Assembly (NCBI GenBank): GCA_010093705.1
Contig: MU006090.1
Coordinates: 2,162,022 to 2,226,021, forward strand
Direction: 5' to 3'
Length of the DNA stretch: 64,000 bases
From: Patellaria atrata CBS 101060
Lineage: Eukaryota
Part shown: in pieces, positions 1 to 64,000 of the stretch
Numbering within the stretch: the stretch's first letter is position 1
Layout: each line of letters begins with the position of its first letter
The notes under the pieces: model-generated
Databases searched by the model: none
What the model was told of the DNA's origin: nothing
What the model saw: the letters and a program-made list of their open reading frames with translations, nothing else
Program-made: the position numbers and the translations under genes

Positions 1-1427
1 GTGATATCGACTTACCTTTTCCAGTATTATTACTAACCCCTTTTCGAAGATTGATCATGACTACCCTTAAATTGTTAACATTTTTTAGGTTCTTTACTAG
101 ACCATCGAGATGTTCTGTGTTGTCGGGTCGGACGAAGAAGGAGATAGTATTCAATCGCTCTTTGATGACTTGAACATTCATACTGGGACGCAGAAAGTAT
201 TGGCGGAGTAAATATTTCCCCTGTGGCGTTCGTGCTAGATGATGAAATAAACCATAGATCGAAAGACCTTCCTTCGATCCTGATGTTGCTTTCGTAGGGC
301 CTTGATTGTGCGAGTGTGGATGACTCTCGGATTGCATTATCTGTAACGAAAGTAGAGTGTCCGCATTAATGAACCTGTACGGAAATCTTATTACTTCCCC
401 TGATAGCTCTTATAACAGCCTCGTGACTTACATAGAGTCTTTAAGAGTGTACATTTCGATCGTCGAGATCCTGAACATGGCACTAGCAGCTCTGTCGCCG
501 GGTAGATATGCTGTTGCTCTTCTTCTTTGCAGGTAGGAGATGACAGCACCTGCACACCCGACAGTAAGACGACTCTCTACGTCAACCCAACCCGAGAGTC
601 GTAATAAAAGGCCCTGTTGCCCAGTTCCTTTGCCATCACCACCTCCGTCCTCTCCTGTAACGTCACCAGGGACGACAAATGTGACATGTGGACCCGCAGC
701 TGAACCAATGTTTAAATTGGCAAGCTTGTTCTTTGCTGCTTCATAATTGAACTCAGGTGACGGACGGACTTCAAGAAGATACGGTAGTCGAAATTGATCA
801 TCTGTGGGTACGGTAAGCACTGTAAAAGTGTTTAGCATGCATCATCCGACCTACGGTTACGATTTACGGACCCTCTTTCCCATAGTTCAGGATCCAGTCT
901 GTCGACAATCTCTTCGTCTATCCTCGTAGACACAAGTATGACCGTCGGGTCTATGTAGGTCTTGACTAGCGAAAGTAAATATAAAAGCTCAAGTCAATAC
1001 TGACTGGCAACTTACGGGAATCAACGACATCCACGCCGCCGAACTTGGCGTCTTCCATGAAGTAAAGTTTCTCCTCATGAGCCACATAGTAGCAACAGCC
1101 AACCGTCCCCAGTTCTCTAAGGTCGACGGCCATGACAACCTCGTTCAATGTGTCGTCATCTTCATTGTCATGGATAGATGCTGGTGACCTCGATGTACCG
1201 TCATTAATAGTACGTTGGTCAACAGTAGATGGAGCATTAGATTCATTTCGCTCAGGAGGGAAGATCTGGACTATTCGACGCGCTGCTTGCGGTCTCGGTG
1301 TCGCTGACGGTTGGGAGGATCGTGGCACTGAGGACCGTGAAGCGGGATTCTGACGGCTGTGACTTGCTATGCTTGAGGAAGTCACAGATTTGCTTTGATT
1401 TCGTTTACGGAAAAAACTGGGAGGCAT
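1..1427 (-). CDS. MSH5: MutS homolog 5 (meiotic), 5' part; exons about 1427-1016, 965-855, ~819-432, 374-16, then continues past the window start
   Basis: Peptides VMAVDLRELGTVGCCYY, SRLTVGCAGAVISYLQRRRA and FINADTLLSLQI...SKEGLSIYGLFHHLARTPQGKYLLRQYFLRP match fungal Msh5. GT-AG introns join the ORF pieces. Confidence 0.88.
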
Positions 1428-1826
1428 TTTGACGGTACGGTCTGGAAAGTGATGAAGAGCTTGAGAGTAAGGTTGATGGGAGATGAAGGGAAGAGGAGAT
1501 GGAGTTCCAAAATAGGAAACAGCAGGACGAGAACCTAAGGTACCTTAGGATCATCAACTAATTCATGGATTGCTTCATAAGGACAGATAACTTCGAAAGA
1601 GATGAGATTTGACCCAAGTAAACTACAGATCTGAACTGGATATATTACGACCTTGATAAACTTACACTTACAATGCCTCTTCCAGGTTAACCTACTCAGA
1701 TACAGAAAAATACCCATACTATACAAAAGCATCGCATACCTACAGGGATACCTGTACTTTAAAACAGATTAAAGAGTAGGAACTCCTTTATGTATTATCA
1801 TCGTGAATATTAAACTCCGCCTCTGG

Positions 1827-4214
1827 CTATGAGTTTGGGTTAATCACATCTAACCCGTCAGCGCCGTCCTTGATAACAACCTTGGCTACATCACCGCTCT
1901 TGATTACGCCACGAATAATCTTATCTGCAAGACTATTGCCGACCTGCTTCGAAATCAAACGATTAAGAGGCCTCGCTCCGTAACGTGGATCGTAGCCCCT
2001 TTCGCACAGCCAGTTTTTAACGCTCTCTGCAACATCTAGTGTGATACGACGCTCATCAAGTCTCGCCTGAAGTTCCTTCAATCGGATGTCTACTATGTCC
2101 CGAAGGGCAGAGCGCGAGAGTCGCTTGAAGATGATAAACTCATCTAGGCGGTTGAGGAACTCGGGGGGGTAATGGGAAGCTACGACGTCCATGACTTGTT
2201 TCTTGACATGAGACGATATCTCCCCACCTTGATCGGAACCAAGACCCTCATCACCAACAATAATGTCAGCGCCAAGATTGGAGGTCAATACGATAATCGT
2301 GGATCGGAAATCAACCTTGTGTCCTTGGGCATCGGTCAGAAAACCTTCGTCGAGGACCTGCAAGAGCAGAGTTGAGATATCCCGATGAGCTTTCTCGAAC
2401 TCGTCGAATAGAAGAACTGCGTATGGCTTGCGGCGAACAGCTTCAGTGAGCTGACCCGCATCCTCGTACCCAACGTAGCCTGCTGGGCTACCGATGAGCC
2501 TGCTCACAGTATGCTTCTCCTGGAACTCGCTCATATCAAACCTGATGACAGATTGTTCCGTGGAAAAGAGGAACTCTGCCATCTTCTTGCACAGCTCAGT
2601 CTTGCCGACACCTGTCGGGCCAAGGAACATGAAGCTGGCCAAAGGTCGATTTTCGCTGTTCAGTCCGGCGCGTTGCATTCTAACTGCATTCGCTACAGAT
2701 GTCAATGCCTCATCTTGGCCACGTACAGATTGACGTAGCGTATCTTCCATGTGGATGAGCTTTTCAACTTCACCGGTCATCAATTTCGTAACTGGAATTC
2801 CTGTAGTTCTGCTCACGACCCTAGCGATATCATCCGATGTCACTGAATCGTGAATGAGTGATTCCGCGGAGGTCCCATCTGTGGATTTCTCCGCCCCTTC
2901 CTGAGGGAGTTTTCTCTGTAGCGCAGGGATTGTGGCATATCTCAATTCGCTGGCCTTTGCAAAGTTGCCTTCTCGTTGAGCTTGCTCTAGTTCCAAGCGG
3001 GCTTTTTCGAGATCTGCTTGAAGCTTCTTGATCTCTTCAATTTCAGCGCGTTCCTTGTCCCATTTCTCGGTCAGCGAAGCGGCTTCCGCCTGTTTCTCCT
3101 TGAGGGTCTGTTCCAGTTTCTCGCGTCGTTCTGTACTCGCTATGTCCTTTTCTTTGCGTAGTGATTCGAGTTCGATTTGGATAGTCATGATTTGGCGGTC
3201 GAGCTCTTGAATGGCGTCCGGTTTACTCTCTTGTTGAAGGCGCAGAGCGCTCGCCGCTTCATCAACTAGATCAATAGCCTTATCTGGTAGAAATCGATCG
3301 GTGATGTATCGATTGCTGTACGTAGCTGCCGCAACAAGCGCACCATCTGTGATCCGTACGCCATGGTGAACTTCGTATCGTTCCTTGATACCGCGTAGGA
3401 TTGAAATGGTATCCTGAACAGTGGGTTCTCCGACTAAGATGGGTTGAAATCTCCGCGCGAGGGCGACATCCTTCTCAATCTGTCTGTACTCATTAAGGGT
3501 TGTAGCGCCGCAACATTGTAGTTCGCCTCGGGAAAGAGCTGGTTTTAAAAGATTGCTTGCATCAATGCTTCCTTCTGTCTTGCCCAGACCCAAAAGAGTG
3601 TGTAGTTCATCGACGAACAGAATGACACCCCCTTTCGCTTCCTCCACCTCTTTCAAAACTGCCTTCAAGCGCTCCTCGAAGTCGCCGCGGTATTTTGCGC
3701 CAGCGATAAGTTGTCCGAGGTCCAAGGAGATGACTCGCTTCTCCTTGATGGATTCTGGTACATCACCCCTAACAATACGTTGCGCTAAACCCTCAAGGAT
3801 AGCAGTTTTGCCAGTACCAGCGGAGCCTATCAATACTGGATTGTTTTTTGTCCTCCGAGAGAGGATTTGAATTGTACGGTGTATTTCGGCATCTCTTCCT
3901 ATTACTGGATCTAGTTTACCGTCCCTAGCCCGAGCAGTCAGATCTACGCCGTATTGTTCCAATGCGGGCTTCTCCTCTCTGCCACCTAGATTCATGCGAT
4001 GAGTTCCACTGGGAGGGTGCGGTCGACCGCCCGACGCCCATCGTCGGCTTTGAGAAACTCGTAATGCATTCGGACATTGATTCAGCTTTATTGGATTGGC
4101 TATATGGAGGAGATATTGTGGAATTGCGATCGGTTGTGGTCTAACATCATTGATGCCGGACCTAAGTAATGATGTTGATCGCCTTGCGGCAATTCGTGTT
4201 TGCGTTGATAACAT
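1827..4214 (-). CDS. HSP78: Mitochondrial ClpB/Hsp100 disaggregase Hsp78
   Basis: Two AAA+ modules ([16 protein letters not shown]), LDPVIGRD and GARPLNR motifs. Arg/Ser-rich presequence, no Clp N-domain, intronless. Confidence 0.96.
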
Positions 4215-4345
4215 TCAAAATCTATGTGAGAATGTAGATCAGTACTAATGTGTAAATAATGTTTGGGAATATGAGTGACTGCTGAGGTGAGGGATGATAA
4301 TATAACGTTCATGGTGGACTACGAATACTGAATTGAAGACGAGAG

Positions 4346-4378
4346 CTCCAGTACTTTCTCGAAGCATTTCACCGCTTC
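4346..4378. promoter_or_regulatory. Possible heat-shock element in the 338-bp divergent HSP78/EFB1 promoter
   Basis: TTCtcGAA at 4356-4363 with an in-phase TTC at 4376 (imperfect nGAAn array) upstream of an Hsp100 gene. Confidence 0.35.
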
Positions 4379-4552
4379 TGATTGGCAAAGTTCCCTTGGC
4401 GCTCCCCACGTTTGTTGCCCGTGCGTTCGCCTGGCCGCTCGCGGAATTTTCTCTCATCTCTGACTCGAAACAAGCCACCAGAGCCCAATACCAATCTCTC
4501 ACTTTTCTATCATTCTACCACTCTTAGACCTACATATAAGACAGAAGCAATT

Positions 4553-5597
4553 ATGGGTTTCATTGATCTTCTATCCGATGCGGGCTTGACCCGTAAGTAC
4601 CTCGCTCATATAGACTTGATTGATAGCGTATATCCTACCATGGGGCATTTGCTAAGTACACGTCGATAGTACTCAACAACTGGGTCAAGACACGAAGCTA
4701 TATCATAGGGTGAGTCAAACTCTTCTTCGAAAGATTCCTCTTGTTCTTCCCCACTCTTTTATACTGTTATGATGAACAATATTCGTCCGTGTTTATGAGG
4801 CGGCTTAAGACCCCGCCGAATGATCTCAAACGTTGCGTAAACCGCACCTCTGACCCCTTTCCATTTCTGGAACTATTCAACATTGTATTGAAAGTCATCG
4901 TTTAGCAGTAAATCTAACAGGCTCGTAGATATGCCCCATCCCAAGCGGACGTGAAAGTCTATGAGGGTGTTAGCGCTCCTCCTCCAGTCGAGAAGTACCC
5001 ATTCGCATACAGATGGTGGAAGCACATCGACAGCTTCAAGTCCGAATTCTCTTCTCTACCGGGTGACCCATCCAAGGCCGCAGATGCGTATGGTCCCGAA
5101 CAGACTGAGCTACCTGTCAACCCCTCAAAGGCTCCCGCAGAGGCAGAGGATGACGAGGACGTCGATCTCTTCGGTAGTGATGATGAGGAGGAGGACGCAG
5201 AAGCTGCTAGGATCAGGGAGGAGAGGCTCGCTGAATACAAGAAGAAGAAGGAGGGCAAGATTAAGCCGGCAGCCAAGTCTATTGTCACTCTGGACGTCAA
5301 ACCTTGGGGTGAGTCATACCTCAATTCTCAAATCCAATCGAGGGTAAATTCTAACGTATCTGAACAGATGACGAGACCGATATGAAGGAGTTAGAGGCGA
5401 ATGTCCGTGGCATCGAGCAGGATGGCTTGGTCTGGGGTGCCAGCAAGCTTGTCGCCGTCGGCTTCGGCATCAAGAAGCTCCAGATTAATTTGGTCATTGA
5501 AGACGATAAGGTGTCTCTTGACGAACTTCAGAGCAAGATCGAAGAGTTCGAGGACCATGTCCAATCCACCGATGTTGCTGCCATGCAAAAGCTGTAG
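4553..5597 (+). CDS. EFB1: Translation elongation factor 1-beta; exons 4553-4592, 4670-4709, 4929-5308, 5368-5597
   Basis: [54 protein letters not shown] and [13 protein letters not shown] end. Canonical splice sites give one continuous frame. Confidence 0.96.
4765..4856 (+). ncRNA. snR18: Intronic box C/D snoRNA, U18/snR18 type
   Basis: Lies in EF-1beta intron 2 (4710-4928). Box C ATGATGA 4769-4775; guide GTCCGTGTTT 4785-4794 followed by D' ATGA; internal stem GGCGG/CCGCC; box D CTGA 4850-4853. The guide matches the U18 antisense element, and yeast snR18 is also hosted in the EFB1 intron. Confidence 0.85.
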
Positions 5598-5874
5598 ATC
5601 AGCGAATTTCATATCATACTCGGTTCTGCATGGTAAGCTACGGCTAGGGATGAAATGAATATGTCATGATGCTTCACGAATTCTATGCATCCAAAAAGCT
5701 AGATGAAATCCACGAGTCTCAAATGGACCCTTCGTGACAAGACTTTGCCCTGTGTTGTATAGTGATTCCATAAAGTGCTAATGCCACAAGGGAACAACTA
5801 TGAACGCTACATTTCAGCATCTGCAATCCCAAATAACAGTATGGTAACTCTATGCAATGCTCAATAAAGGTATA

Positions 5875-8070
5875 TCAATCGTCCTCGTCATCACTCCCAA
5901 AAACTGCACGGAAGAGGTCATCACCAGCCTTTTCGCCTTCCAACGCCTCATTTCTCTCAACGTCCACCACAGCCATCCGCTGCGGTGCCTGCACTGGTAT
6001 CGTCTTTGCGCCCTCATGAGCCCCAGCACTACTAACCTCGAGATTCTTCAATGACCCTTTCACCAGCTGTTCCACATCCATCTGACTGATCACGTCCGTT
6101 TTATTCGGATTGTGCCTCCCCTCACCCGCCTCGTTTCCCTCTTTACCCGTATCCGACATCACATGCGCCGGCGGCTTCACATTAAACCGCTTGCACAGCA
6201 GCCTAGTCGGATACCACCTCTCCACCCTCCTCGTCATGTGCCCATACATACCCATCCGGGCCGCCTCCTCCGCTGGATCTTCTACCTTTTTCGGGGTTGA
6301 CAGCAGTTCTGGTCCGCCTTCCTTTCCTGAACCCGGGTCTAACGCTCCGGCCGTGGAGGTAGTGAACCGAGACGCCATAGCCCCACTTACGGGCTTAAAA
6401 ACCATGGCTGCCTGCGCAAATTCCCTCAACTCACTTACCCAGCCCTGCTCCGACGCCCGAGGTGCCCTACGCGGAAGCATCTCCCTCCCCCTTTTAACCC
6501 CATCCGTCCTCGCCTTGAGCTCCAAAAAAGCCCTATACCGCTCCCGTTTCTCCAAATCATCTGCATAAAGCATCCAACCCCTCTTTAACGCAGCGTCTGC
6601 AGTTTCTTTATCCAGTTGAGGTACTAGCGCCCAGAGGTCGGCCTGTTTTTGCTCCTCCGTCTTACGGTGTTCGGATGGGGGTGCCTCGCTTTTCGCTGGA
6701 GGAAGGTCAGAGCGGCCGGTTGCGGAGGCGAGCTTGTTGCGGGTGGCTGGTGAGAGGAAGTCGAAGACTGACTTGCCGGGGAGAGGTGACTCGCCGAGGA
6801 GGGCAGCGCGAGCGGTGGGGTTGAGAGTTGACGCCTTGGCGGCATCTTTTGTGGATTGATAGGATGGTGTGCTGGATTTGGTTGCGGCATCGGGAGAGGT
6901 TGTAGCTTTGGAGGGTTTCCAGTCCGGGGGCACCTTTGGGGGTGGATATTCATTCTCGGATTGGAGGGAGGAACGGGTAGAGAGGACGAAGCCGTCGAGT
7001 GGCAAGCGTCCGTCGCGGCATTTGCGAAAGCCGTTGGTGAGTTTGTGGTTGAGGGACTTTTTAGAGACAAAGGTTGGTCTGGTGGCTAGCAAAGGGTTCG
7101 CGGCTGCTTTGCTGACAACCTTTTTGGGTTTCTTCTCGGGACCTAAGACACGCTTATATGATAGCTTTGGGCCTATTTCGTAGGGGTCCTCGTCGTCTGA
7201 GCCGGTGTCGTTGAGGATGCCCACCCCGAAGCCGCTTTTTCTAGCTTTGGGTTTTTTGAATAGCGACGTAGTTTTGATGCTCATAATGGGATCTATATCA
7301 TCTCTGCCATCTTCAAGGTTCTTTTTTCCATCATCCAAGCGCTTCAGGCTTCCCTCGCTCGCGAAACCTAGACCCTTCTGATCGTTCTTCCGGTTGAATG
7401 AGATCATTGGAGAGTTTTCGGGCGCGAACAGGTGTGTCTCCCGGTCCGGCTCCCCATTTTCACCTGTCGTATCATCAAGACAGGCCTTCCTACGTACCCT
7501 AGGTCCGACACCTTGTCCCTGTCGCCAACCCATCTTCTGTAGCAAGTTGACCCCCATAGTAACTCCTGAAGTCCTGGCGATGTCCATGAGAATGTGCCTG
7601 CGTTTGGTATCGTTCTCTGTGGATCCCAATGCAGCGAAAGAATCGGCGGTCTGTAGTTTCTCTGCCTCAGCCTGCTCTGCTAGGTCTTCCTCATCCATGA
7701 AATCTTCTGGTTTCTGTTGTCTAGACTTCTGGTCTTGATGCCGGTTCGTGCGGGAAGAGACGAAGGTGGAAGGGGTCCATCCTTCTTTTGAACCTACGGA
7801 ATTAAAATACCTTCAAAACGGTCTTAGTATGGTGAAGTTGTCCAGGAAGTTAAGTAGTACTTACCCAGCGCTGAATCCACCAGTAAACGCTCCGTGGAGT
7901 CGTTTCCTCCCTCTCTCATCAGTAACTTCTTGCTTCCAGATCGGTACGTAAGACCCATCATCTCGAGCGGAAGAGTCTAGTGGGGGTAGTGGAGTGCCGT
8001 AAAAGGCGTATGGCGATTCTTGTCTCTGGAGGTCTGCTTCATATGCCGTTCTAGATCTCTTTGACGCCAT
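5875..8070 (-). CDS. G-patch domain protein (GPATCH1/DUF1604 family, splicing associated); exons 8070-7865, 7810-5875
   Basis: [41 protein letters not shown] (DUF1604), G-patch [17 protein letters not shown], and [13 protein letters not shown]. Confidence 0.9.
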
Positions 8071-9217
8071 CTTTCCCTAGGCCTTGGATGCTGTCCAGAC
8101 ATTGATGCTTGTATATATGCTATCTTAGCATGACGAGGTCAGAAGTGGTATCCCAAAGATGATTCGCAGACACGGAAAAATATAACAATTGAGCATGAAA
8201 GTCTGGAATACAAGGCATTGATTAGATAAGATGTAGATCTGACCAGCTTGAGAAGGCTAGTCTGGCGGTAACCGGAATAGAACTATTTCTAGGGGTAAGG
8301 TGCAAAAGTACAGCACCTTTTCTTTGCAGTGACAATAGAATTACCATATTAGTCAACATTCGATTACAGCTCAAGATACCTCAGCTTATACCTTACTTGA
8401 ATCTCGCATTTAAGAGCAGACGGGAATCTTATTATAGAGAAAGCAGCAACTAAAGGCCCATACCCTAAAGAAGTCTGAATAAATATTGTACTGTATAGTA
8501 CAGTACATGGTAAGGTAACAGCTACCGTAGTGGTCCGTACTATCTCTCCGTTTAGCCTCACACTATCTTCAATTCTACCCGACACTTGATTGTGGACCAA
8601 TTCGGTCCTCCTAGAATTCCCGTCGTACTGCTATATTTCGTTGCAGTACCGTAGTGACCACTTCGTTCAGGAACTCGAGAAGTTGAAAGACAATTCGAAA
8701 AGAGCCTTCAGGTATCCGGTTTGGGGTTTGCATGCAAGGTATAGTAGAGATTTAAAGAAGCGAACGGCGCAGAGATTGCCCTGACAAGCGCCCAGGTGCC
8801 CCTTCCGCTAGAGTTCTAGTTGCTCTTTGCTCTTGCTTCCCCATCCACCTCCAGGTTCACCCTACTTTGAGACATCCTCTCTCTGTATCAACCCTCACGC
8901 GCCTGTTGTGGTATGTATCTCAAACATCCGTGATCTAATCGATTTACTTGAACTCGGTCAGCCTTAAATCTGAACTGAACAGCTTTCGACAGACGGGCAA
9001 CAGCGGGTGTCAGGTTCATCTGAATCTGGAGAGTAGAGGCCTTCCCACGTCACTCCCTTCAAACAGCTCCAGCACCCGTGCGTTCCTCCTTGCTCAACCC
9101 AATCTACCTGAAGCTCTCGGCCTCTTCACAACCAAAATCTTTGTTTCTACAGGATAGAGCCACAATCTGTCAAACGACCGTGATCGCGGTTAAATCCTAA
9201 TTTAGATCTACATCAAA

Positions 9218-12200
9218 ATGTCATCAGCAGCACCAAATTCACCGTCTGTAGCTCGGAGTGCGACCACGTCGCGTCGCCAACAGAGCGTCACAAACCCCGC
9301 CGACCGTCCACACAGGTCTCAATCTACAACAACACGACCGTCCGCTCCTCCAGGCTCCCCTCATCGCTCTCACTCACATTCACACTCACACTCGCGCTCC
9401 TCACAGCAGGGCAACCTATTTAACGTTGCTCGTCGGGACTTTGAGCAAAGCAACGTTGCGCATCCTCCCTCAGCTTCAAGGCGAAGCGAATCAAGGGACG
9501 GCAACCGGGCAGCACCCACTCCCTCGAGAACCGAATCCGCTAGAAGGACTTCTTCGCGCTCTGGACACGCGCGTCATGCTTCAGACGCTTCAGCAATGAG
9601 TAACGCCGCCACCAACGGAGAGGCTAGAGCAATTCCAACGGCCAGTGGGCAGCCCCGGAGAAGGACTACAATAGGTGCATCAACTGGGCAATGGTTACTA
9701 GGCAAGACGATCGGAGCTGGAAGTATGGGAAAGGTGAAGTTGGCAAGAAACATGGACACTGGAGAACAGGTAACGAGGCTTTATTCCGAGTCCCGTCACT
9801 CCTTTTGCTAACGGTCTCACAAGGTCGCCGTCAAGATCGTCCCTCGCCAGTCTACAGATGAGCATAGGACGCAACAAGACCGCGAAAGAGCGGATCATTC
9901 CAAAGAGGTTCGAACTGCGAGGGAGGCGGCGATCGTCAGCCTCGTCAATCATCCATATATTTGCGGCATGCGGGATGTCGTCCGGACGAACTATCATTGG
10001 TACATGCTGTTCGAATACGTAAATGGAGGTCAGATGCTCGACTACATCATATCACATGGCCGTCTAAAGGAGAAACAAGCTCGTAAATTCGGACGCCAAA
10101 TCGCTAGCGCCCTTGATTACTGCCACCGCAATAGTATAGTTCACAGAGACCTTAAGATTGAAAACATTCTGATCAGCAAGACGGGCGATATTAAGATTAT
10201 TGATTTTGGCCTTAGTAACCTTTTCTCCCCTAGAAGTCATCTCAAGACTTTCTGTGGGAGTCTTTATTTTGCTGCACCGGAATTATTACAAGCCAAGCAG
10301 TACACCGGTCCGGAAGTAGATATATGGAGTTTTGGCATCGTTTTATACGTTCTTGTATGCGGAAAGGTCCCTTTTGATGACCAAAGCATGCCTCAGTTGC
10401 ATGCAAAGATAAAGAAAGGAGTCGTTGACTATCCAGCATGGCTATCTGCAGGTAGGTGCATTTGTGACCCTTCATATTTCTAGACTGACTTTGAAATTGT
10501 AGAATGTAAAAACTTGATTTCTCGGATGTTGGTTACCGATCCCCGGCAACGTGCGAGTCTCAGTGAGATTCTAAACCATCCATGGATTACAAAAGGCTTT
10601 AATGCTCCCCCGGAGAATTTTCTTCCTCATCGGGAGCCGATACAGTTACCTCTAGACTCACAAATAATCGAAAAGATGACCGGTTTTGATTTTGGATCAA
10701 ATGCGTATATCACAACTCAGCTCACTAAAGTCATCGAATCTGAGGATTACCAGCACGCTGTTCGTGTCGCTGCACGAAAGAACCAACAAGCTCAGACGCC
10801 AGATCAGGAACGTAAACGAGGAGTTTTCGATTTCTACAAACGGCGAAACTCTACCACAAGCAGAGACACCCTCAGCAATCCTTCATTCGAAGCATTGTCA
10901 CTAGGCAATGACCCTGTCAACGCTTATAGCCCATTGCTTTCGGTTTACTACCTAGTTCGAGAGAAGCAGGAGCGGGAAAAGTCCGAAGCGAATCCCGGAG
11001 CTCTCAGCATGCCTATGTCTCCTGGTGAGCAACCACTGAAACTACCGGATCTTCCGGCACCCGAAGCTGCACATACCAATTCTGCAGCTTATGAGATGAA
11101 AGGCGAGAAACCTACTGGTGGTCGATCGCGCCCAAGAGCAAGAACCCATGGCGAGGACGAGGTCACTGAAGGTCTACAGAAGTTGAATCTCAACGTCCCT
11201 GGTGGTCCAGTCTCGCCTGCAATCATCACACCTCCAAGTGAACAACCTTACAAAAAGGAAAGTACCGCTGCCGGCTTGCTTCGAAGATTTAGCACACGAC
11301 GACATAAGGAGCCTGATCGAGAAAGGCATAGTCCAATGCCGCCACCTTCAGTCGCCGTCTCGACACCTCCAACTGAGAGTAGCAACTTTATACGAAAGAG
11401 CTTCAGCGTTAGACGCTCACGAGATAAGGATGCACCCTCTCCGGCCCATCTGCAGCCCACTTCACCTCAGCATCAGCAGACAGAGCTGTTAACTCCGCCG
11501 GCAACAACAGGTGGCTCTTCTAGACGGCTGAAAGGACTGGGCAGGTCCGCAAGCGTCAATTCTACTGACATACGGCGCCGTCTATCTCGACGCGGCGGGA
11601 ATGAGAACAGCCCCGAACCTCCCCTTACAAGCGGGTCGGATCGATCCGACGCTAGCGATCAAAAACATAAAGCAGGCGATGCTGCATCGGAGGACAACGA
11701 AGCCTCTCGTCCTCGCGCTGCTCCTGCATCACGAGCCAAGTCTCTCGGTCATGCACGGAGAGAGAGCATCCAAGCTCGCCGTGCTCTACGGGAGCAAGCC
11801 AGACAGTCGAACGTACCAGAAGAGACGGACCAGGAACTCGCGGCTAGCGCCGACGACAACAGCAGGGTGAATCCCAGCTCGGAGAACATGAAGCCGGTAT
11901 ATTTGAAGGGCTTGTTTAGCGTTTCGACGACAAGCAGCCGGCCGCTGTCGTTCATCAGGTCAGATATTATCCGCGTACTTAAGCAACTCGGTGTTGACTT
12001 CCACGAAATAAAAGGCGGATTCAGCTGTCGTCACGTTCCAAGCATCGACCTGAACAAAGCAGCGGACAATCCGCCCCTCCTGACGCAGAGCGGGACCCTC
12101 GGCGGTCACAAGAGGCGCATCAGCTTCGGCGGTCTCATGGGCGGCGATAAAGAGAAGGATGAGTTCAGAGAACAGCAGAAGCCTCTACCACAAACACCAA

Positions 12201-12502
12201 AGTCAACCCGATCCCGTCATACCGCCAGACAGGATAATAGCTATACGAACTCGGACGAGTCAGACGAGAGCGATGCTAAAGACCCTAGCCGAAACAGGAG
12301 TGATAGACCTCTTCGTGCGGCGGGCGAGACAACCACACATGTACAGAGTGATATGGGTAGCAATATGGTGTTGAAGTTTGAGATCTTCCTCGTCAAGGTT
12401 CCACTACTTCAGCTGCATGGGATCCAATTTAAGAAGGTGGATGGTGGGACATGGCAGTATAAGAGCTTGGCGCAGAAGATTTTGGATGAGTTACGAATTT
12501 GA
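9218..12502 (+). CDS. KIN1: Kin1/PAR-1/MARK Ser/Thr kinase; exons 9218-9769, 9824-10451, 10503-12502
   Basis: [22 protein letters not shown] and [12 protein letters not shown] motifs; C-terminal KA1 domain ([23 protein letters not shown]...ILDELRI). Confidence 0.96.
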
Positions 12503-14252
12503 GATAGCTGATTTCCCCTAGTGGGAAGTTGACAAGCAAAGGGGATATCTGGTCTTCTAACCTCTCTTCTTTTCTTTTCTCTACTTCGAGCTATATGGCG
12601 CTGGATGCCCTTAATCCTACTATACTCTTGTCTAGAGACATCTTGAAGGACGTTTCTGGCGTACTTCCAGCTCACTACGCTAATGACGAGTTTCTTTTGT
12701 CTCTTCTTCTGTAGCAGGCTTAGCGGAGCGTTTGTAATCTATGTGCATTCCTTTCTACGTTCAACCTTTGTTCTCCTTGCTTTTCTTCTGAAAATACGAG
12801 GATTTTGTGGTACTTCGTCTTCAAACTAGATAACGGTTGACTTAGTCAAAACAAGGGTCTGTGACTGATTCCGAGTTAGATAGACTTACAACTGGCTCGA
12901 AGATGTGAGCTCGTCTGCAGGGAGGCTCAAAACATTAGGGCCCAAAGTTCCTGAACATTCAAGAATTATGCGGAGAACTTTAAACTAAGCACTCAGCGAG
13001 TGGCCACTTGGTCACAAAGAATAGCAATACCCCTGGATAACTGTACACTCCAAATCAATCCGAGAATGGTACAAAAGATGGTTCTGCATCGACCAAGTTA
13101 ATTTTCCGTGTGCCTCTAGAAGTATCACCTGCAATTACAGGGACCTTTCGGCCCGCCTCGACGAACATGCTCCAGTCGTAGCCGACTTAAACCTGCAAAG
13201 TACATCTACAACTACAACGCCGTAACGAGGAGTCTCGTCGCAAAGTACTCTCTAATCACATCGCTTTCTTACACACGGCGTGGGAATGAGCATTCTACGC
13301 GAGTAGAGGCTGGCTGAAGACTACGTTGGTGAACCAGCTCAAGCAGTCGGTCTGAGGTCGAGATGGGATACGAGAGTACAGTTCTGATTTCATTGAATCT
13401 TTGATGCTTGTTTTTATTCAAAGCCCCATCTACACCAAATAGCCTTGGATCTTCTTCAGCTTTGGATTTGTTCAGCTTGGATCTGGTCCACACTTACCCA
13501 TACAGGCGGGAGATGACACGAGTAGACTTCCAATATTCAGTTCCTCTGCTACCGTCACCGTTGGCTCGAGAAGTTTAACATCGCAATAAGCACTTGCACA
13601 ATAACCGCATCTTTAATCACCGCGAGTAATGTGGCATCACCCCTATCTCGAATCTCTCTGCAACTTCATCTTATTGATCAGCTCGATTCTTTTACACCTC
13701 CACCATTTCAAAGTATGCATCCATTGGAAGATTTCACCCCTGAATGCAATGACCCAACCACCAAAATATCTGGCTGTGTGTCTATATTGCTATTATACCG
13801 CTGAATCTCAAGCTGAGCGAGGAACAGTCTGGAGGTTGCCTATCCCGAAGAGCGGTGGATATCCACAACGAATGACCTGTCCATCTTTCGAAAAAGAAAG
13901 TAGACACTGTTGCAGCGATACAGTATAGTACTTCTGACTTCCTGCATCATGGCAAAAACATAGTTTTCTAACCAGCCACGTTTAAGCCAGCTCTTGCGCA
14001 ATCAACCTCCTCGAATTCTAGAGGAGACAACTCTGCAATATCCACTCTTCACAAAACAGTTCTCAACTATAAAAGTGCCATCCAAATCTCTCACCTTCGC
14101 TCTTTAACACATTGCAACTTTTCATCCGCGCTTGTTGTTAAGCCTCTCGAATCACCCATCTTTCGTTCGATCCCCTTGTTACCCACAATTTTATCAAATC
14201 ACCATAGCAAAACAGCACCTCGTATCAATAATTTTATATCCCACGGTCGCTT

Positions 14253-15953
14253 ATGGCAGGTGAAAATCTCTACGTCATTCTTCCGGGGAGCGTCACCGGT
14301 GATTTATGGCATGTCGCAGCTGCACAAATTTTATCCGGAACGTACTCCAAAGAACATCCCAACGTCGTTGTTGTGATGGCTATAAACCCATTGATCAAGA
14401 AGGATTATGGTGGCGACGTAAAAAATGCCGAAGCAGAGACTGAGAAGAAGCACGCTAAGATCAACTATGACTACTTCCAGAGTATTGGCCTAAAGTGCAT
14501 GCTATTGCAGGTCGATTACTCCATAGACAAGAAGGGCGACGGAACTGCAAATAAGGACATTGAAAAGATCATGTGGAAACAGCCAAATACATAGTACGAT
14601 AAGCAATACGAACGTCTTAGAGGTGAAGACCCGACGTACCTATTCAACAAGGTCATTCAAGACGTTTAACGGAAGAATGCGGTCGAACCTCAGGTCGGTT
14701 TTAACTTTCCGGCCCAAGACAGTAAACTTTCAGACCGAGTTCTAAAGCTCATGACCGCGACAACCATTACTATCAATCTCCTTACCGGTCTGAAGGTTGG
14801 TGAGGCGGAAGAACGTATGGCTTGTTTCAGTAGCAAAATGTTCGGTATTCCCGACAAAGAAGATGGGCAGGTTGGAGTTGACCCCGAGGTTCAGGAGAAA
14901 GCAGATACCAAGCACGCGATGCTTTAAAACCTTATCCATACGGTGCTGGATAGCACTGGAGCTAAGCAGAAAAAGCTAGACCGTGTGGTTCTTGAAAATT
15001 ATCGCGTTGGCCACGTTAACGGCGGGATGGACTCCAATCTGGAAATGTCCAAATGGTTCAAGAATGAGGCTGAAAAGAAAGGTATGGCAGTCATATATGT
15101 CATAGTCATCGACATGACCCAAGAGAGAGGACGAGAGGCATATAGCAAACTTGAAGCAACCAAGGGGAACGTACTCTTCGACCTTGACAACAAAAATGAC
15201 CCGGTACAGCAAGGATGGCCGGGATTGGACTCAAGAGCTCAGGCCCTGTTTTGGGCAAAGGTTACAAGTAACAAAGATATCGCCGGGGTATTTAGCGGAC
15301 GAAGTGGTTCTGTTGACGTCGCTGGTTTTAATGGAGTAAATGTCTTCTTCTGGGATGAGCCTTTCATCAGGCGGGCTACAGGTCCGTTAGCACCTGTCCT
15401 CTCAACAGATAAAGACTACAAGGACCTTGATAATGCTATGGGTGCGGATGCCAGCAATTCTAGGGACGCTGCAAATGGACGGATCGCGCAATGCTTTCGC
15501 TCTCTTCAACTGCTTCCTATCATGGCCGTTGCGTGCCCCGTGGATCCTATATTCGAAAGAAAGGATGAAAAGGGTGCATCTATACCCTTTGGGAAAGATA
15601 AAAAAGGCCAGCCCATCAGAAATTGGACAAAAGTACATCAGCCGGAGCTGGACAGATGGTTTGATGCCATCCAGCACGGGGGAAGGTTCCCTCGGGGTGA
15701 AGTTTAGAAGGCGACCTTCCAGACATCACCACCTATTGAGCACTGGAGAATGGTAAATCTAAAATCCTCTGATTTTTACCGACTATACTCATTCTAACTG
15801 CTCCCTTGACAGAGACGATCTCTTGACTGGTACCGGCAGACGGTCATGGAGCATCTTCCTCTAGACATAATTTCTAAGGTATTCCAGGATGTTCCCGAGT
15901 ACCAATGCGCAAAGGTGAGCGGGAGAGTCGCAGATGGCTGGGATAAGGAGTAG
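14253..15953 (+). pseudogene. About 546-codon gene of unknown function with four in-frame TAA/TAG stops; intron 15753-15812
   Basis: One reading frame from ATG 14253 through stops at 14592, 14667, 14925 and 15705, with no frameshift. A GTAAAT..CTAAC..CAG intron then leads into a final 46-codon exon ending TAG TAG. Confidence 0.75.
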
Positions 15954-17010
15954 TAGGGCTGGTATAGTTATCAAGTCCTAGGTTCTGATATAGATCGTAG
16001 AAGCATTCTGGATTCAATTTTTTTTTTCCAGAATCCTATCGGCAATGACTTGACGTAATGGTTCTATCGGGACCCTTTTGACGGATGCTTTCTCTTTGTT
16101 GAACCACCTTAACGCCCTATGAGATACGTTGGCATCATTACCAGTTTCCAAAGCGGGACTTTCCGAACCCTACTCACTTCAAACCGAGACCTGGTCCGTA
16201 GTTCGTTCCTGTCCCCGGGATATTCCCCCTTAGCCCTGTCTTCTCCCTCGATCCCTAAAATTACAAATTGTACGCCAAAACGAAAATGTACGTAAATATG
16301 AGGTGTATAGATATATCACCACAAATGTATATAGATGATACATCAAGGTCCTACGCCCGTGCCGCTGCATACCTTGTAGGTACATAATATCTAGGAGATG
16401 AAGGGCCGAAATGTAGTAACTCGGTAATCATATGGGTAAGTTAGACTCATTGGGTAATCCTTCCGCCAAACCTTATGATGCTCGGGCTACGCAAATTTGG
16501 GTCCCAAGTTATATTCCAGACCTTGAAGTGTCGGCTCAGCTTTAGATCAATCCAAACCACCCTTGAAATGCGGCTTCCTGATAAAAGCACCTGGGGAGGT
16601 TCAAGAGATTATGAAAGAAAGGCGGTTGCAAAGGCTTTTTTTATTTCTCATTTCTAATAACTGTACGAGTATATTATGCTCTTGGTAGGCCTGATGACCT
16701 ACCTATACGTGCTGCTCATTCTGCTCCGCCTTCAAATCCCCATATCAGTGGTGTTACCACTGGCATAGCAAACCAAATCACTAACATCTTCTCCAGTAAT
16801 AGTTTATTAGTTACAGGAGATGGGTACTTTAGTACTGATGAGAAGCGTTATCTCACGCAGTGGTTTTTGTAGAACTCCGCGCATGACATACCTAGGGATT
16901 TCAGCTTCCTATACTAACATATTGACTTTCAGATGGCTGTTACGATTTGTACATTCTCGTCAAGGTCTCCTCTGAAGCTCCTTTGTATATAGTGGACTTT
17001 AGGTTTGATT

Positions 17011-17887
17011 TCAATCATCATCTTCTGATGAGTAATTGGTCAAACCTAATAAAGCACCTCTAGTGGTGGGAGGTTTCGGTGATGAGAAAGGTGAAGATGC
17101 GAGTTCCGTAGAGTGTTTGCCCGTCATTTTGTTCTCTCCTTGAATGGATGTAGCTTGCGCTTCAGGAGGAGAAGGAGTTGACCCATTTGCATTCCTCTTT
17201 TGCCTCGTTTGAGTAGATTTCAACGGAGGAGACACCGCATTGCTCCCTTCTTCTTTATTATCATCTGTTACGGAGCTTTCCTTTCTCCTCAACTTCACAC
17301 CCCCTAAAATCCTTTCCCTCTCCCGCTTTCTTTTTCTCCTCGCCTCCCATTTCTCTCCTTCGTTGGAATGTTTACTATCATCTTCCGCAACAGTTGCCGC
17401 GCGCTCAACTTCCTCCTGCTGCTTTCTGAACAAGTTAAGCTGCTCGGTCGTCTCCTTCTTGATAGCGGCCTCCTTGGCACGTGTACTCTCGTGTACGGCG
17501 TCGAGGAAGTCAATCTCGTCCGCATCGAGACTGCGGAACTGATGTTTGAGCTTGATTGATTCTTCGAAGGCTTCTTGTTTCGCGGCTATGTGGGGAAAGG
17601 GTCTGGCATGTTAGTCTGGGGAATGGAGGGGATATGTCTGGAGACAGGGGAGAAGCCACAGAGAAACAAGGTACATAGGAGCGGGAAGACATAGTGGTGT
17701 AAAGGAAGCTTTGGGACTAGGCACCTTTGTTCGCTTGGAGAATCTCAAATAAGCTTTTGGAGCCTTGTGCTTGATTCTGGTCTTCCTTCCGACGTCTGTT
17801 TTCTTCGATTTCTTGTTGCGCTTTGAGCCAGGCCTCGTCGCGCTCAATTGGATTCTCGTTTGTGCCAGCTGCTACGAACTTCGACAT
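17011..17887 (-). CDS. FYV6: FAM192A/Fyv6 family nuclear protein; exons 17887-17725, 17585-17011
   Basis: MSKFVAAG...KSLFEILQANK|AAKQEAFEESIKLKHQFRSLDADEIDFLD; C-terminal LLGLTNYSSEDDD. Confidence 0.85.
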
Positions 17888-18789
17888 GTTGTCAGGCCAG
17901 CCTGCTTTTATTTGTAGCTTCGTAGGAGTTGAAGGGTTGCAAGGCGATGCGTCTGGGGGTAGAAGTCTACAGGTAGAATGTCGGGGCCTAGGGTGATGAT
18001 GTCGGTTTGAGACGGGGATAGCGGAGCGGAAATCTTCCTAGCGCGTTCACGTCAGCATCTGCGGCCTTGGGTATCTGGAATGGAACGCGTCAGACGCTCA
18101 GTGCTACCTTCCCTTTTTTGACAGAATAGACCTAACTGGTTTTGTACCTTATGAACTGTAACGGGAACAGCTCTCGGACAATGCCGGACCGTATCGCTTC
18201 CGGGTGTCGAAAGTGGCCGCTGGGCTGCGAGTTAAAGGTGGAAATTTCGGGATGAAAAGCGGGATGTCAATCCCGTTCGGAGTGAACAAGGAACCGAAGC
18301 TTTATCACAATCGGGAGAAGCCCGGAGGTCATAGGCACAACACTTCCCTTCTAATGTAGCCCCCACCACTTTGTAAAATGACTTCAATAATACCTACTAG
18401 CTGATAGGTACCTGTAGGCAACAAAAATCTTTCCCCATAGATATGTACAGCCACTACAAAGATTTTGGTTCCCGCGATATCTGTAGCCGCATCAATAGCT
18501 CAGCCCATGCGGCGATTCATTTTAGGCAAAATTCAATTCGAACAATTCAACCCTGCATGATCGATATTTGACCGCGGGATTGGGAACATTGCATCATTGC
18601 TGTAACGTCCTTCTCCCAGCCTTTGTAACCATTACTATTTTGAGTAGCCTGGTGGCGAACTAATCTTCTAGAAAGAAAAGAGAACGGCAGTCCGTTGACG
18701 TGGTTTGCAGCTATTACTGCATTATTGCATCTGTTTGTGTGACCAGTTAGTCAGTTCACGCGGTAGCAAAACTGATATAAGGAGCCATC

Positions 18790-20047
18790 ATGTCCCTCAC
18801 GCGCACCTCTCTCGTGAAACCCACTATATCTCTCCTCTCAACTGTTCCTTCCAGAGCTAGAACTCCAATCTTATCCAAATCTTTTGTCATCAGACAGACA
18901 ACTTCCTTCCACACTCGCAGATTCGCCACCATGTCCCTTGAGAATACCAAGAAGACCTTTACTCTCAGCACTGGGGATAAGATTCCCGCTATTGGCCTTG
19001 GAACATGGCAATCCAAGCCGAACGAGGTGCGGGACGCCGTCAAGGTTGCCCTACAAGCAGGTTACCGTCACATTGATACGGCTTTAGCATATGGTAACGA
19101 GCATGAGGTCGGCGAGGGTATTCGTGATTCAGGCGTTCCCAGAGAAGAGATATGGATTACAACTAAACTTGATAATACATGGCATCACCGCGTTGAGGAC
19201 GGCATTACGAGCAGTTTGAAGAGCTTGGGTGTCGACTATGTCGATTTGTATCTGATGGTACGCCTTGATCTAGCATAGAGCGCGTCTATCGACTCACTGT
19301 GTGATATAGCACTGGCCCTCGTCAACGGACCCAAACGACACGAAGAAGCACTTGTCGGATTGGAACTTCGTTAAGACATGGTGAGTTGAAATTCAAACGG
19401 TAATAGTTGTGTTTGCATTGAGAAGGATTAACAAGGTTGGACTAGGCAAGAAATGCAGAAGCTCCCCGCATCCGGCCGCGTCAAGAACATCGGAGTGTCC
19501 AACTTCGGGATCAAGAATCTTGAGATCTTGCTCAACGATGAATCATGCAAGACCGTCCCTGCCGTCAACCAGATTGAGCTCCATCCCAACCAACCATCGT
19601 AGGTGTTGCCATTGAATGATTGTGCCAAACTTTTCTAAAACCACGTCAGACCTAAGTTGCTCGATTATTGCAAGTCAAAGGGCATCCACTGTACCGCCTA
19701 TTCCTGCCTTGGATCCACCGACTCTCCCCTATACAAGGATCCAACTCTCAACAAGATCGCAGAAGCTAAGGGCAAGACGCCTCAGCAGTGCTTGTAAGCT
19801 AATGTTACACCTACGGATCGAAATAAGTTAGTACTAACTCTTTCAAAGGCTCATGTGGGGGCTTCAACGCGGAACCAGCGTCATTCCTAAGAGCGTCACG
19901 GCCTCTAGGATACAGAAAAACCTCGAACTGGACGGGTGGGAGCTCACAGATGATGAATTCAGTCAGCTTAGCAACCTCAAGGACAGATTCAAGGTCTGTG
20001 GAGACAGCTGGTTGCCGGTTAAAGTATTCTTCGGTGATGATGAGTAG
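18790..20047 (+). CDS. Aldo-keto reductase (Gcy1/Ypr1-like NADP glycerol dehydrogenase type); exons 18790-19257, 19310-19380, 19446-19598, 19650-19793, 19849-20047
   Basis: [43 protein letters not shown] and VIPKS motifs. A second in-frame ATG lies at 18931. Confidence 0.93.
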
Positions 20048-20181
20048 AACAGAATTTGGATCCATAGTGTAGATGAAAGGGACATCCCCTTAGTTACCGG
20101 AATGATCTTTAGTCCTCAGTCCCCGGTTGAGTTTCCTCTTGTGGCATGGTCTCCTATAATTCTTGTCAATGTTCCTAAAAA

Positions 20182-21208
20182 TTACTTGTCCATGGCTCCT
20201 ACTATTTTTAAACCTGAAGCATCTCCAGAGTGGGCCAAGACATAGCGATTAGGATGCCACTGCACGTATGGTGCAGGGTAGGCAGTCTCGATCTTGTAGA
20301 TGTATTCTCCAGTTTCCGTGTGGGCAATTTCCAGACCAGTTCCCTCATCAGATCCTCCTACGATGTAAGTACCGTCAAATGAAAAGCTAACGCTACGGAC
20401 CGGTCCTATCATGTTAGAAAGGGCATGCTGGCAGCACCATTCCCAAGTGTCCCAGAGGGTGAGGAGCGCATCAGATCCGCCAACCGCAACCCAAGTACCC
20501 ATTGGACTGATAGAGACACTAAGGGCCGCCGACGTATGTGCGCTAAGGGAAAGCAATGGTTCCTGGAGAACATATATTAGCACTTATACATACCACAGCT
20601 AGGAATGAATGTTGTGAACGGACAAAGCCAGGATAATCCATGATCTTAATCTGGCCCTCACCGGTCGTGAGAAACACCTCCTTGCCGGAATTCGAAAAGC
20701 ATGCTTGATTTGTCTGGATGTTCTGCGGATGCTCCGCTAACACGTTCATAGTACGTCTGTCAACGCGCTTCAGTACATCCTGCTTCGTGCCCACCAGCAT
20801 CTCCTCGCCCTCCGGCATCCACGCGAGCGTCAAACCGTCCCCGCCCAGTTTGACCTCCCCAACAGCCGCTTTGCTTCGCACATCCCAAATTTTGAGTGTT
20901 CCGTCCGCGCCGACGCTCGCGAGCTCGGCGTCACGTCGTGGATGCCAGGCTACGCGCTCAACTGAGCCGATGTGACCCTTGAGCTCAGTGCTGTTTTTGA
21001 CTTGGGGTTTTTCGGGATTCCATATGCGGATTGAGCGGTCGGTTGCGCCAGTCGCGATGAGCGTGCCGAGGGGGTTCCAGGCGATTGTACGGATTGAGGA
21101 CGCGCTGGCACGTGCGGTCGTTTCACTGTAAGTCTGAGTACGTAGGGAGCGAAATTTAGCGATGAACCGATCGCGTGGAAGCGATTCGGCGCGAGGTGGA
21201 GGCGGCAT
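20182..21208 (-). CDS. TEX1: WD40 protein, THO complex subunit 3 (Tex1/THOC3); exons 21208-20624, 20562-20182
   Basis: SIRTIAWNPLGTLIATG, ELKGHIGSVERVAW, AVGGSDALLTLWD, SVSFSFDG and VQWHPNRYVLA. Confidence 0.85.
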
Positions 21209-21344
21209 TGCGCTGGACTGAGTGTAGTGATAACTGCAATGGAGGAAAGATGCAGCTGTAAGGGAAAGAGCTCAGAGTTTCTTTATGGGGTATCACATAG
21301 ATATTCGATAGTACCTGTGGGAACGCGGGTTAAATTATAGACTA

Positions 21345-21533
21345 GTTACAATATTAGTAATCACGTGACCCTTGTCTTTATTAAGATAAGACAAGATCTC
21401 TATATAATAGTATAATATATTTCTCTTATTTTCTATATTTTAATAGTTAAAAAATTATTAAACTTTTTATTATTATACTAACTTTAATATTAATTTAAAA
21501 AATTAATATAAAGATATATTAATATAATAGATA
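21345..21533. repeat. AT-rich decayed repeat (probable RIP-mutated LTR relic), left flank of the pogo element
   Basis: Abrupt shift to a nearly pure A/T, TpA-rich sequence with a surviving TCACGTGA at 21361. Confidence 0.5.
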
Positions 21534-23405
21534 ACGTAAAGCACCACCGAGTGTCGCACACCACCGAGTGTCGCAGAATTTCTTGGCACGAACAACTTAT
21601 TGTAGAGAACATTAAATTAATCGCTATCAAATAGAGAACCTGCGTAACCTGTACTCGTATCGGATTCAGAAGTCTCTTCTGAATCCTTTTTACATGTTCG
21701 AGCGTTATGTCCAGTCCCTTCGCAGTTCCCACAGCGCCGTATAGCTGGTTGGGCTGTTTCATGACCATCGCCACCTCGAGCCTTCTTTGATCGCTGAGAC
21801 GCCGCAGACGCCTCAGTAGCTACCTTCGCTGACGCCTCACCATACTCTATTGTACCGCCGTGCTGAATCCGCTTCCGTTTGCGCGTTTTCCTCTTAGTTA
21901 TTACTGCCAATTGCTCTTCAAGCTCAGCAATGCGGGCGCCCATAAGCGCGCTCCCATGCATCATCAATTCAGCTCCTTTTACGAGCTGTACAAGCCCAGA
22001 CTGAGCTGTAGTAGGCCATCTAGTAATAGAATCCCGTACGAGCTTTGATTGCGATCCAAATTCAAGCGTGTTACTTGGAGTCTTTGATTGCCACGGCGTC
22101 TGTAGTGGTAGGGGTTCTAATGGGGTGCGTAGGCGTACTTCAAGGCGATCTAGCACTACCTGCGCGTTGATAGGGACAAGGCCTGATGCCTCAAAGGCTT
22201 TGCGACAGTTCTCCTCTGTAAATACGTCAAAAAACGCGTCCTTGAAGGCTGGTAGGAAGCCCTCTTTGTTGATATGGAAGACGCGCCGGCGTGCCAAGTC
22301 TCGAACGCGCTGGGAGTACTTGCGCTTTAATGGCAAAAAGCAGACTACGTCAAGTGGTTGGAGTATATGCGATGAGTGAGGAGGTATACAGAGCGTTAAG
22401 ATCTTGTTCTCTAGGCAGTAATCCTTGAAATCCTGGTTAAGGTGGCTCTCATGGCCGTCGAGGATAAGCAGCCGGTATACCCCTACCGTACGCGCCTTTG
22501 TATGCGCGTCAAAGTGCTTCAACCACTCAAGACCAAGCGCGTTATTTGTCCAGCCGTTCTCAGAGACTGAGATCTTCCAGTTGCGCGGTATATCTGTCTN
22601 NNNNNNNNNNNNNNNNNNNNNNNNNNNNNNNNNNNNNNNNNNNNNNNNNNNNNNNNNNNNNNNNNNNNNNNNNNNNNNNNNNNNNNNNNNNNNNNNNNNN
22701 NNNNNNNNNNNNNNNNNNNNNNNNNNNNNNNNNNNNNNNNNNNNNNNNNNNNNNNNNNNNNNNNNNNNNNNNNNNNNNNNNNNNNNNNNNNNNNNNNNNN
22801 NNNNNNNNNNNNNNNNNNNNNNNNNNNNNNNNNNNNNNNNNNNNNNNNNNNNNNNNNNNNNNNNNNNNNNNNNNNNNNNNNNNNNNNNNNNNNNNNNNNN
22901 NNNNNNNNNNNNNNNNNNNNNNNNNNNNNNNNNNNNNNNNNNNNNNNNNNNNNNNNNNNNNNNNNNNNNNNNNNNNNNNNNNNNNNNNNNNNNNNNNNNN
23001 NNNNNNNNNNNNNNNNNNNNNNNNNNNNNNNNNNNNNNNNNNNNNNNNNNNNNNNNNNNNNNNNAATCGAGGTCAAGAATATATCGGACGATCGTTTGCT
23101 CTTCGGTCGCGGTGAGCTTCTGGCAATTAGGCTGGCAATTGGCTCGGGCGAGGGTTTGGTTGTATCTTCGCTGAAGCTTTCGTGGGCACGCGTTATACGC
23201 GGCGGCGGCGCGTCGTAGGCTTCGAAATTGGCCTTCCTTATAGGCTTGAAGTGCAAGCTCTATTCGGCCTTCTTGTTGAGCTTTATTATCTTGTTGTTGT
23301 TGAGACATTTCGTGTTATAGTAGAGGTAATAGCTGCCAAGAAATTCTGCGACACTCGGTGGTGTGCGACACTCGGTGGTGTGCGACACTCGGTGGTGCTT
23401 TACGT
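21534..23405 (-). mobile_element. Full-length pogo/Fot1-family (Tc1-mariner superfamily) DNA transposon, 1872 bp including a 465-N gap
   Basis: TA target duplication at 21532-21533 and 23406-23407. TIRs at 21534-21588 and 23334-23405 begin ACGT and contain 17-bp direct repeats CACCACCGAGTGTCGCA. Confidence 0.95.
21617..23308 (-). CDS. pogo/Fot1 DDE transposase (middle hidden by N gap 22600-23064)
   Basis: N-terminal HTH (SLRRAAAAY), KLTATEEQTIVRYILDLD, SENGWT, LLILDGHESH, HSSHILQPLD and C-terminal CCHC knuckle CGNCEGTGHNARTC. Confidence 0.92.
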   Translation of the reverse strand: MSQQQQDNKAQQEGRIELALQAYKEGQFRSLRRAAAAYNACPRKLQRRYNQTLARANCQPNCQKLTATEEQTIVRYILDLDXXXXXXXXXXXXXXXXXXXXXXXXXXXXXXXXXXXXXXXXXXXXXXXXXXXXXXXXXXXXXXXXXXXXXXXXXXXXXXXXXXXXXXXXXXXXXXXXXXXXXXXXXXXXXXXXXXXXXXXXXXXXXXXXXXXXXXXXXXXXXXXXXXXXXXXXXXXXTDIPRNWKISVSENGWTNNALGLEWLKHFDAHTKARTVGVYRLLILDGHESHLNQDFKDYCLENKILTLCIPPHSSHILQPLDVVCFLPLKRKYSQRVRDLARRRVFHINKEGFLPAFKDAFFDVFTEENCRKAFEASGLVPINAQVVLDRLEVRLRTPLEPLPLQTPWQSKTPSNTLEFGSQSKLVRDSITRWPTTAQSGLVQLVKGAELMMHGSALMGARIAELEEQLAVITKRKTRKRKRIQHGGTIEYGEASAKVATEASAASQRSKKARGGDGHETAQPAIRRCGNCEGTGHNARTCKKDSEETSESDTSTGYAGSLFDSD

Positions 23406-23407
23406 TA

Positions 23408-23853
23408 CTAGAAATTATTGTATATCGAGTATTAACGAATATATTAAGACTGGAGATTTCCAGTAGCTATGGAGTGGGTAACTTGATATTGGAGTTGCCC
23501 AGAGATCTAATCTGATAAGATAGATCACGTGATAGGAGGAATAAGATATATGGTAAGGGAACCGTGATAAAAACTATAATATTTAACTTTATAAATAAGA
23601 TTAATAGTAAGAATAAATATAAAAAATCTAAATTATATATATAAAGAAATATCTTTAAATATTCCTTCTTTATAGTCTTATTTTTCCTAGCTAGCTATAG
23701 TTAATAGCTAACACCTCTATCCACTTCTAGACACTGGCCAACACTGGACACTGGCCATGTCACGTGATCTCAACTTCCGTCCTAGTTGTTCCGATCCGTC
23801 ACCTGGTGCTACCCCCACCGGTGATGCATCCCTATCACTTTGTGGCCGTAACA
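23408..23853. repeat. Probable solo-LTR relic(s), partly RIP-mutated
   Basis: Ends CCGTAACA at 23853 (TGTTACGG on minus, LTR-like terminus). A second terminus-like CCGTGATA lies at 23562-23569, with TCACGTGA at 23525 and 23760 and an AT-rich core at 23570-23710. No TSD could be confirmed. Confidence 0.45.
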
Positions 23854-24319
23854 GTAAGTTCTCTAATTTAAATAACTAGTGAAGCACGTTATCTTGATTT
23901 AAATAAAATGAGGTCCCTACCTAATAATATTATACGCTTCTCATATTTTCCATATACCGACGTTGGACCGAAGCGATCGGGGACCGGGAAACGTTTACGT
24001 CAGCGATGGTCGACCGCCAACCAGACCACTTAAGGTAAGCAACCTCCTTTTAGAGTTTCGTTAGACACCTTGGGGCTTTGGGAACTTCGATTTCCTCACA
24101 TAAGGGAAGACGTTATGTTACGAAGTGATCCTGCTAAAGGGATTTTGAAAGATCTCCTTATGGAGGTACATTATGGAACGAACAACGACCTCCACCTATC
24201 AACCATGGATAATCTTTAAGACTGTCTACCTCCCTTAATAAGTACAATCCCACGCCAATTTGACAAGTTACCTTAAGGTATCTATTCTCAACCTCCCAAG
24301 ATTTACAACTAGTCTAGGT

Positions 24320-25024
24320 ATGGGAACACTTATCAATCCGTTATACGAATTTATCCATGGAGAATAGCTCACTGATGATATACCTCGGGATGCTGCCGTT
24401 TTCTTTTCGGAGCAGTATGGTATCTGGGATCCAAGCGATCCCTTTGGAAGATACGGCAAGCGTGTCCGAACAAATATACGGCGACTGAGGGATCTATTGC
24501 CTGTGGATGCTGAGAATATCTACGTTCGTGTACTGGTGGCAGGGGAGCTTGCCGGTCATGTATTCGCCTCACGATGGACACAAGGGCGAAAGATATGTTG
24601 GATCACACAGCTCGTTATCAAAAGAATCTTCCGCAGGAGAGGAATAGCGACAGCATTGCTTTTGACTCTTCGTCAACAAGACGATTTGTACGGAGTACTG
24701 AGTTCCAACCCAGCTACTATCCTTGCAACTTGGCGAGCATTAGGGGGAGGTTCGAAAGACATTGATCTCTCTACCACTCAAAAGTACGCTATTGACATCC
24801 TTCGGTCTTCACTAGTAGAGTATGTGAATGGTGCAAAGGTTCATGGATCACTATTCCACGAATCTCATGATGGTTCTGCATCTACTGCAGATACGGGACT
24901 TCATGTCTGCTATGATGAACCATCGGAAATCTTAGCGACGATCCAGCAGCGTGGTACTATGTGGCCATTGGGAGAACTGCTGGAGGGACACGAATATATT
25001 ATTCTTGTTGAGCCCACTCCGTAA
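24320..25024 (+). pseudogene. GNAT-fold acetyltransferase-like gene with one premature TAG (24365-24367)
   Basis: MGTLINPLYEFIHGE*LTDD..FFSEQYGIW is in frame with the 24497 ORF. Acetyl-CoA motif A: WITQLVIKRIFRRRGIATALL. Confidence 0.7.
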
Positions 25025-25389
25025 AGCTGTTTGACGGAGAGAGGGCATATGAGGATGCTAGTCGCGTGGAAGCAGTTAGTTAATGGAATTGTTGATTCTT
25101 TACGTATTCATGTATATTACCTTTTCCGATGATTTGTACTAGCGTCAACGTGAATATTGACGATCGAAATTATTAAATTGTTACGAGATATATTGTACAA
25201 GCATGTAGTAGAACTAGATGCACTTCGAACCTTGCCAAGACCGGGGAGGTCTTGACCCGTCGCGTCAGAGTGCGGCTCCTCGCAGAACACGTCTCCCACC
25301 AACATTCGTTTCCGCAACACTTTTCGCTCACCCTTCCATCAAGAATGAACCCTAGAATGCGCAACCTACTTCCAGTTTCTTAATCCACA

Positions 25390-28300
25390 ATGCGCATCAT
25401 CAGGGCGCCATGGCTCACACATCCAGGTACTGGGGACATAACCAACCCCCGAACGAATGATCAGACATACGGACATGCTTACAATCTCTAGGTGAAATAA
25501 AAGACTTCGAAGCATATAGTTGTCATATTTCGCCGGATGGCAGTCGACTGGTGACCGCTGCTGGAGGTAAGCTCTTACCGTCGGTTTTGCGCTCCCTCGC
25601 GCAAAAGAACCCAACTCTCTACAACAAAACTAACAAGAATCTATGAAGATGGACATGTGCGAATATGGTCTACCGAAGCAATCTACAATGCTCATGACTC
25701 CAATTATACGAAACCGAGGCAGCTTGCCGCTATCAGTCATCATTCCGGCACCATACACACTGTTCGCTTTTCGGGAAATAATAAGTATCTGGCATCAGGC
25801 GCAGACGATAAAATAGTTTGCATATATGTATTAGATCCCAACCCACCCGCGCACGCTTCAACATTCGGTAATACAGTTGATCTTATCTTGGTGGTGATCC
25901 GAAAGCTGATAACGGTCCAGGTACAAATGAGCCTCCACCAGTGGAAAACTGGAGAGTATTCCGCCGGTTAATAGGACATGACAATGATATACAGGATTTA
26001 GGCTGGTCATACGATTCATCAATACTGGTATCTGTAGGCTTGGACTCGAAAGTCGTAATTTGGTCGGGTCATACTTTTGAAAAGCTCAAAACACTGTCCC
26101 AGCATCAGAGCCATGTGAAAGGCATCACCTTCGATCCCGCAAATAAATATTTTGCTACTGCCAGCGACGATCGCACAATCAAAATTTTTCGTTTCACATC
26201 GCCACCCCCCAATGCAACGGCATACGACCAGCTGAACAATTTCATCCTCGAACATACCATTACTGCACCTTTCCAGTCCTCTCCTCTCACTACATACTTC
26301 CGAAGATGCTCTTGGTCCCCCGATGGAAATCATATTGCAGCTGCAAACTCAGTCAATGGACCAGTCAGCTCGGTCGCGATCATCAATCGAGGAAACTGGG
26401 ATAGTGACATCAATCTGATTGGACATGAACTCCCCATCGAGGTGTGCGCATTTTCACCTAGGATGTTCTATCGGGAGAAATTGACACCCGCACAACTGGA
26501 TCAAAATGGGCACCCGACCGTTCCGTCAGTTACTGTAATTGCTTGTGCAGGTCAAGATAAATCTTTGAGCGTTTGGAATACCAGCTTTGCTAGACCGTTC
26601 GTTATCATGCAAGATCTCACTGCTAAGTCCATCACGGATTTAGCATGGTCCTGTGACGGAGAATCATTGTTCTTGACTAGCCTCGACGGGAGTATCACTA
26701 CCGTAGTGTTTGAACCGGGTGAGCTGGGTTATCCTGCGCCGATTCAGGAAAATGAAAGGTCGCTTTCCAAATTTGGAGCTAGTAGAAAAGCAGGGATCAT
26801 CGAGGGTCCCGAAGCTTTACTATTAGAAGAGAACAGTAAAGCCGGTGAACTCAAAGGCGTCCAGGGCAGAATGGGTGAACTCATGGGAGACGGTACTCCA
26901 CATGCTATACCTTCAACAAATGGCACGAACGGAACAGCATCTGCACCAGCGGCATCGAGTGCCATCATAACGAACGGAACGTCTTCCGCAACCGACCAAT
27001 CTAATCAGACTACTCAGCCACCAGCTGATACCAGAGTTGAAGAACTGAAAAGCCGAGTCACCATTGTAAACGGGAAAAAGAGAGTGAAACCCATTCTCGT
27101 CTCTGCATCATCAGGTCTAGCTGAATCAGCTCTCCCACAGACGCAACTTGTATCCGCAGCCACCCAAGGTGCGCGAAGTGACGCTCCCCATACCATTCTA
27201 GATCTTTCCAAGCCATACGACGGCTTTCCAAAGGGCGGTCTAGCTGGACTTCTGATTGGTAACAAACGTAAGTTTGCTGATATAGAGGGGGACGAGGAAA
27301 AGAGGATCGAGAAACGACTCACTGGAGCGACGCGTAACGGGTCAGCATCGATTGTTGTAAACGGTCCCGACGGCCTAGTTCCACCAAGTACAGGATCACG
27401 TCCACCTCAGAGCGAAGTTCCTGAACCCCTTAGGCCGGCGCTGTTCAATCCAAATCTTTCCGTTAGCCAGATTCGTCTCGCAACACCAATGGTGAGAAGT
27501 GTGATCCTACGTACAGTGGATGGTAGTGAACCTCCTCAAACCAACGGTGCAGACACGTCTTCTTCGCAGCAGGGAAGCAATGATGATACTGTGGTTTTAG
27601 AGGTACGGAATGCGAGTGGTCCGACACGGACAGGCAGGCCGCAAGACAGAGACCCCACACGTGTGAATTGTACCAGGCGCGGTCAATCTTTATGGCAAGA
27701 CTACCTACCAAAGGCTGTACTTCAGCTGACCGGAAACTCTAAATTCTGGGCTGCATCGTGTGAAGACGCGTCAGTCCATGTCTGGACACCAGCGGGAAGG
27801 CGGTTAGTTAATCCTTTCGTTGTTGAAGCTCAGCCTGTTATCATGGATTGCAGAGGGTGGTGGCTTCTTTGCATCACAGCCGTAGGAACCTGTTACGTGT
27901 GGAACATCAAGACCATGTCGGCCCCTCATCCACCTATTCACCTTGCACCTATTCTAGACGCCGCTATCCACTCCCAGGGGTTGCACCTTACCCCTTCGCC
28001 TAGTATCATCTTCGCGAGACTTAATTCGCAAGGCCGCATCATCGTAGCGATGTCGAATGGTGATGGTTATACTTACTCACCATCAATGTTCGTATGGCAG
28101 CGGCTTTCTGAACCTTGGTGGGCAGTGGGTAGTCAGTACTGGAATACTACAGATTCGTCAGTAGGGAATCTTCAGTCGTCATCCGACCAGGGCGTATCCG
28201 CGGAGAGAGATAATCAAGTATCAATCGAGAATGTCTCTGCGGGTATCATTCCACTATTAGAACGTAATACAACCAACCATTCACTGATGCGAGGGAGAGC

Positions 28301-28783
28301 TTATTTCCTTCAACGTCTCATCAAAGCTCTACTGTCCGCGGAAGGCTTTGAGGGTTTGGAATCGAGCGTCTCTGTGGCTCATCTTGAAAATCGCGTTGCA
28401 GCTGCATTGACTCTAGGTGCTCGTGACGAGTTCAAGATTTATCTTCTTATGTACGCTAAACGTCTAGGTGCTGAAGGTCTGAAGGGCAAAGTAGTCGAAC
28501 TCCTGAGATCGTTACGTGGGGATCCATTCATTGACGAGGACTATGAGGAACAAGAATCATCTGATAAAGAAGATGAACTATGTGGATGGAAGAAGGAAGA
28601 TTTATTGAAAGAAGTGGTGCTTATTCTCGGTATGGATCTACTAAGGAGATATCTCAGCCGCCGACTGACTTTTTGTCAACAGGTAAACACCGGGATTTGC
28701 AACGTATCACCGTGCCCTATGCTCGGTCTCTTAATATATTGGACGATAGATTAGGTGATCAGCAAATGGTCACCGACATGTAG
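25390..28783 (+). CDS. HIR1: Histone chaperone/transcription regulator Hir1 (HIRA); exons 25390-25426, 25492-25566, 25649-25867, 25921-28629, 28683-28783
   Basis: WD40 N-terminus (SPDGSRLVTA, GHDNDIQDLGWS, TYFRRCSWSPDG), B-motif GKKRVKP, Hira domain SVAHLENR...YAKRLGAEG. Confidence 0.96.
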
Positions 28784-29463
28784 AATTAACCCCGGCACAT
28801 ATGGTAGGCGTTGGGGAGGACTTGTGCGTTATTGCTTGCAAGCGTTGGAGTTATGGCTCCCACTTATCATGCTGATGATAAGTGATGGAATTCCTTTATG
28901 ATTGATCTTGAAGTTCAGAGTTTAGCTCGGGTATGTATAGGATTCCGCTTAATCGAGTCAGCTAAATATTTTCGCATGCTGATTTGGTACTCGTGGTAGT
29001 GCACGGACATAAGCTGACTATTAGAGATCATAATGGGTAATATCCTCATCAATCCGCAACCTCTTCCATAATAGCCTTATTTCTGGTTTTTATAGGAAGA
29101 GTGGTATTAGGCAACGAGGGGGACTAGGAAGCCAGCGGATGCAGAGACAAATTTCTATAGACTAATGTGCGTTCCGGGGATACTCCTCGTTAGTCCCATC
29201 CTATATTCCGAATATTCTGTGAAATAGTCCTTTAAACAACCACATCTATGCAAGAAAACTGCCGATGATGCTCCAATTCGAGTTTATTGGCAGGAAATTA
29301 GTCTACTAGATTCCCTCGAGCGGACATATTACCTTACGCATATCATGTCGTTCATTGACAAGGCTAGGAATATCCTAAAATTAGACTCGCTATTGTAGGC
29401 ACCTCGGTCGTCTATCAATCTTACCTTATCCTCAGCTCTCACGAGAACACCAACTCTGCGATA

Positions 29464-31305
29464 ATGGCCTATACTGACACTATCATGCTAAATGATCATT
29501 TTTATATCTACCATTCCATTCATTCGGATAAGTAGATCCGTCTTCTCCACCTTCAGCCATCTTTGACTTTCCAAGAACCCCTTCAATTCTCTTTCGAGCA
29601 GGTCGAATTACACCAAGCACTTGGGAGGTATGAAGCTCTATTATACACCTAGGGAAACCCCGAGTTTGACTTGAGACTGTATTCTACTGACGATGGGAAG
29701 TACCTGAGGATTACGCAGAACCTCGACTTATCCTTGCGCCACTTCCGTGATGTGATGGAGCACAGAATACTTTGAGTAGACGCAGTCTGTATCAACCAGA
29801 GAGATAATGCAGAGAAGAATTCGCAGATTCCGCTTATGGGCCAGATATATCGTTGTGCGAAAAGAGTCGTTGTGTGACTGGGGCAAGGGGTATTTCAGGA
29901 AAGGCAATGGGCTATTTATGCTACTACTTCAAGCCATCTGTCCGGTCCCAAGGCGGATTTGGAGGTCTTCTTGATATGAGTGAAGAGTACCATGACCAAT
30001 CTAGGGAGGTCATCGATGCATTCTTTCAGCTTCTCTATTTCCGCCGAAGATGGATAATTCAGGGAGTAGTTCTTAATATCGAAGTTCGCTTTTTCTATGG
30101 CAAAGAGGAATTATCATGGATTAATCTCATAGCTGCCCGTTCGATACTTGAAGACAAGCAGTTCACAACTTCGGCAAGCTCCGTTGGTATTGCTAGATGC
30201 TGTGTATGATCTGTGGGAACGCTGGTCGCAAGGAAAGGAGAACGAACAACTTCCACAAAGGATGACCAACACTTCAAAAGCTCCTGAAAAGGCAACTGTC
30301 CCTCGAAGAACGCACCATATAGTGCGTGGTCCAACATTACTAGAACTTTTGAACCATTTTCATGAATTCGGATGCGCAGATGCTCGTGATCGTGTATATG
30401 CATTGTACGCCATAGCAGGCGCAGAGATGAATAACCTGAAGCCTATGCCAGTTTCAGTCTCATACAGTATAGTGTGGCAAATTGTTACCGCCTATTTCAA
30501 TTTCAGCCATGGAAGCTGACTACACCTCACAGACATTGACTAGTATCTGTTCCCGCCCAAGGGGTCCAAACGCTGCTCAACTTCCGGATTGGGAAGCAGC
30601 AGAATGTTTCGACCCTTTTCTTCAAGGAAAATCTGCTCTTCTGGTTGTTCACATTCGCTTCTTCACACCCCTAGCGGTGAGTGTCACACTACAGTTATGT
30701 ACGGTCGGATGGAAGCGACAGTCATACTTCAAACCAGGACCAAGGATGAAGGGAACTATACGCTGAAATCCCAGCTGAGGGTCCTATTATACTTTCAAGT
30801 TTGGAATATTCACCCTTCCAGCTCTTTTTAAAAGATGCGTACGGCTTTATATGCGCCTTACCGTGGGAAAAAGATTTTGTCCCCTCTTACTCCCGCCATG
30901 TTTCAGCTTATCTCTTGAGGGACGTTTTGCGTATCGCCGGGGTCGACCTTGGGCCAGGTGAATTCGAATTCCCTGTATACCGTGCACCAGGAGATCTCTC
31001 TCCGCAAATCGCCACCTTGTTATCATATATCGAGACGAGCCCCTTCAGCTTAACATACCACCAGAAACTCAAGGCCCGGTGCCTTTTCGCTACTGAAATA
31101 TCACATATGGATGAACGCATAAGTAGTGGGACCTATATAGGGTAGGGACTAGTGAGCTTGTCGAGGGAGATAAGCTTGTACTGGTATCCGATGCCGATGG
31201 ATGCACGGGATTGATCCTAAAACCCGTATGCGTTGAGCCTCCACAGTATGAGTTAATTGGAGACGCTCGAGCAGTTTTAGCAGACCCTGAAATTAACCCC
31301 TTCTA
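29464..31305 (+). pseudogene. Decayed HET-domain (heterokaryon incompatibility, PF06985-type) gene
   Basis: IRLL, YEALLYT*G, RIL*VDAVCINQ, QIPLMGQIYRCAKRVVV*LG, RRWIIQ and ADARDRVYAL motifs. Stops at 29533, 29650, 29773 and 29875, plus at least two frameshifts. 3' end approximate. Confidence 0.88.
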
Positions 31306-31605
31306 AAGAAAGTATTGTGTATGATACTGCTTACCCTAATTACCACAATCGTCCGGGCATTGAATTAGTCCTGGTTTAGGTTGGGCTATTTATAGGGTCA
31401 AAGACAAGATGGCCCTTATTTAGTGGAGCAATTGGACGTAGACATACAAAAGACCCTTTGGTAAGAAACTATCGTCCGAGTATATGGAGTAATATAGGTT
31501 TGGCCCATGCTTCTCCACCACGTTAGAACTTTTCCCGCCGTGATACCTCGTCTAATACACTTGTTTTGTAGCTCTAAGGATTGCACCGGTTACAAAAACC
31601 GGCGT

Positions 31606-32611
31606 TCATCGGAACCACCAATTAACCTTAGTACAATGAGCATAAAGCGTACACGAATGGACGTAAACTAGCCGGAGCACTCACCGATCCTATACTGCAG
31701 GTCCCTACACCTTTGATACTATGCCACCAGCTCTTAGGAATGAATATTGCATCCCCAGATTCTAAGGTAGCTTCAAAGCCATAGTTACCTCCGCTCAACG
31801 CCCTTTCAGATTCTCCCCAGATAGCTTCTTCCAGAAGCGCTCTCTCCTTACCGGCCATCATCTCCTCACCTCTCATCCTCTCCGTCCCACTCAATTTCTG
31901 TAAACCTGCGCCAAGTCCTCTTCTTGCGTTGTCGTATATGTCTGATCCGAGTAACGGCTCACATAGTCTGATAATCTTCTTCCCAGCCAGTTGTATGAAT
32001 AAATTAGGATTAGGATCTCGGTGAAAGGGCGTGTAGGTTGGAGCACGGCCGATCCAGATGCTAGAGTTATATACATCACCCCTTCCAGCCTTCAGAACCA
32101 ATTCCGGGGTGGGGAGATCGTCTTGCATTCCTTTAGGGAGGTCTGCTATGGACGTTTGTGCCAGGTAAAGTGAAGATTTTGCATTGGATGGGGTTTGGGA
32201 AACGCTTACTAGGAACAATTCCAACGGTGCAGCGAAGCGGGAGAAGTTAACATGAGAACCATCTTCAGTAGATGCAGTGAATTCGAGTCCAACTATTGCA
32301 TTCCCGAAGTTGCTTAAGTATGCGAGATTAAGTTCCCCTGACGCGGCCCCCGATGATTTAGTGAACCATTTCTCCAACGCAGGAAGTGTCTTCAAGAATG
32401 CCCCAGGGGGAAAGACAGTCGGCTTTTCAAGTCTGTAGTAATCGTTACGAAATGTCTCTAGTGAGAGTGATGGAGGTATGCTCAGAGATTTCCAGTATAC
32501 CGAAGCGTTAGGAAAGGAAGAATGACTGCGATAAACTTTCACGAAATTCTCAACGGAATAATGCCCATGAATATTATATTTCAGTGAATGTCCTATTCTC
32601 CGCGTGAACAT
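31606..32611 (-). CDS. JmjC/cupin-like 2-oxoglutarate Fe(II) oxygenase; exons 32611-31685, 31626-31606
   Basis: LYLAQ, SSIWIG..TYTPFHRDPNPNLFIQLAGKK (HxD), LESGDAIFIPKSWWHSI, SVNWWFR. Start codon uncertain. Confidence 0.85.
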
Positions 32612-32856
32612 AATCTTGTAGGTTGTCGTTAATAATGATATGGCTAATGGAAGGCTTTTACGTATCGTTTGAAAAGCCGAGAACGGCACGCGTCATGTTG
32701 ATCATGTTTGCTAGAGTTCATCACCATCAACAACAAAAACTCCCCTTCCACCACCTGAAATTTTTATAATGAATGCCGCGACGAATCTCCTTTTTATATA
32801 GATTATACTATTCCTACCCCTCCTATGCATCGGTAGACAAACTATTATTATCCAAC

Positions 32857-34765
32857 ATGCCGTCCAACTCCAACGGTAACAACTCCAATCAGATAGATAA
32901 GCTTGACTATACACGCCCTCATGAGCGACAACCACTTCTACAAACGGACGATCACGGTAATCATGACGGAGGGCGATCTAGCCATGATAATAGCTATGCT
33001 GGCAGCTTCTTCGAGCAGGTCGCGGAAGGAATACAAGAGCGGGATCTGAGGAAGATGAAAACGGTGGTACGGCGATATCTCAGCTTCATTTGGGCAGTCG
33101 TAAACTGCTTATGCGCCGGAAGTATTACTGGTGAGACTGACGCTATCTATGACACTATCCTTGCGGTTCAACTGACTCTGTTACTTCGCAGCTTACTCGC
33201 TTTACGGCCATATCTTCCAGTCAAGACTACATTATACTCAGTTTCAAATAAACATCGTCGCGATAGTCGCTGAAATTGGAATGTACGTAATTGTTCCAGC
33301 GGTTGGGTACCTCTGCGATCGATATGGTCCAGGGTGGCCGTCCCTATTCTCCGCATTCCTCTTCGGTGCGGGATACACCCTCGCAGGATTGACATACCGG
33401 ACCGGATCACCACCATCTAGAGGCGGAGACGGTTGGCCGTTTAGCCTCATGGTGGTTGCCTTCGCTGCTGTTGGATTGGGCACATGCTGCATGTATCTGT
33501 CCGCCGTAACGACGTGTGTAAAGAACTTTGGCAGAGGGAAATACAAGGGCGTGGCTTTGGCAATACCGATTGCGGCATTTGGGCTCAGTGGTATGTGGCA
33601 GAGCCAGGTCGGAAGTAAACTACTATATGAACGGAATCCGGATGGGAGCAAAGGCGATGTTGATGTCTTTCGATACTTCCTATTCTTGGCATGCACATTA
33701 TTCGCGGTGGGAATCGTTGGGTTCTTTACTCTCGTCATTATTGATGAAGAAGAGATGATTGATGAGGCTGTCGATCAGCTCGAACAATCAGGCCTCCTCC
33801 AAGAGGATGAGTTCTTCCAGCGCGCCGCCAGTATACACGGTTACGGAACTACAGCACCACACGACCTCTCCGACTCAACCTTCGACTTTCTCCGTAGCGA
33901 AGCAGATGATCTCAAGGCGAAGGCCGAGGAAGAACGCCGTAAGAAGAATTGGCTTCTCAATGAAGAGACTCGCCTATTTCTTGCAGACAGAACTATGTGG
34001 TGGCTGGCTGCTGGGTTCTTCCTCGTCACTGGACCTGGGGAAGCGTTCATCAACAACCTTGGAACCGTTATAGAAACTTTGTATCCGCCCTCTACTCCTC
34101 TGTCAGATGCACCGACAACGGCCGCAACTCATGTTTCCATCGTGGCTATCACCTCTACCCTCGCTCGGTTGATTACAGGTACCCTATCCGATCTCCTCGC
34201 CCCGGTTGCGCCGCAACATCAGCATCGTCGCCTCCTAACCTCTATGTCATCATCGATAGACTCTCTCGCCATCCCACCGCTCTGCAAGCGTTTTACACTC
34301 TCACGCGTGACATTTCTCCTAGTATCTGCTCTCTTCGTCTCCATCGGCCAGGCCATCCTCGCGTCCGGAGTTACACAAGACCACGTCTCTCGCTTCTGGC
34401 TCGTCAGCGGCTTCATTGGCGCTGGTTACGGCGCCGTCTTCTCTCTAGTCCCCATCGTCATCTCGGTGGTATGGGGTGTCGAGAATTTCGGTACGAATTG
34501 GGGCATCGTGGCCATGGTTCCTGCGGCTGGAGCGGCCGTATGGGGCCTCTTGTATTCTGCGGTCTATCAGCGGGCTGCACATGATGAGGTGGAAAATGTG
34601 GGCTCGGGAGTGCAGGGCAGAAAGGAGGATATACTGTGCTACGGGAAGGCGTGCTACCAGTCTACATTCTGGGCCATGGTGGCCAGCGTTTGGATTGCGT
34701 GTGGATTGTGGATGTGGGCGTGGAGAGGGCCGGGAGGGTGGAAACGGAGGGGTATTGCGGTGTAG
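32857..34765 (+). CDS. MCH1: MFS transporter, Mch1-like; exons 32857-33130, 33192-34765
   Basis: About 12 hydrophobic segments; GYLCDRYGP, AAFGLSGMW, TGPGEAFINNLG and WGVENFGTNWG. Confidence 0.8.
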
Positions 34766-35857
34766 GGAAGTGGGAAACAAGCAGTGCTTTTCAGAGAGTT
34801 GTATATACTTGATGACCAGTGGGGACTATTGATCTGATATTTCATATTGTATGCTTCATGATTTAAGTAGCTGTAGCCAAAGGGACTCATATATCAAACG
34901 TCTGAAACCATTTGACTTATTATTTCATGCTCTTTGAAAATATATTTTACCCTTCTCACCTTCTTGAGTAGAGCATCACCTCCGGAGCGGCGCGGATGCT
35001 GACGGTAAACTTGCAGATTATGGGTAAGCGACAGGTATTTTGATCCCATTTCTGTTCCACGGAAAATGAATGCTTACAATCAATAATGGATCTGAATCCT
35101 GAATATCAGGTTCAAGGAATAGGCAAGTGACGTACTGTAGAACCAAAAAGCGGACGTTGAGATGGGCTGCCTACCGTATATCCATACCTTTACTGATATA
35201 CCGTACTGTACTTCCGTTTTGGGAGCCACAGCCCTAAATGCGGCCCCTTGTACTGTACGCCCCTGCGCAGATTGCGGGCCGTGCCCATTAACGTTACGGT
35301 AAGATATGTGATATGGATTCTGAATACAGTACAGTATGCTGAAATAATAATAGACAACATGGAAGATAAGGTAAAGATTGATGCTCATGTCCTCTTTTAC
35401 GACTATTTCCAGTTGTCTGCTCCCAAAAAAGAAACTTCGAAGTCGGTTTTTTAAACCAGCCCTCATCTCTCGTAACGGGACACGCATGCGAGTCAAGATG
35501 AAGTTTGTGATGAGATTGACATTCGGTGTGATGCGTATTCTAGATTCTACTCATTATTTGCTGGTCAGCCACTGTGTGGGAGGTGACTCTCAATCATTGG
35601 ACATCACAACTTTATCGAAGCCTGCCCATTTCCTTTTTCAGCCAAGCTGAACGACATGCAGCACAACTCTTACAATCTGGTCTTCAAAGCTTACGGGGCT
35701 GAACTTTTTTATTCTGTCACCTCCCCTCGTACTAACTGCGACACATTTCGCACACAGTCATCACACGGTGACTATGAATCCAGTCTTGTTGGAGTCACAA
35801 ACCCCTTTGTTGTGTCCCACATCCCTTACCTTAAATGCTAGCTCCTCGTAAAGAAAA

Positions 35858-37169
35858 ATGAAGAACCACATCTCCTACTCTGATGAAAGGGAAGGACCTC
35901 CCCGCGATCTAGCTGATGAGATGGAAACTTCGACAAATTATTTGTCGCAATGGGGAAGCTGGCTGAGCACGAGACGGGTACGCAACCTCATTGCCATCAC
36001 TGTCTTCTGCCTTCTTGCTTTCTCCTTGCTCAGATGGTCGCCTACGCAAATTCAAAATTACAGAACCCAGGATGCCGGACTGCAGCGACCTGCAATAACT
36101 CTACCACCGGGGAATATTATCGACTGGTCCCAGTATGCCTACATACAATATGTCACTAACTTAAACTACCTTTGCAACTCTATGATGATCTTCGAGGCCC
36201 TGGATCGACTGGATAGCAAAGCTAGTAGAGTTATGATGTACCCACGTACATGGGAACTACCAGACAACAATGGGACATCGAGTCTAACCGAAGAGATCCG
36301 GCTGCTGTTGCAAGCTCGCGATACTTATAAGGTTAACCTTGTTCCGGTTGAGGTACAAACTTTCCATCACCAGGAAGCTACATGGAAAGATTCTTTCACA
36401 AAATTGCTGGCCTTTAATCAGACTCAGTACAAGCGAGTTTTAAGTCTGGACTCCGACAGCACAGTCCTTCAGGTGGGGTTTTGCTGAATGAAATAACGTT
36501 TGAGAAGCTAGACTGACCTGTTTCATTAGCACATGGATGAGCTATTCTTGCTTCCTTCAGCGCCCGTCGCCATGCCAAGAGGATACTGGCTAGAGGAGAA
36601 GACATTATCCTCTCAACTCGTTCTCGTCGAACCATCCGAATTCGAGTGGAACCGCGTAGAAGCCGCGATCGCCGACCACGGGGACAAGGAATTCGACATG
36701 GACATCATTAACAATCTCTACGCACAGAGTTGCATGATAATCCCACACCGTCCATACAACCTTTTGACGGGAGAGTTCAGATCAGACCTCCATACTGATT
36801 ATCTTGGTTCTTCTGAAGAAGTGTGGGATCCAAAGAAAGTCCAAGAAGAGGTAAAGTTCGTCCACTTTTCTGACTGGCCCTATCCCAAACCTTGGATACA
36901 GCCTTTAGTTTCGCAGACCGAGGAGATGAAGCCGAAATGCCAGGAATCTTCAGACAGTTCCAGACAGGATTGTACAGCGCGAGATATTTGGTTGCACTTG
37001 TACGAGGACTTTAGTGATCGACGTCTGGTAAGTGAATCTATAGAGGTCTAAATTATGAGGCTGTCGAATTCCATTTGCTGATCACCCCTAACAGAGAGTA
37101 TGCGGACGCAGATACGATTCCTCGGGAGTCAAGCGAGCTCGATCTTTTACCAAACTCCCTACAACGTGA
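35858..37169 (+). CDS. GNT1: GT8 glycosyltransferase, Gnt1-like (type II membrane); exons 35858-36472, 36530-37027, 37095-37169
   Basis: N-terminal TM anchor; YAYIQYVT..YLCNS, WKDSFTKLLAFNQTQYKRVLSLDSD (DxD), HMDELF, HFSDWPYPKPW. Confidence 0.85.
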
Positions 37170-37656
37170 AGTTGAAATGCCATTATATACTCGAAGAGTG
37201 TATACTCTTAAGTATTGAACTATTCGCCGTGTATGGGACCAAAGAAGCTACACTTGGAAGCATTAGGGTGATCCAAGGAATGTCACATAGTGGTGTCTCG
37301 TAAAGAGTCTGATTATTCAGACTGGTTATCCTACTCTGCAAGAGAAGAACAAGAAGCGTGGTGAACGGAGTGGGAAGAACGGGTGAGGATATACATGAAC
37401 AATCTGCTATTGCTATTGTTCCGGTTTGCATAATCCGAAGTCAACGTTGTGTGTCATACTGAAGAAGCAGTATTTATGAAGGGTTGATATCAGCTTTGAT
37501 GACGATCGAGTTGGAAAATACTTACCAGGGAGGACTATAGGCGCCTCGAAAAGAGATGAAATGGAGTAAGTGCTCAGTAGTTAAGAGAGTTCGATAATTG
37601 AGATTACTATATTCCTCTACCTTTGAATATAGCGTCTCACCTACCTTATTTCATAC

Positions 37657-38715
37657 CTACGAAAGAGCAAATTTCGTATTCAGTTCTTTACCATCAAGCC
37701 ATAGCTCAATATTCTCAACAACTTGATCATACCAATTATTTATCGTCTCCTCTTCCACGTAACCAGTATGCGGTGTCAGCAAGACCTCGCTACGCCCATC
37801 CTTACCCCATTCGGTCGTTCTCCAGGGATCATCAAGAGGTAGCGGCTCTATCTCAAAGACATCCAAAGCAGCGCCTCGAATTTTGCCATTGTTTAAAGTC
37901 TTTTGAAGTGCGTCTTGATCAATGAGCGGCCCACGCGAAGAGTTGACCAATAATGCGGTCTTCTTCATGAGTGCCAATTCCCTTTCTCCTACAATGCCTC
38001 GACTTCTATCGGAGAGGACATAATGCACACTGAGAATGTCCGCAACTCTAAAAAGCTCATCTTTACTTGAGGTTACTTTGAACGAGCCCTTAGGCAGACC
38101 CATCTGGACAGCCTTCTCATCCGCCTTTTCCTGGGTGAGATTGTTACTCCAAGCAACGACTTCCATTCCGAATGCGAGCTTTGCAATCTTACCCGTCTGC
38201 CCGCCTAGCCGGCCGAGACCTAATAGGCTAATGGTCTTACTAAATAGTCCAGAATTGAGTCCACTCTGCCACCCTCCTATCTTGACGCTAATGTCGTCTC
38301 TAACGACGTTCTTCGCCAGAGCCAGAATCATCGCCCATATGTGCTCAATCGTCGGGTCGATCGCGCCACCGGACTTCTTCGTAACCACCCCAGTACCCGC
38401 GATGACAATTCCCCGCTCGGCGCACGCCGGAAGGTCGATCGCAGCATTGCGGGTGCCGGTCGTGAGTAGGAGTTTTAGGTTAGGCAGTGCGCGGATGACT
38501 TCGGTGGGGAAACCGGTGCGTTCGCGCATGCTGGATATAATGCTGAAGGGTTGGAGTCGCTCAATCAGCGCGGCACGTCCATGGGGCGTTTTGGCGTTGA
38601 GGGTGTCGGGGAAATAGCTGATGTCGAGGCGGGAAGAGAGGTGGGAGAGCTTGGGAGCTAGAGTATTGGCATAATCGTCAAGGACGGCGAGAGAATGTTT
38701 TGAGGAAGCCATCAT
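37657..38715 (-). CDS. D-isomer-specific 2-hydroxyacid dehydrogenase (NAD-binding)
   Basis: AVLDDY, MRERT, GLGRLG Rossmann motif, LVNSSRG, AALDVFEIEP, TPHTGY. Intronless. Confidence 0.9.
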   Translation of the reverse strand: MMASSKHSLAVLDDYANTLAPKLSHLSSRLDISYFPDTLNAKTPHGRAALIERLQPFSIISSMRERTGFPTEVIRALPNLKLLLTTGTRNAAIDLPACAERGIVIAGTGVVTKKSGGAIDPTIEHIWAMILALAKNVVRDDISVKIGGWQSGLNSGLFSKTISLLGLGRLGGQTGKIAKLAFGMEVVAWSNNLTQEKADEKAVQMGLPKGSFKVTSSKDELFRVADILSVHYVLSDRSRGIVGERELALMKKTALLVNSSRGPLIDQDALQKTLNNGKIRGAALDVFEIEPLPLDDPWRTTEWGKDGRSEVLLTPHTGYVEEETINNWYDQVVENIELWLDGKELNTKFALS

Positions 38716-39736
38716 GCCAGTTCTATAAGCGTTACGTGAAGGTACGAAAGTATGTAGTGATTGAGGTAGAAGGAGCTCGTTGCTGTCTATTCAGAGTCCT
38801 CCTGAGAGATGAGGGAGTATACCTTATAATGGTAGTTTCCAATTCCGATGTTGGCCGTTTCTTGCCGATCCTCTTTAGTTCTACCGGCATTTCGATTGTC
38901 CGACGACTTGATGGCAATTGCGACCTCACCTCTTAGATGCAGGGGAAATCACATCGCTCACTCCCATCTCAACATTATATTGAAAGGTAAGCTGCATCCG
39001 TATAAGGTGCTTCTTCCCAAAGTTTCAAGATTATTGTCTACTGTGACCAGGAAAGCGCCTGCCGACTATATGATGATCATACAGATGTAGAGTAAGTGCA
39101 CTCCTAGTTCCATTTCAGAATACTTTTTGGAGTAGGCGAGGAGTACACAGCATCGTACGACGAGCATAATACTATTGCCTGCTGCTACATAAGTAATTCT
39201 GTTGAGAACAGTATGTAGACAGGGAAAGAAACCTAAGGTCAGACTTCTCTGACTTTCCTCTCTTGTCATCTGTTTTTCTGTGTCTTTGCGGATAACGTTA
39301 TATATTACTTCCTATTCCAGAGAGACCGAGTTTGCAAGATGATGTACGGTCATGTGTTGGTATGAAATGAGCATCATGGGTGGGTACCTTATCGTCTCAA
39401 GATATCTGATGTGCGAACTCCAAGGGGTAACGAAGCTTCACACTTGACATCAATAGGCCTAAGTATACATATCATCAAGCTAGCCTTTGGTGCATTCTTC
39501 CTTGCAACGTAATGTCTTTGACCTGTTTTCATTCTTTGTATTGTACGTTACGTACCTACTTTTTTTTGCCTTCCCACCTTATTTGGAAGTACAATGGGTT
39601 AACCTTTCCTGTAACAAACATCGTCCCTTCCCTTCATCAGTGTTTGCGGTGTGATCTCAACAAAAGTCGTCTTGTTGCCATAGCGTTTTACATTCTCTCG
39701 TCATCGGTCCCTTACCAACCTAGTCCTTCCTCTACC

Positions 39737-39812
39737 TTAAATACCCTCTCCTCCTCTTGTCCTCCTCTCTTTTCTTTTTCCTTTCTTCTTTGTATCTTTC
39801 TTGCTTCGCTTT
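39737..39812 (+). promoter_or_regulatory. TATA-like element plus CT-rich box (core promoter-like)
   Basis: TTAAATA at about 39737 followed by about 65 nt of pyrimidines, directly upstream of a GTGAGT donor at 39825. Confidence 0.45.
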
Positions 39813-42480
39813 TATTCGACCGCAGTGAGTGCCCTTTTCTTCGGGGTTGTACACTTGTGGTTGCGATACCCTTGCAGGCATCCCAACCTATCAGGATGGC
39901 ACGCTGATCAAAAAGAGTGGTGTCATCTGCATGACCCTTTGGGGAAGTGTATCCATTACGACGGACTGGTACAATTTTTGATTTCACATTCTCTGTGGGT
40001 GGCGCAGCCCAACGGTTTCAATCTGTAAAAAGCGACCATTCCGAGTCCCTGTGTACGGCCATCCGTAAGTTTTGCTTAACTGTTCTCTCTCCGGCTTATT
40101 CCTCTGCATCTTCGCTGATCACATTGAAGGACCAAGTTCGACGCATTTTCGCCCTGATATTCTACGCTGTTATCGATCAGTAATTCCGGCATCCACCACA
40201 ACACTATCCACCAGAACGACATCATCCACCAACGACATCATCCACCAACGACATCATCCACCAACGACATCATCCACCAACGACATCATCCACCAACGAC
40301 ATCATCCACNNNNNNNNNNNNNNNNNNNNNNNNNNNNNNNNNNNNNNNNNNNNNNNNNNNNNNNNNNNNNNNNNNNNNNNNNNNNNNNNNNNNNNNNNNN
40401 NNNNNNNNNGACATCATCCACCAACGACATCATCCACCAACGACATCATCCACCAACGACATCATCCACCAACGACATCATCCACCAACGACATCATCCA
40501 CCAAAGCATTATCCACCATAACATTATCCACCCACCTTTGATAGCACACACGATGACCCTCTAAGCTTGCATCAACCAATGACTATTCCACTATCTCAAC
40601 AAAGCCTGCTAGTCAGGGGTGGATTCATCCATTGAGAGGCCTTTTGTCTCCTAACACTGGTTAAAAGCTTATCTTCATCTTCTTGCGCTAACATTTGTGT
40701 AGATATTATACTCACTGACTCCTACACAGCTGTTCTCTATTTGGTATTCTTCCTAGTTCGCGAGAGCTCATTTTCTGTTGGATTTGCTGATAATTGAATA
40801 GAGACTTCGCTCTACTAACTCTTCTACTAACTGTTTCAACCTACTACTCTTGGGAATACCCGCAAGCTTCCAACCAGAATGGTACTGTACAACTAGTTTT
40901 TGTCTGATGGTGCTGATCTTGATACAGGTATTTCCAACTGTCTACTGCTTACTCTTACATTGTTATTTCTCTTTGGAAAAACTATGCAGCTCTTAACGCT
41001 TTTCTTGCAACTGATTTTCACCTGATTCCGCTTACATTGTACTATACAGATTTCGATTTTCTATTGGTTTTGGGTGAGAGTTGTAGTATGAGGAAGAGGA
41101 GGAACTCCAGCGAAGCTCAGCACCTGAACGCGGTGCTGGAGTCTAGTAGCCTTCTGAGGGTGAAGCTAAGATTGAGCTATTGGATTGAGGAGCCCATCTT
41201 CATACTTCCGACATCCCCATGCCACTGTCACGAACACTTTCTTCTATCTGCCGTCTCAACCAAGCATGGCAGGTTTCTATTATCTTCCTTTCTGTACAGA
41301 TTGGTCGAAATCTGGAAGTATTGTTATGCACTGTACTTTGAACATGTTGCTTCTCTTTTTCTTTTCCAAGAGTGAGTATTGTATTTCTTTCCACCTTTAG
41401 CGACGGTACAACCCATTGTGGGTTTGTTGATATGCTAATATGTGTACAGCACGGCAGACCTCTCGATACGCTTTAAGACACTTTCAGCATGTAGGTATTA
41501 TCCTTAACCAATGGGTTGCTCTCCATTCCGCTAGATAGGGCCTATTATGGTTTCCCCTGCTGATATGTGTACAGATCATTATTACACCACCATCACTATG
41601 GCTTCGACTGACATCTGGAGATTTTGACACAGGAGGTACTACTCTGACTCTCGCCCCTTTTCATTCCGCTAATTACTGATGCTGACATAATTCTTGCGGA
41701 CTACAGATTCATGATTAATACTTCCTTCGACGACGCTAAAGCCTCAAGTAGTACTGCGGTCTTGGTAGCCAGCCTTGCGTACAATTCTTGCCTGTGCACT
41801 TGAGTCATTGTTTAGAGCGGAGCCTTTCTGTACAGCTACTTCAGAGTTCTTTCGCGTACCAAGGCTCAGGCCTTCGCTTCCCTTCGCTTCCACAGATGGA
41901 GTCAAGTTTCCAATAATGGGTAGAGTGGATCAACCCATGTAAATTACGTTTTGATAGCAATTCAATGTATTATTCCACGGTTTACTCGACAAACTTTGCA
42001 ATCCGTGCCGATTCTTGCTTGAAACCTTGTACTGGTCCAGCACAGGGGTGCTTCGTCGCTGGCCTTGGCGCTAGAATAAAACTCCTCTCCCTCTCCCAAC
42101 TTCCTCTTTGATTTTCTTTGGGATGCCTGCAAGCTCCTACTCCCACCCACAAGTGTACAACCCATTGTGGTTGTTTTATTATGCTAACATGTGTACAGTA
42201 CAAGCTACAGATCACATCGGCCCTTTTGGAACTTTTCGAGATTGTAAGTATTATCCTTAACCAATGGGTTGGTCGCCACTTCCCGGTTATTGTACCCCCT
42301 TCCCTTTTCCTTTGTTTTGCTTGAGAGTATGACAGTGTACGAGGAAGAGGAGGAACTCCAGCGAAGCTCAACACCTCAACGTCGGTGCTGGAGTCTAGTA
42401 ACTTTCTTCTCGAAAGTGAAGCTAAGATTGAGCTATTGAGTTTTGTCGTTGTTTATGTCGCTAGTGTACTTTTAGATAGG
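39745..42480 (+). ncRNA. Putative multi-intron long non-coding transcript
   Basis: At least 10 plus-strand donor/branch/acceptor sets with short exons, e.g. 39825-39915, 40065-40129, 40744-40801, 40882-40927, 41372-41449, 41491-41574, 41636-41706. No convincing ORF or protein similarity. Confidence 0.45.
40216..40503. repeat. 16-bp minisatellite (ACGACATCATCCACCA)n, spanning a 100-N gap
   Basis: Perfect tandem copies on both sides of N run 40310-40409; degenerate copies at 40190-40215 and 40504-40533. Confidence 0.95.
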
Positions 42481-43338
42481 TAATATGAATTTGTTACTAC
42501 CAGTTACCTGCTTAGTACTCATACTATGAATTGATCATGTGAGTTGCGATTACTGATTATGATTCCGCCCGTAAAATGCTGTGTGTGAGTTCTACGTGAT
42601 GCACGGCAAGTGCTGAGAATATCTACGAAAAATTGCGTGTGCAACTTAGGTGAATGGGATGGAGGCTGGGTATGGGATGCTGTTGGAGAATGGATGAGGT
42701 AGAGCCAAGGAATTCAAAGCTGCATAGGTCCTGTATGGCAGATGTACAATATCATATTCTCATATTGAAGCAGAGTAAAAGCGTTCAATACTGTGATCAC
42801 CTTCTACGTACAGCACGACGGCCACTTTGGAGACCTGTACCTTTCGACCAGGGAGACTAGGGGCGGGAAACAGCCTCACCGTACGGTGGCTGTACAGTTG
42901 ATACGCAGTACCACACTACAATGGCTGAATAGGACAGGGTAAGTTCTATATGTCGGCTATCTCCTCCGTACAATTTGTTGAATTCTCAACAGGGCCATAC
43001 AATTTTAATCGGAAGACTGGAGCGCGGAGACACCCTCCCTGTATGGGTACTGTAAATTTGAGAGATACAATGGTACTGCTACTACATATTGAGAAGGAGT
43101 GTGCGGGATACGACGAGCATAATTTTCGTATAGTCCACTGGCATACTCTAAGAGTGCGAGATCTTTCACTTTTCTGGGACCGAACTAGCATACCTGGCGT
43201 CACCAACGATGAGGATGAGCTCATAGCATAAGTATGGCCATTTCTGCGTACAACTAAGCATCATCACTAACATGGGTATCTACTTCATACAGAAATCATC
43301 GTATTCCATTACCGTGTCCCATTCCCCAACGGGCACAC

Positions 43339-45102
43339 CTAGACTCTCTCATCCGGCTTCACGGGTGTCTCAAAAGGATTCAATCCCTCCTCACCCGACG
43401 TCGAAGGAGTCAGTACGCCAAACCTACCATGTCCCTCCTCTTCCTTACCTTTAAGCTCCCAACTTCCAACCCTCTCCTTCGGTTTGCTCTCCTCGATGGT
43501 AATTCCGGCCCCTCCCTTGGGTAGAACGAGATCTTTATCGCTAGCGAGCTTTTGACTCCCCTTAAAGCCGCCGAGTTCGTGTTTCTTGCTCCTGCCGACG
43601 CGGTGGAACCTCACACCCCCGATCAGCATCGCCAACCCCACGAGCAGCGCGAGAACACCCAGTGTGACACCCGCGCCAATGACACCAGCCTCCTGAGGAC
43701 TCATACCACCACCTCCACTGTAGGAGGAAGAAGGAGAAGGGTCATCGTAGACGTACGACCCGTTGAATGCGGCGCACCACACGCTTTCCGAGTTGCAAGT
43801 GTTACACCATTCACCTGCGCTCCCGAGGGCAAAAGACAGCATCTCGGCTTCGAAAACGCGCCAGGGCATGTCCATCTCTGAGCGTCCACGGCCGAAGAGC
43901 GGGTATTGGCGTACCCGGGCCCCTTCGGCGGTGCCATTTTTGAAGTAGAAGCGTACCATTAAATCATCTTCGTTAGGGTAGGGGCTGTCTGAGTCTTCCT
44001 CATTAGAGCCTTCGGAGGGGGACATCACGAAGAGATCGAAGACGAGTGAGGAACCGAACTCAGGGATCCCGGTGAAGAGGTTACTGTGCTGGTCAAGCTT
44101 CGAGAGCGCGAAGAACGAGAGGAAGGGCTCGTGTTCGCCGAAGAGGAGAGAGAGCTTGTTGCTCGCGCCCTGGGTTTTAATGTTGGTGTAGAGTAGCCCG
44201 AGAATCTTAGCAGCGAGTGTTTTGCCAGCTACCGCCCGGATTTGGTCGCCAGAAATAGAGCCCGAGGCGGAGAGGTTGCCGTTGAGCGCCCATTGTTGCT
44301 GGTCAGCGAGGTAGCGGAGCTGGGAGTAGGCGCCGGGAAAGGAGATGTTTTGAGATAGGATATTGAACGTGGTGCTGTCGTGGGTATATTGGAAGGACAG
44401 ATAGTCCCAGATTGTGTAGGCGTTGGAATAGGACCATGCGGCTTCGGGGATAACGTCAGAGAGTGTGGCGATGCCGAGTCCTCTATACAGGTTCGCTGTT
44501 TCTTGCAGTGTTTCAAGGAAGTTGGGATGTGATAGATATTTCGAGCCAGACCGGGCATAGTTGCTACAGTTATTGTCACCTGCTACGAAGATCGAATGGG
44601 GATCAAGGTCTGTCACAGCACGGATCTGGGGGTATTGATATCCACCCAACGGACTCTCGATGTACGACGCATTAGAAAGGACGGAGTTGGGGTCAAGGAA
44701 AGGGGAGGTATTGTTGCTATCGACGGTATAGGGTGGGTATAAGCCTTGAAGGAATGCTTGTGCCGTCGCGATGAGATATTGGTCCTCTCTCGTCAAGACG
44801 TAGATCTGGTCTGGGTCTAAGCTGTAGGTGGAGATACCCCGTACAGGACTGATCGTTCGAAGGCCATCACCATTGTTGATGGCCTCGAGGTACCGATTTC
44901 TGAAATCCGAGCCGGCGCTGTAGGCCTGTTGAGCTCCAAGCGAAGTAAGAGTGCTAGGGCTGTTAATCAAAGGCGTGCGCTCGCCGGTGCGGGTAAAGAT
45001 GACAGATCCGAGTACGGTATATCTTGTATTTACATCCTCAGCCTGGCTATTGACGCTGGTGGGCCAAACGGCAGCAATGACAGCAACGAATAAGGCAAGC
45101 AT
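43339..45102 (-). CDS. Histidine acid phosphatase-fold membrane protein (signal peptide + C-terminal TM)
   Basis: MLALFVAVIAAVW signal peptide, RTGERTP and LTSLGAQQ motifs, TM VIGAGVTLGVLALLVGL, tail GGFKGSQKLASDKDL. Intronless. Confidence 0.85.
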   Translation of the reverse strand: MLALFVAVIAAVWPTSVNSQAEDVNTRYTVLGSVIFTRTGERTPLINSPSTLTSLGAQQAYSAGSDFRNRYLEAINNGDGLRTISPVRGISTYSLDPDQIYVLTREDQYLIATAQAFLQGLYPPYTVDSNNTSPFLDPNSVLSNASYIESPLGGYQYPQIRAVTDLDPHSIFVAGDNNCSNYARSGSKYLSHPNFLETLQETANLYRGLGIATLSDVIPEAAWSYSNAYTIWDYLSFQYTHDSTTFNILSQNISFPGAYSQLRYLADQQQWALNGNLSASGSISGDQIRAVAGKTLAAKILGLLYTNIKTQGASNKLSLLFGEHEPFLSFFALSKLDQHSNLFTGIPEFGSSLVFDLFVMSPSEGSNEEDSDSPYPNEDDLMVRFYFKNGTAEGARVRQYPLFGRGRSEMDMPWRVFEAEMLSFALGSAGEWCNTCNSESVWCAAFNGSYVYDDPSPSSSYSGGGGMSPQEAGVIGAGVTLGVLALLVGLAMLIGGVRFHRVGRSKKHELGGFKGSQKLASDKDLVLPKGGAGITIEESKPKERVGSWELKGKEEEGHGRFGVLTPSTSGEEGLNPFETPVKPDERV

Positions 45103-45163
45103 GATGGCAATACAGGTGGGAGCGAGGCAACAGCACAAACTGCGCTGGGATGAAAGTTAGGAA

Positions 45164-45210
45164 AGAGAGAGGAGAGGAGAGGAGAGGTGAGGTGAGGTGA
45201 GGTTAAGGTT
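45164..45210. repeat. Compound microsatellite (GGAGA)n(GGTGA)n; a CT-rich tract upstream of the phosphatase gene on minus
   Basis: Directly visible 5-bp periodicity. Confidence 0.8.
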
Positions 45211-46259
45211 TATGGAGGGCTATGCAGCTACTTATTAACTCACTAAGGTATTAAGGTATCTCAGTGCCTAGAATCGGTAATTGTTGGAGTTGTCCGGGAA
45301 GGGGAAGTTGAAGTCTTACCGTAATGGTGGGGGGAAGCTCTTATCTGGGGTTAAGAGGTGCTGTAAGGTCTCCGTCATGCAGCTATAGGAAGCTTCTTAT
45401 CGCTAAAGGTAGCTTAGGTTGTACTGTACCTTGACAAGTAACCTGGAACTACTCTATTAGTACGGATAGAGCTGTAGGATTCTTCGATTCCGTTAGAACT
45501 GGCTGACCGCGGGGCTGGGGGGCTGCATTATGACGGCACATCATTGCCTTTAGCAACCATTAACAAACGTGACCTTTCCAGTTCTGAGTTCTTCCATACT
45601 CAGGACACAGGGACATGGGCGGTACAAATTGGTACAGAGTACCTAGAGATTGTTTCCAGGTATTGTAGGGAGTACGGAGTAATAAGGCCTGATGGATGAG
45701 GTGGAACTAAAGGTGTTGGGGCGCGTGCCAAGGGGGCCAAGGGCAGCGGAGGCACGTGTCGTATTGCCAAGTGATCCGGCTGATAAGATTCTTTTCGCGA
45801 TATCGGATCGGAGAAAGAAATCCCGCAAGTCATGCTTCGTTCAGCTCAGACTACACGAATCAATCTATTTCTATGACACTCTGAAAATATCTTCCTCGTT
45901 AAAAGAAAAAATCTCCTATCACTTCAAAATTGTCATTAGGAATCGGACTATCTGTTAAGGGAGGATATGCATCAGTCACGTGACTTGGCGTTTTCTGATC
46001 TCCTCAGTTGCATCCCGTCTCATCAAGCCGAGAATAAAACAACAATAAGTTACCGTATGCCCACAAGACATATCTAACTTCTCCTATGAACATTCTCATG
46101 TTGATAGACCATATTTCTATCACTTTGTTGCTCTTGCTTACTTCTACCTAGAATACAACGTAACGTCGCTCTGTTACGCCCTACGTATGGCATTACTTTA
46201 GAAGGATGAAAATCATGAGCTTTTCATTTTAGTCATTCACCCTTCGAGACATCTCTTCC

Positions 46260-47252
46260 ATGAGCCACCCTGTAGTTTTACATCGCATATATAGCATAAT
46301 TCGCCGTAGTTTACTCTGTAGTTTCTGCATTTCTACACCGGTCACATTTTCTCGTACTGTGCACTCTGGGAATCTTTGTTTACTGCCATCATATAGATTC
46401 AGAATGTCCTCCGAGTCCGATCTTTCACCAGCCAACCCCACCCGTACAGATTTAGTCTTTCAACGCGATGGTTTTCTGTACGAATTGGAAACAACTATAT
46501 ATTCGATTCACAGCGTCGACAGTCTTCCGTCCGGCTCGGAAAATCTATTCAAATCCCTAGGCAACTCCACCCATGCACTCATAACAACAGCCACTATATT
46601 TCACCCCCAAGGTGGCGGACAACCATCCGACATAGGCGCAATGTCCGCCGCAGACGGTACCTCTTTCACGGTCCTTGATGTGCGCCTCAACCCCTCCACA
46701 CAGCAGGTCCTGCATCTCGGTGCTTTCTCGTCATCGAAAATCCCGGTCTCTTTCGCAAATGGCAGCACGATCAACCAGTCGATTGATAAGGATAAGAGGC
46801 TTCTATATTCGAGATTACATACTGCGGGTCATGTCCTGGGCGCCGCAGTACGCCATCTTCTCGAGAAAGACATCCCCGGCTTCGACGAGCTGAAAGCCTC
46901 TCACTTCCCCGATTCCGCTGCCTGTGAGTTCCAAGGGCTTATCGCCGGGGCACATAAAGAGGGCATACAATCTAAAGTCAATGCATACACAGAGAAAGCG
47001 ATGCCGGTGGAGATCGATTGGTGGAGTCTGGATGACTTCAGGGCGAATGGGCTCGAGAGGTTGATTCCAGAGAATCTACAAGATTTAGGATTGAAGGAGG
47101 GTGAGAAGTTGAGGGTAGTAAAGATTGTTGGCGCGGAGGTATATCCATGTGGCGGAACGCATGTGCCGACTACGAAAGATTGTGGCAAGACGACCGTGAA
47201 GGGTATTAAGAGAAGTAAGGGGACGAGTAGGGTGAGTTATATGGTAGAGTGA
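46260..47252 (+). CDS. Free-standing AlaX editing protein (Ser-tRNA(Ala) deacylase)
   Basis: TIFHPQGGGQPSD, RLHTAGH and YPCGGTHV (HxxxH/CxxxH Zn site). Alternative start at 46404. Confidence 0.9.
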   Translation: MSHPVVLHRIYSIIRRSLLCSFCISTPVTFSRTVHSGNLCLLPSYRFRMSSESDLSPANPTRTDLVFQRDGFLYELETTIYSIHSVDSLPSGSENLFKSLGNSTHALITTATIFHPQGGGQPSDIGAMSAADGTSFTVLDVRLNPSTQQVLHLGAFSSSKIPVSFANGSTINQSIDKDKRLLYSRLHTAGHVLGAAVRHLLEKDIPGFDELKASHFPDSAACEFQGLIAGAHKEGIQSKVNAYTEKAMPVEIDWWSLDDFRANGLERLIPENLQDLGLKEGEKLRVVKIVGAEVYPCGGTHVPTTKDCGKTTVKGIKRSKGTSRVSYMVE

Positions 47253-47675
47253 TGGTTGAATAGACATAGATGAGACTATTCGTATTTAGAGTATTATATA
47301 CCCTTTCCTATCGCGATCAAAATTTCCCCGTTGCCTGTACGCTTGTTAAATCGCTACTGGGAGCTTTTAAACCCCAAGTTTCAAAAGGTTTGCAGCGTCA
47401 GTACGCTACAGTCAAATTTCACATACGGTTGGAAGCTCACCGTACATATTCGGTACTTCTGTACGGTGGAGTTATGGACACCTAAAGAGTAGGTGTACAG
47501 CACTAGAATCAAATACAGATATTTGTTTTTACGACTAGAAATCCCTCGTATATTTCGTCATTTCCCCCACAGTAAAATTAAGGACATTTTATACGAAATA
47601 GTGTACAGTATGCGAGCGATACCCTTGAGTAAGGAAATGATAACTGTTTCTCAAATCCCATATAAGCACCCCAAT

Positions 47676-48245
47676 TCACACCCACCGTCTCGCAAAACAC
47701 TCCTCACACGTGCCCACGGGGCCCCTCCTTTCCCTTCCCACCAGTTTTGCCCTCTCTGTCCTCGTCAAAGTTTCCATAAATCTATTTATAGTAACCTCTT
47801 CTCCTACTGGGATATCGCGCAATGCACGCATCTCCATCACTTTTGACCCGCTATGGAACTTCCAACCAGCATCGGGACGACAGTGGTGCTGCAGGAGTGC
47901 AGCATTAGGGGACAAGAATAACAGATTGCTTCGAGGTGCCCGAATAGCGTGTGTGTAGAATTTGGCTATCAGGCCCCCGTCACTGTGAACGTTGAAGAGA
48001 GGAGGGGAGCGGGCGTGGGATAGGGTGATGGGGAGCCTTTTCAGTAGGAACCTTTGGGTGGGTGGAATAAGTCTGTATTGGTAGGAAAATTGTTTGTTTA
48101 TGTCGGGTAGGGTGAGGATATTGATGTGAGCGGGACAGGATAGGGAAGCTGGATCTCTAAGGAGGCGAGTTCCTAGAGGAATGGGGTCTCTGTGCTATAT
48201 ATGCGAGACCTCTTGGTTTTGTTGGAGGATTAGAGACCGACACAT
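47676..48245 (-). pseudogene. Degenerate SET-domain gene relic
   Basis: KPRGLAYIAQRP/IPLGTRLLRDP (frameshift at CCCC, about 48183-48186). LLQHHCRPDA resembles NHSCxPN, RALRDIPVGEEVTINR resembles GEELTISY, and there is a post-SET-like TCEEC. Upstream in-frame TAG. Confidence 0.6.
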
Positions 48246-48533
48246 GCTATTGCTCAAACCTTGATGGATATCGGGTAACGGAAGCTAATTGGTGAAATAT
48301 ATGCTTGATAGGGAGTGTTATATATGAGATAAATTGCAATGACTCTGGTGAAGTGGAAAAGATGCAGCACATTGGATATTAGTATGAAGTCCATATGTAA
48401 ATATAACTTGTACTTGTAAAATACTTCGGATATAGTTCTTTGTGTTTGGGCCTATCAGCTGTTTTCGGGTACTGAGATTTACGGTACAAAGAGAAAACAT
48501 AGACCCATTGCTTCGATTCTGCACAGTGTAACT

Positions 48534-50205
48534 TCAATCGACATGAGAATCAGTCTTATTTTGACGGCTTGTCACGATAATACAAGCTGCAGAAGATGCA
48601 TACAGCATCTTAGTTTGTCAGCACGGCAAGGATCGTACTAGAAGAGTGTACTTACGGCAGCAAGAAAGAATGGTGTCGCTAGCCATCGATCAGTGCGGTC
48701 CGCGACAGCGGCAAATATATTTTGCATCATAGTATCACCGACACCATGACCAATATTTTCAAGGACAGATATCCCTGCGTAAAACTCCGCCCGTGACGCT
48801 TCACTTATCCAGTATGAGGCCAAAGATAGGGATGTGACCCGACTTCCAAATCCAGAAGTATATATTAAGACAGCTTCGCAATGTTAGCACGCGATTGATA
48901 CCGTAGGGTAGCTATTGGATATTGCATCCTGGAAACTTACCAATCGGAATAAATTGCCATCCAGGGGATATACCAAGCGCAAAAGCTCCTGAAGAAAGGA
49001 GACATAAGAATATCTCGGCAGTAAGACGATCAAAAACTTTTGCAGGGATATTGTATCGTTTCTTGATCCATGGAACAGCGTTTGGCAAAATTAGAGAGAA
49101 AAGTAGGATGTTGACAATCGCTGCTTCGCTGAAGAATAACGCTGTTCGTGAGAACTTCCAGTCAAAGCGGATATAACAGTACTGCATAAGAATGTTGAGC
49201 ATAGTGTAACGGAGAGCACATACGAGAAAAGCGGGGATAATAGCTAAAAGACTAGAATTAGAAAGCACGTTTAGAAGACGCGTCTCTTTCTTGGATGATA
49301 TGGAATCTGTAACCGCTATGCCAACAGGGCTACCCATATCCATTGAGGTCGGAGGGTCCTCCACATGGCCTCTTCCAGACAGGTTTGAGACGGATTCTGA
49401 GAGTAGAGCATTGCTCTCTTCCATTAATTGACTCTGAATGTCTTGGCTTGGAATTCTTTTTGCGATAACATGTGAATCCGTAGGCATCAACGTGAGCACA
49501 AGCAGACATAGAAGTAGAGCAATAACTGCTGATGCGTAAGGAATCCATGGAGATATATCAGTTGTGAGAGACGCAATGAATGAAGAAATTAGTTCTCCAA
49601 CATAGAATGCAGAAAACACCAGATAGAAGACATTGCTCCTATTTTCCCCGGATCAGTTACTCGATACGATCCTGGTAGCTAGTGCAGTCTTACCTATGTT
49701 CCTCCACGACTGACTGCGAAGCAATAGCCCACATCAATGAAGTGGCTGGATATAAACCGCCACCAAAAAGGAGGCAAATTGATGATAACCATACATATCT
49801 GGTAGGAATATGGAACGGAAATGCGCAGACAACCGCAACAACAGTGAAGGATGCAATAACCCCAGAGATGCTTATGGTCATGGCTAGTTTACGCCCATAT
49901 CTATCCCCATATCTACCTATTATGATCCCAATGAGGAGTACTGGAAGTGTATCAAAAAATGATTTCCAGCCCTTGACCACTGCGAGCTCTTTTTGAATAG
50001 TAGAGATCTTGCACAAATCGTGCTCTATCCTTGTGCCATGAATGGCTGATGGATCATGTTTAAGGTAGTACTGTAGACATATGCTTCTTTCATAAAGAAC
50101 GAGTAATGGAGCTATCGGGATGTTTTCCACAACGCCTAGAAGAAAATGTAAGGCTACGCAACAATATGCGGTGGATGATAACATGTAGTGTCCATTTTCA
50201 GACAT
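48534..50205 (-). CDS. MFS transporter; exons 50205-49694, 49638-48941, 48873-48656, 48608-48534
   Basis: ERSICLQYY...CKISTIQKELA, GRYGDRYGRK (MFS motif A), multiple TM segments. Splice sites keep the frame. Confidence 0.85.
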
Positions 50206-50815
50206 ATGTAAATATCTAACTGGTATGAATACCGTCGTTTCCTTTAAGGGGCTGACTGTCAATGACACACTATGATAGGGGAGAGTAGCAGTATTGACAC
50301 TGTGTACAGTACACGTACCCCGTACTGTTTATTTCTATGACACGAGGATTTGGCGTGCCCACTATATCAGAATATAGTTGATGTTCACTATTATACCGTA
50401 GAGAACCGGTGCATGAATGTCATTGATGCCAAGACGATCTCGCAGCACGGGCGGCATTCACCGCATCATAAGCTTCCCGAGTACTCATCAGTAGGCGAAA
50501 GATTGAGACATCGTCACCGGTTCATCTTGAATACCTTTGCGTTCTTTGTATATTGTCTGAGCTCTATGTGCACCTGAACCAAACCTCTCACTCGATGCAC
50601 GTTGTACGTATCTAGTCAGGGCCCGAATACATGTCTATACCCTTATCATAGCTGTTGCAGCTCACTTCGGACTTACACTAAGGGGCAAAATCATTAATAG
50701 GGAGCAAACGCTTCTGGGTATCAGTGCTTCCCGTCCAGTTTGACCGTTCCTTTTGGCGAGCATCGATGCGGCAGAGGAATAGTTCCAAAAGGCGCGAACC
50801 GTCGATGTCGTATGA

Positions 50816-53800
50816 ATGCACCCTCTAAATCCATTCTTGCGGGCCTTCTTCAGAAGCACACTTCCGTCCCAGTGCTCGCCCGCAGCTCATCACGTATGCA
50901 TCCTGAAGCTTATTGCTTTCCTGGTGACCTGTTAACGTAATATCCAGATCATCCTCGTCCCCACTACAGACGTCCTCTTAGCCTCTCGAGACCGTGAAAC
51001 TAACACATCCTATTACGACCTTTCGACCTCTGAAGAGTTCCTGGCAAGTCATGTTCTGCGTGCACCCGGAGGACTTGCGCCGCAGAGCCATAACAAAGAT
51101 GGATCGAACTTTCGGGATAATAGAGGGAAGGCAAAACAATATTCCACACTGAACGGGCGAACCGTCATTGTCAAAGATGCCTTCGTGTATAGCAACAAGG
51201 GTATGGAGAATTCCTTTACATTCTTGATTATCATCTAATCTACGTGATAGGGTTCAAATCCTTGAATCAAGCTCAGCTGCTACACGATGTTATCTACTAT
51301 CCAGATACCATCGATGCCCAGCAATGGCTAGTATACTACATTTCACGGCCACTCATCGGCACTTACGACCCGGTAATAATTACTCCGGCTTCGATAACGA
51401 CGGACAGAACCTTGGAAAGAAGTGGACTTAAGTCTGAGCCGCGTAACCCGGGACCATCTGCCTCATACTCTCCGCGGAAGAAAGAGGTGAGGTCATTTAG
51501 TGACCTCCTGAACCATTTTCCTATGATCGCAAGACAGATGCACCCTGGCCTTGACCGACTGTTTAAGGAATTTAACAAAGAGCTTGAGAAGTCTATCCCG
51601 TTCTCCCAAGAGCGTTCCAGCACGCCCAAGCTCGCCCGACACAATTCAATCTCATCGGCGCACAGTCTTCCATTCTCTGTACACAGTAGCATATCAGGGA
51701 CATCATCGCATCATCCAACCTCGCTCATTATCGATGACGAGGAGGATATGATGCGAAAATCGCTTGAAACAGCTGTTACTGCCGCTATTGACTTATTCCA
51801 AATGGTAGATAAGCAGCAATTGTCCCTGCTAGGTGCGACTACTGATCTTACCGGGCCAATAGTAGAACGTATGATTGAACGGTATATAGTTGAACAGGTT
51901 CACTCAACACTTCTATTTCCACGAATCTGCTCCATTAGAAGATTTGATGATTTAGATTTAGAGGCACGCATAAGGCAGATGTCTGATATTGACATCTCAC
52001 AGGTCGGCATCACGATCGGGAATGGCCAAAGAGGGAAAAAGGAGTTAGCCATAAGACTTTCCAGGGGTGTTGATGTCTTTAAAAAGATGGCCGTTGCAGG
52101 AAGCCCACAAGAGATGGTAGAGATTTTACTTGAAACTCAGAAGCTTATAACTGCAGCTGAGCCAGTTGTTGACGCGAGCACCAACCGATCAGTCAATGGA
52201 AATACCCCTTCGACCTCAGAGAAGCAAGAACCAATGTTGACAATCAACGCGGATACCCTCGTGTCCTTACTGCTGGTTGTTGTTATACGAAGTCCGGTGA
52301 AGTATCTGCAAGCCCGACTTTCATACATGCGGCATTTCATCTTCATTGATGATGTTGAAAGCGGAGAAATGGGCTATGCGTTGAGTACTTTCGAAGCAGT
52401 CCTCTCTTATTTGTCACGGGACTCAGGACGACTAAGGAGATCGAGTCGAAGAAACAAGCGTCTGTGGCAAGCTGTACGGAAGGGCGATGTACCTGGAATA
52501 CGTAGTATGCTTGATCTAGATTATCCAAACTTTAGCGAGGATGCGGACGTTGACCATTTCGAGCTCAACGAAACCGAGGATATCATGTCCTTTACGACTG
52601 ATCCTCACAGCTTCCGATCTGATGATACCACCTTGAATGGAGCGTTCGGTAATGGATATGAGCACCGACCTAGCCCCCTAGCACATGTCTTTCCATTCCA
52701 ACGATGTCCGACGCCTCCTGTCTCACTGTCACGGCCGAAGGTGAAAAAGAGAGTGTCAATGGACACAGGGAGTATATCAAGCTCATCTATGATATCCTTC
52801 AGATCTCGGACGAATACGATTGAATCTAACGTTAGCGGCATGGAGACAGACACCTCTGTAGAGACCTTGACCCAAACCCAAGGCTTGAATGGCGAGTCTC
52901 TCCTGATGATGGCCGTTGAAAGTGGCCAGGATAATGCTCTTTCCTTTCTATTAAGTCTAGACCAATATTTCTCTCCAAACTTTGTTCCCGATGACTGTAA
53001 TAATGAAGGTTCAACACTGTTTAGTACAGCGGTTCAACTTGGGCATCGAAAGGTAGTAGAGATTTTGTTAGACTACATTATCGATCATCTGGATTCTCCA
53101 GACGCCCTTCGAAATTACTTTGCGATACGGGATTCTCGGGGACGGTGCGTTGCTCATTACCTCTTTAATCAACCTCATCTTATAGGGAAGATTGGTCACC
53201 TGCTTCCCTGGCGATTGCGAGACAAAAACGGACAAACACCCCTTTTCGCGCTCATCCGATCCTACGACCATGATGAATATAAGGCAATGGTTGAAAGCGC
53301 ACTATCCGCTGCCCTCGATACGCAAGGCGATGATAGCGCTCTCCACTTAGACGATCACGTTGACGGCAAGCGAAATACCTTATTACATGCGGTCAACGAC
53401 CCTCAGATTGCATTAAGGCTCTTATACCACTGTGACTCAGACCCCAACGCGGCAAATGACCGTCAGTTTACGCCTCTCATGGTTGCAAGCAAATACGGAA
53501 GAACAGATATCGTCCGTGTCCTGTTTGGAGATGCCCGGGTTGATCTTTTGGCAAGGGACCTTAGAGGTTTAACCGCCGTTGAACTGGCCAAAGACGATGA
53601 GGTTCGCAATCGGATAGATGATCTAGTACTTTTATCCTCCTCATCTGGCCCTGACGGGCGGACAACCACTGTCGTACGATCTTTCTTTGTGGAAGACGGG
53701 TCAGTTAGGCTTGTGATCAAATCCGGTGCCCCAAATACAAACTCCACAATTACGGTTACGACTTGTCGGCGTTCGTTTACGGACTTTGAGAATCTTGCAC

Positions 53801-54783
53801 GGTGGCTTGCCCTGGAACATCCAGCGTCATGGCTACCTCCTGTAGCAGATTTCCTTTCTCCATTCTTGATCCCATCCAAACCTTCACGATCTGTGCTTCG
53901 CGACATGCAGCTTCGTCTTGATAGCTTTCTTAAAATTCTCCTGTCTCATCCAACCTTTGCAACCCATGAGATGGTCTGGGAATTCTTTCTTGTTCCAGAT
54001 ATAGATCCCACCATGCTTGCTGAACGGAGCAAGATGAAAGCAGAGGCCCGTGCCGACCGCGTAAAAGACGAATATACGCCAGTATCAGATGTACGAGACG
54101 TTGAGTTGTTTGTCGCACATGCTAAGGAGTCTATGCGAGGAGTACATCAAGCTACAAAGGGAATCCTACGTCGGACGAATAAAGTCCGTGTTGCAGCCAG
54201 TGATCTGGGTGACGCCGCGCTCATGGCATGCAATGCGCTGTCTACTCTCAATTTCATACCAAGAACTTACATCACAGCCCTAGATCGCCATGCTAAGATT
54301 ATCATGCCAAGCGAATCGTCCCCGATTGTGGACTTCTACTATAATATACATGCAATTAGTACCTGTAGTTCAGCACTCCTAGCGGCACTAAACCGCCCGT
54401 CCGCTCTAATCGGCTCCATGTCTTCCTCGCAAAAAGCAATCGATCGCCAAATGCTTTCTGTGCGGCGCAATGATAGATGGCCTTTAGGACTCATGGACGA
54501 GACGCGACACAGAATGCAGCGTGAGGCAGCTGAAAAGGTCCACAAAGCTGCCACCGAATTGGATAACTTGGGTAAAGAACTCAGATATACGCAACAAGTT
54601 GTTGCAGGTGAGCTTGCTAGTTGGCAAGATAGGAGAATAGAGATGGGCCGTAAAGCGGTTAGGGAGTTCGCGAAGCGCATGGTTGTTGTGGAAAAAGCGA
54701 AGCTGGAAAGTTTGAGGCGGACGTTAAGGGGCCTACATAATGGGGAGGACAATGGAGACGTCTATAAGAGCACGATCAAGTGA
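50816..54783 (+). CDS. VPS9 GEF + ankyrin repeats + PX domain protein (UPF0507/Vrl1-like); exons 50816-50893, 50948-51200, 51251-54783
   Basis: MHPLNPFLRAFF start; VPS9 INADTLVSLLL...GEMGYALSTFEA; ankyrins (GQTPLFAL, FTPLMVASKYGR); PX RRSFTDFENL...HPTFATHEMVWEF; coiled C-terminus. Confidence 0.9.
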
Positions 54784-55113
54784 TAATGAAGGGACAAAGT
54801 AGGTATAATGGTAATTGAAGAAGCGCCCGTGCGGACATGCAAGACATTGCATTATGGGTGTAGAGTATAGCTGGCGTTGGGTGGGCCTTAGTGAACACCC
54901 AAGGGTATAGGTTGACATATCCTTTGATTTACTTCGAGTAGAACGCTTGCTGTTGTATGAATATTAAGTTATCTTTCTATAGGTAGCATCCAAAGTTCCC
55001 TCAAGTGTAGACAATTGTCGGTAAGACTAAAAAGAAATATCACCAATCTCCAGCGGGCATTCAGCCTAATTCAATCTATGTTCTACATTCTATACTCTAC
55101 ATTCTTGAGAGCC

Positions 55114-55120
55114 AAAAAAA
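55114..55120 (-). terminator. Pol III oligo-T terminator of the tRNA-Trp gene
   Basis: T7 run on the minus strand, 22 nt downstream of the discriminator base. Confidence 0.75.
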
Positions 55121-55141
55121 GACCCAAGAAACAAAATTAAT

Positions 55142-55278
55142 TGAGGATGATGTGATTTGAACACATAGCCTTCAGGAAATCCCATATTACTGGAATCTGA
55201 CGCCTATCACCTTAGTTAGTTACGACCTGTTGCAAGAAAGAATGAATTAAACATACGCTACCATTGCGCCACACCCCC
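55142..55278 (-). tRNA. tRNA-Trp: tRNA-Trp(CCA) with two introns: a 53-nt spliceosomal-type insert 55256-55204 (between positions 23 and 24) and a 12-nt canonical intron 55189-55178 (37/38)
   Basis: Minus strand reads GGGGGTG TG GCGC AATGGTA GC[53 nt]GC G TCAGA TT CCA G[TAATATGGGATT]T CCTGA AGGCT ATGTG TTCAAAT CACAT CATCCTC A. This gives a 72-nt cloverleaf with intact A and B boxes and one A31.C39 mismatch. Confidence 0.9.
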
Positions 55279-55980
55279 AAGACGATAATTCTTTGAGCGG
55301 GGTAAATAATATATTTAAAATTTATTTTGGCTGAAACCGGATATCAAAGCAATCCTAAACTGCTCTACTTCGAGTAGGATCCCGGTTATCAGGGCGATTA
55401 TATAATAAGGAAGACCTCACCTTAGCACCACCAGGTAGGATTTTACTGATTTGTAATAAATTCTACACTTCTACAGGGCATTCATCAAAACTCCCTCTGT
55501 CTGATTACGCAAACATTCCCTTACAATAGGTCTAACATTGAATACGGGCTCCTAGTCCTAAAGGTTCCTACTGATTACCCGCTTTCAGAATGTCTTTTTA
55601 CAAGAAGGAAATTGTTCTCGATAATAATCACAATGCAGTGTGGATGATGCTCAGCCCCCAACACACCTACGGCTAGATCATGCAGCTTCCTCTGTTCAAA
55701 GAGGGATTTCTAGAGCTGATTCGTTGCTCCTCGAAGCAGGAGTATCGCTCAGGGGTTTGTCAGGTTGGAGATCTGTGCTGCTGCGCCGATGGATCAAGCA
55801 GAGGCTCCGTAGCCAATTTTCCTTTAACCGCGATACTTGACTTCAAAGGTAGCATAGAAGAAAAATATATTTGAAGAGGTTCAGGGAAGCTGTTTATATG
55901 GTAACAACTTGAGGTAATTCTATGACTTCGAAATCTCCTAGTCCTATCGTTAATATAGTGACGCAGGGCTTCTCTACATC

Positions 55981-58900
55981 ATGTCCGGATTCTTCCTTCA
56001 GAAAACGACACCGGCCGCAATTCACGCCGTAGCAGAGTCAAACTTCTCTTTAAACCACATGAACTTTGACTTCTCGTTGATCAAAATGAATTATCCCGTA
56101 GAGCTTCAACCATTGGAAAACCTCCTCTCCAGCCAACGTCGCGCCTCAGCAGAGAACGGATATTTCCATATTCTGGCTCGAAGGCTAGGAGCTTTAATTG
56201 ATGATGTTCTTCCCGAAGTGCCGGTTCTGCTCAAGGCTTACGGTACCCGGGCGAGCGAAATAGCGCAGAACGCATCGGTTGCCCAAGGGAAGTCAAAAAG
56301 CATTGTAGAGGGCCTTTTCGCGACTCAGATAGGCGTCGACAGTACTACGATAGGGGTTACAGCGACTAGCGGGATGTCTGCTCTTCGGATGCATCTTCTA
56401 GCATGTTTACTAGCCAGGGTTTGGTCTCCTCAAAAAGCAACTGCTATATGCTTGAGCTTGTTCAGTATCGTCAGAAGACAATCATACAGTCCGCTGAAGA
56501 TGAAGGGATGATAAATAATTCTATGGCATACGCGGCCGCTTCACAGATTATCGATATAGCGGTCCTTGCTGAGTGAGATGCGAGCGCAAGAGCATGGCTT
56601 GAGATTGCTGATCGAGCAAAAAGAAAACAGCAAATTCAGGCAAAACTGGTCGTTGACAATTTATCTGCTTGGTAAAACAGATTGCGGAGCATGAGATTCC
56701 ATCGACATCTAAAGAGCAGTTCAAAGACGACCTATATCGTAACATCATCTCAAACTTCATCTTAGCCCTTTCAACAATGGAGAAGCTTGTGAAGGGTCAA
56801 CCGCAAAGAATTCAGACAGGAGGTGTTCTCCTGGCTTTTCTTTCCTGGCACATCTATCCCGATCTTGTGGTATTAGGCATGAAGACCACCGATATTGTTC
56901 AAGCGGATTCGCTTGTCAATTCGGGGGGTGTTATCACAATCGCAATCGCTGGGCATGACCCAAATCCAAGAGGAGATTCTAATGAATTGCCTTGGGCGTA
57001 CTGCTCGCTATCACTTTCAAGCATCAGATACTATGGTCTCTACGCCGGGATGAGAACGAGTACATTCGACTCCACACGACTCTCAATTACTCAACTACAA
57101 CTAGTCGCTTTTGGAAGTTTTATGAAACCGGCTTGCGTGACTGATCTTATCTTGTATGCCAAGATTATCAGGAGAATTTATACCGTACTTTACAGTGAGC
57201 TTCTATTGGAGGCAAAAGGTATAAAAGCTAAGAACATGTGTACCATCAAAGACCTGGACGGCCGCCTTGATACTGTCATATTGGCTGCAGAGGATACATA
57301 TCATGAACCGCATAACTGTCTATCTAGGGCGAAAATCGATGTTCTAAGGTTACTCCATGGGTTTCGACAAGGGTTGAACTTTCTTCTTTCGGATGATGCT
57401 CATGAACTAGCTGAAGCAATGAAATTAGTGAATTACGGGGTTCGTCATGCTTATGGATGGTTGGGAAATGATGAGGGGAGATCCATAACTGATGTATTGG
57501 GCCTCTCCGATATTAGTAAAGTTTTGCCAGCGGTCAAAACACCTAAGTCCAGGGTAGAAATACTGCGATCTCTCTATCACCGATACGAGGGGACTCTGAT
57601 ATAGCTGTTATTCGTTACCGTCCGAACGAAGGGGGTGGGGGTTATACGAGCGCCAACTCAACCACCGACACAGTCACGGACGGATGATATGAGTTCTTCA
57701 AGGGCATCAAGAGAAAGAGAAGCAGCGATGCTGACGAAATCCATCCCGACGAAACTCCCAACAAACGAGCTTGCCTGGAGGAAGTTACTAGCATTGAGCC
57801 CCCGTGGAACTAAGATTGGGTTTTCATGCAAACTCAACAGCCCACGTTTTCACATAGTCCCAACAGACCTATGAATGAAGCAGAGCTCTTCGAGACCCTG
57901 ATAGAGGAAGGTGGACATGGTTTTGAAGATAAAGAAATGGTATTCCATGACTTCTTTTATGGGAATCCGACTTTTGCGGCTGTTTATCGCGTTAGAAATG
58001 GCAACAGTTATACTCTGGATCAGAAGCATAGCATGGACGAGGCTACTATCCTCCCATTAAATATGCTTGATCACCTTCTTGGATACAGATATGTTGGATA
58101 TGGAGACGCTTTCCATTACGATTATGAGCTTCATGCGTAAACAGGACCGCATCAAAACTTCTTTACGTTTATTCGGACGGATTTCCGCATATTACGAGGA
58201 GTACCTACCAGAAGCAACCGTCTCAATGCGTGCCATCACAAGGTCCATATATCAAAACGATTTTGCTAGTGGAGTGCTCAGCGGACTAGAAGGCCCTACT
58301 GATCTAGAGCATATCCACACCAAAGAGAACCGGAGTGACCCAGAGGTCAGAATATTTTCGAGACCATTGACAAGCACCCAAGCATTCTTGTGTATTCTGT
58401 ATTTTGAATCTGGAACAATTAGCGCGTTAGAGGAAAAACTAGAAAGGGTTATGTCTATTTCAAGCTAGAACTCGTTGTTTGTAGCGAAGAAGCTCCTGAG
58501 TGATCCATTTCCACAACAAAATATAAGTAACGATGCAGTCGAACATGTGGTAGGGAATGTGGGAAAGCAAGGTATAGCGCTACTGGCTCCCCCAGAAAAA
58601 CCTGAAGTGCGGCAGCATGCGATTGGAGAATGGCATTACAGCACTCATACCAGATTCGATGGCTTAAAGGGGAGCGGGCTTTTTGATGACACGTCATTAC
58701 ACCTTTCCTTTACAGGCTACGAGGTACCGTTGCAACTTGGGAGCAATAACATCCGCGGGAAAGAGGCGTACTTCCTGGAGACCAGGCTAGCGTTGAATGA
58801 TAAACATCATTGGGTAGGTGACCTGGATATTCTCAAAGCCCTCGACGACATCAAGACCGTAAAAGGCTTAGGAGCAGTGTCAGGGTTGTGCGGTCACGAT

Positions 58901-59128
58901 CCATCATATTCAATGGCAAATATCGAAGCAGCTGTGACCTCGATTGATTGCTGGGAGGAGCTTTTGGACGCACCGGACGGTGTAATGGTCCTTCGCGCAG
59001 ATTCGTCTTGGATGGCTCGTCTGGGAGCTGTGAGCATCGCGCATCAAAAACAATATATGTGCAAATACCTCCCAACTTGGGAAGAAATTTGTTGGACATG
59101 CGTAATGGAAGCAGTGTCTTCGTACTGA
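55981..59128 (+). pseudogene. Fragmented ~1000-codon gene of an uncharacterised fungal protein family
   Basis: Consecutive same-strand ORF pieces (55981, 56669, 57826, 58067, 58475) are broken by frameshifts and stops rather than introns. Family-like motifs NFDFSLIK, ARRLGAL, LSWHIYPDL, VGNVGKQGIALL, SLHLSFTGY, WVGDLDIL and WMARL. Confidence 0.75.
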
Positions 59129-59626
59129 AACTCGGCCAAAGCACAGATGATGCCATTTCCACAGAAACGAGTGATGATAGTGTATTGAACCCGTTGTTCA
59201 GTATTCAGTTAGGATGTATACAATGTTATGTACAGTATAGCTCACCTCAGTGCCATACTCGGTTCCGTTAAGGTAACGGAGTTTCAACTCAGTAAGGTAG
59301 TTCAGAAGTCGAGTTAGTTTTGATACCAGAATTGCTTTTTCATTCCAGTCCAAACCCCGTCCGCCGCGTCCCTCCAATCCTATCTAGTTCTGCTGTAGTT
59401 CTACAGTAAGCTGCAGTGGTGCCCCTCAATTCCAACTTCAGCTCCCCGCCAACCTCAAAAATCGCCTCAGCTGGTTCCAGGTAGATAGTATTGCTACGGA
59501 AAACACCTACTTTAAACACATAGTAACTGTAGAACTACATAGTCTCGAAGCAACCCTCGTCCAAGCGTTCCTTACTTCTCCTTCTCACTCACACTTTTGA
59601 TTTTCGCCGACAAAACAACCTCTGCA

Positions 59627-61084
59627 ATGGCTCCTCCCCTCACAATTCGAAACCTCACCGCCGCTCCTCTTGAGCTAAAATTAATTGAACGCTATGAAGC
59701 CCCAGGTGCTCCCGTATCTGCTCCAAAGCTTGGTGGTGGTTTCCCTCTTGGACCCCTCAATGGGCCTTTAAACAGCGTCGTTAACAACGTTACCAACATT
59801 GCGTCGAACATCACCCAAGGTGGACCTAGCTCTCCCAAACTTGCAGAGAATGCCAAAAGTTTCCATCATAAAGATGTCAATATCCGCGTTGACGCATTCA
59901 AGACGGTTAAGACCGATATCAAAGCTACTGAGAGATCGGAGAACGAAATCTTGCGGTTGACTATCGAGAGCGATGGACAGAAGTACAGAATCGATACTCC
60001 GTCATCCTCGCCCTCATCTCAAACATTCAAGCCCTTGACACAGAATCCTAGGCGCCAATACACTGCAGTCTTCAACAGCAAAGAAACATTTCTCACTGTG
60101 TACTCGTCCTCGAACCTAAATTCGTGGATGAGAGAGCTAAAGGACGAGACCCCCCTGTCAGCACTCTCCATTCCTGGAACTCACAATTCTCCTACATGCC
60201 ATACAGCGCTACCTTCCGTTCGTTGTCAGGCAGTCGGAATCAAAGAGCAGCTAGATAACGGTATACGCTTCTTTGATATCCGAGTCCAGCCCCAAGAACC
60301 GGATAAGAAAGACAGCGACAGACTCATCTTGGTACACGGAGTGTTCCCTATATCCTTGACCGGCAACAAATATCTACGTGACCTCATCAAAGAGACTGAA
60401 GGTTTCCTCGACCGCAATCGTAGCGAAACGGTTATAATATCGCTGAAACGAGAAGGTCCCGGGAACCACACAGATCAGCAATTGAGTCGTATCCTTTACG
60501 ATCATTATGCAAAGGACGAGAACCGTTGGTACACGGAAGCTCGAATTCCAAAACTTGGCGAAGTACGGCACAAGATCGTGCTAATGAGACGTTTTGCCAT
60601 CGAAGATAGGCTCAAGAAGATGCATGGTGGAAAAGGTTGGGGTATCAATGCGGAGAACTGGGCATATAATACCCCTAACGACACCCACGGCGATGTATGT
60701 GTGCAGGACTTCTGTGAAGTACTTGAGACTGAGAACATCGACAAAAAGATCAAGTTCTCACGCGACCATCTCGAGCGCGCTGGGAACTGCCTATGTCCTC
60801 TACCGGGCTCAAATGAACTGGCGAAACCGTCCCCTTTCTACTTGAACTTCCTCAGTGCCAGCAACTTCTGGAAAGTTGGATGCTGGCCGGATAAGATTGC
60901 AGCGAAACTCAATCCTGCAATTGTTGATTGGCTTTGCAGAAACCATCATACGGATGAGAAGGGTGATGGTAGCACTGGGATTGTGGTTTGTGATTGGGTG
61001 GGCGATAAAGGGGATTGGGATCTGGTTCGATGCATTGTCGGCATGAACTCGAAGTTAGAGCTGAGAGAAAAGAACTTGAAGTAG
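59627..61084 (+). CDS. Phosphatidylinositol-specific phospholipase C (bacterial-type PI-PLC X domain)
   Basis: LSALSIPGTHNS, EQLDNGIRFFDIR, LVHG, SETVIISLKREG, VQDF and GIVVCDW. Intronless. Confidence 0.9.
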   Translation: MAPPLTIRNLTAAPLELKLIERYEAPGAPVSAPKLGGGFPLGPLNGPLNSVVNNVTNIASNITQGGPSSPKLAENAKSFHHKDVNIRVDAFKTVKTDIKATERSENEILRLTIESDGQKYRIDTPSSSPSSQTFKPLTQNPRRQYTAVFNSKETFLTVYSSSNLNSWMRELKDETPLSALSIPGTHNSPTCHTALPSVRCQAVGIKEQLDNGIRFFDIRVQPQEPDKKDSDRLILVHGVFPISLTGNKYLRDLIKETEGFLDRNRSETVIISLKREGPGNHTDQQLSRILYDHYAKDENRWYTEARIPKLGEVRHKIVLMRRFAIEDRLKKMHGGKGWGINAENWAYNTPNDTHGDVCVQDFCEVLETENIDKKIKFSRDHLERAGNCLCPLPGSNELAKPSPFYLNFLSASNFWKVGCWPDKIAAKLNPAIVDWLCRNHHTDEKGDGSTGIVVCDWVGDKGDWDLVRCIVGMNSKLELREKNLK

Positions 61085-61594
61085 GAACAGTTCGATCATC
61101 TAGGCTTTATGATGGTTTTACGAGGAGATTTATTCTCAAATACTAGAAAAATAAAACAGCAAAACAAACCTTACGGACGCTTTTGTGAACTCACTCTCTG
61201 GCCCCACATCTACCCCGCAAAAACAGCAATACTGTAAGGTGGGAAAGAAGGAAGCTTACCTTACATAGATATGACCTAAGGTATATATGTAATTTAAGTT
61301 ATCCAAACTTACCTACCTTACCATTACTTCGACCGATCTCACACAATTTGCCCTAGGTACACAATGTATCAAGCTCCTACCGTCGAATAGCATAGATTCA
61401 AGAAAAGAAACCACCGACTCACAGATACAACACTTACACTCTATCTATAACCGAGGGAGATTCAAGGTTATTCGCCTATTCAGCTTGTTGGCTCGCTTGC
61501 TGATAACTGGTGTCATAAAGATACACTATCAAACGGTATCCGAACGACTACACACACACTTAGGTCGGACTAGTGCAATCAAAGAGGCGAGAGG

Positions 61595-63301
61595 ATGGTG
61601 TCGTTGAGAAACAGCATGGAATGGGAGTACGAGATACCCTTTAAGGTACACTACTGTGGATAGGACGCCCCCCTTCCTGTCTAATGTCTTTTCACGTATT
61701 ATAGCTCAAGGATCCTAGCCTTCTTCGTCAGAGATCTTACGTGGATGGTGAATGGGTAGATGCTCAATCAGGAAAATGCTTCGACGTGATTGGTCAGTCC
61801 TTGATACCCATTTCCAGAATACAACCACATACGAACCGTTCCTCACTTCTTGACTTGACCTTGCAGACCCGGGCACCGGGAAACATTGGGCATCTGTAGC
61901 CGACAACGATCCTTCTGATGTGAACGCTGCGGTGGAATCATCCTATGCCGCATTCCAAACCTATCGTCGAATAAACCCGAAAATCCGGGCGAAGCTCCTT
62001 CTCAGATGGAATGATCTCATTACCGAAGCGAAAGAGGATATTGCCAGAATCGTAACCTATGAGACCGGCAAACCCCTTGCGGAATCCCTCGCTGAGGTTG
62101 ACTACGCTCTAGGATTTACCTGGTTTTTCACGGGTGAAGCAGAACGGATTCACGGGACGGTTTCAGTACCTTCAGCACCAAATCGACGCAATTTCACGGT
62201 GAAGCAACCGATAGGTGTTGCTGTTGCGCTGGTTCCTTGGAACTTTCCCGTAGCCATGATATTGAGGAAGGCAGGGGCAGCATTAGCAGCAGGATGTACT
62301 ATGGTGATCAAGCCTAGTCCTGAAACGCCCTTGTCAGTGCTCGCACTTGTGCATCTCGCTTCTAGAGCTGGGTTCGAGAAAGGCGTTTTGAACGTGCTGA
62401 CGACAAGTTTGGAGAATACCCCAGCGTTGAGTGAGGCGCTCTGTAAGCATCCGCTGGTTTCAAAGGTAACGTTCACCGGAAGTACGAAGGTGGGAAAACT
62501 GATTGCTAGACATTGTTCCGAAGGGTTGAAGAAGGTGACGCTGGAGCTCGGCGGGAATTGTCCATTTCTTATCTTCGACGATGCGAATTTGAAACAGTCG
62601 GTGGACGCGTTGATAGCATTGAAGTGGAGGCATGCAGGTCAGGCATGTATCACCGCAAACAGGGTATATATCCAAAAAGGGGTGTTTGGCCAGGTGGAGC
62701 AGATGCTCATAGATGAGACGAGAAAGATTAAAGTCGGGCATGGGATTGAAACTGAAACTACCATGGGACCAGTTACGACGCCTAGGGGTATTGAAAAGGT
62801 GGAATGTCAGATTAAAGACGCACAGAAGCATGGCGGGACGGTCTTGACAGGAGGAAAGAAACCATATGGGTTACCGGGGTACTTTTTCGAGCCGACAATA
62901 ATCAGCAACATGAAGCCGGAGATGCTGATTTCGAGAGAAGAGACTTTCGGGCCTATTCTTTCACTATATAAATTCGAGACTGAGGATGAGGTGGTTGACC
63001 TAGCGAACAAAACTAGCATGGGTCTTGCAAGTTATTTCTTCACCAAGGACGTTGATCGTACCTGGCGGCTACTGGAAAATCTTGAAGCGGGAATGGTGGG
63101 TATGAATACCGGTATTTTCTTTTCTCCACACTCTCCTCCTTCTGCACTAAAACTTGTGCTCTAGGCCCGATGTCAGCCGCTGAATCACCATTTGGAGGTA
63201 TCAAGGAGTCTGGTTATGGAAAGGAATCTGGCAAAGACGTTGCGGTAGATGCTTATCTCATCACGAAGACTGGAACTATGACGCTTGAGGGACAGTACTG
63301 A
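61595..63301 (+). CDS. Succinate-semialdehyde dehydrogenase (NAD(P)+); exons 61595-61645, 61705-61792, 61867-63111, 63165-63301
   Basis: PWNFP, FTGST, LELGGN, AGQAC, EETFGP and SPFGGIKESGYG motifs. Alternative ATG at 61616. Confidence 0.9.
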
Positions 63302-64000
63302 AATATTACATATCTTTCTACTTTGTGAACTTTTGCTCGTTTGCATAATCAACCCTTCCTTGAACCAACATCTAAGACTTAGGTGTGAATGTAATGAGAT
63401 ATGCAGCGCGCAAAGGATGGGCAGTTTTGACAGGGTGAAGATGATATAATTATACAAACTAAATGAGATCTAAACCTTTCAAAATAGCTCGTCCGCCTTG
63501 GATTTTATATCACAAAGGGGTAAGTCTAACCAAGAAAGAACCAGCTCGGCTCTAGTTCTAACTGGTTCTAGCTCTAAATGAATAAAGCTAAGAGTTAACT
63601 TCTTAGGTAAGCCTTAAGCCTTCCGTCTGACCGTCTCAAACTCTCAATTGACTTTGAACTTCATCTTTGTAGATCTCTCATGGGAGATCAGTTTTCTACT
63701 CGTACTGTACAGAGGACAGCTTTGATATACTGTACCGGGATTTAACTACCAGTCTCTTGACTCCACTTACTGGACCGTGGCTATACACTTGCAGTAGAGC
63801 CAATCACTAGAACTAAGTACTGTATGCTAGTTCTACACTCACATCCTCGTGAAAGGGATTCCTCCTGCTGTCTTGCAGCATGTTCCTCAACTCCCACGAT
63901 TAGCATTCCTTCTTTCTTCCTTCCGTGCCATCACTCTAGGATATATTAGGATCTAGGAATATATCAACGAGGAATATCCTGCACTACATCCCCCACGATA

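What the first reader, a model, noticed from the sequence alone, without database searches (positions are those of the whole stretch)
55114..55320. The double-intron tRNA looks maintained: two splicing machineries on one Pol III RNA
Seen: besides the GT-AG insert there is a normal 12-nt 37/38 intron whose TGGGA can pair with the TTCCA anticodon loop. The A box (TGGCGCAATGG), B box (GTTCAAATC), T-stem, acceptor stem, upstream TA-rich element and T7 terminator are all intact. The AT-rich insert never exceeds three consecutive T, so it would not terminate Pol III. The only flaw is an A31.C39 mismatch. Inference: eukaryotic SEN, RNase P and RNase Z recognise the folded tRNA body, so the D-stem intron would have to be removed first. 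That would give an ordered pathway coupling Trp-tRNA supply to spliceosome activity.
Basis: partly seen in the sequence, partly recalled or inferred. Interest (0 to 1): 0.7.

Follow-up and report, generated by a model that had tools for sequence, protein, structure and literature searches.

The report
Tryptophan tRNA needing two splicing machines
The only tryptophan tRNA gene found in this fungus is split by an intron of the kind normally seen in messenger RNAs as well as by an ordinary tRNA intron, so the mRNA-splicing machinery is probably needed to make an essential tRNA, though no RNA data were available to show it.

Summary
Confirmed: a minus-strand tRNA-Trp(CCA) gene (55278-55142) carries a 53-nt GTATGT..ACTAAC..TAG insert at D-stem position 23/24 and a 12-nt 37/38 intron. 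Removing exactly GT..AG gives the best 72-nt tRNA-Trp. A31.C39 is a family trait, not a flaw (46 of 54 related tRNAs). No second Trp gene was found in the genome, so a dead copy is unlikely. The same genome has unrelated GT-AG inserts in tRNA-Thr (same site), tRNA-Ile (beside an insert-free paralogue), tRNA-Leu and its intact U6 gene. Best reading (0.78): a working gene, spliced first by the spliceosome, then by the tRNA endonuclease. Splicing, order and polymerase are inferred: no RNA run was listed. The known precedent is spliceosomal introns in fungal U6, other snRNA and rRNA genes; eight literature searches showed none in a tRNA. This scan noted the same class before in at least 8 genomes, and in other tRNAs of this genome.

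The parts
55303..55328 (-). A+T-rich (TATA-like) stretch 25-50 nt upstream of tRNA position 1
   Evidence: sequence; role inferred
55257..55278 (-). exon 1, tRNA positions 1-23 (22 nt), with the A box at 55271-55261
55204..55256 (-). 53-nt spliceosomal-type intron at D-stem position 23/24: GTATGT donor, ACTAAC branch motif (55220-55215, branch A at 55216), TAG acceptor
   Evidence: single copy in the genome
55190..55203 (-). exon 2, positions 24-37 (14 nt), anticodon CCA at 55193-55191
55178..55189 (-). 12-nt canonical 37/38 tRNA intron; pairs with the anticodon loop (4 of 4 core pairs, including the T32-A pair)
   Evidence: (ARAGORN after in-silico removal of the 53-nt insert)
55142..55177 (-). 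exon 3, positions 38-73 (36 nt), B box core at 55162-55154, discriminator A73
55114..55141 (-). 3' trailer with T4 (55136-55133) and T7 (55120-55114), Pol III terminator-like
   Evidence: role inferred

Best explanation
This is the working nuclear tRNA-Trp gene of the fungus, and it has gained a U2-type spliceosomal intron in its D-stem. Steps: (1) Pol III transcribes it from the internal A and B boxes to the T run (inferred). (2) The major spliceosome removes the 53-nt intron in the nucleus, as it does for the Pol III-made U6 RNA of fission yeast (inferred from the signals; precedent known). (3) The restored D-stem allows the L-shape; end trimming and CCA addition occur around this step, order unknown. 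(4) The tRNA endonuclease and ligase remove the 12-nt intron last (inferred from enzyme specificity and location in yeasts). Shown here: anatomy, exact restoration on removal, family-typical exons, no second Trp gene found, and four more such inserts in Pol III-type genes of the genome. The intron is most likely a tolerated, lineage-restricted gain rather than a regulator.
For: Of 71 possible 53-nt deletions, the two top-scoring ones give the same sequence and one is GT..AG. Signal chance is about 2.5e-6 per segment. The exons keep 20 of 21 pairs and 19 of 19 conserved positions; the acceptor stem differs from relatives on both strands yet stays paired. No second Trp gene: searches gave only this locus; the other 2 hits are Arg tRNAs; the other hit has no T-stem; 18 of 19 hits of the generic CCA pattern are not Trp tRNAs, and that pattern finds 87 of 89 related Trp genes. 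Same genome: GT-AG inserts with branch motifs 9-12 nt from the acceptor in tRNA-Thr(AGT) (58 nt, same 23/24 site), tRNA-Ile(AAT) (50 nt, 25/26), tRNA-Leu(TAG) (59 nt, 31/32) and U6 (49 nt). Removal turns three ARAGORN miscalls into normal Thr, Ile and Leu genes. The spliced Ile gene matches its insert-free neighbour at 84 of 88 positions; two differences are a compensatory acceptor-stem pair and two lie in the 37/38 intron. The sole S. pombe U6 gene has a spliceosome-removed intron (PMC5855946 section 14).
Against: No transcript, junction or lariat was seen. The spliced tRNA scores above only 11 of 54 relatives on a profile built from them (92.6 bits). The tRNA inventory is incomplete (63 of 1050 candidates scored; no Tyr, Phe, Pro or Glu gene recognised), and the assembly has 127 contigs, so a missed Trp gene is possible. 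This genome holds divergent isodecoders (two unlike Thr-AGT genes). The Thr and Leu donors (GTAATT, GTTTGT) are less than ideal.
Confidence: 0.78

Rival explanations
1. Functional and spliceosome-dependent, but the spliced precursor is a capped Pol II transcript (for example a divergent transcript from the promoter of the plus-strand gene near 55954), from which RNase P and Z cut the tRNA.
For: Spliceosomes normally act on Pol II transcripts (established). A and B boxes are fixed by tRNA structure and do not prove Pol III use. A bioRxiv abstract start (10.64898/2026.09.26.754642, search listing) says spliceosome-dependent reporters cannot monitor Pol III-made Alu RNA.
Against: T7 terminator and A+T-rich upstream stretch here; T7 runs also follow the Thr and Leu genes. 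The intact U6 gene of this genome has such an intron with a B-box-like sequence inside it, as in S. pombe (PMC5855946, passages). No minus-strand frame of 120 aa or more covers the gene.
Confidence: 0.09
2. The insert killed this copy, and the real tRNA-Trp gene is missing from the assembly or too divergent to be found.
For: No RNA evidence. The inventory is incomplete. The insert is absent from all 75 usable relatives. A very recent insertion would leave no decay.
Against: Five searches found no other Trp gene. No decay in the exons. A random insert would not carry donor, branch and acceptor exactly at its ends, and five such inserts occur in this genome, one of them in its intact U6 gene.
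Confidence: 0.09
3. The 53-nt insert is a non-canonical tRNA intron cut by the tRNA endonuclease at a bulge-helix-bulge motif, as in red-algal D-arm introns.
For: D- and T-arm introns exist in C. merolae tRNAs (PMC3978253, passages). The Trp insert forms 3 of 4 core pairs in one register (two wobble) and the Thr insert 4 of 4 (two wobble).
Against: No flanking outer helix for the Trp insert (1 of 5 pairs, against 4 of 5 for the true 37/38 intron); the Ile insert forms 0-1 of 4 core pairs. All inserts carry mRNA splice signals, which this route does not need. Yeast SEN measures from the mature body (PMC10275265, passages).
Confidence: 0.03

Closest known systems
Spliceosomal (mRNA-type) introns in fungal U6 snRNA genes: S. 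pombe (Tani and Ohshima 1989) and many fungi (Canzler et al. 2016), both seen only through the review PMC5855946 (passages and section 14)
   Same: Short GT-branch-AG intron in a small Pol III-type gene; sequences unrelated between genes; lineage-specific gains. This genome's own U6 has one.
   Different: The host is a tRNA, not a spliceosomal RNA near the active site. The same transcript also needs the tRNA endonuclease.
Spliceosomal introns in U1, U2 and U5 snRNA genes (Rhodotorula) and in ascomycete rRNA genes (Takahashi 1993, 1996; Bhattacharya 2000; seen as cited in PMC5855946 section 14)
   Same: mRNA-type intron in an abundant structural RNA.
   Different: Those are Pol II or Pol I transcripts (established knowledge); none is a tRNA.
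Canonical eukaryotic 37/38 tRNA introns (TSEN/SEN substrates)
   Same: The 12-nt intron is an ordinary member: position, anticodon-intron pair, similar introns in related Trp genes.
   Different: The 53-nt insert is not: wrong position, no bulge-helix-bulge, mRNA signals.
Non-canonical BHB introns in D- and T-arms of Cyanidioschyzon merolae tRNAs (PMC3978253, passages)
   Same: D-arm interruption, several introns in one tRNA, ordered processing.
   Different: Those are cut by the endonuclease at a structural motif; this one has spliceosomal signals and lacks the motif.

Membership tests
U2-type spliceosomal intron | GT donor matching the fungal consensus (GTRNGT, recalled) | tested here: met
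   GTATGT; 8 of 32 motif-defined GTANGT introns in this genome's DNA start so
U2-type spliceosomal intron | branch motif (CTRAY, recalled) shortly before a YAG acceptor | tested here: met
   ACTAAC with the branch A 12 nt before the end of TAG; 9-14 nt is the usual range in the motif-defined set
U2-type spliceosomal intron | removal restores the host sequence exactly | tested here: met
   best of 71 53-nt deletions; relatives read through contiguously (75 of 75)
U2-type spliceosomal intron | excised in vivo as a lariat by the spliceosome | not testable with these tools
   no run on record as RNA
Canonical 37/38 tRNA intron (12-nt intron) | position one base 3' of the anticodon, anticodon-intron pair, bulge at the 3' site | tested here: met
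BHB-type non-canonical tRNA intron (53-nt insert) | 4-bp core helix between two bulges with flanking helices | tested here: not met
   core 3 of 4 with two wobbles, outer helix 1 of 5; the other register 0 of 4
Functional eukaryotic tRNA-Trp | cloverleaf stems, conserved bases, CCA anticodon, A73 | tested here: met
   20 of 21 pairs, 19 of 19 positions; A31.C39 in 46 of 54 and G2.U71 in 19 of 54 relatives
Functional eukaryotic tRNA-Trp | expressed, matured and charged | not testable with these tools
   no RNA data
Pol III type 2 gene | A box, B box, T-run terminator | tested here: met
   (the boxes are also fixed by tRNA structure)
Pol III type 2 gene | transcribed by Pol III | not testable with these tools
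   needs ChIP or 5'-end chemistry
Introner-like element (multi-copy mobile intron; definition recalled) | near-identical copies elsewhere in the genome | tested here: not met
   one match only; the five inserts share no similarity beyond their signals (local scores 8-16)

The most novel reading that the evidence does not exclude
Some filamentous ascomycetes have an undescribed class of tRNA introns that the major spliceosome removes. Here the sole tRNA-Trp carries one, so every UGG codon depends on two unrelated splicing machines acting in turn on one small Pol III RNA, and D-stem position 23/24 is a recurrent insertion site (Trp and Thr). The bolder add-on, that this tunes translation to spliceosome activity, has no support (about 0.1).
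Probability: 0.75. Interest if true: 0.82.

Novelty: new variant of a known kind. Interest (0 to 1): 0.72.

Why it matters
Reviews treat tRNA splicing as spliceosome-independent (PMC13149111, PMC12530127; passages read). An essential, apparently single-copy tRNA with an mRNA-type intron would break that rule. It would extend spliceosome action on Pol III RNA beyond U6, and offer a small natural substrate for asking how an uncapped RNA is spliced and how introns enter abundant non-coding RNAs. It also matters for annotation: ARAGORN missed this gene in the window and miscalled the three sister genes, so fungal tRNA sets may be undercounted.

Tried and rejected
RNA evidence: no RNA holder listed; the two runs laid are probably DNA contigs and show no joint; no evidence either way. 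Intron-bearing relatives: none in prokaryotic genome contigs or viral contigs, where none was expected; none among the metagenome loci, a truncated sample; no look-alikes among earlier scan windows. Energy folding was uninformative: even the fully spliced form did not fold as a cloverleaf (acceptor-stem probability 0.03 at 37 C), so it says nothing on order. T-run avoidance: rejected as evidence (28 of 34 motif-defined introns lack T4; that set is part chance, as shuffles gave 11-23). The profile part had an off-by-one error and is replaced; the Ile alignment was out of register and is replaced. One search (longer inserts) gave no new tRNA. Canzler et al. 2016 was not held. Introner-like and BHB readings were rejected as above.

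Full report
Setting. The window is G000:C2:2162022-2226021 of a 28.7-Mb, 127-contig genome. The tRNA lies between a plus-strand VPS9/ankyrin/PX gene that ends at 54783 and plus-strand frames from 55954 without Pfam match. An earlier scan note names the organism as the fungus Patellaria atrata (e1-7701702); I did not check this.

Observation. On the minus strand the gene reads: exon 1 (55278-55257), a 53-nt insert (55256-55204), exon 2 (55203-55190), a 12-nt intron (55189-55178), exon 3 (55177-55142), then T4 and T7 runs. Rfam finds it at 37.8 bits. ARAGORN misses it in the window. With introns allowed it calls Trp with one wrong 54-nt intron; after in-silico removal of the insert it calls Trp(CCA) with a 12-nt intron. 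Two public contig sets match 53500-57000 without a difference; they may be the source of the assembly.

The insert is built like an mRNA intron. It starts GTATGT, has ACTAAC with the branch A 12 nt from the end, and ends TAG (consensus motifs recalled). A profile from 54 related mature tRNA-Trp sequences, which knows nothing of splice signals, ranks 71 possible 53-nt deletions. The top two give the same product, and one is GT..AG. Only this length was tested, since it is the one that gives 72 nt. The three signals multiply to 2.5e-6 per 53-nt segment of this genome's DNA; 10 of 752,096 segments had all three, several being repeat fetches of this insert. The insert is single-copy and lacks a bulge-helix-bulge.

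The exons are not decayed. Of 128 matches, those too near a contig end were dropped and duplicates merged, leaving 75 and 65 under the slightly different key. Four 71-nt genes were then left out, giving 54 distinct mature sequences. A31.C39 is in 46 of 54, and in 17 of 18 from genes with a 37/38 intron; G2.U71 is in 14 of those 18. The gene forms 20 of 21 pairs, like 34 of 54 relatives, and has 19 of 19 conserved positions. Its acceptor stem differs from most relatives on both strands and stays paired. Best identity to a relative is 62 of 72. Against: its profile score exceeds only 11 of 54 relatives (scored in-sample), and 0 of 75 relatives carry the insert. The insert is thus lineage-restricted, or close relatives were not sampled.

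It appears to be the only Trp gene. DNA search and the 3'-half pattern gave this locus alone. The 5'-exon pattern with 3 mismatches gave two further hits, both Arg tRNAs. A looser 3' pattern gave one further hit without a T-stem. A generic D-loop/CCA/T-loop pattern gave 19 hits against 24 for the reversed control, and only this locus is a Trp tRNA; the pattern finds 87 of 89 related Trp genes. UGG is in normal use (8 codons in the neighbouring frame). Caveats: the inventory is a lower bound (63 of 1050 candidates scored), I recognised no Tyr, Phe, Pro or Glu gene, and the assembly has gaps.

It is not alone in this genome. Of 45 tRNA genes seen (39, 6 more), 4 carry such an insert: Trp; Thr(AGT), 58 nt at the same 23/24 site (C3:1733640-1733697); Ile(AAT), 50 nt at 25/26 (C31:85748-85797); Leu(TAG), 59 nt at 31/32 (C2:1665161-1665219). 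Each also has a 37/38 intron, and removal of the insert turns ARAGORN miscalls into normal genes. The Ile gene has an insert-free paralogue about 1 kb away (C31:86854-86941). After removal they match at 84 of 88 positions, with one compensatory acceptor-stem pair and two changes in the 37/38 intron. Thr(AGT) has an unlike insert-free isodecoder; no other Leu(TAG) gene was seen. The U6 gene with an intact ACAGAGA box has a 49-nt GT-AG intron containing a B-box-like sequence (C1:675384-675432); the other U6 hit lacks an intron but is altered in that box. If that copy is dead (inferred), this fungus must splice at least one Pol III RNA. The five inserts are unrelated in sequence.

Mechanism. The sole S. 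pombe U6 gene has an intron removed by the spliceosome, and its B block lies in the intron (PMC5855946, section 14 and passages). [quoted passage not shown] A nuclear spliceosome step before the endonuclease step follows from both facts; this is inference, and SEN location in filamentous fungi is only expected. [quoted passage not shown] Energy folding could not decide. The T-run argument fails. Unrelated inserts at several sites, and an insert-free Ile twin, fit tolerated gains better than a control circuit. Entry by reverse splicing and reverse transcription, as proposed for U6, is plausible and untested.

Novelty. Eight full-text searches listed no paper whose title or abstract start describes a spliceosomal intron in a tRNA gene; I read passages of six papers. 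PMC13149111 (passages) and PMC12530127 (passages) state the separation of the pathways. The library lacks most subscription journals, Canzler et al. 2016 was not held, and I opened no supplements, where such genes could be listed. Earlier notes of this scan report the same class in at least 8 genomes, some with RNA junctions, and His, Ile, Thr and Leu cases in this genome. I verified Ile, Thr and Leu in the DNA, did not find His, and could not check the RNA claims; these notes are leads, not support.

Verdict. A real feature, probably functional (about 0.87 for spliceosome-dependent maturation by either polymerase, 0.78 for the Pol III route). It is a new variant of a known kind: a spliceosomal intron in a small non-coding RNA gene, here in an apparently essential single-copy tRNA. 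Interest 0.72, held down by the lack of RNA data and of conserved relatives.

Noticed in passing
L187:1557-1605 (G000:C1:675384-675432): The U6 snRNA gene has a 49-nt GT-AG intron that contains a B-box-like sequence, the layout known from S. pombe.
   Followed up: partly
L186:1501-1597 (G000:C1:639983-640079): Second, intronless U6-like copy with an altered ACAGAGA box and other changes; perhaps a pseudogene or a U6 variant.
   Followed up: no
L208 (G000:C31:85722-86941): Two tRNA-Ile(AAT) genes about 1 kb apart on opposite strands, one with and one without a 50-nt GT-AG insert: a natural before-and-after pair.
   Followed up: yes
L174 (G000:C3:1733640-1733697) and L185 (G000:C2:1665161-1665219): tRNA-Thr(AGT) and tRNA-Leu(TAG) with GT-AG inserts at 23/24 and 31/32.
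   Followed up: yes
L015:1501-1592: tRNA that ARAGORN calls Glu reads by eye as a second, unlike Gly(CCC) gene with a 19-nt intron that lacks the usual anticodon-intron pair.
   Followed up: no
L036:243-358: ARAGORN's SeC call reads by eye as Leu(CAG) with a long 37/38 intron; several other isotype calls are also off.
   Followed up: no
L246, L252, L253, L255: Four copies of a repeat with a T-loop-like hairpin that differ mainly by C-to-T and G-to-A changes, as repeat-induced point mutation would give.
   Followed up: no
window 51193-54783 (+): 1196-aa frame with VPS9, ankyrin and PX domains, ending 360 nt from the tRNA's 3' end.
   Followed up: partly
window 55954-59128 (+): Several long plus-strand frames just upstream of the tRNA; the two scanned have no Pfam match.
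   Followed up: partly

Follow-up and report, generated by a model that had tools for sequence, protein, structure and literature searches.

The closest described counterparts of the locus reported here are the introns of fungal U6 genes, which possess canonical 5' splice, branch and 3' splice sites within a Pol III-class gene for a small non-coding RNA (Tani and Ohshima 1989, 1991; Canzler 2016; all via PMC5855946). In S. pombe, for example, the sole U6 gene, which is of the Pol III class, harbours an intron which the spliceosome excises (PMC5855946). According to the same review of U6 introns, these introns are often species-specific and have been proposed to arise by reverse splicing followed by reverse transcription and recombination, what decides on their landing sites is unclear, and the non-coding hosts of spliceosomal introns that are listed comprise U6, U2, U5, U1 and rRNA (PMC5855946). 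Normal spliceosomal introns are likewise found in the fungal genes of the U3 snoRNA, another structured non-coding RNA, where they occur in the majority of the Pezizomycotina examined, among them Dothideomycetes, to which Patellaria atrata belongs, and have a conserved position in the 5' stem-loop and an average length of 92 nt (PMC5832005).

Two further systems are of relevance. Nuclear tRNA genes of Cyanidioschyzon merolae can contain more than one intron, including one in the D-arm; these introns form bulge-helix-bulge (BHB) motifs, are cut by the tRNA endonuclease, and the intron at position 37/38 is expected to be removed last (PMC3728597). Introner-like elements, on the other hand, are a source of recent spliceosomal intron gain in Dothideomycetes, and have been described as multi-copy, of greater length than regular introns and stably folded (PMC3609843, PMC4457414). 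Spliceosomal introns, as features of Pol II transcripts, and tRNA introns were treated as unrelated classes in a paper of 2025 (PMC12530127).

Here we describe a nuclear tRNA-Trp(CCA) gene that is interrupted in its D-stem by a 53-nt insert with the signals of an mRNA intron. The gene is situated in a 64-kb stretch of P. atrata CBS 101060 DNA, which was analysed as a whole and is referred to as the window in the following. Similar to the U6 introns, the insert has all three canonical splice sites and is located in a small gene of the Pol III class; unlike them, it is hosted by a tRNA, which is no component of the spliceosome, it shares its gene with a tRNA-type intron, and it is known from DNA sequence. 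It also differs from the widespread U3 introns in being a single case of 53 nt, from the D-arm introns of C. merolae in having GT, branch and AG signals instead of a BHB, and from introner-like elements in being short and unstructured. The insert would therefore belong to the known mRNA-type introns of non-coding RNA genes, in what appears to be a new kind of host. A sequence-only reading of the window knew of no such case described in a tRNA, and a full-text literature search agrees with this: spliceosomal introns were retrieved for U6, U1, U2, U5, U3 and rRNA hosts and none for a tRNA gene, in a search that left most subscription journals and all tRNA gene databases (for example GtRNAdb) outside its scope, so that an older report is possible. 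The reading that we favour, with a probability of roughly 0.45, is that the tRNA-Trp(CCA) gene gained a U2-type intron beside its intron at 37/38 and that this intron is spliced by the spliceosome to give a functional tRNA.

The tRNA-Trp(CCA) gene and its neighbourhood

The gene lies on the minus strand in a 1.2-kb gap that separates two plus-strand genes, and about 700 bp of upstream DNA are common to it and to the plus-strand gene starting at 55981. Among the protein genes of the window, the open reading frame at 51523-54783 (1086 aa) matches a VPS9-domain protein of Patellaria atrata CBS 101060 at 100% identity (next species 66%), and an aldehyde dehydrogenase reading frame shows 97% identity, in local alignment, to the P. 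atrata succinate-semialdehyde dehydrogenase (SSADH), three exon junctions of which thread exactly on the DNA. Two runs of N are present in the window, at 22600-23064 (465 bases) and 40310-40409 (100 bases). The tRNA-Trp gene is composed of the following elements:

55303-55313, minus: TATA-like element rich in A/T, at 25-35 nt upstream of the gene, with a putative function only
55142-55278, minus: nuclear tRNA-Trp(CCA) gene, 137 nt uncut and 72 nt without both intervening sequences (ARAGORN; Rfam RF00005)
55257-55278, minus: exon 1, with the 5' strand of the acceptor stem, U8, the 5' strand GCGC of the D-stem, the D-loop, G22 and C23
55261-55271, minus: A box, within exon 1
55204-55256, minus: 53-nt intron of apparent spliceosomal type, between tRNA positions 23 and 24 in the 3' strand of the D-stem
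55251-55256, minus: donor GTATGT (in agreement with GTRNGT)
55215-55220, minus: branch site ACTAAC (in agreement with CTRAY), within AACTAAC; the branch A is 55216 and lies 12 nt from the intron end
55204-55206, minus: acceptor TAG (in agreement with YAG)
55189-55203, minus: exon 2, with G24 and C25 of the D-stem, position 26, the 5' strand of the anticodon stem and the anticodon loop
55191-55193, minus: anticodon CCA, within exon 2
55177-55188, minus: canonical 12-nt tRNA intron at 37/38 (ARAGORN, introns allowed)
55142-55176, minus: exon 3, with the 3' strand of the anticodon stem, the variable loop, the T arm, the 3' strand of the acceptor stem and the discriminator A
55152-55164, minus: B box, within exon 3
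55132-55138 and 55113-55121, minus: downstream T runs (T4 inside the first, T7 inside the second), resembling Pol III terminators and presumed to act as such

But for the insert, the gene has the appearance of a functional Pol III unit. The A and B boxes follow the consensus of these elements, G1-C72 and A73, the eukaryotic identity elements of tRNA-Trp, are present, and no run of four or more T occurs inside the 137 nt of the gene; the insert itself contains no T run longer than three. The boundary of the 12-nt intron can slide by 1 nt, and its sequence includes TGG, which is complementary to the anticodon. The exons align with six eukaryotic tRNA-Trp genes among the listed matches of a metagenome contig scan (see below), where identity in the D-arm is given by construction, because the selecting pattern fixes the D-arm and leaves the rest free. 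At the base of the anticodon stem there is an unusual mismatch, A31.C39 (exon 3), which the gene shares with four of these six (L005, L102, L026 and L113), all of which are intact and also have its anticodon loop. Neither this alignment nor ARAGORN, which accepts the spliced product, reveals any decay of the exons.

The metagenome matches yielded several observations on other tRNA genes. Two of the eukaryotic tRNA-Trp genes (L005, L102) possess canonical introns of 28 and 37 nt and are followed 250-300 bp downstream by a tRNA-Arg(CCT), a pair that is conserved in some fungus-like genome. A eukaryotic tRNA family from seven contigs (L008, L022, L038, L051, L066, L076, L106) has canonical introns of widely varying length; three of its members are called tRNA-Arg(CCT) by ARAGORN, and with introns allowed several are misnamed as Leu, Pro or Ile and L066 is left uncalled.

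The 53-nt insert and the mRNA introns of the window

The 53-nt string given in the sequence-only reading is the exact reverse complement of 55204-55256, and the donor GTATGT, the branch site ACTAAC with its A 12 nt from the end, and the TAG acceptor claimed for it are all present. Two other AG dinucleotides deserve mention. An AAG follows the branch A at a distance of 5 nt and would be too near to it for use as an acceptor. A CAG at 55197-55199 (minus), 7 nt into exon 2, could possibly act as a competing acceptor, the use of which would delete 7 nt of the tRNA.

To judge how specific these signals are, we counted all segments of 45-65 nt that start with GT[AG][ATG]GT, end with YAG and contain a CTAAC whose branch A lies 8-25 nt before the end. 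This strict test was passed by 4 of 2,685,690 segments on both strands of the window (about 1.5e-6 per segment), and two of the four are the insert itself and the 60-nt variant (55197-55256) that ends at the CAG in exon 2. The break in the tRNA coincides exactly with a strict-test segment and can hence not be put down to random insertion. A looser intron pattern, with 10 matches in the window compared to 13.1 in shuffled sequences, did not discriminate and was replaced by the strict count.

The insert is almost devoid of structure of its own. Its minimum free energy (MFE) is -1.8 kcal/mol (z = +1.91), none of 200 shuffled versions folds less well, and of six introns compared it has the least structure; its splice signals should therefore be accessible. 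A second copy was not found within the 64-kb window, and inspection of the insert ends by eye for a target-site duplication or terminal inverted repeats gave nothing convincing beyond a TAG..CGT microhomology. With a length of 53 nt, hardly any structure and a single copy in the window, the insert was rejected as an introner-like element. Taken by its sequence, it is with high probability a U2-type intron of the spliceosomal kind.

The mRNA introns of the window provide a local standard. Prediction from open reading frames proved too noisy for this purpose (6 candidates with strict flanks, 76 with loose ones), and annotated introns were instead obtained by threading two P. atrata proteins, VPS9 (P0001) and SSADH, on the DNA. 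Removal of the resulting five introns reproduces the proteins; those of SSADH were set by eye and verified by translation.

50894-50947: VPS9 intron, 54 nt, by protein threading
51201-51250, plus: intron 2 of the VPS9-ankyrin-PX gene, 50 nt, by exact threading of P0001
61646-61704: SSADH intron, 59 nt, by protein threading
61793-61866: SSADH intron, 74 nt, by protein threading
63112-63164: SSADH intron, 53 nt, by protein threading

Introns of filamentous ascomycetes typically measure 50-60 nt and carry signals such as those of the insert. The insert had been said to match the mRNA introns of the window in both size and signals. For size this is borne out, as its 53 nt fall within the spread of 50-74 nt of the five annotated introns. 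As regards the signals, read by eye, none of the five starts with GTATGT and none contains CTAAC, so that the insert is closer to the consensus than all of them and its signals are the stronger ones.

The best match of the insert among 23 intron candidates (18 predicted, 5 based on annotation) is VPS9 intron 2, which is located 4 kb away on the opposite strand. The two align with 36 matches in 56 columns (score 14), have their last seven bases in common and share the spacing from CTAA to the intron end. The next-best candidate scores 4, the 105 pairings of 15 other short intron candidates give 9 at most, and a score of 14 is reached by 0.2% of shuffled sequences when donor and acceptor are kept and by 1% when the branch site is kept as well. 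The likeness hints at an intron transposition with VPS9 intron 2 as its source; we regard it as suggestive only, because it was found after looking, while browsing. The exon that follows VPS9 intron 2 (51251-51261, plus) has a B-box-like start and a 9-mer in common with the T-loop region of the tRNA-Trp; since this stretch encodes Gly-Phe-Lys-Ser, the resemblance is probably a coincidence.

Excision, maturation and alternative explanations

Deletion of the 53-nt insert alone is sufficient for ARAGORN, with introns allowed, to report a tRNA-Trp(cca) whose 12-nt intron occupies the canonical site. After deletion of both intervening sequences, default ARAGORN identifies the 72-nt product as tRNA-Trp(cca), and the energy of its cloverleaf equals the MFE (-21.3 kcal/mol). 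The sequence-only reading had maintained that removal of the insert rebuilds the GCGC/GCGC D-stem and yields a cloverleaf of 72 nt; the D-stem and the tRNA call hold, the length of 72 nt additionally needs the loss of the 12-nt intron. Excision in register +1 gives a product identical to that of register 0, and excision in register +2, which removes an AT..GC segment, leads to a single difference (U25 for C25, i.e. a G10.U25 pair in the D-stem) and to a product still called tRNA-Trp. GT-AG ends are obtained in register 0 only. In silico, the use of the canonical mRNA-type signals would restore a conserved tRNA, as in the other non-coding hosts.

BHB introns are characterised by a central helix of 4 bp flanked by 3-nt bulges and outer helices, and the registers were screened by a coded version of this rule. 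The insert was rejected as an intron of the tRNA type, cut by the endonuclease, owing to its position at 23/24 instead of 37/38 and to the lack of a BHB in any valid register.

Neither default ARAGORN nor Rfam at gathering thresholds found a tRNA in the window, as had been anticipated for standard tRNA finders. That expectation is borne out only in part, because of permissive Infernal, which detects RF00005 at 55142-55278 (minus) with 37.8 bits, above the Rfam gathering score, by skipping 80 nt; ARAGORN with introns allowed gives a mis-folded call for the uncut gene. Elsewhere in the window, 4764-4832 (plus) resembles SNORD18, a C/D-box snoRNA family, with 27.4 bits (E 0.69), which is below the gathering score of 41; its alignment includes motifs resembling a C box and a D box, and it may be a divergent fungal snoRNA.

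According to the favoured reading, the tRNA-Trp gene would be transcribed from its intact A and B boxes, the spliceosome would act in the nucleus, cut out the 53-nt intron at GT/AG and thereby rebuild the GCGC/GCGC D-stem, and the tRNA splicing endonuclease would take out the 12-nt intron only afterwards, to leave a working tRNA-Trp. Two unrelated splicing machines, the spliceosome and then the tRNA endonuclease with its ligase, would act in series on a single tRNA, a tentative scheme to which we give rather less than even odds. The order proposed follows from the properties of the yeast-type endonuclease, which recognises the mature domain in its folded state and makes contact with the D-arm (PMC3728597) and should therefore act only after the D-stem has been rebuilt. 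That a Pol III product can be handled by the spliceosome is evident from the sole U6 gene of S. pombe (PMC5855946). In the predicted fold of the precursor, however, the donor's leading GU is able to pair into the D-stem. Pre-tRNAs are short-lived and are made without the Pol II coupling that helps splicing, and this counts against a maturation by the spliceosome.

The intron itself may have originated from an excised mRNA intron, possibly VPS9 intron 2, that was reverse-spliced into a tRNA-Trp transcript; the resulting RNA would then have been reverse transcribed and have recombined into the gene, along the path put forward for the U6 introns of fungi (PMC5855946). The precise GT..AG limits of the insert, the lack of a target-site duplication and the likeness to a nearby intron together fit such an origin by reverse splicing.

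The strongest competitor of the favoured reading is that the gene is a dead or dispensable copy, recently inactivated, whose Pol III transcript is left unspliced, or spliced in traces only, and whose task is performed by intact tRNA-Trp copies elsewhere. We consider this a real possibility, to be credited with about one chance in three. Genes for fungal tRNA isoacceptors are usually multi-copy, no orthologous or second example of the insert was seen in the collections scanned, and a recent insertion would account for perfect exons and perfect signals without selection. It is also in accordance with a dead copy that the native intron has no advantage over 300 shuffled introns in allowing the tRNA to fold correctly within the precursor (fraction of shuffles at least as good 0.50), so that there is no sign of the intron adapting to its host. 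Against it stand the signals of the insert, which surpass those of all five annotated local introns, and the consideration that an intron which entered by reverse splicing would find itself in surroundings that chemically permit the forward reaction. A further argument depends on the likeness to VPS9 intron 2. If this reflects descent, the divergence amounts to about 36% and the copy would be old, and a neutral pseudogene of 72 nt should have been damaged, which is not seen; undamaged exons together with strengthened splice signals would then point to selection and hence to function.

Splicing by the spliceosome could alternatively be a matter of Pol II, to which splicing is normally coupled: a minus-strand read-through or non-coding transcript would be spliced co-transcriptionally and the tRNA freed by RNase P and RNase Z. 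The setting within the 1.2-kb gap, where about 700 bp of upstream DNA also belong to the gene that starts at 55981, would be suitable for such a transcript. As no minus-strand gene is evident beside the tRNA-Trp and its two boxes, A and B, its TATA-like element and its T runs are in keeping with a normal Pol III unit, this route appears improbable.

More improbable still is a removal by proteins alone, that is, by tRNA endonuclease and ligase at a non-canonical site, perhaps in register +2. Such a route has a precedent in the ectopic D-stem and D-loop introns of nuclear tRNA genes in C. merolae (PMC3728597), and register +2 does give a valid tRNA, with flanking pairings of 3/4 (h) and 4/4 (h'). 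The central helix H, however, forms 3/4, 0/4 and 2/4 pairs in registers 0, +1 and +2, and hence a 4-bp helix in none of them, the insert is essentially unstructured, and the mature domain is what the yeast-type enzyme measures from, with contacts to the D-arm (PMC3728597). In addition, the consensus GT, branch and AG would be left as a coincidence of the order of 1e-6.

An artefact of assembly or contamination, for which the two N gaps of a draft assembly might be quoted, has next to no likelihood, given that contigs of 32 kb and 27 kb, built independently from the raw reads of two runs, contain the insert and cover 53500-57000 with 0 differences and no joints, and that the flanking genes are 100% (VPS9) and 97% (SSADH, local alignment) identical to annotated P. 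atrata proteins. Reads exposing the insert as an assembly artefact had been named as a refutation of the sequence-only reading, and the contigs speak against such an artefact; both runs derive from one sample, probably of DNA and probably the assembly's own source, and are therefore no independent biological support.

Further examples and implications

Orthologous inserts were sought in sequence collections that include few or no relatives of P. atrata, whose lineage is an isolated one. A scan of metagenome contigs for the 5' half of the gene followed by GT is poorly specific and returned at least 119 matches at no fewer than 117 loci; those listed are mostly chance matches or other tRNAs with a D-stem that ends in GT. 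Among the 119 listed, none has a Patellaria-like insert, and two (L010, L048) show GT[AG]NGT after AGC, neither of which becomes a tRNA with any deletion of 20-150 nt. A pattern of two halves with a gap had no match in contigs of prokaryote genomes, and the junction pattern had four in viral contigs, none of them relevant (one intact phage tRNA-Thr and three stretches without a tRNA).

One metagenome match is peculiar in its own right. At about 300 in L098, the anticodon loop of a bacterial-type tRNA (Ala, GGC according to ARAGORN) is apparently interrupted by about 105 nt, within which lies another complete tRNA that has this anticodon as well. The outer tRNA occurs in intact form in L009, L017, L027, L044, L067 and L080.

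Should the tRNA-Trp gene be a dead copy, the find would be a smaller one, yet would still document the precise insertion of an mRNA-type intron into a tRNA gene. As a footprint of transposition by reverse splicing the insert would be a clean one, with a candidate source at a distance of 4 kb. A tRNA as host would extend the list of non-coding hosts to the most abundant product of Pol III, and the locus would offer a natural substrate for asking if splicing needs Pol II. If two machines do act in series on this tRNA, the spliceosome engages pre-tRNAs in both directions, in by reverse splicing and out by forward splicing. Since default tRNA finding missed the gene, counts of fungal tRNA genes may hide such cases, and if the scheme of two machines in series is true, similar intron-bearing tRNA genes would sit unseen in fungal genomes, skipped or mis-called by the standard finders.
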